Source: Podarcis muralis
Taxonomy: Eukaryota
Assembly (NCBI RefSeq): GCF_964188315.1
Contig: NC_135669.1
Location: 16,926,001 to 16,990,000 of the forward strand
DNA: 64,000 nt
Direction of reading: 5' to 3'
Within the stretch, counting starts at the first letter, position 1, and each line of letters begins with the position of its first letter. This document shows, one piece after another, positions 1-64,000 of this stretch. Below the pieces are notes generated by a model, which saw only the letters and a list, made by a program, of their open reading frames with translations, was not told the DNA's origin and ran no database searches. The translations under genes were made by a program, and so were the position numbers.

Positions 1-329
1 CCGAGGAAGCGCGGGACAAGCTGCGGGACCACGTGGACGAGCTGCGTGCCAAGGTGGCCCCCCACGCCGAAGACATGCGCCAGAGGCTGAGCCAGAAGCT
101 GCAGGAGCTCCGGGAGCAGGGCGCCCCCAGGTTGAGAGAGTTTCAGGCCGAGGCCCAGAAGCACTTCACTGCCCTGCGGGAGAAGATCGGACCCATGGTG
201 GAGAAGGTGCGTGAGCAACTGCCCAATAGCGTGGAAGGCTTCAAGACCTACGTGGAGGGCCTCATCGCCTCTGTGCAAAAGGCCGTGGAGGACGAGGTGA
301 AGAAGGGGCAGCAACAGCAGGCCGCCTAG
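1..329 (+). CDS. APOA1: Apolipoprotein A-I, last exon (5'-truncated by window edge; frame starts at 3)
   Basis: Reads EEARDKLRDHVDELRAKVAPHAEDMRQRLSQKLQELREQGAPRLREFQAEAQKHFTALREKIGPMVEKVREQL...QQQQAA*. These amphipathic 22-mers align to the chicken/human apoA-I C-terminus. Position upstream of an inverted APOC3 and then APOA4 matches known synteny. Confidence 0.93.
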   Translation, partial: EEARDKLRDHVDELRAKVAPHAEDMRQRLSQKLQELREQGAPRLREFQAEAQKHFTALREKIGPMVEKVREQLPNSVEGFKTYVEGLIASVQKAVEDEVKKGQQQQAA

Positions 330-663
330 AGAGAAGCATGGCAGCCCCTCTCCTTCCAGGATCCTGCCTGGACCTTTGGGCCTCCCTCTTCCCTCTGATC
401 AGGGTTCCTCTGAATAAGCACTGCCTCCCCACTTCGGTATTTATCGCTGACCTTTCCCACCCCACATTTTGACACCACAACCCTGGGTGGGTTAATGGGG
501 TGTGAGCAGGGAAAGGAGGGGTTGCAACTCCTCCCCACGCCCTTAAGACCCCAGCTGGAAGACCTCAGGCTGGAGTGGAAGAAAACCTAGCTTCTCTCCC
601 CCTCTTCTCCCCGCCGCCATCCCTACCTGCTCGGTCCAGTGCCTCTCTCCTTCTCTTTTGCCA

Positions 664-669
664 AATAAA
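664..669 (+). terminator. Probable APOA1 polyadenylation signal AATAAA
   Basis: First AATAAA after the APOA1 stop, followed by GT-rich sequence. Confidence 0.6.
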
Positions 670-1372
670 AAGCAACTTTAAGAGATATGGCTATTGTGTG
701 GTGGATGTCTGCTGCCATGAAGGGGTCTGGGAGCTGTGGGGCATGACTGGGGGGGGGGGTCAGAAGGGGGAGGGCAGTGAGAGGTGGGTAGGAATTGAGG
801 AATTGAAGCATTGGCATTTGGGGTGAGGGTGGGGATTCCGTTTGCAGGTTTTGCCAGTCCAAAGGTCTCATAAAACCCTCCTGGCTAGTTCTAACCCTCC
901 TGGCTAGTTCTGTGGGTGTCTCCCCACCATGCCCAATGTGTTAGTGGGGGAGGGAGGCCTGGACTGTGGGAGGGTGGGTCCTGAAGGGAGAGACTTGGAG
1001 GGAGAGCAGGCTGCTTCAGGTGCCAGAAGTTTTGGGATTAAAAGGAAGAGGGGGTTGTCTGCAGGCAAGGACAGCTGCCTCAAAGAGTTTCAGGCCATAT
1101 AGACCCCTGGATGAACTTGCTTGGGATGCAGCAATGCCCCCATGCAACAGCACAGCTGCCCAGTGCCCCTGCAATCTCTTGGCAAGGCCAAGTGGAAGAA
1201 GGGCTGCCGCCACTGTGTGAGACAGATTTGTGGGTCTTCAGAGTTGCTGCTGTTTATTCCCAGCTCTTGGAATCAAAAATATATTGGGACTGGGAAGAAC
1301 TAGAGGGAGTTTGGGAGTGGGGCAGAGCCAGGGAAGAAATCCCTGCCGTTTGAGGGCAAAGAGATCAGCCTT

Positions 1373-1375
<3 letters not shown>

Positions 1376-1427
<52 letters not shown>

Positions 1428-1430
1428 TGT
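1376..1430. repeat. Compound (CT)n(GT)n microsatellite
   Basis: Seen directly. Confidence 0.95.
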
Positions 1431-2119
1431 AGAGCCCACCACAGAAATATACACTCAACTCGGCAGTTTGTTTAAAAAACAAAACAGGGCAGCTAAACCT
1501 GAAAGTGAACAAGTGCCTAGCCAATTATTGCCTTGGCCATTTGCCCTCCTGGTGGCAGTGGCTGCTATGCCAACTGATCTTTGTCCTTAGGTAGCACAGG
1601 GCAGAACTTTTCCTCAACTCTCCTGTGGGTTGTGCTGGCAGATGGAGCCAGGAGGAGCTGCAGGAGACCCCCTGGCTAGGTGAAGATGCCTCCTCTTCTT
1701 GCTTGCTTGCCTGCGACCACCAAACCCACCAAATCTAGGTCACCACGAACACATCAAGGTTCTCTCCTGCCCCCTTCCTCAGATTCAGGCCAAATTCATC
1801 CCAACTGGCAGCAGGAGGGAAGGGATTAAGCAGGTGCCCTGATAGGGCGAAGTCTTGATTCTGGAGAGTGAGTTTTAACTGGAAAGGGTCTTTACCTAGG
1901 ATGCCTCCCCCTGCCCACTTACATAGCTGTTCAAGGAAGGGGATCCCACCCACATCTGGAAATGTGATTGTTTTGCTCTTGGGTGGTTCTGGTGGGAAAC
2001 CACTGAAAGCCTCCCAAAAAGTCTTTTTGAAAGTGTCCCTCTTGCTGCACCAAGACCTCTGACCATTTTGCTTTGTTGGTTCACAGCAAGAAACTCAACC
2101 ATGCAAAGGGTTTGCAAGA

Positions 2120-2125
2120 TTTAAT
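2120..2125 (-). terminator. Candidate APOC3 poly(A) signal ATTAAA
   Basis: TTTAAT on the + strand, about 200 nt past the APOC3 stop. Confidence 0.4.
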
Positions 2126-2326
2126 GGGGGGAAGTGCCACGCTTAATGAACATTGAGATGTCTGAGGGAAGGAGGGAGTGAAGGAGTGACTAGGCAGGGC
2201 AGGGAAAAGGAGAAACAGTGGCAAATGTTGAAATCCTTGCCCATCACTGAGGACAACTTTAGCACCCTGCCGCTGTACTGGGAAGGGCGAGAGATCCTCC
2301 TGGAATTGTGTGGAATCAAAATTCCA

Positions 2327-4542
2327 TCATGCTGCAGGTGCCGGCGTCTTCAAAAATGTGGCAATCTTCTCCTTTACACGGCCAAAGTATTGAACTGCAT
2401 TTGCCCAGCCGTTAGTGATCCATTCCCTAAAAGGCAGTAGGGGTGGATTGAAGGAAAAGGTGCATTTAATTGCTGCGGATCCCTCCCTAAAGGGTCACTT
2501 AGTGCAGTGTGACAAGTGAGAGCTTTTCTTGGTTTCATAAATTACCCCACCCCAACCCCTTTAGGAAAGTAGGAATTCCAAGCCCCCTGAAAGCCTGGCT
2601 ATTGCCAGAGTTCTACTATGCCCACTGTGTGTTGCAAGAACCTTCCATGTCTGCGGGCCCAGAAGTAGCCACCTCTGCCCCACGTGTTGTGACAGGCGCC
2701 AATAACACCTTTGGGGTCTCAGCAAGAGGCTGCTGCCCCAGAGGAGACAGTGGGTGGAAGCGAATAAGGGGCGCTCAAGGCTTCCCTTATGCCAAGGAGG
2801 GGATTCTAGGAAGGGGGGCAGGTTCAGGAGATAATCCTGTTTGCTGATACGTGCAGCCCCACACGGCATGCATCAAGGGTGCCATCTCACCCTCAGGATT
2901 GTGAGTGCCCACCACCATAACAAAGATGTGCAATGTCACACGCACGTGCCTGCATGTAGTGTGTGTGACGTCACACATTGGATTTTTGGAAGGGGGCTCC
3001 TCCGAAACCACAATGCAACATTGTGCATTGTGTGTGTGATGTCACACACACTATGTGCAGTTGTGTGCATGTGACATTGCATGTCAATGCTGTAGTGGCC
3101 AGCAGCTGTGCCTCCGAATTTGAGCCCCAACCTCGGAAACAGGTGACTCACTAGCTGGCTGCAAAGGGCGGAGCTGAACTGCTTCTCTCTTGGCTGGCTG
3201 GTTGGCTGTCACCAATTTTGCTCATTGACTTTGTGGCTCTGCTCATTATATTATTGCGGGTGCCTAAGCACCCATGGCCCCCTGGAGTTGGCTCCTATGG
3301 CATGCATCCACCCCCCAGCCCCGGTCCCCCCCTCCCTTCTGCTCTGTCCCAACTTTCCCCCTTCCTTGAGCTTGGAAGGCCTCCCCCACCTGGCCTGCTG
3401 GGCTGCCTCCGACTCTCGGAGGGTGGTGAAGCGCTCCTGGGTCTTTTGGATGGCTTGCTGGGCAAAGACTTGCACTTTGGCCACCAGGCTCTCCTTTGGG
3501 GCATCTTGAGCTTCTGCAAGACAAAAAAGAAAAGGGGGGCGGGATATGGAGCAAACATGCACTTTCATGCTCCCCTCCCTACACATACACTTCCCCCTCT
3601 TTTTGGGGGGAGAGGGGGACAGAATCTCAGCTGCCTTGTTGGTTGATTCCCCATGCCAAAGAAATAGGGGTGGGGGACCACATGGGTTGTGTGAATGATC
3701 TGTTCTTCCAGGTGCTTCCTATCTCCACCAGGTGTACCTTTGCCCCTAGCTTCAGCCAAGGAGTGATGCTCATGTAAGCTAGAGAGCCCGTGACACCCAG
3801 ACCCTCCAAGTGTCCCTATTTTCCAGGGTAAAGGTAAAGGGACCCCTGACCATTAGGTCCAGTCGTGGCCGACTCTGGGGTTGTGGCGCTCATCTCACTT
3901 TATTGGCTGAGGGAGCCGGCGTACAGCTTCTGGGTCATGTGGCCAGCATGACTAAGCCACTTCTGGCGAACCAGAGCAGCACACGGAAACGCCATTTACC
4001 TTTCCACCAGAGTGGTACCTATTTATCTACTTGCACTTTGACGTGCTTTCAAACTGCTAGGTTGGCAGGAGCAGGGACTGAGCAACGGGAGCTCACCCCG
4101 TCACGGAAATTCGAACCGCCAACCTTCTGATTGGCAAGTCCTAGGCTCTGTGCTTTAACCCACAGGGCCCCCACATCCCATTTTCTGGATTTACAGAAGC
4201 TGTCCTGGTTTCTCATTTGATCCCGGAATGCTCTGCTTTTCCTTAGGACGTCCCCTATCTTCATCGGAGAAATGTTGGGTGGGATGGTAGGATATCTCTA
4301 GTTTCATGGGAGAATTGTTGCAGGGCATTCAGTTGGTGGCCCTAAGGGGAGGGATCCCCTTTCCTCTTCCCACCAGGAACCAAGTAGAAGGCTGGATTTC
4401 AGTTGTGCCACTTGCACCCTCTTCCACACAGGCAGGCATGTGTGAGAGCAATACTGTTCTGGCACTGGGGTGGGGGTTTCTTACGTGCAAACGCAGCAAG
4501 CAGCGCCAGAAGGACAAAGAGCAGTGGAAGGGGCCTTCTCAT
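2327..4542 (-). CDS. APOC3: Apolipoprotein C-III, 93 aa; complement(join(2327..2426,3390..3513,4485..4542))
   Basis: MRRPLPLLFVLLALLAAFAQAQDAPKESLVAKVQVFAQQAIQKTQERFTTLRESEAAQQAREWITNGWANAVQYFGRVKEKIATFLKTPAPAA. All introns are GT-AG, and the 124-nt middle exon matches human APOC3 exon 3 in size and phase. The gene is inverted between APOA1 and APOA4. Confidence 0.93.
3827..4179 (-). mobile_element. Sauria SINE (APOC3 intron 2)
   Basis: Reverse-complement (ACCTTT)n tail AAAGGTAAAGG, conserved core CTATTTATCTACTTGCAC, and a tRNA-like head with B box. About ten related copies occur in the window. Confidence 0.9.
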
Positions 4543-4714
4543 TCTGTCGCTTGGCTGGACCTGTGATGGGAAGGAAAGGCAGGTCAGATTACCATTGGCC
4601 ATTGAAGGCCCAGAAGGCACCATCCCCAGTAGTCCGGGCCTGAGGCGAGGCCTGTGCTAGACTAGTGCCAGAGTCGTCATTCGGCTGTGCAGAACAGGGT
4701 GTTGAGAAGGAAGG

Positions 4715-4882
4715 CCTGCTGTAGCCCAGGGGTAGAACATCGGTTCTGATGCAGTTTTGTATCAGCTTTGCATGCTGAAGGTTGCAGGTTCGGTCCCCGC
4801 TTTCCAGTGACTCTATGTAGGTTTGGGAGAGACCCCACCTGACAAGACACTAGAGAACTTCTTGCTGCCAAGCCGTGCAGAT
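4715..4882 (+). mobile_element. Degenerate tRNA-derived SINE (Squam3-like)
   Basis: GCTGTAGCCCAGGGGTAGAACAT...GCTTTGCATGCTGAAGGTTGCAGGTTCGGTCCCC resembles a tRNA head with A and B boxes. Confidence 0.45.
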
Positions 4883-4900
4883 CATAGAATTGTAAGGTTG

Positions 4901-5622
4901 GTTTGTGTTGCAGATGTAAGGTATCAGATGGATCCTTCTATCATGTCTGGTGGGGATGTGATAAAATTAATTTTTTTGGGGGGGGGGGAAATATACATGA
5001 GGAACTGAAAAAAATGTTTAAAACAACAATTGGTAAGAAGCCAGAAACATTCCTTTTAGGAATTATAACAAATGACACCCCCAAGGACATGAAGAGAATC
5101 TTTTTAAATGCAATAGCTGCCGCAAGGTTATTGACTGCAAAAAATTGGAAATCAGAAGTACCAACATTGAAAGATTGGCAGTATACTTTTTTAAAAATGA
5201 TTGAATTAGCAAAAATGACGGCAACAATTAGAATGCAATCTAATCAAAATCTCAAACAGGAATGGAAATGTGTAGAAGAATACATGGCCAAAAGATGCTC
5301 CAACAAGAACTTATTGATATGTATAGAGTGTTTTCACAAAGTCAAGTCAAGTCAAGCTAAGCAGATATATAAGATTGAATATTTAACTATTAAGATACAA
5401 AATTACAATCTCAATAATAAAGTTACAAAATAATAACAAGGAAGTCACACACGGGTGGAGGGAAGACACAGGGCAAGAAATAAGAAATGGATGAATGTTG
5501 GTACATAATGAAATGTGAAAATGTGAATTTACGACTATAATGTATATGTATCATCATGTAAAGATTTCATATATGTATTGCAACATTAATAATAAATAAA
5601 TTAAGTGCAAAAAAAGAGTGAA
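4901..5622 (+). mobile_element. 5'-truncated L1-clade LINE (ORF2 C-terminus plus 3' UTR)
   Basis: ORF CCRCKVSDGSFYHVWWGC is a CCHC knuckle, followed by ...PTLKDWQ.... It has an A-rich tail and a near-perfect TSD AGAAT(T/C)GTAAGGTTGG at ~4886-4900 and ~5623-5638. Confidence 0.8.
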
Positions 5623-5662
5623 AGAATCGTAAGGTTGGAAGGGACCCTAGGGTCATCTAGTC

Positions 5663-6348
5663 CAGTGTTTCCCAACCTTTTTTGGGCAAAGGCACACTTG
5701 TTTGATGAAAAAAATCTTGAGGCACACCACCATTACAGCCCCGTGATGTCAGCGCGCAGCGTCACGCCAGGAGGGAAGGGCGCCGGGGCGCTGCTGCTGC
5801 TGCTGCCGCCGCCGCTCCCGGCAGGCATGGGCCCAGCTGAGGCGGCGGCGGCTGTTGTGGTGGTGGCGGCGATAGCGGGCGGAGGAGGGGGCGGCGGCGG
5901 GGCCGAGGTGGCCGGCGGCGGCGGGGGAGGCGGCGGCGGGTGGAGCAGGAGGGCGGCCGAGGCCAGTGAGGGAGTAGGGTTGCCCGGGGCTTGAGGAGCC
6001 GTCGCCGGGAGTTGCTGCTGCTGTTGTTGCTGCTGCTGCCCGGACATGCCGGCCTCCTCCTCGTCCGCTGTCTCGCGCTCCTCCCTTTTGCGCGCGCTGC
6101 CCCGCCGCCGCCCCATTGGCCGGGTCCTGTCAGCTGATCCTGTGTTATTTCCTGTGTGTGTGTGAGAGGGGAGAATGGAGAGAGAAACCTCGGCACCACC
6201 ACCGCGGAGCCGCCGCCGGCTCGACGCGGATCCTCGCCGCCACCGCCCCGCCTCTCGCCGCCCGACTCGCTCGCCTCCCTCCCACAGCACACCAGGCAAC
6301 GCCTCGCGGCACACTAGTGTGCCGCGGAACACCGGTTGGGAAACACTG
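5663..6348. mobile_element. Non-autonomous hAT (Charlie-like) DNA transposon with GC-rich captured cargo
   Basis: Perfect 15-bp TIRs (CAGTGTTTCCCAACC / GGTTGGGAAACACTG), perfect 8-bp TSD ATCTAGTC at 5655-5662 and 6349-6356, and a subterminal 22-bp palindrome at 6305-6326. Confidence 0.92.
5766..6047 (-). pseudogene. RANBP9: Captured RANBP9-like exon-1 fragment inside the hAT element
   Basis: MSG-polyQ-LP...SAALLLHPPPPPPPPPATSAPPPPPPPPA...SSSSSAPAPFPPG is collinear with the recalled human RANBP9 N-terminus (MSGQ...QQQQQQQQL...AAALLLHPPPPPPPATAAPPPPPPP...GSSAAAPFPHG). Similarity stops before the SPRY domain. Confidence 0.75.
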
Positions 6349-7184
6349 ATCTAGTCCAACCCCCTGCAATGCAGGAATCTCAACTAAAGCAGCCATGACA
6401 GATGGCCACCCATCTTAGAAACCTCCAAGGAATGAGAATCCACAAAGATACTGAGGCAGATGGACAGGCGTCTGACTTGGGATAAGACAGCTAGCTTCCT
6501 GTGTTCCTGAGTTCAATCCCACACCCAACTCTGCTACCAGGAGGGTGGGCATCAGCACTTAGTGGCAGAGCTCCCACCTGCCGTGCATGCAGGGGGTCTC
6601 AAGTTCCACCCCCACTCAGCAGCATCCAGAAGGTCTTTGGTGGCTGGGCTTAGAATGGGACTTTGCTTTACCTAACCCGGGACGGCACCTGCCAGTCAGA
6701 TTTGGCAAGGCTGGGGCCAAATATGCCATATATCTGCTTCAGGATAAGGTGCCCTGTTGTGCCCATTAGATGATCCAAACTGGTACCTTGGACCCAGCTC
6801 AATTCCAGACCAGATTGGGCAGAGCGTGGCCGGCTCAGCTGACTTGGCTTCCATGGGATCTTCTGATGCATAGATTGCAGCAGTTGCGCCTTGAAACTTC
6901 CACCAGCTATCTTTTAAAAGAACGAAAGGATCCTAGACTGACTATCTATCTCCCTTGCCCCTTCTCTATGCCTCTCTTCCTAGATGTGATGAGGCTGTTT
7001 GTGGGGAGCAGTGGGAGCCCTGAAGCTTGAAGTGTCATTGGGGGTGTGGGTGTGGGTGTTCTTTCGCAACCAGCAACAAAGTCAAGGTAAACACTGTTAC
7101 CTTTTTCGGTGGGGTTGTTCCACCATATCTTTACAGCATTTGTGCTACTGGCTCTCAGACTTTGGGGTTGTTGAAATATATATA

Positions 7185-7460
7185 CAGTGGTACCTCGGGT
7201 TAAGAACTTAATTTGTTCTGGAGGTCTGTTCTTAACCTGAAGCATCACTTCAGTGGTACCTCAGGTTACATACGCTTCAGGTTACACACTCCGCTACCTC
7301 AGGTTAAGAACTTTGCTTCAGGATGAGAACAGAAATCATGCAGCAACGGCGGCGGCAGTCGGAGGCCCCATTAGCTAAAGTGGTGCTTCAGGTTAAGAAC
7401 TGTTTTAGGTTAAGAACGGACCTCCAGAACGAATTAAGTTCTTAACCCGAGGTACCACTG
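7185..7460. mobile_element. Tc1/mariner (Tigger-like) MITE, family 1, internally rearranged
   Basis: TIRs CAGTGGTACCTCGGGTTAAG / CTTAACCCGAGGTACCACTG with TA TSD and an extra internal TIR copy at ~7251. Confidence 0.88.
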
Positions 7461-8099
7461 TACAACAAAAAAGAATCAATTTGACTTAGTTCAATGCAAC
7501 TGAAACTGAGTATACTAGACCCAATTTTTTTAAAAGCAATGTGTACTAAAGGTGCTTCTGGGGCCCCTCTGGGATTAAGGAACCTAAGGCTTAAGATTCA
7601 TTAGTTTCATAGTAGATCTGCCCCTGGTGGGGAGGGGAAAGCCCTCTGCACATCCCCAGAGTCACAATTCCTTCTAAGCTCAGACTGGTTTAGATTGATG
7701 TAAAAATTGAGGTTTGGCTTTTCCTGCCCAACTCCCCATGCCACCCTGAGTCTCCTAAGTCCATGATCGGTCAGAGAAGAATGGATGGAGGCAGGATCCA
7801 GTGGAAAGCAAGGCAGATATTTATTTTTTCTTTTGCAACAGAGTCCTCTCCCCTCCTTCCAAGCAGGGGGAGAGACCCTGAACAAAAGTGTGCAGGAAGC
7901 TTAAAATACTTTTGACATTGCCCAACCCCCTTTAACCAAAGACCACCCCAAAATCATCATACATACATCAGAGGAGGCAGTCTACAGCAGAAATCCTGTC
8001 TGCCAGGACACCTGATAATGGTCGCTGATTGCATTACCTGAGCGGTCTGGCCATTCTTTTGTGATGGTGATTACTTTAGTTCCTGAATCAGGCCACAGG

Positions 8100-8392
8100 C
8101 TCACCCTATTCATACACAAATACGCCCTCCTGCCAACTTAGCAGTTCGAAAGCACACCAGTGCAAGTAGATAAATAGGTACCACTGCAGCGGGAAGGTAA
8201 ACATTTCCATGCGCTCTGGTTTCCAACACGGTGTTCCATTGCACCAGAAGCAGTTTAGTCATGCTGGCCACATGACTCAGAAACCTGTCTGTGGACAATC
8301 GCTGGCTCCCTCAGCCTGAAAGCGAGATGAGTGCTGCAACCCCGTAGTTGCCTTTGACTGGACTTAACTGTCCAGGGGTCCTTTACCTTTAC
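8100..8392 (+). mobile_element. Sauria SINE (5'-degenerate)
   Basis: Core GTAGATAAATAGGTACC and tail CCTTTACCTTTAC. Confidence 0.8.
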
Positions 8393-8775
8393 GCCCTTAA
8401 AACAGGATTTGCAAGCGAAAAGACAATGGGAAGGCTTTCCCCATTTACCTCCCTAAATGCAGAGGAATATTTGAGGTCGCTGGGAGAGTCAAAATGGCTT
8501 CAGGATTGCTCTCCTGTACTATTTCAGACACATTTAGATACGTGTGCATTTATTGTATATTTGTTGTAGATTTGAGACCTTAGAATTCTTATAACAAGAT
8601 TAAGCCCTGGCTCCCCTGTTGGCAAAAGGTTGGGGTGAGCAGTTCCTCCTTCGGGGAATGTGCCTTTTTAAATGCACAAATTGGCCTGGAAGAAGTCAGG
8701 TGCTCCAAAACAGCTTGTGACTGAACAGTCTCCCTTCCTGTCCCCTTTGCTCAACCCAGTCTCTCCCACTCTTAC

Positions 8776-8871
8776 CTGTTCCTTCTTCTCAGGAGTTGCT
8801 GTCTGGCGCCTGCCTGGGCAGCTTCTCATTTATAAACCCCCAGGCTGTAGGGGCTATTGGACCAAAGGTCA
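8776..8871 (-). promoter_or_regulatory. APOC3: APOC3 non-coding exon 1 (ends 8776), TATA box (8828-8834) and HNF4/COUP-type DR1 (8859-8871)
   Basis: On the - strand: donor CAG|GTAAG at 8776/8775, TATAAAT, and TGACCTTTGGTCC, which closely resembles the human APOC3 proximal DR1 TGACCTTTGCCCA. Confidence 0.78.
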
Positions 8872-9089
8872 ACCAGGAGACCTGAGGGGAGGGGGACCAT
8901 CTCTTGCTGACTCCCCCCCCTCCTCCTGTCGCCATGTTTGCTCAGCTGAAGCCTGTGCTGGAGGTGGAGAAATCCTGTCTCTGCTACCAAGGTTCCTGCA
9001 TTGCTTTGTGGGCAGCCCCTGCCTGGCCCTCTCTGACTTTGGCACTGGTCTTCCTTATGGGATAGCAGATGGCTTTTCTTCCCAGGGAT

Positions 9090-9264
9090 CAGTGGTGTAG
9101 CATGGGGGGTGCAGGGGGGGCCGGCCGCACCGGGCGCAACATCTGGGGGTTAGGGTTAGGGGGCGCAAATCCACGGGTTAGGGTTAGGGGGCGCAAATCC
9201 ACGGGTTAGGGGGCACAAATTACTTGCCTTTCCCCGGGTGCTGACAACCCACGCTACGCCACTG
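9090..9264. mobile_element. hAT MITE with internal TTAGGG motifs
   Basis: TIRs CAGTGGTGTAGC / GCTACGCCACTG and a perfect 8-bp TSD CCAGGGAT at 9082-9089 and 9265-9272. Confidence 0.88.
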
Positions 9265-9619
9265 CCAGGGATAGCACTCTAGCCTTATCCTTTGCCCATG
9301 GATGGCAGGTACTCTTCTCCTTTGTTGAAGAAAGATGCTCCCGTCATCTTTGTTGCGTAAGAGTCAGGAAGAAACTGTGTGCCCAGGTTGGCGCTCTGTG
9401 CTGCTGAGTCTGGCACTGGTGAGCTTCCTTTTTTGCTTTTCACCAGTATTCTTCTTGAGGAAGAGTTCAGTGCAGCTCAAAAGCTTGCACATTGCATTGG
9501 CTCATTGTTGACCCTGAATAAAATATATCTCCTGTGCACCACAACCACCACCCTGCTCATTGTTTTGGGGAGCAGGAATTGATGCCTCTCTTGCTCTAGC
9601 AATGTTTGTACATATCCTT

Positions 9620-10005
9620 GCCTATTTGGGGCACGATGGAAGAATGGAGGGTGACATTAATGGAATATGCGGAACTTGATAAGCTAATGGGAAGGATCCG
9701 AAACCGGCGGGACCAGAAGTTTACGGAGGACTGGAGTAAATTCACGGATTATTTGAGAAGTATTTGCGATGACCAGACGATGTTTGTAGGTTTGCAAGAA
9801 GCTCTATGAGGAATAATATCAGAAATATTGCAAAAATGAAGGAGGAGATGGGATATGTTAAAAATGTAAAGGCAATATTAAGTTAGGAAATGCGTAAGAA
9901 GTGAATAAGATGGAGGATTATCAGAGGTGCTGATGGAAGTCCAATAAGAATGTATTTGTGATAATTTGTGTGGTATGTTTTATAATTTTGTATTTTAAAA
10001 CCAAT

Positions 10006-10060
<55 letters not shown>
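9620..10060 (+). mobile_element. L1-clade 3' fragment ending in (TA)n
   Basis: Encodes EEWRVTLMEYAELDKLMGRIRN...EDWSKFTDYL, followed by AATAAA and (TA)n. Confidence 0.7.
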
Positions 10061-10066
<6 letters not shown>

Positions 10067-10485
10067 TGGGGCACATGGAAAACTCATTCCAAGCTGCCTG
10101 TCAACACGGGCAGTGTTTGCAGTTTCGAATACTGCATTGTCAACAGGATTGCAATGAGGCAAAAACACCCTGGCTTCAGCTTGCTCTGCAGATGTCCCAC
10201 AAATCTTTTGTCTTAACAATTGTTTAGAACATAAGAAGAGCCTGTTGCTGGATCAGGCCAATGGCTTGTCTAGTGGAGCATCCTGTTCTCACAGGGCCAA
10301 CCGGATGCCTGTGGGAAACTCACAAGGCAGGATTCAACCAGAAAAGCACTTTCCATTTCTGTGGTTTCCAGCAACTGGTATTCAGAATTACTGCTGTCTC
10401 CGTCTGTGGAGGTAAAACATAGCCATTGTGGGTTGTAGCAATTGACAACTTCCTCTATGAATTTGTCTAATCCTCTTTTAATGTA

Positions 10486-10710
10486 CAGTGGTACCTCGGG
10501 TTAAGTACTTAATTCGTTCCGGAGGTCCGTTCTTAACCTGAAGCACCACTTTAGCTAATGGGGCCTCCTGCTGCCGCCGCGCCACCATTGTGCGATTTCT
10601 GTTCTCAACCTGAAGCAAAGTTCTTAACCTGAAGCACTATTTCTGGGTTAGCAGAGTCTGTAACCTGAAGCGTATGTAACCTGAAGCGTATGTAACCTGA
10701 GGTACCACTG
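10486..10710. mobile_element. Tc1/mariner MITE, family 1
   Basis: CAGTGGTACCTC TIRs and TA TSD. Confidence 0.9.
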
Positions 10711-10782
10711 TATTTTAATATTCTGTTGGAAGCCGCCCAGAGTGTCTGGGGAATCCGAGCCAGATGGGTGGGGTATAAATAA

Positions 10783-10834
<52 letters not shown>

Positions 10835-11364
10835 CATCCAAGTTGGTGGCCATCTTTGCCTCCTGTGGCAGAGAGTTCCACAGTTCTGCATGAAGCACTT
10901 CCTTTTCTCTGCCCTGAATCTTCCAACATTCAGCTATGTCAGATTTCCATGAGTTCCAGTGTTGTGAGAGATGGAGAAGAACTTTTCTTCTTCCACTTTC
11001 TCTACTTTCTCTTATGTTGCATCTTACTCCCCTTTTTTCTAAACTAAAGAATCTGAAATGCTGCAACCATTCCTCATTGGGCAGTCGCTCCATCCCCTTG
11101 ATCATTTTGCTCTCTCCTTTTCCAAACCTTTTTCTACTCTAAAATATTCTTTTTGAGTTGAGGAAACCAGAACTGCACACAACATCCCAAATGTGGTCAC
11201 CCATAGATTTGTATAGCTGCATTATATCAGCAATTTTATGTTAAATTTCTTCCTAACGATCCTTCGCATTGAATTTGTGGGTTTTTTTTACAGCTGCCAC
11301 ACACTGGGTCAACATCTTCGTCAAGCCATCTACTATAACCCCCCAAGATCTTGTTCCTGGCCAG

Positions 11365-11828
11365 ATGAAGGTGATGGATTACATGGAATTGGCGGAAATG
11401 ACTGGCAGGATCCGAGACCAGGGAGAAGAGTCAGTGGAAGAAGACTGGAAGAAATTTAAAGACTATCTACAGAGACATTGTAAAATTAATGAATGTTAGA
11501 ATGAAGTTGGATTGAAATTAAGTGGTTTCTAGCTGTAATGGTATAAAAGAATATGAAAAAATGGTTTTTTATAAGTAAAAATTCAAGGTTATAATAATTT
11601 AAGATTAAAGATCTGGGTAGAATAAAGAGGGAAAGAAATTGCTGAGCTAATAAATTGAATTGGAATAGAAAAAAGGGAGGTCCTAGGAGGTCCGAGAAAC
11701 AAGTAAATGAAAAATAATGTGATGAAAAGATTGATTGTTTTTAACTATTTTTATTTTGTACTTTTTCTTTTTTCTTTTTCTATTTTGTAATGTAAAAATC
11801 TTAATAAAAATTTTATATATATATAAAA
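11365..11828 (+). mobile_element. 5'-truncated L1 inserted in the CR1
   Basis: Encodes VMDYMELAEMTGRIRDQGEESVEEDWKKFKDYL, has an A-rich tail, and is flanked by a ~20-bp TSD AAGATCTTGTTCCTGGCCAG. Confidence 0.82.
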
Positions 11829-12071
11829 AAGATCTTGTTCCTGGCCAGTCACCACTAGTGCATATATGTGCATTTGCCCCACAAACATATATGTGAAATT
11901 AAGAATTTTTTGCTGCAGCATGCATCACTTTACACTTGTTTACATTGAATTGCATTCGCCATTTCACTCGGTTTGGAGAGATCCTTTAGGAGCTCTTCAC
12001 AGTCTCTCTTTCTTTTAACAACCCTGAACAATTTAGTATAATCAGCAAACTTGACCACCTCACTACTCTGA

Positions 12072-12405
12072 GGTCCTGTATACCTGAAGGAGTGTCTCCA
12101 CCCCCATCGTTCAGCCCAGACACTGAGATCCAGCGCCAAGGGCCTTCTGACGGTTCCCTCATTGTGAGAAGTGAGGTTACAGGGAACCAGACAGAGGGCC
12201 TTCTTGGTAGTGGCACCCACCCTGTGGAACACCCTCCCTTCAGATGTGAAGGAAATAAGCAGCTATCCTATCTTTAAAAGACATCTGAAGGCAGCCCTGT
12301 TAAGGGAAGATTTTAATATTTAACACTGTATTGTTTTTTAACACTTGATTGGGAGCCGCCCAGAGTGGCTGGGGAAATTCAGCCAGATGGGCGGGGTATA
12401 AATAA

Positions 12406-12443
<38 letters not shown>

Positions 12444-12460
12444 GTTATTATTATTATTAC
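12072..12460 (+). mobile_element. L2-clade LINE 3' end with (TTA)n tail
   Basis: ORF2 end RAFLVVAPTLWNTLPSDVKEISSYPIFKRHLKAAL. A near-identical copy lies at ~46626-46975 and fragments at ~10716-10830 and ~17945-18170 (-). Confidence 0.75.
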
Positions 12461-14218
12461 TCATCCTGAACCGTAGATCGTTTGTCAACCAGCTTTGTCA
12501 ACCAGACTGTGTCAGCCAAATCACCTCTACTTATATACCTCTTGGCACTTTCTAAGAACTCTAATAGATTCATGAGACAGGACTTGTCCTTGCAGAAGCC
12601 ATGCTGTCTCTGCATCAGTAAGGCTTCTCCTTCTATATGCTTGGGTTTTTTAAAAAAATTGTTAACATTTTGAAGAAATAAAGTGAAATTGGGTCTTTGG
12701 ATCCAATTCCTGCCTGGCGGAACTTGCACTGCACAATGGAGCTCGTGACAGCTTTGCCAGCTTCCCGCTCGAGTCTGGACAGTCTGTTGGCCTGGATCTG
12801 AGATACTTGCCCACTGTGTGCCTGTTGTAGATAGTGGTGAGCTAAATGGCAGCTTCCTATGTTCCTAAGTGACCTAGCCAGGCAATGAGGTGGTTCTTTC
12901 ATCTATCTATTTATCTCTGACCTCCTGTTCCTGCCCCATCACCTTCCAGCTCCCGGAAGGTAACTGTCTGAACCAGGGAGCCTTCAGAATGGGAAAGAGC
13001 TCAAACCCGTACAACAGTTTATTGTCCCTCCTTCGTAATTCCTGAAGAGGGTTTCAGTCTCCCATGTTCCATGCCTTTGGACTTTTGGGGCCATTCCCCC
13101 ACTTCCAGTATTTATCTGCTGATTTTTTGTACTATTGCTTACCCCAGATTTAACCTGAGTCTACCAGTCCTTCTGTCTCTTGTGACTGCATGGTGCAATT
13201 TTGGCTAAGAATAGAAGCGCAGGAAGACTTGAATCAGTATAGATGGTTTTCTTGCAGGTTAAATGGACTCTTGTTCTGCTTCGGGTGCATGCTCTTTTCC
13301 TGGAGCCTGTGGCTTGGCTCGCTTGCCAGAGCCACCTCTTTGTCCTACAGGCAGTTCTTACCTCCTTGTGATTTGCTGTGGTCTGGATTATGGAGGGTGG
13401 TGGGTGGTTGCCTGAGCTCACCAGCAGGGGGCTGAGCTGGCCAGCCTTTTTCTCCTTCCAAAAATTCTGTTAGAGGCCTCCATAGTACTCTGCGTATGAG
13501 GGATGCACTGGAATGAGTGACGGCCATTGGTAAGAATGGGCATCCGGGAAACCTTGAACCATCTTGCATTACACAACGGAACGGTCTTAAGGAATGAATG
13601 AGCTCATCTTTGGACCTCTTGCCTGTTGCCATCCCTGGTTGAGCTCTGCCCCTCCATCCTGCACATCAAATCTGCCTCACCTTGGACTGTGACCCCAAGA
13701 TAACACATTGCAGACAGGCCAGAGAGCAGTGCCATAAAGTGGTTTCTTCTAAAGCAAGAGAGATGCCTGGAAGTCCGAAACCCTTATCCTGCCAGTTACA
13801 GGTTGGCTGTTTTTGCTTGGTGGGGAGGGAGAGGCACTCTGCACACGCTCAGAGGCACAGTCCAGTCTCATATTGCTGTAAGCTCTGCATCCTGTCTCCA
13901 ACAGAGATGGTGCTCTAATGACTCCCTTGGCGAGGGGGAGTGAAGAGAGAGCTCAGCTTCTGTCAGCAAGGAGCTGAAATGACTGATGTGTGATGTGCAA
14001 GGCAGAGACTTTGCCCATTGCCTTTGCTAAGCCAGGAAATGGCCAGGGGTTACACAGCAGAAATGCAGCGCAAGGGAGTTTGGCCCCTGCCTTGCCTCAC
14101 AAGCAGACACTCAAGAAGGAGTCCAAACCCAAGGGGCTTGCTGAGATGGAAGGGGACAGGCTCCAGGAACTCTCAAGCTCTCGGGGTGTCAAATGTGGGG
14201 TGACAACGGCCACATCCA

Positions 14219-14525
14219 GACCATGCATTTAAAGCGCCATGATACCACTTTAAAAAGCCATGGCTTCCCCCAAAGAATTATGGGAGATGTAGTTTGTTGA
14301 GGGTACTGAGAGTTGTATGGAGACCTGTTTCCCTCCCAGAACTACAATTCCCAGAGTTCCCTGGGAAGGGAGATTGGCTGCTAAACCACTGGGAATGGTA
14401 GTCATGGGAAGGAAAAGGGGTCCTCTCACAGCTCTCAGCACCCTTCACAAACTACAGCTCCCATAATGCTTTGGGAGAAGCCACAACTGTTTAAAGTGAT
14501 ATCATGGTGTTTTAAATATATGGTG
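14219..14525. mobile_element. Foldback MITE with long (~80 bp) imperfect TIRs
   Basis: Left ACCATGCATTTAAAG...TGGGAGATGTAGTTTGT pairs with right ACAAACTACAGCTCCCA...TTTAAATATATGGT. Confidence 0.65.
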
Positions 14526-15031
14526 ACCAACTGTCTTGAGAGTGTGATTTCCTGGTTAATGTGAGCACAGGCAGGCAGCCTTCTGTTTTTGTACAGCTCT
14601 GGCTGATGCGTGAGCAGCATTTTTGCTTCCTGCTGCGGCTTATGTATCAATAAAATAAAAAAAAGGAGAATGAAATACCAGAGATTTGGAGAGACATCAA
14701 AGTAACTACTGCCATACACGTGTATTTGTAAATGTGTTTGTGTAGAATGGGGAAGAATTTGGTTCAGTCCATGTTTAAAGGTGAACTACCTAATTTGTGC
14801 CATCCCAAACAATCAGCAAACCACAACATAACCTTCCTTTGAAATTCACGCTCCTTTGAATTTTGCAGCGTGGTTCTCCAGCCGAGTAACGGGTACAAAA
14901 ATGCATACTGGAAGGAAGTGTACATAAAAATGCATAGGTTTATGCAGATAGCAGACAGGGGTGCATTGCATCAGGGGGAAATTCTTACAAAAACATGTCT
15001 AATTTAGGGGGAATCCATGCTAACATAGAGG

Positions 15032-15082
<51 letters not shown>

Positions 15083-15913
15083 GCAAGTTGTTGTTGCTTC
15101 TTTCTCTCAGAAGTCCTTGGTGCTATCAGTTTGTACCCAGAAAACATAGCTGACCTTCCCTGTCACCTGTTACATTCCATGTTAAGACTCTTACAAACTC
15201 CACATCTTTGGGCTTTTCATCGTTCCAGTTTTTTCATCTCCATGCCCCTCCCCTCCTTCATTTTGTTTACTCTCCAGAAAACCAACCACCAAAGTGGGAA
15301 AGCAGCACTCAGGTGAGGGCTGAAGGTGAGTGGGAGAGAGGGGAAACTCCAGGCGCTTCCAATAACAAACAAGAGCAAATAAACTGTTTGGATTAGCAGT
15401 TCTTATCAAGCACATAAGACATTATGTCCCCAAGAAACTTTGTTTAACATCCAGCAGGGGTCCAGGGTGGGGGGAGTTGGCCATTTTCTTACTCTGGGGA
15501 TAAACAATTTTGTTGTTAAACAGAGAATGGCAGCATGCAACAGGGCCTCTTTGGAAGTGGCTTCCAAACCTGGGAATTCTCTGCCCTTGATGTACACCTT
15601 GCCCCAACATTAGGATTTTTCAGAAAACAAAGTTATATCTTTCCCCTTGGGTTTTTGGGGTGGGGGTGGGGTACAAAAAGTGAATTTCCTTGGAAGCTAA
15701 ACAGAGCTTTTTCTCCACCTCTGAAAATTACTACACAGAAGGCGAGCTAGCCTACCCAGTCCTTGGGTAGCTTTGGGTTCAAGTGTGCCTCCAAGCCCTG
15801 CTCCTAACCCAATATGTGCGAGAAATGGTTATGGAAGGGGTGAGAGAGATTTATTTAACCGTCTCAGGGCGGTTCACAGAATAAAATCAAAATATAAAAC
15901 CACAATATATATA

Positions 15914-16154
15914 CAGTGGTACCTCCGGTTAAGAACTTACTTTGTTCTGGAGGTCCGTTCTTAACCTGAAACTGTTCTTAACCTGAAGACCACTTTAGCT
16001 AATGGGGCCTCCTGCTGCCGCCGTGCCGCCGGAGCACGATTTCTGTTTTTTTCCTGAAGCAAAGTTCTTAACCTGAGGTAATACTTCTGGGTTAGCGGAG
16101 TCTGTAATCTGAAGCGTATGTAACCTGAAGCGTATGTAACCCGAGGTACCACCG
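15914..16154. mobile_element. Tc1/mariner MITE, family 1
   Basis: CAGTGGTACCTC...GAGGTACCACCG with TA TSD. Confidence 0.88.
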
Positions 16155-16806
16155 TATATCCCAACCTTTAAATGCTACAGGGATCTAGACAGGGCAGAAT
16201 GTCCATCCCTGAATCATGCTGGAGCCATGCTTGGTAAAGGGTGTAATTAGACTAAAACACTTCGGTCCCTCTCTTCCTTTAAAAAAGAAACTCGGAGGGT
16301 TGGAGGTGGGAGAGCAGGTGGACGGGGCTGTTTTCTATCCAGGCGCAGACCAGACTGAGATGATGCTTTGAGGGAGGGCAGACACGGAACGGGGAAGCTG
16401 CCCACTCAGCCACCCATCATTTTACCCCAATAACACCCCACTCTCCCGGGCCTTCAAGCCACATTCTGTTGGAGTATGCCCACGCCTGATTTTCAGTCAT
16501 GCCACACCCCAAAATCCAAAACCCAAAATCCATCGAGCTTCCAACCCTTTGTCTTTCCTATGTAGTTGCGCTCCATTCCTCCTGACCTCTTCCGTGCGCG
16601 CAATTGCAGTTACTGGTCCTCATGAATTCTTTTGTGCGAGCGTGCACTCCAGCGCTCCCCCCCCCCAAAAAAAAGCGTTGTTTTGCCTTTCTGTCAGAGG
16701 TTGGCGTGGCTGTTTCTGCTAAGAGCTCTGCTTTCCCAGCAGATAAGACGGGGGCGGGGGTGGGGGCTCCCTTGCTGCCATCCAGCCCTCGTCCACGTTT
16801 GCGCTC

Positions 16807-16938
16807 CTGCTAAAGTCCAAAAGCTCGAGGATGTGTCAGCAGCCTGCGTGGAAGCAGGAAGAAGCTGCTCGGAGGGGTATAAATTTGGATGGGCAAAGCA
16901 GGCTGAGCTACCTTGAGGAGACAGCGCAAGGAGAAGAG
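16807..16938 (+). promoter_or_regulatory. APOA4: APOA4 promoter (HNF4-like AAAGTCCA at ~16812-16819, TATAAA at 16878-16883) and non-coding exon 1 ending at 16938
   Basis: TATA is followed ~55 nt later by donor GAG|GTGAGC. The next exon (17559) is preceded by a clear polypyrimidine tract and CAG. Confidence 0.7.
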
Positions 16939-17604
16939 GTGAGCTGAGCTGAGCTGCCTGCAGGGTCCATGCATGAATCTTCTGCTCTTCCATTGACCTG
17001 GAGGGTGCTGATGCTGGGCTGGGAGTCCTGTTTGGTTCAGGATGATGGAGAAGGGGAGGTTTTGTGCTGCTTTGCTTACTGGGAACTTGAAGAGGAGGGC
17101 ACTGCCTTTGTGATCCCCTTATTCCTATCCTAACCTATAGTTAGAAGGGGAAACTTCTGGCCAATTTTAATCTGGTGGTTCTCCCCTCTTCTCTCTCTCC
17201 CCTACCCCCCCAGCTCAGATTCAGGGCTAAGCAGCAAAGCTTCAGCTGCCTAATTCTGCCTTTGCCGACCAAATGTTCTTGGACTATATCTCCCATCAGT
17301 CAATGCAGCCCTGGCTAATGGGAGTTGTAGTCCAGCAACATCTGAAGGGCCCCAGGTTGGTGCTAAGGGTGGTCTAAGGGATGTAGAAAATATGTCTAAG
17401 AGCCATGAGAGATGGGGATGGGGATGGGGAATTGGGACAGGGCTGAGGCAAGAATTTGGAGGGGATGCTGGAACAAGGCTGAGAGTCAGATCAGGGGGCT
17501 GTGTTTATGGGAATGCCGCTGATTTAGTTTTGACCCTTCTTCTTCTTCTTCTTGGCAGATCTGTTCCTTAAACGGCGGTGTCTGCAACCCCCCAGCCGCA
17601 AAAG

Positions 17605-20600
17605 ATGACTCTGAAGGCAGCAGCCTTGATCCTCTGCCTTTTGGCTATCACAGGTAACCCAGAAGGGCTCTGCTGACCCTGATATCTGCACTCACTCTGC
17701 TCCTATTTCCAACTGTTGAATTCTAAATATTGTTCAGTCTTTGTAAATTCTCACTGACCCATTTCTTGTTGCGCTGGCTGGCCAAGGCATAGCTGGAGAA
17801 ATGCTGTATAGCTCAGATCTCGGAATGTACTGAGCGATGCTTGTCTTGCAGCTCAGGTTTAGCAAATCAGTGTGATTAACCTAAAATCTTGTGAGTCGGG
17901 CACAGCAGAATGATTCTTTACTAAAGAGCTTTGCCCAGTTGTTACAATTATTATTATTATTCCCTGCCCATCTGGCTGGGTTGCCCCAGCCATTCTGAGT
18001 GACTTCCAACACATAAAAACATAACAAAACGTCAAACATTAAAAACTTCCCGATACAGGGTTGCCTACAGATGTCTTCTAAAAATTGTGCAGTTCTTTAT
18101 CTCCTTGGCATTTGATGGGAAGGCGTTCCAAAGGGAGGGCACCACTACTGAGAAGGCCCTCTGCCTGGCAATAACATTGTTTGAGAAACCTCAATGAACT
18201 GGCCAGGAGAAAAGCAAACCAAGAGACTGGATTTCAGAGTGGGAGGCAGATCAGGCTGAAACAGGGTGTCTAGTTGAAACGGAAAGGAGTACTGGCAAAT
18301 CTGGGCACCGTAGAAAGAAGCATGTGGCTAGCCTTTCTGAGCTGGGCTGGCTACATACATTAAACCTGGCAGACTTGCTGAGATGCCTCATCTGTTTGAA
18401 GAAGTCTTGGTCCTACCCAGACTTGATGGATATGTGCATGCATTCTTAAAGGGAAGGGTCTGTGTGGTTCTCCCAGTATTCCCAGAAATTATGGGAGTTC
18501 AGCTATGGCTTTGCTTTTTTTTTGATAAATAATTTTTATTAATTTAAAACAAAAACAAAAACACACAGTAATTTCACATCCAATTTTTCACAAAGTATTT
18601 CTTTTCTGGACTTCCTTCAGCTTTTCCTTAAATCATTCGTAGTCATTATTTAATTTACGCATTTCTTAGGTTTGTATTGTCATTATTTGAGCCTTTCTTT
18701 TTCTATTCCCTTTTAACAATACTTCTCACATTTCACAGTGCTTCTTTAAATCCCTCTAGCGTTATCTGTCCCTCACTTATACTTTCCAGACATTCCACAA
18801 ATTTCCCCCAGTTCTCGATGAACTTTTGGTCTCTTAGATCTTAGCTGTGGCTTTGCAGACACGTGGGACATTGGCAAGTGGCAGAGGAGTTGGGATGGGA
18901 GGCTGTGAGTCGGGTCACACACAGCACCAACCTGCTCCCCCCTCATCCTTGCAGGGTCCCAGGCCAAGATCAACGCCGACCAGGTGGCTGACGTGATCTG
19001 GAAGTACTTCACCGATATGGGCCACAATGCCAAGGAGACGGTGGAACAAGTCCAGCAGTCAGAGATCAGCAAGCGGCTCAAGTGAGTAGCTGTTTCCTCT
19101 GGGGCCGGTGGAGGTGGGGAGTGCTCATGATTAAAAAGTGATGTTTTAAATTTAAAATCTAGGTGATTTTTGAGGTCCTTTCAGAGCCCGTGCAATACCT
19201 AAACCAGCAAACACACCAAGAATGAGCAAAATATAAGGCAGGGGTGGGGGTCATGTTTCTGTGGTTATTTTGCCGGGGCGGGGGGTGGAGGATTCTCCGG
19301 GAGATGATAATCTGCTGGATTGGGTGAAGTGCTGCATGCAGGCATTTTACTACACGTGGCTTGCCCTTGTTGTAGGGCAGGGGTGGGGAGTCTCTGTCAC
19401 TGTCTCATGCAGCACCAAAAGACATGCCTCTTTGGGTGCTGTGCTGCCCCACAGATCAGCTGACTGTTGCAGCATCGCAGCCACGCCAGCCAGCCAGATG
19501 GAGATATTAGGTGCCAAACCTGGCAACCAAACATCTCCACCTCCTCTCAAAACGTGCCTAGTGCCCAGCTAATTTTGAACACTGGCTCTTGAGGGCCAGG
19601 TGTATAGGCCTGGGGAGCCATACATTGACCTTCCGGGCCTGAGGCGCCTCACCTTTGGTGTAGGCTTCAAGCTCTGAACTGCTGTCCTCCCTGAACTGGC
19701 TTAGAAGGGACAGGATCAGCCTGGGAACAAACCTCAGGGTTGGGACACAAGCGCAGGGGGGTATCCTGGTGGGAAAGGGCCACGGCTCCTGTGCTGCGTG
19801 GTGCAGCAGTGGAGTTGGATGGGCAACTGTGGCCACCAGGCGCCTGAGGGAAATCCACAGCAGCAGGAACGCTGAAACTCCCAAGCGTTTTGGGAGCCAA
19901 GGAGTGCTTGTCTGTCTGCTCACCTCTCTCCTCCTGCTCCTCCACAGCACCCTCTTCCAGGACAACTTCCAGGCCCTCAACACCTATGCTGGGGAGCTGC
20001 AGAACAAGCTGGTCCCCTTTGCCACAGACATGCACCTTCGGCTGGCAGAAGATTCCGAGAAGCTGAAGCAGCAAATCCAGGAAGAGATGCAGCAGCTCCG
20101 AGCCCGGTTGGCCCCTCACGCTGATGACGTCCATTCAGCAATCAGCAAGAATATTCAGGAGCTGCAGGCCAAGCTGGCCCCTTATGCAGAGGAGCTGAAG
20201 ACCCAGGTGAACCAGAATGCTGGAGAGCTGCGCAGGAAGCTGGAGCCCCTGGCCCAGCAGGTGCAGGCCAAGCTCCAGGAGAACATGGGAAGCCTCCAGA
20301 CCTCTCTGTCTCCCTACGCCGATGAGCTGCAGCAGCAGGTCAACCAGAAGGTGGAGGACATCAAAGGGAGCCTGACGCCCTATGCTGATGAGCTGAAGGC
20401 CAAGGTGGACCAAACCATGGCTGAGCTGCGGAACAGCTTGTCTCCCTACACCCAGGACGCCCAAGAGCAGCTGAACCACCAACTGGAGGGACTGTCTTTC
20501 CAGATGAAGAAGAGCATTGAGGATCTGCAGGCCCAGCTCTTGGAGAGGACCGAGGATCTGCGGCTCAAGCTGAGCCCTCTCGCCCAGGAGCTGAGGGAGA

Positions 20601-20905
20601 AGCTGCAGGGGGACGCGGCTGACCTGCGTGAATCTCTGACGCCCTACATGGAAGGCTTGAACAAAAAGATGGACCAGCAAATCGAGGAGTTCCGCCAGGT
20701 GGTGGGGCCCTATGGAGAGAACTTCAACAGGCTCCTGGTGCAGAAGGTGGAGGAGATGAAGAAGAAGCTGAAGCCTTATGCTGGTGAGACGGAGGATCAC
20801 TTGAGCTTCCTGGAGAAAGATGTGAGGGACAGGTTCAATTCCTTCTTCGACAGCCTTAAGCAGATGGCCAATGAGAAGGCCCCTCTCCCTGCTTTGGAGG
20901 AATAG
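17605..20905 (+). CDS. APOA4: Apolipoprotein A-IV, 377 aa; join(17605..17653,18955..19081,19948..20905)
   Basis: MTLKAAALILCLLAITG|SQAKINADQVADVIWKYF...|NTLFQDNFQALNTYAGELQNKLVPFATDMHLRLAEDSEKLK.... The 49- and 127-nt coding exons match human APOA4, and the last exon holds PYA-type 22-mers. Confidence 0.96.
18525..18845 (-). mobile_element. L1-clade 3' fragment in APOA4 intron 2
   Basis: Reverse complement is similar to the other L1 ends (...QKFIENWGKFVECL); the poly(T) side is at ~18520. Confidence 0.6.
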
Positions 20906-21021
20906 TAGAAGGCACCCTATGTTTCTGACACCACAGCCCCAGCGTGTCTTCTGCTTGAAGCCACCACCGAAACACTACCGAAAACAAGACTCCTGGCAAG
21001 ATTCAGGATGCTGCCACCCAG

Positions 21022-21027
21022 AATAAA
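21022..21027 (+). terminator. APOA4 poly(A) signal (second AATAAA at 21182-21187)
   Basis: AATAAA 117 nt after the stop. Confidence 0.55.
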
Positions 21028-23937
21028 TGGGTGAGGAACTGGCTGTGACCCACTGGAGCCCCCAATGCCCCTGAATGTTTGGGGCAGTGCTGGCGGCCAC
21101 ATTTCTATTACCCTCTCTGTCCATTGCTGCTAACAATCTCCATGCACTGTTGTGTGCCCAGACACGCACTCTCTCTGCTGAAATAAACGAACACCTCAGC
21201 AATACCTGCAAGTTGCTCTTTTGTCTCTTAATGCCTGGTCCACCTTGGAAGGGGAGGGGTGGGTGGGATGGAGGAATCTGATCCCAAATGAAAGTGTTTT
21301 TGAAGGGGAAAATGGCTGAATGGTGGGGATGGAGCTGAGCATCCCCCCACCCAGGGAGACTTTTATTGCAAAAGTGGCAAAAAGGATAAATTCACAGATG
21401 TGTGTTTTTTTTGGGAGGGAATCTGTTACACAAATAGGCTGCAACCTGATTGCTACCTGCCCCTCTGGGAATGCCTCCCCACTGCAGCACCACTGATTGA
21501 GTGTGATGCCAAGGAATGTTCACAAGCATTCAGTTGTTAGAGGGAAAGGTATCAGCCACCAAAGCAATGTCTGACACAGTGCAGGTTCTTTCAGCTGAAG
21601 TGAAATTTCACATTGGGTGGGAGAAAAAGCTTACATGGGACCTAGAGAGGGAGAGCCTATGTGCTTTCAGCAGAAACTGGGGTGGGGATGGTGCTCCCAC
21701 CAGCAATGGTGGGAGGGTGGGGAACTGGGGACCAGGAACTGGGTCCAGATGGCATCTATCCAAGAGTTTTTAAAGAAATGGGTGGATGGATGGGCAAAAG
21801 TATTAAAATGTCCCATGCTACAAGCAACATCTTTCAAGTAGCTCCTCTTGCTGTGATGTGCATTTGAACAGCAGGTTTAAGACTCCTCTCTGTTTTCAAA
21901 TAAGAATTTTGGCTTGCTAGTAGAAAAGGCAAAATTATCACTAGGTTTGCGTGTCCGCAGTTAATGACTCCATTTTAGCAAAGATTATCTGAGCTGGCTT
22001 GACAGGAGATGAGAGCAAAGCTTTGATCTAGCAGCATGGAAACCTTTGAGGAACCTTGCAAGGCACATAGCTTTGATCTAGCAAGATTGGAGTTTGCTAA
22101 TTACAGACCATGGGAAGGACAAAGTGGGGAGATGAAGTTTCAAAGCGCGAGGAGCTTTGGGGTGCTTCAGCCTTTAGTGTGATCTCTTGCAAGTTGATGA
22201 CATCCAGATGTTTGGGACTGCAGTTCCTATCAACACTCCCTCACCCCCAAGCCAACATGGAGTCTAAAAATGAGGGAGGGCACCAAGTTGTGGAAGGTTG
22301 CTTTAGTGAAAGGAGCTGGACCATGCAGAGCACTATAGATTCATATAATTGTACAGTTGCCAGTGACACCAAGGGTCATCTAGTCCAACCCCATAAAATG
22401 CAGGAATCTCAACTAAAACATCCCTGACAGATGATCATTCAACTTCTGCTTAAAAACCGCCAATGAATGAGAGCCGATCACCTTCTGAGGTAGTTTGTTC
22501 CACGGTCAAAAGGCTCTTACCATCACAAAGTTCTTCCTAATGTTTAGTTTGCAATCTTATTTCTTGTAGGTTGAATGTATTGGTTGAAACCACTTTTGGA
22601 AAGGTCAGAGGTCATCTTCGGGGAAGAAAATGTATCTTCCCTCCAGCACCAGGGAGTGCATTTCTGCCCAGGAAGACATGGGCTAGAGATTGCTGGTGGG
22701 GGTGAGTTGCATATGGAGAGGCCTCTCCTTTGGGGAGAATTGGGGGCTGGCTGGGCTGCCCTTTGATACCAGCTTGGGAGCAATGACTGCTTGGAACTTC
22801 CCCTGGCCACAAGCTGGTCTTGGCTGGCTCTGTGCACTCTGACCTCTTCTGAATATTCGCACAGAGGTTTTTGCTGGGAATAGCTCTGTGGTTATTGAGA
22901 GCCTTGGCCAGGGACGTGTTCTGAATGGCTGAAGATTGGGGGGGTGCACCCCAAACTCCCTACAGACATGGAAGAGGTGGGGGAGGGTTGCTGTCATTGG
23001 ATTGTTTTCTCTCAAAGCAGTTATTTCTCCCCACATGCCTGTCAATTTACAAATTTGGTGCCAGGGCAGCTCATGTGAACATTGAATTAGGGCTCACCCT
23101 CATCTCCCATTTGTCTCATGCCCAGAAAATTCAGGTCAGGTTAGTTTTCAGTGGGAACAAACAGCAATCCTGTGCTTTTTGACTGAGTGCTAAAGAGTGC
23201 TTTACCTTGGGGATAAGAGGACACTGGCGCCATCTCAGCAGGGCCATGGGTGCCCAAGTACCCACAAAATTTTCAGTGAGGGGGCCAGGGCCCCTCAATA
23301 TTCTATAGCCAGGCGGTCTCCGTTGGGCCCTTCCGCTGCAGTAGTGGGCTTCGACAGAGCCTGTCACAGCAGCGGATGGGCCCGATAGAGCCCATTGCAG
23401 TTACAGCAGGCCCCACTGGGCCTTTCAGAGGGCGCACCGGGGCTCCTCCCAGTGTGTGATGTCATATGCGGCATGCGTGACGTCACGCATGCATGCTGGG
23501 CGCCCACGATCTTGGGTGGAACCTGGCGGCCTGCAAAAGGGAGTATGGATAAGCCCTTTCTTTCCCTTGCTTGAGCCTTATTTGGTGCTGCTACTTTAGC
23601 CCAGCCATTGGTACAAGATGGAAATCCGGTTCTGAGGCTGCTTTCCATGCCTGCATGAACACACTACAGGTTTAAACTGGCTTAAGCAATGTTCCCTCTT
23701 CCTGGAGAACCCTGGGGGGAACTGCAGGGGATCTATAGCAATGTTCTCAGGGAAGAAGCCATGGCAGTCCAAAAATGGCATAAAACTGTAGTGTAGAAAA
23801 GTCATTTACTCAAAGTAAAGTTGAGAGAGAATGGCCTGAAAGATGCATTTTTGTGGTGGTCAGTGGAGAGAGGGTATCAGCTTTGGTTCTCAGCATCACC
23901 TTAACCTGCAGTAACTCTGCCCATCCTGCTCAGGGTA

Positions 23938-24385
23938 CCGTATTTTTCCGTATATAACACGCCCCCATGTGTAAGATGATCCCGATGATCCCCATTTTGG
24001 GGACTCCAAATTAAGAAAATGCCCAGAATTGTTAAGCTTTTTTTTGGGGGGGGGGGTTGCTCAGGGCTGTTGAGCTTTTTTTGGGGTGGGTTGCCTAAAA
24101 TTGCTCACCCGCCAGACAATCACACGTGCTGCCAAAGATGCCAATTATCTGCTTGCTAGCAGCCAGCAGCCGCAAATCACCCGCCCAATTGCCGCCGCCA
24201 CAGCCAATCAACAGCTGGCCTTGCCATAGCCACCAATCACTTGCCCACTCGCCACTGACAATCTCCTGCTCGTGGCTGCAAACAATCGCCCGTCCCCCTT
24301 CAGCACTATCCGTGTATAAGACGACCCCTAATTTTTAACTTTATTTTATAATAAAAAGCACTGTCTTATACACAGATAACTTGGG
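23938..24385. mobile_element. Tc2/pogo-like non-autonomous DNA transposon
   Basis: Begins TA|CCGTATTTTTCCGTATATAA and ends in the degenerate complement TTATACACAGATAACTTGGG|TA. Confidence 0.55.
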
Positions 24386-25048
24386 TAATTATTATTTAAT
24401 TTATGCCCTGCTTCATGTTTTGTAAGAAATCTCTTGTCGGTTTACATGCATCTCTTGCTAGAGGCCATGCTCACCCCTTCACAGTGCTGGGACCCTCCCT
24501 TGGAAAGAGTTGAGCTTGCTCCTTCAAAGCCATTTCCTGCCCAGTTGGACTGCAAACCACTGAGCCTCATTGGTAGCAACACAAACGAAAAAAGCCGCTC
24601 CAGCTTCACCTTCCTGCATCTCAACGCTCCCTTGGCCAGGGTGGCATTGCCTGGGATGCAGTTAGCCCCCACCCGCCACAGGGTTCACTCTCTCTGTTTT
24701 CCTTTCCTTGAACTCTCACCCAGTTTGGACTAATTGTCCCATGATGCTTTCCCCTGTGCTTGGGCCAGGAGTTGCAGAAGACTGAATAACTGGGATGGGG
24801 AGGCAAAGGCCACAGGAGATTCCTGCTTGCGCCCCAAGTATAGAGAGCTGGGTCGATCAAAAGAGACCCCCCTTATCTCAGAAGCCACCACCTCCCCCGA
24901 TCAAAGTAAGCCCTCTGTCCTCTGCTCACGACAGATGCAGACGTCATCTCTTTGTCAATGTCTTTCAACCTTCGTGTTGTGTTTACACGGAACGAGGGCC
25001 AGGCTGGCTGGCTCTGCAGCCGCGTGCAAGGCAGTGAATCCTTCCTGG

Positions 25049-25119
25049 TATATATAAAAGGTGCAGCAGCAGGGCATCTACAGGAGCCAACCACGAGGAG
25101 ACCAGTGCCCAGCATACAG
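25049..25119 (+). promoter_or_regulatory. APOA5: APOA5 TATA box (TATATAAA) and non-coding exon 1 ending at 25119
   Basis: TATATAAAAG at ~25051, donor CAG|GTAGG at 25119/25120, and acceptor TTGCAG| at 25410. Confidence 0.7.
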
Positions 25120-25425
25120 GTAGGAGGACACAGGGGGAATAATCCCACCATCTGAGCAAAATACCTGAAGGAATAAGGTAAGGCAAACGTGGTTACAATC
25201 TGGCATGTGAACTTTGGGTTCCAAGCAGACAAAGTACACCTTTCTGTTCAACCAATTCCTCTGTTTTTAAATTGAAATGAGGGATAATCATGCAGATGGA
25301 CTTACAGCCTGGAAGGAGCATCATCCATCCTCAGCCACGTCTAACGGTGGAGGAGATCCTTGCTTACTGCGGTTGCACAGCTAACATGTCCCTTTAATGC
25401 CTTGTTGCAGAATCCTCGCTTCATC

Positions 25426-25483
25426 ATGTGCATCAAAGCTGCCCTCCTAGCAGTGCTGCTGGCCACCTTTTCGGGTGAGGCTC

Positions 25484-25544
<61 letters not shown>

Positions 25545-28500
25545 CAACAATACAGGTGCATTTGGAGAGTGGGGAGGTTCTGGGTTGTGTTAGGGACGGC
25601 TCGGTGACCTCTGAGCATGTGTTTGTGAGCTATAGCCTTAACACAGTGCTTACAATGCTCTGCTTCTAGTCACAAGTCCAAATCAGCAGGGTGCCAAATA
25701 GATTCAGCTTCTGGACACCTGGGCGCAGAGGGGTGTCCCCCCCCCCCGGAGACCCCTCTAGCAGTGACATTAAAGAACAGGAACGACCCTGAGCTGCAGA
25801 GGTGACCTCTCTGGTTGCCTGCACTGTTGTGCAACATTCTCAGTATGAGAATCCAGCAATGTGAGAGAACTCTGTTGGTTGTAAGTGGGTTGGCTTTTCC
25901 ATAGACTGTCTACTTTTTGTCCTTTCCTCTTTGCCTCATCTGCACAGCTTCTCCAGCCAATCTTCAGCGGAGCCGCGTCTGGGACTACTTCAGCCAACTG
26001 ACTCACGACAAGGGCAGCACGGAGCAAGCCCAGCAGCTGAAAGGAGGGCAGGGGGTGAAGTGAGTCTGATTTGCTCTAAGCTTATCAGTACGATTGTGTA
26101 CTTTTTCATTTCAGACATTTATCGTCCACCTTTTCCTCTAAGGAGGTTCTCCCTTTTCCTATTTTTTTAATCCTCACAACAACCCTGTGAGGTAGGTGAG
26201 GCTGAGACAGTGACTGGCCCAGGGTCACCCAGTGAGCTTCATGGCTGAGTGGGGATTTGAACCCTGGTTTCCCAGGTCCTAGAGGCTGACACTCTAACCA
26301 TTACACCACACTGGCTATCACAGAACAAAGGACACAATTGGTGGGTTTTCCTATCCACCCCTCCATTCCCTGATTTGTAGGGGGAAGGGGTGGGAACCGT
26401 TGTGGGGAGAGATCATCTGACATATTGGCAGAAGAAAGCAAGTACAGACAACAGGATTAGCCCCTGATGAGGCATAAGAAAACTGTGCTGGGGACATTGA
26501 AATGGGGTCCTGCTTGTGGGTTTTCCAATGGGGCCTCTTGCCTGTCACTGTGAGAGCAGGATTCTAGACTAGATAGGCTTCCATTGGCCTGGCTCAGCAG
26601 CCAGGATCATCTAAAGTTTTTATTTTGAAAGATTATATCCTGCCTTTCCACTGTAACATCCTCTCAAGTGGCAGAAGGAACTGCGCATCTGCAGCCCACA
26701 GCTAGAAATGGTTCTGGGGTAAGAGGGAGGTGAGAGGGTTCACCAGCCCTTAATATTAACTAGTGAGGGGAAGGAGTCTCCCCTATTGACCACTGGTAGA
26801 GGCTTCCACTGTTGTTTGGGCTCCCAGGGGATGACGATGTTGATTGATTGATTAAAGGTAAAGGTAAAGGGACCCCTGACCATTAGGTCCAGTCGTGGCC
26901 AACTCTGGGGTTGTGGCGCTCATCTCGCTTCATTGGCCGAGGGAGTCAGCGTACAGCTTCTGGGTCATGTGGCCAGCATGACTAAGCCTCTTCTGGCGAA
27001 CCAGAGCAGCACACGGAAATGCCGTTTACCTTCCCACTGGAGTGGTACCTATTTATCTACTTGCACTTTTGACGTGCTTTCAAACTGCTAGGTTGGCAGG
27101 AGCAGGGACCGAGCAATGGGAGCTCATTGTGTCATGGGGATTCGAACCACCAACCTTCTGATCGGCAAGTCCTAGGCTCTGTGGTTTAACCCACAGCACC
27201 ACCCATGTCCTGATTGATTAATTGCCTTCTAAACCACCATCTCAAGATAAACACAAAAACAACAAATACATTTAAAACAAGACGAAAAACTGCTTGCTAA
27301 TACATAGCAATGTATTTATTTAATCTTTAATTTAACTGCTTGCCTGGATTCCGAGCAGCATCGAAGTAGAGTCCACCATCCCTTCATTCCATCCTTGCTC
27401 AGTGAAGTTGAAGCTGCCTATCATATACCGGTAATTGCTAGGAAGGATGCAGGAATAGGTAATGGCCACTAGGAGGCCTGGGTGTGGGAAGGTATCTTGC
27501 AGCCTCAATACGTGGAGATGCTGGAGACAGCATCACTGCTGATGTGGTTGGCCTAGGAGACAACTCCTAGGGACTGCGGGGGCTTTGGCCCCCACAATAA
27601 AATATTTAAGGGGGCTGGGTCACCACAAAGTTGATGGGCATTCCCATTCAATTATGCAGGGCGGGGCTTACCTCGACCCCCAAAATATTTTATTCAAGTT
27701 GGCACCCCTGGTATGTGGCCTGGAGGATCTGCAAAGGAGGACATATTTGGAACAGAGGCGGCTAGACAGTGACTTGGCGAGAGGGGATTGAAATGCAGTG
27801 TGGGTGGGGTTATTGTTTTTATTATGTATTTTGTCTTTTAATCCTGTATTTTTATGCTTTGAACTGCCCTGGGATCTGTGGGTGAAGGGTGGTATACAAA
27901 TTTAATAAATCAATCAAATGAAATAACCAGTGTTGTGCGGAACATATACAGTGGTACCTCGGTTCTCGAATGTCTCCACTGACGAACGTTTCGGAACTCA
28001 AACGCCGAAAACCCAGAAGTAAATGCTTCCATTTTCAAATGTACCTCGGAAGTCGGACGGCTTCCACTGTGTGTTTCTCAATTTCCTCAATGAAATTTGC
28101 AGACCACCTTTTTAGAACATTTTGGAACTTGGACAGTCTTCTGGAAAAGATTACTTTCGAGAACCGAGGTACCACCGTACTTGCATTCCTGTTTGTCTGT
28201 TTAATGAGATACAATAATTGAGATTGGTACGATCCTAATACAGTGGTACCTCTGGTTAAGAACCTAATTTGTTCTGGAGGTCCGTTCTTAACCTAAAACT
28301 ATTCTTAACCTGAGGTACCACTTTAGCTAATGGGGCCTCCCACTGCTGCTGTGTGATTTCTGTTCTCATCCTGAAGCAAAGTTCTTAACCTGAGGTACTA
28401 TTTCTGGGTTAGTGGAGTCTGTAACCTGAAGCGTCTGTAACCCGAGGTACCACTGTAATGGGCTCTCAGACTCAAGACTTTGTTTTCAGGTCTGTGTCCC

Positions 28501-29468
28501 CTCTGCAAATGTGTACATTCTCTCTTTTGTTCAGAAACATGAAGGAAAGTCTCCAAGATGGAGCCAACTACGTGGGACACGTCCTTGAGAAGTTGACCCC
28601 AGTACACAGGGGATTCCAACCCCAGTTCTACCAAGATGCCGATGGACTTCGGCAGATCATCCAGAGGGAGGTTGAAAGCCTCCGGAGGAAACTTTCTCCT
28701 TATATGGATGAGGCGCACCAAAAAATCAGCCAGAACTTAGAAGGTCTCCGCCTCCGCCTGACTCCCCTCACAGAGCAGCTGATGGAACAGGTCTCGCTAT
28801 GTGCAAGAGAATTGCACCAGCATTTCAGGCCCAACCTCAACGCAGAGGGTCTGTTGGTGGAAACTCCAGGTGCGGTCCAGAAGTTTACAGCCTCTTATGC
28901 TGAAAAGGCAGCTACCTTTATTGACCAGGTGAAGGAGATTTTCCTTCCATATGCTGACAGGTTGGCAACTGAGATCCACCGTACCATGGAAGAACTCCAC
29001 AAAAGCACAACACCTCACACTGCGGTTATGGGCCAGCAACTCAGGCAGTATCTACAAGAATTCTCCGGCAAGCTCACCCGCAATGTGAAGGTTCTCCATC
29101 TCCAAATTGAAAGGAACCTAGAGCAACTCAAGGTGCAGCTGAGCCTTCACCCCAACACCTGGGTTGCACATCCTTCCCACAGGAGCCAAGAAAACCACCA
29201 GCTGTCTGTGGACCTGGAAAATATGGCTCAGGAGGTTCAGGAGAGAATTGAGGAGTTCAGGAGAGATACAATCCTTCAGATAGACAACTTCACAAGGACC
29301 ACGGACAGGGAGATGGAAGAAATGAAGTCCAAGCTGTCTCCCACAACCTCATACTTGGAAGAGTTCCAGGAAAACTCCACGCCACTGGAAGACTTGCATG
29401 TCAGGCTAGACTCCCTGTGGAAGGATATTTTCCAGAGTCTCAATGAGCCGAGCAGCAGCTTATACTGA
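25426..29468 (+). CDS. APOA5: Apolipoprotein A-V, 364 aa; join(25426..25474,25948..26059,28535..29468)
   Basis: MCIKAALLAVLLATFSG|ASPANLQRSRVWDYFSQLTHDKGSTEQ...|NMKESLQDGANYVGHVLEKLTP.... The exon phases join in frame, and the gene lies between APOA4 and ZPR1. Confidence 0.93.
25484..25550. repeat. (AAT)n(AAC)n microsatellite at the start of APOA5 intron 2
   Basis: Seen directly. Confidence 0.95.
26172..26315 (-). mobile_element. tRNA-derived CORE/MIR-like SINE
   Basis: Reverse complement has an A box (GTGGTGTAATGGTTAGAG), a B box (GGTTCAAATCCC) and a core-like GTGACCCTGGGCCAGTCACT...CCTCACAGGGTTGTTGTGAGG. Confidence 0.55.
26853..27210 (-). mobile_element. Sauria SINE, TSD ~TGATTGATTAA
   Basis: Full-length copy with head, core and tail. 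Confidence 0.9.
27552..27710. mobile_element. hAT-like MITE (second copy inverted at ~46142-46286)
   Basis: Shared terminus CAGGGGTGCCAACTTGAATAAAATATT and internal ATGCCCATCAACTTTG. Confidence 0.55.
27949..28177. mobile_element. Tc1/mariner MITE, family 2
   Basis: TIRs CAGTGGTACCTCGGTTCTCGAA / TTCGAGAACCGAGGTACCACCG with TA TSD. A related copy lies at 41734-41951. Confidence 0.85.
28241..28455. mobile_element. Tc1/mariner MITE, family 1
   Basis: CAGTGGTACCTC TIRs and TA TSD. Confidence 0.9.
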
Positions 29469-29733
29469 AGTTTTGTGCCCAGGCAAATTAGGCAGTGGAG
29501 GCCTCCTTGAAATAACCTGCTTTAGGGGTGGGGGAGATCAAACCCTTCTGAGCAGTAGTGGTTTCCCTAGACTGCCACATCAGACTTTAATGGTTGGGAC
29601 CTATTTTGGGCACGTTGCTCCTTTTATTCTCCTTTTCAAAATTACAGGACCTTAGAATTATTGGATACAGCTAAGCTCAATACATCATGTCTTGCGGCAA
29701 ACAGTATTTTCTCCCCTCTCCTTTTCTCTATTA

Positions 29734-30079
29734 CAGTGGTGCCTCGCAAGACGAAAAGAATCCGTTCCGCAATTCTTTTCTTCTAGCGGTTTTTTCGTCT
29801 TGCGAAGCAACCCCATTGGCGGCTAAGCGGATTAGCGCTATTAGCGATTTAGCGCTATTAGCGGCTTAGCGGCTAAGCTGTTAAAAGGCTATTAACAGCT
29901 TAGCGGCTTTGAAAAAGGGGGGGGGGAGCGAAAAAAAATGGCGAAACTCGCAAGACGTTTTCGTCTTGCGAAGCAAGCCCATAGGGAACTTCGTCTTGTG
30001 AAGCGCCTCCGCGATGGAAAACCCTTTCGTCTTGCGGGTTTTTCGTCTTGCAAGGCATTCGTCTTGCGGGGCACCACTG
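29734..30079. mobile_element. Tc1/mariner MITE, family 3 (repeated TCTTGCG/CGCAAGA motifs)
   Basis: TIRs CAGTGGTGCCTCGCAAGACG / CGTCTTGCGGGGCACCACTG with TA TSD. A related copy lies at 61685-62038. Confidence 0.88.
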
Positions 30080-31952
30080 TATTTGGTAGGGGATAAACAT
30101 TAAAATAGGAGGTTACAGCCCTGAGAGCAGCGGTGTGGAACCTTCACCTTGCAGGCACACACATCCCAATTAGGTCCATGGCATTTTTGGGTCCAAACCA
30201 TGTCCACCTGTCCATCACCTGACAACTTATGATGTCAGCAGCAGTTCTGCCTTTCCAGACGCTGGTTGCAATTCAGTACTTTTTTTCACCTTGGTACCTT
30301 GCGGTGACAAAAAAAAAAAGAAAAGCACAATTGTGCCGAATTGCAACTTGAAAAGGAATCATTGGATGCCAGGGAGCTGAGGGGGGGGGGTTACTCACCT
30401 ATCAAAGGTGGCACATACCAGGTGAGTGCGTTTTGAATCAAGCCAGTGGGTCATCCAATTCGTCACCTATGCAGTTGAGTTTGCTGAAGGTTATGCTAGG
30501 ACAGGGTGGTCCAAAGTGTGGAGCTCGGCATCATTTGACACCCACCCAGCCTTCCCAAAGCCAGGTAAGTAAGGTGCTGGGCTTTGGGAAGGAGATGTGA
30601 GGGCTCTGACAGGGTCTTACAGTCCTCCTTCCCAAAGCCTAGTGAATGCTTCCCCAGCTTTGGGAAGGTGAGAGGGCTCTAGGACCCTCCCTGAGCCCTT
30701 ATGCCTCCTTCCCAAAATTTTAGCCTTCCTCTCTCCGGTGTGGCAAGACAGTGTGCGTCCCATGGGTTCTGTTTCAAAGTACACATGTGCTCCACTTGGT
30801 ACGAAAAATTGGACCTCCCTCTGTTAGGATGATTAAGACCAGGCTCCCATCTTAACTTTACTCATGTTTTAAGAATGTTAAGAGGCTGCTTCTGATATGG
30901 AGCACCTCCTTGGATCTCCTCTTAGCGGAACATTTTATTACCCCCCCCCCCCGCCCTGGCAATGTTGATAATTAAAAATCCTGCCACTGTTTTCCATTTG
31001 ATGTATCGTACTTTTATTATAGGTATACATATACTGTAGTAATGCTGTAAATATATATATTGTAATAATATGCATTCATGTTGTTCACCTCTTGGGGGGT
31101 CTCTGGCTAAAAAAAAAAGTGGCACAGTATATAAATAAACTGCACCCTAACATCCCATGTTTTATTCGTGAGATGCCAGACTCTCGTGTTCACTGTGCCT
31201 CCTCGGTGTAAATTTTACTCACTTCTGCATTCACTCTAAATGCACTCTAAATGGGTAGAGAAATGGCCACATCAAGAGAAGCACTGAAAACTGAAACCTC
31301 CAAAGGTTTATGTTCATCATGTGAGCACATGGTGGTGACTTTTCCTAAACATTTTTGCCCTGTTTAAAACAAGGTTCAACCAGCTCCCGTGACACCCAAC
31401 TTTTAGCTACTGTGCTCAGTAGGAGACAGAAAGACTGAAAGATAACCATGAATGAAACTACTACCATTTGCCACTTCTGGTGCTCCATTTATGTAAATAC
31501 ATAATTTCTCCTGCACTGTTTCTTCTCTTAGATGTTAGCACAACCACTATGCCTATGGAACAGGTAATACAGAAATGGCTGTGGAATCCTCAGCTCCAGT
31601 TTGCACATCCAATTTATGACTGTGGTCTAATGCAAAAATTCAGTGGCCAGGTTGCTTACCTGAACATATAATGCCAATCTTGGTCCAAGTGCACTGGCTC
31701 CAATCAGTTTCTGGCCAATCTGAAGTGCTGGTTTTGGACATATAAAACCTCAAATGGCTCAGGACCGCAATACATCCAGGACCGCCTCTCCTCATATGCA
31801 CACCGCATCCATCATTTGAAGCCCTTCTTCCTGTGTCCCCTCCATGAGAGGTCCAGAGAGCAGCAACACGGGAATGGGCCTTTTCTGTGGTGGCTCCCTA
31901 CTTGTGGAATGTTCTCTCCATGGAGGCTTGCCTGGTGCCTTCATTACATATC

Positions 31953-31997
<45 letters not shown>

Positions 31998-33258
31998 TTA
32001 TTTGTATCCCACTCTCCCCAGCTGGGATCAGAGTGGCTAACATCATAAAAACAACACAATATGCATAAAACAGCCATCAATTAATTAAAATACATCTTAA
32101 AATTAATTCAGACAAATTAAAATCTGGGCAGGTGGCAATTATCAGGTTTGGAGTTGAGAGTGGTTAATACCGTACTTGCCAGGACCAACTGTTTCCACTG
32201 ATCATACAAGGAGCTGTGAGCAGGTTGGGGGTCTCCTTCAGGCTTGTTTTATACAAAGGAAAGTAAGTCAAACTGCATCTTGCCCAAAGGCCAGGCAAAA
32301 ACATTCCTTTTCTCTGAGGCCTTTGGCTAATTAAACAATCTGGCCTTTTAAACAGCGTAGGGGGAGTGTTATTGCTTCTTGTATTTTTGTAATATGTATT
32401 TTTGTGATCCTTGGATGAAAGGTGGTATAGAAATTTAATTTTTTAAAAATGAAAACATGGACTAAAATTGCAGAACAACTGAACTTCTAGGTTTCAATTG
32501 CCTCCCAATAGTTGCAAAACTAAGCACAAAATATTTACCAAGCTCTGCTTTGGTTGCCACAAAGTAGTTTTGCACCACTTATTTGCCAATCTCCCTCCAC
32601 CCCCGCTGACTGTGTATATATGTGTGTACGTGTCTGATCAGTATGTATCTGTGAACAAAGCATTGCCGCTACACTTTCTGCATCAAACTTCGCTTCCTTG
32701 TCCTGCAATGTAAATGGCTTTTTGACTGTCTGTAATAAAGTAACATTTCCACTGGCCCTGCCTCTTGTTTTGTCGGAATCTGCAGTGGTCTACCACGGTG
32801 CAAAGGGAGGGCTGAAAACTCTGGTCCAGGCATTAAAGCAGAGACCCACCCCATCCATGTGCACACACACACCTCCAACTGGAAGAGCTTGGTTCCTGGA
32901 TCAGGCCAAGGTGGACCTGTCTAGCCAAGCACTCAGGTTCCCACCCACACTGGACACGCACAACCCTTTAGAATGCCTGCAAGCAGCTCCTCCCCAGCAA
33001 CTGGTATCCAGAGGTAGACTTCTCCTGGCTCTGGAGGTTCTATTGAGGCCTCTCATTTCCCAGCGGCTTGCAGCCTGCCCAGGCTCACCCTGGCAAGGGC
33101 TCGACTTGTTTCCCCACCCGGCCAAGTGGTTCCTGGTGGTGCCTCTGCCACCGGACTGGGAGGGGAACGCTTCCCTTTCTGAGGTCTAACCGCCAGCAGG
33201 AGGATCTAGCAGCCTGGCTTTCCAGTATGCCCACGTGGACAGAAATTCCATCCCAGGG

Positions 33259-45557: not shown

Positions 45558-45912
45558 AGGTAAAGGGTAAAGGGACCCCTGACCATTAGGTTCAGTCGTG
45601 GCCGACTCTGGGGTTGCAGCGTTCATCTCACTTTATTGGCCGAGGGAGCCTGCGCACAGCTTCTGGGTCATGTGGCCAGCATGACTAAGCCGCTTCTGGC
45701 GAACCAGAGCAGCACACGGAAACGCCGTTTACCTTCCTGCCGGAGCGGTACCTATTTATCTACTTGCACTTTGACGTGCTTTCGAACTGCTAGGTTGGCA
45801 GGAGCAGGGACCGAGCAACGGGAGCTCACCCTGTTGCGGGGATTCGAACCGCCGACCTTCTGATCAGCAAGTCCTAGGCTCTGTGGTTTAACCCACAGTG
45901 CCACCCATGTCC
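45558..45912 (-). mobile_element. Sauria SINE, TSD CAGTGGATA
   Basis: Full-length copy with a 9-bp TSD. Confidence 0.9.
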
Positions 45913-46625
45913 CAGTGGATAGAGAATACCAAACAGGAATGTATTGCTGGATCAGACCATACGTATCCTGCTGTCCTGTTTCCCACACTAATGGTGCTCT
46001 GCCCAACCCAGTGCCTCTGGGAAATCCACAGTTGGGAGGAGGTGAGGGCAGCAGGAGGCGATCGCTCATATTGCTCTGTTCCTGAAATGTGGAAGCCTCT
46101 CAGCCTGGCAATAGTATTGAGAGGCAAGGGTCAGGGGGCTACAGGGGTGCCAACTTGAATAAAATATTGGGAGGCCAGGTTATCTCTCCCCCACATTACA
46201 AGACGTGTCACACGCACCATTTGAGTGGCAATGCCCATCAACTTTGGGCCCCCCGGCCCCCTCAAATATAGTAGTTGGCGCTTATGCCTCCCGATGAAGG
46301 ATCCTAAAATAGGTGGTAGGTCTGCTTCTGCCTCTTCTCTCTCCACTCCTCTCTCTTTACTGCGTTAGTACTGCAGTCTCTTGGGACTATCCCAAAGCAG
46401 TGGATTAAAAAAGAAGGGAGATTCCAACTAAACATTAAGAAGAACTTTCAGGCACTAAGAGCTGTTTGATAGCGCAACAGGCTCCCTCGGAAAGTGGCAC
46501 ACTTTTTTATTGGAGGTTTCTGAGGAGAAGCTGGGTGGCCATCTGTCAGAGATGCTTCAGCTGCGATTCCTGCTTGCAGGGTTCAGACTGAATGACCCCT
46601 GGGGTCTTCCAACTTTACAGTTCTG

Positions 46626-46933
46626 TCATTCTGCCACCCCCATCGTTCTGCCCGGACACTGAGATCCAGCGCCGAGGGCCTTCTGGCGGTTCCCTCATTG
46701 CGAGAAGTTAGGTTACAGGGAACCAGACAGAGGACCTTCTCAGTAGTGGCGCCCGCCCTGTGAAACACCCTCCCTTCAGATGTGAAGGAAATAAGCAGCT
46801 GTATTCTCTTTAAAAGACATCTGAAGGCAGCCCTGTTTAGGGAAGCTTTTAATATTTAATGCTGTATTGTTTTTAACGATTGGAAGCCGCCCAGAGTGGC
46901 TGGGGAAATTTAGCCAGATGGGTGGGGCATAAA

Positions 46934-46975
<42 letters not shown>
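46626..46975 (+). mobile_element. L2-clade 3' end with (TTA)n tail
   Basis: Near-identical to 12072-12460. Confidence 0.75.
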
Positions 46976-47223
46976 GCTCTCCACCCCACTCGCTTGGCTG
47001 TGAAAGTCACCTTGGGCCAGTGCCTGTATCCTCCGCCTAGCCCACCTCACAAGGTTGTGGTGGGGAGGAAGAGAACCAGGCGATTCACCTTTAAAAATAA
47101 AATAAACTTATTTATTTGGTTTTTCAAATTACAGTTTTACAATCACATATCCAACACACAACGGAAAGACAAGATTGCATTGAATCTCCTGGACGTCCCT
47201 CCTCCCTTTCATGAGTCCAATTG

Positions 47224-47594
47224 CTGTTTTTTTTTAAAAGATAGTTATTAAAGTTTTCAAATTTAGTACAATAAAAAAGAATCAAAAAAGAGAAAAGCAA
47301 AAAGGTTTAAAAACACATAAGTTTCACAATACCTATTTTTCAATAACATATTTCACTGACTTCCTCATACCTCCCCTTCTTGTATTCCAATTTAAATTGT
47401 TAGTTCAGCAAATCCTTATCCATAAATTTAACCTGTTTCTATACCCTATTTTTTTCTTTTCCCCATATCACATTACAGCTATAAACCCCTTAATTTCTAT
47501 CCAACATCATTCAACACTCATTAATTTTGCAAAGTTTCCGTAAATAGTCCTTGAATTTCTTCCAATCTTCTTCCGCCGACTCTTCTCCCTGGTC
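47224..47594 (-). mobile_element. 5'-truncated L1, TSD TCATGAGTCCAATTG
   Basis: 15-bp TSD at 47209-47223 and 47595-47609. Same family as 11365-11828. Confidence 0.8.
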
Positions 47595-47994
47595 TCATGA
47601 GTCCAATTGTTAGTCATTTCCACCTGCGTCTTTTATAATAATCCAGTTTTTTTACATTTTCATTATATCCAAAATTCACCATTAAACTACAAGTGTTATC
47701 AGGCCATTCACCATGAGCACCCTGAAGGAAAAGGTGCGGATAGGCTTGCAGTAATAAACAAGGGTTGCTGCTCTGTCCTCCCCCCCCTCCCCGGTCGCCT
47801 GGTGGGCGCGGGATTACAGTATTGCCTCCCATTCCTCGCGCAGAGATGCTGCCGCTAGAGGGCGCCCCAGGACCCCGCGCTCTTCACGGCCCCCAGCAGC
47901 TCCAACCATAGAGAAAGGAGGAAAAAAGAGCCTCGTTCTCTATGGTTCTGACTCCGTCGCCGACCTGGCTTCCGCTTCCTCCCGCCTGAGGAAG

Positions 47995-50900
47995 ATGGCG
48001 GCGGCCTCGGCTTCAGCCTCGGGCCTGTCCAAGGCCGAATACCTGCGGCGGCGCTACCTGGAGGCTGACGGGCCGGAGGCGGACTCGGAGGCCAAGAAGC
48101 GGCGCAAGAAGAAGAAGGCGGCGAAGGAGCTGCCGCCGGGAAGGTAGGAGACGGAGGGAGGGAGGGAACAAGGATGGAGGGATGGAGGGCCGGGGGTGGT
48201 TGTTGGCTCTGTCGCCGCGGCCTCCTCCTCCTTCTTGCCGATGGCGAGGAGACCCTCCTCCCTTTCCCCGCTCTCCTTTCCCCCTCCTTTTGAGGGGTGT
48301 GAACGCATAGAAATATCTGCGCTTCAAATCCCCTCGCACGGCCTCTCAGCCTCGCCTACCTCGCAGGGTTGTTGTGGGCGGGGGTGTTAAGTGAGAATGG
48401 AAGGGAGAACCATGTGTGCCACCATTGAGCTTCTTGGGGGGCCAAAAGAAAGGGATATAAAAGAATAAATGACGGTCGAATGCCAAAGTTCATCGCAGGG
48501 CAGCCTTGGTTGGTCAGACTGCCCGCCCTGCTTCTCAAGCCACAACGCCCATTTCTGTTTTTAATAGCCTTGCAGATATGCCCAAATATACTGGTCTGCA
48601 GCATTTTTTACTTGCTTGTTGATACGCAGCAGAGGAGGGATGGAGCATTGCACGGCTGGGTGGGGTGGAGGAGACCCTTGTCTAGCAGCCTACTTGCATT
48701 TCATGCTGGGTTTATGTCGTACCTGTGAAATTCCTCCTTCTATACGACAAAGGTGAACAAGTCCAATTATCTCTTTCCCACCCGACAGAGCGTTCCAGGC
48801 AGCCCACTTGCTCACATCATCTGTGTGGCATTTCATGACCTTGTCTATGCAATTTCTGGTTTCCTATTCCTACCAGATTAGTGCTGGAATGTGAGTCTTT
48901 TTATGCCTCCACCAATCTTCCATTTACCCTCTTTCTCTCCAGCTGTGTAACCAAGCCTCAGTATCATTCAGTAGCATTGGCTGTCATTCATTCTATTCCC
49001 CCCGTCTTTTCTAGGAGTTTACTATAGCTTTCAGATTGTAAGGTCCTAGAAGGCAGCAGTTTGTGGTCTTTGTATGAGTATCCTGCGAAATGGCAGGTAT
49101 GTTGATGGTGCTGCCCATAGAAGCCTTTAGCATGCCACTCAGCTCTTAAAGCAGTGGACACAACATAATAAGAAAAATGAGGGCGCAGCCCACTTGTACA
49201 TTCTGAGTTTCTAACAGACTAGTCAGAATGTTGGGCTTGGATGTGGAAAACCTAATACTTAGGTAAAGGTAAAGGGACCCCTGACCGTTAGGTCCAGTCG
49301 CAGATGACTCTGGGGTTGCAGCACTCATCTTGCTTTACTGGCCAAGGGAGCCGGCGAACAGCTTCCGGGTCATGTGGCCAGCATGACTAAGCTGCTTCTG
49401 GCAAAGCAGAGCAGCTCATGGAAATGCCGTTTACCTTCCTGCCGGTGCGATACCTATTTATCTGCTTGCACTTTGATGTGCTTTCAAACTGCTAGGTTGG
49501 CAGGAGCAGGGACCGAGCAATGGGAGCTCACCCCGTCGCGGGGATTTGAACCACCGACCTTCTGATCGGCAAGCCCTAGGCTCTGTGGTTTAGACCACAG
49601 CGTCACCCACGTCCCTCAATAACTAGGTAGATATATGCAATTGTTCTCCCCTTATGGTACCTTGGAGCCTTTTCCTGTTCAGACCCACATTTGGTTAATC
49701 TGTCTGGGGCATGGCATCTTTCCCTCTCTACCACCTACATGAAATTAGGCAGAGTGCACCAGTTGCCCACCTTTGCTCTAAGGCAGAGCTTTCCAAACTG
49801 TGTCACAATATGTTAGTGTGTTGGCTGCAGTGTGTAGGTGTGTTGCACAAACACTTCCTGTGCTCCTCCTGGGGTTGGAAAGGGGCTTGTTTAACCTCCA
49901 GTTTGCTGGTAAAACAATTCCTGTGTCACCAAATGATGCATGTCTAAAAAGTATGTCACCAACATGAAAAATTTGGAAAGTTCTGCTGTAGGGGCTAAGG
50001 TTGCCCCATTGAATACATGCATGAAATTGGGCTGTAACGGGCTCATCATGGCAGCAAGATGATAAGCAAAACTATATTCTAACAGCCTAGCAGTTATCTA
50101 GAAGATTTATTCATGAAGTGTTTGTAATGCTACACTGTGATACTAATGCGATTTCTTCTTCTAGAGAGCTGCTCTTCCCCCCCCCCCCCCAGAGAATACA
50201 TTTAAACAATATGCTGATCTTTGATCATGTTGTGTTATCTGTTTGACATCCAGAATTCGCATAGTGGATGATGATGACACGAGCTGGAAAAATGTCCCTA
50301 TTGAGCAGGAAAAAGAGGATGAGGAGGGGGATGATGGAGACTTGCCTGTGGTGAGTATTTGGAGGCAGTTGGAAACAGAGAGCTTAGCTGTACCATCACT
50401 TATTTAAAACTGTTTAACTCTCTGAGTAAGTACATCACCTTTTCTTCTCAGTCGTGTGTAGTGAAGATCAATATAATTTCCATTTTACTCATTGAAATTG
50501 GAGGGTTCAGACAAGCACAGATGCATTGAGTGCACACTGTAAAAAGGGTCGCTCAGCTGGGGAGATTTTGGCTTTGCAGTGCGACATGCCTCTTGGGATT
50601 GCCCAGATCTCCTGTCTTTCCTTCCAGGTGGCTGAGTTTATTGATGAGCGGCCAGATGAAGTTAAATGGATGGAAGAATTCCGAACCAGTAACAAGTGGA
50701 AGCTGTTGGGAGGTTAGTGTCCTGTAGTTCTTCTAATGGGGTGATTATTTTGTGCTCTGTGAGATACTTTCATCAGGTTAGCGCTGCATGTAGGCACACA
50801 GCCAAGATGGGCACAAATTTTTTTTTTTTGGGGGGGGTGAGGGGGTTCTTTTGTGTAGTTTTGTCTCTCTTTCTGTAGTTGTGGCAGAAGAATGAGGTCA

Positions 50901-53900
50901 GGTGAACAGAGAAGTAGCTTAGTAAACGTTATGGAAGCGTAACCAAGAAATAGCGGTTACTACGCAAAAAAGAATGAAGATGGAAAATAAATACACTTTA
51001 CTTATTAGTGTATAGGCAATGTAGAGGTTCATTGGGGTCTTAACAAAATAAGACATTATGAGTCATAAGAATGCAAACTGTCAGTAATGGAATCTCATGT
51101 AGAATTCAGTTAGTGTGAACATTTTTGCTATGACGTATCACGTGTAATCCGTTTTTCATAACTATGCTACAGAAGTGGGTCAACAGTGACCCTTCAATGA
51201 CATCCCAACTCACATCATCCCCCAGCCAGCATAGTTAATGCTCAGGGATGGTGGGAGTTGTAGTCCAGCAGTATTTTCAGGGTGAAACAGTTTGTGGGAA
51301 GTGGAATTTGAAAAAGAAGTTTGTGGGTTGCCAAAAAAGCCTGTCAGGGGTTTACTTTAGCTCAGGGAGGGGGCGAGCATAGGAATGCAGGGAGTTGCCT
51401 TGTGCCAAGTCAGACTTTGATCCATCCAGCTCAGTGTTATAGATACTGACTAGCAGGAGTCTCTTCTCCCACCTTGAGACACCAGGTATTATCTCTAGGA
51501 TCTTTTGCATGGAAAAATATGTGCTCTCTTCCTGGACAGTGATGTGAATTTTCCAGGGGGGAAAAATGAATTGGGGTAATTTGCATTGGAAAACTTTCTA
51601 ATGCTCTAGAAGGTGATCTAATCTAGTGTGTTTATTTTACTTATATTTAATAAACAACACTTAGAAAGGTTGGCTCTGTCTGACTTGCCTAACACAGTAT
51701 TTTCAATTGATGTTAATTGTTACTAATTACCATATGAGATGGAATGCATTATGCAGAAAGATAAAGCACTGGAACATGTTCCGTTTCACATCACCACTCC
51801 TGGGTTAGTTTTCTAGACATTGCTGTCCTTTGCATGACCATTGCAAAAGCCACAAAACTTGCATCTTCTCATAATGTTATGGAGACGATTCAGAGGTCTA
51901 CATAAACATGGCTTGAATTGCGTTCTTTTTTCAGATCAAAAGAAAGAGTCAGAAGAATCTGATCCTTCTGTGACTGCAAAGTCAACAAAGAGGTAAGGAG
52001 GGTATTTAGTTAAGCATTTAACAGCTCATGTTTTCCTGATTAGGACACATCTGTGGTATAGGAGGAACAGATGGAAAGCTCTTTAACTTGAGTCGGCTGA
52101 AAGCAAAGAGTAAGGTTACCATAACTTCCGTCATAGTGCTTCAGTATGCTGATGTCAACGTAGTGTGCGCACACTCAGAGGATGATTTCCAAACCATCCT
52201 ACGTATTTTTGAAGAAGCTTACGAAAAGCTTGACCTATCGCTCAACATCCCAAAAACCAAAGTGCTGCACCAATAAGCACAAAACAACTTCTCTGCTACA
52301 AATCCAACTGAATGTTAAGACAGTATTGTTTACTCACTGTTAAGACAGTGTTCATGAAAGACAATCTTACTTGTCTACGAGGGATCACCAGAGGAGGAGG
52401 AGGAAGAAAAGCTCCTTCAGGATGATTTTAACAGCTGCTGTGACAGTGGCTTTAGCCTTCTGGACTGGAGCAGCTATTTAACATAGTTTGTGAGTGGAAG
52501 GAATGACTAGCACTTCATGTTTGTAGCACACCAGCTCTATGAAATCTTTGAAGCTAAGGCACAAAGCTTGTTGCAGGCTCATTGAAAACAGACTGTGTAG
52601 GCTCTGCACAGTTGAAAAGGGCACAGTAAGCCTCCCAACATCTTTATGAACATAGTTAGAACTGGGCTGGCCGTAGTGCGGTATAAGAGGGGTGTCAAGA
52701 TAAATAATTAATTGTCACATGATTCCAAAGAAAGAGCACACATGGTAGTCAGTTGGCATTCTGACTGTGGTGGTATTGGCAAAGAAACTGGCAGTGGCAG
52801 AGTTTCAAGTGCCAACACCAGGAGGCTGAGTCAGCCCACTGGGTGTTCTCTGGTCAGGATTGCTACTCCCCGCTTGCTGCCAGCCTGCTGTGTCAAAACC
52901 ATATAAGGCAGCAAAATTTTACTGAAAGTGACTTGCCTGTTTGAAGCTTTGACTAATGTGCATTTTGGTTTTCCTTCCAGTTCAGACGCCACAAAACAAA
53001 AAAGAGCAAGGCATTCGCCAGACCAGTCACCGCCGAGGAGACGTCATGACTCGCTGGACCAATCACCGCCCAGGAGGGTCCTCCGTGACTCGCCGGACCA
53101 GTCTCCGCCCAGGAGGACCCGTTGTGACTCACCAGATCAATCCCCACCCAGGAGGGGCCGTCGTGACTCACCAGATCCGTCCCCGCCCAGGAGGGGCCGC
53201 CGTGGCTCACCAGATCCATCACCTAAAAGGCATCATTCTGACACAGGCAAAAATAATACCAGAAGCTCGCATGGAGGCCGACAGGAACGCTATGCTGACA
53301 AGCCCTCAGCCCATCAAAGGTGGCAGGCTACCTCTGACCTTTCACCACCCCAGAAGAAGACGCGTGATTCTGATGCCGGCCCATTGCTGTCTCAGAAACG
53401 GCAGTTGCCCACTGGGGGTCTAGAAAAACAAAGCAACGCCAGAGGTGAGTAGATTTGTGGAAGCCTTTCTCCAGAGACAAGTATGTTTTGGGAGTGTGAG
53501 TTATTCTTATTGGAAGTCCTGGTAAACATCCAGTCACATTTGGTAATTTGTTTTGATGCTTGTATGCCACTTCGCAGACTCTGAAGCCAATAAACGGTCT
53601 CATTCATCAGCACCTTCACCGAGGAAGCGCCAGAGGCATGATTCTGAATCCGACTCCGATTCTCCCCCACCCAGGAGGAGTGCCAAAACCTCCTCAGATT
53701 CGGACCTTTCCCCACCACGGGCCTCTCGCAGTACACACTCACAGCGCCCGAGCTCTCCTTCCGACCTCTCTCCTCCCAGAAGAACACGGGGCAAGTCTTC
53801 AGACTCTGATTTGTCCCCTCCCCGCAGAGGTCAAGAAGGCAGGAGGAAGGCCCACAGATCCGAGAGCCCCCCTGACCTCTCACCACCTCGACGGGCCAAG

Positions 53901-56900
53901 GACACCAAAGGGAAGGATGGCATCCAAAAGGTGAGGACTTCGTTATTCAGCAGTAAATGTGCTGATTCTGTTTTGTAAGCGTGACAACCATGATAAGAAC
54001 TGTTGAAGAATTGGTGCCAGACTTTGCTTTTTCTTCTTCTCTCCCTGCCCCTTTTCTCTCTGTGTGTTGTGGTGTTTTTTTTAATAGATGGTAAATCTGC
54101 AGGCAGGGATGTCTTGTTTTAATTGATTATATCTAAACTACTCTGGGAGCCTTTTGGGCTGAAGAGCAGAGTACAAATGCTCTAAATAAATAAGTAAGGA
54201 CCCTGTAATGATTTCCTGTATGCTTTCCCCATGTGCTGTGGGGAATGACTTCCCTCAGAGGCAGCTACACTGGAATTATATGGGGTTTAGTACTTTTGTG
54301 GAACTGGCACAAGGGTAGCATTTTTTATTTTTGACACAGCTGTTGTGCTGCTTTTGGCTTGCAGGGCCCTCAGATGCTTTCGGGGGGCAAAGCTGGCTTA
54401 GTGTCAGCTGAGCTGCTGAGGAAGGAGCAGCATGAGCTCAGGAAACAGCAAAGCAGCAGCAAACATTTGGAAGGTGAGCTGTGGGGTGGGAGGCAGAGGT
54501 GGAGAATGTGACTTTCTCAGGGTCACACAGTGACTTCATGGCACAAGTAGGACATGAATCCAGCCCTCACCCCCGGGGTTGTATGGGCACCTCTGTTTAA
54601 AACCCATCAGGACATGTCATCCCCGCCAAGACTGGGTTACTATAGCAGGAATGAAAGCGGCTTTCAAAAGGAAGTGTTCGGCTGTGACTCTCCAAAGTGG
54701 AGCAGGGCCCACCAGAGTTTTGGGCAGGTCCTCCTGCAAATGCAGTGGTGATGAGCTGGGACTTCTAGTTGCAGGAATGGGTATTTGCAGCTTCTGCATT
54801 CTCTAAAGCGAACCACTCTCCTTTCATACGGATGTAGGGGGCTATGATTGAAAAATGTGCAAGCCTACAGATATTTGATGCTGGTGGTGCTGTGGGTTAA
54901 ACCACAGAGCCTAGGACTTGCTGATCAGAAGGTCGGCGGTTCGAATCGCTGCGACGGGGTGAGCTCCCATTGCTCAGTTCCTGCTCCTGCCAACCTAGCA
55001 GTTTGAAAGCACGTCAAAAGTGCAAGTAGATAAATAGGTACCGCTCCGGTGGGAAGGTAAATGGCGTTTCTGTGCGGCTTAGTCATGCTGGCCACATGAC
55101 CTGGAAGCTGTACGCCAGCTCCCTCAGCCAATAAAGCGAGATGAGCGCCGCAACCCCAGAGTCAGTCACGACTGGACCTAATGGTCAGGGGTCCCTTTAC
55201 CTTTTACAGATATTTGGAGTCTAATTGTTCACACCCAATGAAGTTAGCACCCAGCAGATTGAAAGGAAATGCAGATAGACCTTTCAGCCCCCTGTTGTGG
55301 CTAGCTTGAATGCCTGACTCCTTCTCCCCCGCTTCCCTTCCCCAGTTGAATCGCGACATGCTGAAACAGTTTTCCGGGACAAGTCGGGCCGCAAGAGGGA
55401 CCTGAAGCAGGAGTTGCTGGAACAACGCAAGAAAGCAGAGGAGAAATCCGAGCGAGATGAGCAGTATGCCAAATGGGGAAAGGGGTAAGCTGGATGGTTC
55501 CTGCGTTCAGGGCAGAATCCCTAATTTCCTATCAGACCACTGAAAAATGGGGATGGGAAAACTCACTTAACAGTGAGAAAGGAAGGTGTCCTAACACCAG
55601 CTCAGAAGATGGAACCTGACACCTCCTGCCTGCAAAGCAGGGGCTCTAGCATTGAGCCACAATCATCCCCCTCAGAGAAAAGCCGCTGTCTCAAGCCTTC
55701 CTCGGTGTGTTGCTGACTTGGGCAACAGCAGGTGACCCTTCTCTCTTTCCAAACCTCCTGTAGTGTCTTGTGCAAAAAAGGCAAGAAAAAAAGTTGAGTC
55801 CAGCCGCTTATGCCCTGCTTTGGTTTGTGCCTCTCCCTGCAGCCTCACACAGAGCCGGCAGCAGCAGCAGAATGTGGAAGATGCAGCGAAAGAAATGCAG
55901 AAGCCACTGGCCCGGTACATTGACGACCAGGACTTGGACAAGATGCTGCGGGAGCAGGAGCGTGAGGGGGACCCCATGGCCGAGTTCCTTAAGAAGAAGA
56001 AGGCCAAGGAGAAGAAAGATACCAAAGGTCAGCACTTGCGGTCTCCAGGTGTTACTGGTTTGTGGCGGTGGGGAGGGTGGCTGTGGTTGACAGGAAGAGG
56101 CACTCTGCTAATTCTCGTGCTTCCCAAAGGTCATTTCTGATCTGTTACAGCTAAGAGGTGGAATGTTCAGCTTGGAAATAACTTTGACCCTAAGAGATGC
56201 ACCTAAATGGAATTTTCAACAATGCCTTTTGAAAAGGGTGGGGTGTCAGGAGTCAGAGGAGTGACTAAAGCTTTGTGGTGAAGAGAACTGGGCAAGAAAC
56301 TGCCCCGTCGTCCTTCTCTGTTACACCCAGTCCTCACATTCTACTTCTAAGCTCCCCTCAACAAAAATTGCTTTCTGGGGTAGAGGGGGGGAAGATGTTG
56401 TTCAGGGCTTCTTCCTCTAGGAAGGCATTTTGTGATGGATGGCATATCAGGCATTCTGCTTTTTTGCCTTGCCTCTGCCTTCCCGTGAACAACCCTGTGC
56501 CTTGCACATTGTCTTCCCCGTAAATCACACTGTCTTTGAGGACCACTGTTGACTTCCTCTATGTGTGTTGGGTCAGTGCTAGCATAACTCCCTGGCTTCA
56601 CTGAAAAATAATAATGGTTGAAGCTGTTTGCTTATTTTCCTTCCCCTTCTTCAGAAAAGCCAAGATACAATGGACCAGCACCCCCACTTAATAGGTTCAA
56701 CATCTGGCCTGGGTATCGCTGGGATGGAGTAGACAGGTAAGTCTGTCTTTCTGCTAGTAATGGTAATAGATGGTCTCCAGTTACAAAGAACCATGTGATA
56801 TACCCATGTGGCATTTCCTACTTGCAATATTGACTTATTGCTGAAACAACTTCTGGTTTCGCGTCCATCCTCTGTCCCTGATCAGGACACTGAAGCAGCA

Positions 56901-57201
56901 TCCCTAATGGGGTTTCTTTGTGAAGTTTGCGGGTAGGTGGGTTATCTTCATTCAGCTGCTGTTGGCAACTTTCTCATGACCAAGATTTGGGGCTGGGAAA
57001 TTTGAAGGACTTGGTTGCACCGTGAAGGCCACCCAGCTCCCCCAAGAAATCTGTCTGCCCCAGTTTTTTGTTGGGTCACCTTATTGACTTTGTTTCTGTT
57101 CCTGTAGGTCCAACGGCTTTGAGCAGAAGCGGTTTGCCAGGATCTCAAGTAAAAAGGCAGTTCAGGAGCTGGCATACAAGTGGAGTGTTGAGGACATGTG
57201 A
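47995..57201 (+). CDS. BUD13: BUD13 homolog (RES complex), 604 aa; join(47995..48143,50254..50350,50628..50712,51935..51992,52981..53444,53578..53930,54365..54473,55346..55484,55843..56027,56655..56736,57108..57201)
   Basis: [44 protein letters not shown] repeats, [57 protein letters not shown]. The exons total 1815 nt in frame, and a YY1 motif AAGATGGCGGC overlaps the ATG. Confidence 0.95.
49262..49615 (-). mobile_element. Sauria SINE in BUD13 intron 1
   Basis: Full-length copy. Confidence 0.88.
52063..52276 (+). mobile_element. RTE-clade LINE reverse transcriptase fragment
   Basis: [16 protein letters not shown]...[21 protein letters not shown]...[13 protein letters not shown], a degenerate YADD region. 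Confidence 0.8.
54878..55203 (+). mobile_element. Sauria SINE, TSD TACAGATATTTG
   Basis: 12-bp TSD and ACCTTT tail. Confidence 0.88.
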
Positions 57202-57863
57202 TTTTCCATCCTGAGATGGAACCTCCTCACAGTGCTGGAGATGGAAGGATCTCCTCTGTAACAGGGTTAAAGGGGTCCACCTATCAAGACTATTCCAGGT
57301 GGTTTTGGAAGGGCTTCGAGGCAGCTTGCTGTTTCCAGGCAGAAGGCGAGACTGATGGAATTCCTGCAGTATATATAGACTGGACAAGGAGGAGTGAGAG
57401 AGAGCCACCTATGGTGCAGAAGCCCAAAGTCCTTTTCGGATGGAAACCTCTGGAAATCCACTGCTGGAAGAAACTGGTCTCTTCCATATTAACCTCATGG
57501 AGCAGTTGAGGTTGCTGCAGCTGATCGTAAGCTGTATTTGAAATCTCAGGTGCTTTTTCTGGGTAAGGAGCAGCAAGAGACAAGGTTAAGGAGGACTCCC
57601 TTCATTGAATAACGTTCCTTCTGCTCCTTGGAAGGGTTTGACTGTGTTTTCTTGTAGCTGCTGGCCATGGTTGAAACCACTGGCTGGTTTGTGACTCTGA
57701 ACATCCTGGTGTACATAAGCACAACATCTTCCTGCGTTTTCTGTCTTGCACTGTTGGGTGCACACACTTCTGGACTGTGCAGTTTTTGCCTGGGCAGGGA
57801 GAATGCTTTCCCATAGCCTTTTCCTAAAAGGACCAGCTGGAAATCCGCACTCTTGTATTTGAG

Positions 57864-57869
57864 AATAAA
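57864..57869 (+). terminator. Candidate BUD13 poly(A) signal
   Basis: First AATAAA after the BUD13 stop. Confidence 0.5.
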
Positions 57870-58203
57870 CTCACCTCCAACAGCAGCTCAAGGAGCTAGT
57901 TGGGAAGTCAACGTGCAGATTTTGAAACCCTTTTACATTTCCCCTGAAGCATCTGCTGGTGTCACCGAAGGGGTCTCCTGCAAAACATAGGGAAGCTAAA
58001 TGCAAAGACTTTTTCATAGGAAATGGGATTCTCTGCAGCTAATTTTTTTACAACCCTTTGTATTTTTGATGTACAGTTTGTAAATAACAACTTCCTTTTC
58101 CGATTTGGTTGTATGCATTTTGTAAAGTTCTGTTACCACCATGTTTATACCAGGGAACAAGAAAGATTTGGGCTTGAGCTGTTTCGAGTTTATATTACTC
58201 CTT

Positions 58204-58209
58204 TTTATT
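58204..58209 (-). terminator. Poly(A) signal of the SAXO-like gene
   Basis: TTTATT on the + strand, about 160 nt past the TAA at 58370. Confidence 0.55.
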
Positions 58210-58369
58210 GAACACAAGTGTGTTTTTGCTATGGCAATATCCAAACATGAACAGAACTTGAGAGTACAATTTTATAATTTGCGAAGGAGCATAGATTCCA
58301 GCCCCCTTTAAAATCCACGATGTTCAGCCATTAGTCCCTGAGGTCTGACCCTTCTGGCACAGTCACACT

Positions 58370-61300
58370 TTAGTCGTCTGCTTCTTTCCTAGACTTCTGT
58401 TGCTGGGCTAGGTACATTTGCAGTCGACAGACAGGGAGTGGAATATGCCTGCAAAAGAGAATGCAGAGCTTGCTTAAGCTGCTGCTGTTGCAATCTCTAC
58501 CCTGCAACAGCCCAGCCAAACTTTTGGATGCCTCCCTGGGGCTTTTCTTGGCCACTATTTGGCTGGATACCTGTAAGCCTCTCGGTGGATGGTGGCAAAA
58601 TCTTGCCCTCCCTCAGTCTGGATGGGTTTCAGTTCTGGCTTGTAGCTCTTGGCCTTCTCCGCTCTCTTCAGCAGATAAGTGCTGCATGTTGTGGTTTGGC
58701 TTCCAAAATGGCCCTTTTGAAACAAAACAGAAACAAGCAGCAGATGCTTTCAGTGTCCGTTGGCAGAGATGGGATACAGTATTAAAATGTCCTTTGTCTG
58801 ACACCTTAAGCCACAGCCATGAGCGGAGCTGACAAAGGGCTTCCTGTGAGAGAGCAGCCCAATCCACCACGTTCACATCCGCTTCATATATGCTTGCAGA
58901 AGAGGTAGTTTAACTAGAAACGGGAAGGACTGAGAGTGGAGTAGATCGTTGAGGAAATTTGAAAATGATGCTAGGCAGTGTGCGTGCATCTTGTCCACTC
59001 TTCCTAATGAAGAGCTGATCCAGTTTCAACTCCTGCTTCCTTGGGCTTGAACAACAGGTGCATTTCCCTTTGGAAATCTGCGGTGCCCTGAGAGATTGGG
59101 AACAGGCATTTTTGGGGGTGGGGAGCTGCTTTTTTCACCTCGATTCAGCTACTGAGGAAGATTGGGGTTTGCTATTGATGCCTTTAGGCTCTTGCTTGCA
59201 ACACGTCCCTTTTTGGTGATTCTACTTCACAGAAGCTATACATTAGGGGCAAGTTTTTCTTCCCAGACCCATGAAGAGGACAGCCTTCCCACCACTCTTT
59301 CTAACGTCCTTGCTGCAAATCAAGCCACTTCTCTGTCTAACCTAGTCTTGTCTGCTGTGACTGACAGGGCTGAGGCAGGATGCATCCCTCTCATCACCTT
59401 TAGACCGGAAATGCCAGAGACTGGACCTGGAGCCTTATAAGTATTCGAGGATGTGACTAGGCAGGATTCCAGGGTGCAGTGATGGCTTGGCCCCCGAGCT
59501 ACGGCTCTGCCCCAAAGCACACTCTGCTCAATGGGTCCCTTACCAAGGGGTGGGTGCAGCTTCCTTCCCGAGGGTCTCCATATCGAATACGAGGCTGAGC
59601 TCCCCAGTCCCTGAAGAAGAACCTGTGTGCTGTGGAGTTGTCAAACTGGGCAGCCAGAGATTTCAGGGCTGTGCCTGGATGTTTAGTAGGCTCCGCATGG
59701 TTGAGGAGGACAGGAAGGTGATAAGGAAGCTGCAAGAGGAGAGGAATGCAAAAAAGATACAGGTAAAGGTAAAGGAGGGATGCGGGTAACGCTGTGGGTT
59801 AAACCACAGAGCCTAGGACTTGCCGATCACAAGGTCGGTGGTTCGAATCCCCGCGACAGGGTGAGCTCCCGTTGCTTGGTCTCTGCTCCTGCCAACCTAG
59901 CAGTTCGAAAGCAAAGTGTAAGTAGATAAATAGGTACCGCTCCAGCGGAAAGATAAACGGTGTTTCCGTGCGCTGCTCTGGTTCGCCAGAAGTGGCTTAG
60001 TCATGTTGGCCACATGACCCGGAAGCTGTACGCCGGCTCCCTTGGCCAATAAAGCGAGATGAGCGCCGCAACCCCAGAGTCGGTCACAACTGGACCTAAT
60101 GGTCAGGGGTCCCTTTACCTTTACCTTAAAGGTAAAGGATCTCTGGACAGTTAAGTCCAGTCAAAGGTGACTGTGGGGTGCAGTGCTCATCTCGCTTCAG
60201 GCTGAGGGAACTGGTGTTTGTCCACAGACAGCTTTCTGGGTCATGTGGCCAGCATGACTAAACTGCTTCTGGCACAACCGAACATTATGACAGAAACCAG
60301 AGTGCACGGAAACACCGTTTACCTTCCTGCCACAGCAGTACCTATTTATCTACTTGCACTGGCATGCTTCCGAACTGCTAGGTTGGCAGAAGCTGGGACA
60401 GAGCAACGAGACCTCACCACCGTCACAGGGATTGGAACCACCAACCTGATTGGCAAGCCCAAGAGGCTCAGTGGTTTAGACCACAGCGCCATCCGCATCC
60501 CTTCAGAAAGTAGCTGCAGATGTAGGTGAAGGAGGCAGGGAAGGGAATTATCTGCTTGCCCAGCTAGCTGACCCACGTTAGAGGTGGAACACTGGGTTGG
60601 GATGTGACTAGGCTTCATTCCAGTAGAGCCAAGGGAGCAATGAGGACTTGAAGCTACCCTATAAGTGAAGCCTGAAGGTCTTGGGCATGATGCCAATAGG
60701 AAGTGGGACCCTCATATTTTGCAATTCAATGGGCTCCACTGTTTCCCTCCCTAAGCCTTAGGGGCGAGGGGAGATAAATTTCAAGCAGGAAAGTACTACC
60801 CTCATTCTCTTACCAACTTCCTTTGCTGCTGGGGTGAACCCTTACCTTGGTAACGTTGTCTCCTTCAAATTTCCCAGCTTCCTCTGCCCCCCGGTTCTTT
60901 TTCAGCGTGATGAGCTTGGCACGAGAGTATGCAGAGGCGTTCCATCTACGGTAGCTCTCTCTGTGTACAGTCTGGAAGTTGGTTCTGTGCAGAAGTGATG
61001 GCGTGTGAGAATCTGCAGCGAATAGTCCCATTGTTAAGTCTCGGGTTACCGAAAGGCCTTTAAGCCAGTTGCACCACGCAGCAATATTTGTTCTCTCATT
61101 GTGAAGGAATAGTGATTCATTTGATCCTCTTGGGAACTGCTTTTAGAGTCTCAAAAGAGCCTGGTCTTACCTCGCTGACCTTTTCATGGTTGGCCAACGA
61201 AAATTGCCCTGGGTACACCTGTGCTAATGTAACAATACCCAAGAAGAAGATGCTGCACTTTCTCATGGGCAGAGGGGTCCTGGGAGAGGATGAAAGGGAA

Positions 61301-62755
61301 CCTTTCTTGGGACTTTAAACCGCTTGCCAAAGAAGAGTCAGTCCTGCGGCACCTTAAAGGCTAACAAATTCATTGATTTATGGCATAACTTTCCATGGAC
61401 CAAAACACATGTCATCAGATGCATGAAGTGATATCTCAGTTGACTGGTGTAGATGCAGGAGGAGAAAAATGCAAGGTGGGAGTTGAACAGTCATGAGATG
61501 CAAAAAGTACCATCAGTGATCATTCAATTAGAGCTTAGAGGGTATGTTAAACAGGCACAGGAACCCTTGACACAGCAAATTGGTGATCATTTACTCAGCA
61601 CTGCAAAGATAATTATGTTAACACCTATATTTGGGCAGGAAACCATGGTCTCTATTCAGACTCAGATGAACGTTTTTGAACTTACAGTGGTACCTCGCAA
61701 GACGAATGCCTCGCAAGACGGAAAACTCGCAAGACGAAAGGGTTTTTGGTTTTTTGAGCTGCTTCGCAAGACGATTTTCCCTATGGGCTTGCTTCGCAAG
61801 ACGGAAACGTCTTGCAAGTTTGTTTCCTTTTTCTTAAAACCATTAATACAGTTGCGACTTCACTTCGAGGAGCAACTCATAGCACGTGGTGTGGTAGCCT
61901 TTTTTGAGGTTTTTGAAGACTTTGGTGATTTTTGAAGCTTTTCCAAAACTTTTCTGAAACTGTGCTTCGCAAGACGAAAGAATCGCAAGACGAAAAAACT
62001 CGCGGAACGAATTAATTTCGTCTTGCGAGGCACCACTGTACTGATGAGTGAATCCAGCGGATTCACACTGAAGTTCCTTTCTCTGAGGATGGCCCTTTGC
62101 CTCCCCAAGATCAACAGCAAAGTGGTCTGGTAGGTCGAAATGTTCTCCTTTCTGAAATCCTATTTCTGTGCATTTATTCTTTCCCATTGGTGCTGGCGCA
62201 TTTGCCCAATGTAGAAAATCTTACGCCATGATCAATGGCTTTGTCTTTAAGGTGCCGTTGGCCTCTTCCTGGTTTTGTTTTGTTTTGACGGTATCAGACT
62301 AACAGGTGAAGTCCCTGCTCCTGTCTCTCCTCAGTCCCAAACCTCTCCAGAATCGTTCCCCAGCACCTGAGATGCTCACCTGAAAGCTGGGTTGATTGCC
62401 AGGTTGTCCAGAGGAGGCAGGGCAGGTGCAGCCTGGCCAAGAAAGGCCCTTTGTTCTGGGAAATCGCTTTGGTACTTGGTCACATATTCAGCTGCTGCTG
62501 GTTCTGAGGATTTTGTGATGGCCCTCTTCTCTCCAAGAAATGCCCCCTTCTCCAAGGGCAAGGGGTGGCTGGGGGTGGTGACGACATTTACTCCTGCAGA
62601 GCAGAAAATGGTGAATGATACCCTTTTATTTTGGTGTGAAGAGTTCTGATCCTCAGCCTTGTAACTCCCCCTGTATGGAAGGCTGCTTTTAATCCTAGGG
62701 AAAACTCACCTGGACTGTGTTCAGGTGGGGGCAGATACGGGAAGAGATGAAACAT
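58370..62755 (-). CDS. SAXO/FAM154-like axonemal microtubule-binding protein, ~268 aa; complement(join(58370..58448,58571..58713,59544..59729,60846..60984,62380..62593,62710..62755))
   Basis: Six GT-AG exons join in frame (807 nt). Repeated 11-residue Mn-like motifs occur every ~35-38 aa: AEYVTKYQSDF, TNFQTVHRESY, FEGDNVTKLPY, FDNSTAHRFFF, FGSQTTTCSTY, QDFATIHREAY. The start codon and the exon-4 acceptor are less certain. Confidence 0.78.
59777..60126 (+). mobile_element. Young Sauria SINE inserted in the tail of an older, opposite-strand Sauria SINE
   Basis: TSD TAAAGGTAAAGGA at 59764-59776 and 60127-60139. Confidence 0.9.
60127..60501 (-). mobile_element. Older Sauria SINE (tail continues at 59761-59776)
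   Basis: Core CCTATTTATCTACTTGCAC and head ending GCATCCC. Confidence 0.88.
61685..62038. mobile_element. Tc1/mariner MITE, family 3
   Basis: TIRs CAGTGGTACCTCGCAAGACG / CGTCTTGCGAGGCACCACTG with TA TSD. Confidence 0.9.
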
Positions 62756-63977
62756 TTTAGTTCAAAGACCTGACGCAGCCTCCAACTTAGAAATGCAACC
62801 AGGCCTCCCATTCCTGCCCCAGCTTAGCTCTGATTTGGTAGAACCAATACTATATTTGAGGTTAGTTGAATGTCCCCTTATCAAGCTTAGTTTTGGTGCT
62901 GCTGCTTTCTTCATTTTTAGCTTTACCTGGCTGGTCTGGAAGCTGCCTCTTTAATCCCTTGCTTCCGGAGCTGTTCTTGACTGCAGAGCTGCAGGGCTGG
63001 AGCTTGCTTGGAGGTTGCGAGAGGGCAGATGCCCGTGGTGGGAAGGGGAGCCGGCAGAGAGCCTGGCTCTGGAAGGGTCCCTGTGGGTGCTGGCCTCTCC
63101 TCTCCTGCAAAGCAGATGGCCCCACAACCCGCTCAGTAAATCTCACCTGCACGCCTCTCACTTTCCACCTGTGTGTTCATAAAACTGTCAAGTGCTGTGA
63201 TGACGTTATGTTTAGGAGCAGGGGGCTTTATCAAATGTACAAGCAAACCTGAGCCAAGGTTTGGCCCATGCAGGGTACTGCATAGAGATGAAACTTTGTT
63301 TCCTTCCGATTTCTTTAACAGAAATAATTCCAACCAAAAGCTCCCCTTTCTTCCCTTCAAGGTGTTTGAAGCTGTTTCCCCCTGAGATGTGCTAAAAGCA
63401 AGAGGGCAAATTAAGTAGGTATTTGCGTGCAGAACTGGGAGCTCCCCCTCACCCCAGGTGACAGGAGACCCCCCCCCCTTGTCTTTACCTTCGTGGGATG
63501 CTTGGTTCTCTTGCCTGGATCCCAGACGACAAACTCTGCCCTCTGGGTGGTCTGGAGGTCCATGGGAGGAGGATTTGGGTGTGGAGGGGTGCAGGGGGGC
63601 CTCTTGCTGCTGCGCGGGTGCACAGCTGTTTGGAGCAGGGGGGAAAGAACAGCAGTTAAGTGCTGGGATATGGTTGAGATCAGGGAAACGAAGGCACTGA
63701 CCCAGCCTTTTCCCAGGCCAGCTGGGCCCCCCTTCCCCTCTTACCAGGTGGGCAAGTGTAAGTTGCCTTGTAGTGAGAGAGCCAGCCCTTCCCAGTCTTC
63801 GGCTGCGCCAGCAGCACCCGTTGCTTCCGGCAGTTCCTGTGGCGCTTGTGGCGGCTGCATGGGAAGCAAGCAAGCATCTGAGAACTAGGTGGCATCAAGG
63901 GGGCTTGTCTCTCTGGCAACAGCTCTGTGTGCCAAGGAAAAAAGGGATACTTTTTTTGTTATTTGTACATATACAGC

Positions 63978-64000
63978 GGGATGTGGGTGGCGCTGTGGGT
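63978..64000 (+). mobile_element. 5' end of another Sauria SINE (cut by window edge)
   Basis: GGGATGTGGGTGGCGCTGTGGGT matches the heads of the other copies. Confidence 0.7.

What the first reader, a model, noticed from the sequence alone, without database searches (positions are those of the whole stretch)
58370..62755. Cryptic SAXO/FAM154-like gene next to BUD13, where the human region has no protein-coding gene
Seen: six exons, only partly visible in the ORF track, splice into MFHLFPYLPPPEHSPGVNVV...AEYVTKYQSDFPEQ...NLAINPAFRTNFQTVHRESYRRW...AGKFEGDNVTKLPY...AQFDNSTAHRFFFRDW...PLGHFGSQTTTCSTY...AKSYKPE...QDFATIHREAYRHIPLPVCRLQMYLAQQQKSRKEADD*. Phases agree at all five junctions and a poly(A) signal follows. 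Established: SAXO1/2 carry Mn motifs (F-x3-T/S-x5-F/Y, often after GK) about every 35 aa and bind the axonemal microtubule lumen; in human, BUD13 is followed by a long stretch without protein-coding genes toward CADM1. Inference: this is a short, six-repeat SAXO paralogue retained in reptiles and lost or moved in mammals, a candidate sperm or cilium microtubule inner protein. Possible upstream exons (donors at 62927 and ~63146) are unresolved.
Basis: partly seen in the sequence, partly recalled or inferred. Interest (0 to 1): 0.76.

Follow-up and report, generated by a model that had tools for sequence, protein, structure and literature searches.

The report
Divergent SAXO-family gene beside BUD13

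Summary
The six-exon chain is in the sequence as described: GT-AG at every junction and 268 open codons.

- **RNA support.** An assembled RNA contig confirms only exons 2-6. It joins exon 2 to an exon at 63104-62927, then 63625-63489, then one ending at 63745. Raw reads of a second study support two of these junctions.
- **Identity.** The eight in-window exons match RefSeq XP_028563928.2 at 390 of 390 residues. That is Podarcis muralis LOC114585438, 411 aa, "uncharacterized". The gene is therefore not cryptic. Its first coding exon, which holds the cysteine cluster, lies beyond the window.
- **Family.** The protein is a remote but full-length collinear SAXO homologue (profile-profile probability 100%, E 3e-39). 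It scores below Pfam's SAXO1-2 cut-off (14.8 against 26.5 bits).
- **Lineage.** A maximum-likelihood tree separates its clade, which runs from cnidarians to reptiles, from classical SAXO1/2 with 100/100 support. Several species carry both types. It is therefore not the orthologue of SAXO1 or SAXO2.
- **Position.** It lies tail-to-tail with BUD13 in lizard, turtle, alligator and gar.
- **Absence.** No bird or mammal protein was among the 81 relatives found.
- **Function.** A microtubule inner protein role is inferred, not shown.

The parts
63745..63854 (-). Coding exon 2 of 9 (110 nt). It holds the end of the Cys-rich N-terminal motif (RHKRHRNC) and the first Mn-like unit (SHYKATY). The acceptor is cag|C at 63855/63854.
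   Evidence: The donor at 63745 is joined to 63625 in the X2 contig. The translation is identical to P0202 residues 18-53. It is conserved in turtle, axolotl and gar.
63489..63625 (-). Coding exon 3 (137 nt). It holds the PRSSKRP..PNPPPM stretch and the second Mn-like unit (TTQRAEF).
   Evidence: Both junctions are in the X2 contig. It is 45/45 identical to P0202 and is the best conserved N-terminal block across the clade.
62927..63104 (-). Coding exon 4 (178 nt), a proline- and serine-rich linker with decayed Mn units.
   Evidence: Both junctions are in the X2 contig. The joint 62926/62592 also appears in 2 raw reads of X22. It is 59/59 identical to P0202.
62380..62593 (-). It holds the Mn-like unit TKYQSDF and the conserved PPLDNLAIN block.
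   Evidence: This exon alone retrieved the orthologues.
60846..60984 (-). It holds the Mn-like unit TVHRESY.
59544..59729 (-). It holds the Mn-like unit STAHRFFF and the conserved W-G-x-Q-P-R-I-R-x-G-D block. RefSeq isoform X3 skips it.
58571..58713 (-). It holds two Mn-like units (TTTCSTY, TIHREAY).
58182..58448 (-). Last exon. The coding part runs 58448-58373, with the conserved P-V-C-R-L-Q-x-Y-L tail and stop TAA at 58372-58370. The 3' UTR runs to about 58182.
58204..58209 (-). Poly(A) signal AATAAA, 22 nt before the end of the RNA contig.
62710..62755 (-). It is not part of the gene and lies in the intron between coding exons 4 and 5.
   Evidence: No joint to 62593 in any of four runs. It is absent from RefSeq isoforms X1 to X3 and gives no orthologue match.

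Best explanation
This is the 3' eight-ninths of Podarcis muralis gene LOC114585438. The gene has nine coding exons on the minus strand, convergent with BUD13, and is spliced and polyadenylated. It encodes a 411-residue, basic, proline-rich, largely unstructured protein.

The protein belongs to an old, separate branch of the SAXO (stabilizer of axonemal microtubules) superfamily. It has the SAXO-type N-terminal cysteine cluster (C-x-C-E-L-C-x-C-G-R-H), whose first part is encoded beyond the window. This is followed by [T/S]-x5-[Y/F] Mn-like units about 36 residues apart. It ends in a conserved Cys-containing helix.

Shown here: exon structure, transcription, protein identity, full-length collinear homology to SAXO1/2, separate clade, and conserved linkage to BUD13.

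Inferred, by analogy with SAXO1 in bovine sperm microtubules (PDB 8OU0), Toxoplasma SPM1 and Chlamydomonas FAP363: each Mn unit forms a short helix that docks on the luminal face of tubulin. The protein would then run along a protofilament inside axonemal or centriolar microtubules and stabilise them.

In lacertids the central part is decaying. One coding exon has been lost, several Mn cores are gone, and dN/dS is about 0.5.
For: - **Splicing.** One contig carries seven exact GT-AG intron removals, and raw junction reads come from a second study.
- **Identity.** 390 of 390 residues match XP_028563928.2.
- **Orthologues.** 81 were found from Nematostella to turtles, and all eight exons are conserved.
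- **Synteny.** The gene is tail-to-tail with a Bud13-domain gene in Chelonia, Alligator, gar and P. lilfordi.
- **Homology to classical SAXO.** hhalign of the clade profile against the classical SAXO profile gives probability 100%, E 3e-39, over 425 collinear columns.
- **Solved structures.** The sauropsid-only profile hits bovine SAXO1 8ou0_D at E 8e-6. A wider profile that also holds three classical SAXO sequences hits SPM1, a Chlamydomonas flagellar protein and STOP-family chains too.
- **Motif.** [TS]x5[YF] occurs 10 times against 3.6 expected, and 5 of 5000 shuffles reach that count. The stricter T-x-[HQY]-[RQ]-x-x-[YF] occurs 5 times against 0.05 expected.
- **Composition.** pI 9.85, 11.2% proline, 12 cysteines.
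- **Tree.** The split from classical SAXO has 100/100 support.
- **AlphaFold2.** There is no globular fold (mean pLDDT 51), only short helices over several Mn cores and a C-terminal helix.
- **Atlas.** The nearest clusters carry PF05217.
Against: - **Pfam threshold.** The lizard protein reaches 14.8 bits on Pfam SAXO1-2 (cut-off 26.5). Pairwise identity to lizard SAXO1 is 29% over 80 N-terminal residues only.
- **No solved member.** phmmer of single exons and of a turtle orthologue found nothing in the PDB.
- **Expression.** The tissue is unknown and the level is low, with 2 reads per junction in about 1.9 billion bases read of X22.
- **Weak constraint.** dN/dS against P. lilfordi is 0.52 (p = 0.04 against neutrality). 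Lacertids have lost an exon that holds the nearly invariant G-E-L-P..G-S motif. Function in this species could therefore be reduced.
- **No direct evidence.** There is nothing on localisation or microtubule binding.
Confidence: 0.85

Rival explanations
1. One reading: a short, 268-residue, six-repeat SAXO paralogue that starts at the ATG at 62755.
For: The ORF chain is open and all junctions are GT-AG with matching phases.
Against: No run joins 62710 to 62593. The RNA contig and raw reads join 62927 to 62593 instead. All three RefSeq isoforms start with the Cys-rich exon. The upstream exons are conserved to fishes, while the proposed exon 1 gives no match.
Confidence: 0.03
2. It is the lizard orthologue of mammalian SAXO1 or SAXO2, moved to another locus, as some NCBI names for its orthologues suggest.
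For: NCBI names orthologues 'stabilizer of axonemal microtubules 1' (Chelonia, Xenopus laevis, bichir, bowfin) or '2' (gar).
Against: Classical SAXO1 exists separately in a lizard (Pogona), a turtle, a bird and a rodent, and classical SAXO2 exists in gar, sharks and a caecilian. Both gene types occur together in gar, Geotrypetes, Lingula, Lineus, Tubulanus, Gigantopelta and Bulinus. The tree splits the two groups at 100/100, and SAXO1 plus SAXO2 form one vertebrate clade. Pfam scores are 470-765 bits for true SAXO1 against 15-32 bits for this clade. Linkage to BUD13 holds from gar to lizard.
Confidence: 0.03
3. In lacertids the gene is a transcribed relic on its way to becoming a pseudogene, and the protein no longer works as a microtubule inner protein.
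For: dN/dS is 0.52. One coding exon and several central Mn cores are lost relative to turtle, amphibian and gar orthologues. The Podarcis branch is long, 0.63 against 0.19 for turtle. No snake, gecko or Anolis protein is among the hits, and the Phrynosoma model is aberrant. An isoform skips the best conserved exon.
Against: The frame is intact and all splice sites are kept in P. muralis, P. raffonei and P. lilfordi. Replacements avoid the Mn cores and the terminal exons, and exon 9 is 100% identical. The mRNA is correctly spliced.
Confidence: 0.1

Closest known systems
SAXO1 (FAM154A); bovine sperm tubulin-SAXO1-SPACA9 structure, PDB 8OU0 chain D
   Same: Both have an N-terminal C-x-C-E-x-C-x-C-G-R-H cluster and a collinear array of Mn-like [TS]x5[YF] units. 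Both keep a conserved Cys in the last unit and are basic and proline-rich. Profile-profile probability is 100% over 425 columns.
   Different: - It sits in a separate clade at 100/100 support.
- Identity is only 29% over the first 80 residues.
- The Pfam score is below the cut-off.
- H-H-K-x-C-K-K follows the cluster in place of C-P-H.
- The tail is C-R-L-Q-x-Y-L plus a helix in place of C-P-A and G-H-x-F-Y.
- The locus differs, being linked to BUD13.
SAXO2 (FAM154B)
   Same: The same features as for SAXO1. SAXO1 and SAXO2 are vertebrate duplicates of the classical gene.
   Different: The same differences as for SAXO1. Gar, sharks and a caecilian carry both SAXO2 and this gene.
Its own orthologues: turtle 'SAXO1-like/SAXO2-like' LOCs, Xenopus laevis 'saxo1 isoform X1', and fish genes named after zebrafish si:dkeyp-69c1.9
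   Same: It is the same gene. Identity is 39-53%, the exons are the same, and so is the BUD13 neighbour.
   Different: The lacertid copy is about 65-75 residues shorter, with one exon lost and central Mn cores decayed. None of these genes has been characterised in the papers searched.
SAXO3, SAXO4 (PPP1R32) and SAXO5 (TEX45), sperm doublet microtubule inner proteins
   Same: They share the name and Mn-type motifs. SAXO5-like clusters are near neighbours by language-model features.
   Different: None of the three names appears among the chains matched in the PDB searches with this clade's profiles, although papers place SAXO3 and SAXO4 in solved sperm doublet structures (PMC11834534, PMC13066092). 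Saxo3 lies near Ntf4, Ruvbl2 and Gys1 in frog and newt (PMC13003380), not beside BUD13.
MAP6/STOP, Toxoplasma SPM1 (7MIZ), Chlamydomonas FAP363-type proteins
   Same: They carry Mn repeats that bind the microtubule lumen. A wider profile holding this clade plus three classical SAXO sequences matches SPM1 at E 5e-10.
   Different: The relationship is very distant and rests on the repeats only. MAP6 lacks the SAXO motif 1 (PMC3280300).

Membership tests
SAXO family as defined by Dacheux et al. 2012 (PMC3280300) | N-terminal cysteine cluster, motif 1 (C-V-C-E-L-C-T-C-G-K-H-K-C type) | tested here: met
   P0202 residues 9-25 carry C-L-C-E-L-C-D-C-G-R-H-K-R-H-R-N-C. The positions C, C, E, L, C, D, C, G, R, H are invariant or nearly so across 20 clade members and align to the classical C-I-C-E-I-C-x-C-G-R-H. 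Only the last part (RHKRHRNC) is encoded inside the window. The first part lies on an exon beyond 64000.
SAXO family as defined by Dacheux et al. 2012 (PMC3280300) | A linear array of Mn-like repeats with conserved T/S and F/Y six residues apart | tested here: met
   There are 10 [TS]x5[YF] sites against 3.6 expected. Cores lie at residues 43, 79, 197, 235, 309, 345 and 379, a period of about 36. The alignment to classical SAXO is collinear over 425 columns. The central units (residues about 96-190) are decayed in the lizard.
SAXO family as defined by Dacheux et al. 2012 (PMC3280300) | The last Mn-like unit carries a Cys-Pro motif | tested here: not met
   The Cys is kept in at least 90% of 20 clade members and aligns with the classical C of C-P-A. 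It is followed by R, K, Q or S, not P.
SAXO family as defined by Dacheux et al. 2012 (PMC3280300) | Proline-rich and basic | tested here: met
   P0202 has 11.2% proline and pI 9.85.
Pfam PF05217 SAXO1-2 | Score at or above the gathering cut-off of 26.5 bits | tested here: not met
   The lizard protein scores 14.8 bits, turtle 21.2, alligator 23.9 and Xenopus 25.0. Only the gar (27.2) and amphioxus (31.7) orthologues pass. True SAXO1/2 score 360-765 bits.
Orthologue of mammalian SAXO1 or SAXO2 | Nests with SAXO1 or SAXO2 in a tree, and no second classical copy occurs in the same taxa | tested here: not met
   The clade is separate at 100/100 support. Classical SAXO1 is present in Pogona and Pelodiscus, and both types occur in gar, Geotrypetes and several invertebrates.
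Microtubule inner proteins | Located in the lumen of axonemal or centriolar microtubules, and stabilises them against cold | not testable with these tools
   This is inferred only from homology to SAXO1 (8OU0) and SPM1 (7MIZ).

The most novel reading that the evidence does not exclude
The gene represents a third SAXO lineage that predates bilaterians and is linked to BUD13 since at least the bony-vertebrate ancestor. It would be kept from cnidarians to reptiles but lost independently in mammals and in birds. No paper has described it, and databases mislabel it as SAXO1, SAXO1-like or SAXO2-like. It would then be an uncharacterised microtubule inner protein of non-mammalian sperm or cilia. Its partial decay in lacertids would be a snapshot of how such a protein is lost.
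Probability: 0.55. Interest if true: 0.5.

Novelty: new member of a known kind. Interest (0 to 1): 0.4.

Why it matters
Work on microtubule inner proteins leans heavily on mammalian, sea urchin, Chlamydomonas and Tetrahymena structures. An old SAXO paralogue that mammals and birds lack would be missed by that work. It could explain unassigned luminal densities in amphibian, fish or reptile sperm.

It also shows that current database names for this gene mix two paralogous lineages.

Tried and rejected
- **Single exons by reference.** Pfam gave nothing. PDB phmmer gave nothing on the four exons tried. The word-index protein search with exon 5 gave nothing, as expected from its length filter. The Atlas search with exon 7 gave nothing useful. 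The exhaustive phmmer search with exon 5 then found the orthologues.
- **Joined model.** Full-length work used database proteins, above all P0202, which equals the spliced product over every in-window exon.
- **PDB with a turtle orthologue.** phmmer found nothing. Only profiles reached SAXO1.
- **SAXO3.** I considered it and rejected it because its genomic neighbourhood is different.
- **Literature.** The search for the zebrafish clone name found no paper.
- **AlphaFold2.** It gave a low-confidence, unfolded model, so no fold search was run.
- **Remnant of the lost exon.** tblastn found none in the intron 62926-62594.
- **Earlier scan notes.** They hold nothing on this gene.
Full report
**Observation.** I read the minus strand of 58250-63300 and located every boundary by script. 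Their coding coordinates are:
- 62755-62710
- 62593-62380
- 60984-60846
- 59729-59544
- 58713-58571
- 58448-58370

All introns are GT-AG and the phases match. The chain is 807 nt, which is 268 codons plus a TAA stop. A canonical AATAAA lies at 58209-58204.

**Transcript evidence.** One call of read laying on 57900-63800 used four runs of the same species.
Exon 2 (start 62593) is joined to an exon at 63104-62927, that one to 63625-63489, and that one to an exon ending at 63745.
- A further 274 contig bases lie upstream of that joint.
- The contig ends at 58182, 22 nt after the AATAAA.
- Raw RNA-seq reads of an independent study (X22) give two reads each for the joints 60984/62380 and 62592/62926.
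- No run shows a joint from 62710.

- Single exons gave nothing in Pfam, in the PDB sequences, in the word-index search or in the Atlas.
- The exhaustive phmmer search with the 70-residue exon 62591-62382 found four representatives. These are a Podarcis muralis protein at 96% identity, and Phrynosoma, Crocodylus and Gopherus proteins.
- The turtle cluster holds 29 proteins. They are named SAXO1-like, SAXO2-like or uncharacterized.

**Identity of the gene.**
- All eight in-window exon translations are identical, 390 of 390 residues, to P0202. That protein is XP_028563928.2, Podarcis muralis LOC114585438 isoform X1, 411 aa, 'uncharacterized protein'. The window is therefore P. muralis and the gene is already in RefSeq.
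- Isoform X2 has 408 aa. Isoform X3 has 349 aa and skips the in-frame exon 59729-59544.
- The protein starts with 17 residues (M-E-S-P-P-F-K-E-C-L-C-E-L-C-D-C-G) that are not in the window.
- In the P. lilfordi locus, which is 94-96% identical in DNA, that exon lies about 1.2 kb beyond the position matching window base 64000.
- Inside the window, coding exon 2 starts at 63854, after a cag acceptor.

**Family.** A profile of sauropsid members found 81 proteins at E values from 1e-287 to 1e-7.
- Present: turtles, crocodilians, lacertids, a salamander, caecilians, many frogs, lungfish, coelacanth, gar, bichir, bowfin, sturgeons, eels and other basal teleosts (named after zebrafish si:dkeyp-69c1.9), sharks and rays, amphioxus, a starfish, nemerteans, a brachiopod, molluscs, Nematostella and a rotifer.
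- Not present: any bird or mammal.
- Every window exon aligns to these proteins.
- tblastn of turtle, axolotl and gar proteins hits all eight exons.

**Relation to SAXO1/2.**
- A profile of three distant classical-type hits retrieved classical SAXO proteins. These include SAXO1 of Pogona, Pelodiscus, a pigeon and a hamster, and SAXO2 of gar, sharks and a caecilian. Classical genes also came from Lingula, Lineus, Tubulanus, Gigantopelta and Bulinus, which carry the window-type gene as well.
- A careful maximum-likelihood tree of 43 proteins splits the window-type clade (21 rows) from the classical clade (22 rows) at 100/100 support. Vertebrate SAXO1 plus SAXO2 form one clade (100/99) inside the classical group. 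The tree is unrooted.
- Both types coexist in protostomes and vertebrates, and Nematostella has a window-type gene. This places the duplication before bilaterians.
- Profile-profile comparison of the two clades gives probability 100%, E 3e-39, over 425 collinear columns, from the N-terminal cysteine cluster to the C-terminal cysteine.
- Pfam SAXO1-2 scores are 14.8 bits for the lizard protein and 21-32 bits for other clade members. True SAXO1/2 score 360-765 bits, and the cut-off is 26.5.
- BLASTP against Pogona SAXO1 gives 29% identity over 80 N-terminal residues.
- The sauropsid-only profile hits bovine sperm SAXO1 (8ou0_D) at E 8e-6.
- A wider profile that also holds three classical SAXO sequences hits Toxoplasma SPM1, a Chlamydomonas flagellar protein and STOP-family chains as well.
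- None of the names SAXO3, SAXO4 or SAXO5 appears among the chains matched by either profile. Papers place SAXO3 and SAXO4 in solved sperm doublets and Saxo3 near Ntf4, Ruvbl2 and Gys1.

**Synteny.** The gene is convergent with a Bud13-domain gene, 1-4 kb away, in Chelonia mydas, Alligator sinensis, Lepisosteus and P. lilfordi. In Xenopus laevis the convergent neighbour has no Pfam record. In the window, BUD13 starts at 47995 on the plus strand. Its RNA contig ends at 58177, five bases from the end of this gene's contig.

**Anatomy and likely mechanism.**
- P0202 is basic (pI 9.85), has 11.2% proline and carries 12 cysteines.
- It has 10 [TS]x5[YF] sites against 3.6 expected, and 5 of 5000 shuffles reach that count.
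- The cores lie at residues 43, 79, 197, 235, 309, 345 and 379, a period of about 36.
- The stricter T-x-[HQY]-[RQ]-x-x-[YF] occurs five times against 0.05 expected.
- This matches the Mn unit syntax of Andersen et al. 2024 (PMC10973386) and motif 2 of Dacheux et al. 2012 (PMC3280300). The N-terminus matches their motif 1.
- The Cys-Pro of the last unit is replaced by Cys-Arg.
- AlphaFold2 gives no fold (mean pLDDT 51). It shows only short helices over several Mn cores and a C-terminal helix, as expected for an extended luminal protein.
- By analogy with SAXO1 in 8OU0 and SPM1 in 7MIZ, I infer that the protein lines a protofilament inside axonemal or centriolar microtubules. This step is not shown.

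**State in lacertids.**
- Against P. lilfordi the eight exons show 26 replacement and 15 silent changes. dN/dS is 0.52, and a binomial test against neutrality gives p = 0.038.
- There are no frame breaks.
- Turtle residues about 149-225 have no counterpart in the window. This includes a whole exon (residues 170-214) and the nearly invariant G-E-L-P..G-S motif.
- The gene is thus intact and expressed, but reduced.

**Verdict.**
- The SAXO-like reading is right in kind.
- The gene model, its size and the word 'cryptic' are wrong.
- The gene is an annotated but uncharacterised member of an old SAXO side branch that has no annotated counterpart in birds or mammals.
- That absence rests on protein databases. 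It was not checked in genomes, and no human sequence was used.

Noticed in passing
window 47995-58177 (+): BUD13 lies on the plus strand, with its first coding exon at 47995. Its assembled mRNA contig ends at 58177, only five bases from the 3' end (58182) of the convergent SAXO-like transcript. The two 3' ends abut or may overlap.
   Followed up: partly
window 61686-62034: A repeat of about 350 bp in the intron is absent at the matching place in Podarcis lilfordi, so it is either a young insertion in P. muralis or a deletion in P. lilfordi. RNA depth over it is huge because copies elsewhere are transcribed.
   Followed up: partly
window 59777-60650: Two repeat copies lie in opposite orientation inside one intron. 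Reads and contigs show 'opposite strands' joints (60030/60239). Depth reaches 200,000 in contig runs and comes from other copies of the repeat.
   Followed up: no
window 59544-59729: RefSeq isoform X3 of P. muralis (P0001, 349 aa) skips this in-frame exon. The exon holds one of the best conserved blocks of the family (F-D-x-S-T-x-x-K-F-F-F-R-D-W-G-x-Q-P-R-I-R).
   Followed up: partly
window 62594-62926 (intron); L001 12063-12197: Turtles have an extra coding exon here (residues 170-214 of P0013) that lacertids lack. No remnant is detectable in the lizard intron.
   Followed up: yes
P0002 (Phrynosoma platyrhinos KAH0623366.1): The C-terminal half of this iguanian model does not match the family, so it is either misannotated or a decayed gene. 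No snake, gecko, Anolis or Pogona member appeared among the 81 hits.
   Followed up: no
and name columns: Orthologues of this one gene carry inconsistent public names. They include SAXO1, SAXO1-like, SAXO2, SAXO2-like, 'MAP kinase-activated protein kinase 3' (Platysternon) and 'proteoglycan 4-like' (Dendropsophus).
   Followed up: no
window 57975: The X2 individual carries an 8-base insertion (TCTTCTGT) in what is most likely the BUD13 3' UTR. X2 differs from the window at about 1% of exon positions, so it is another individual of the species.
   Followed up: no
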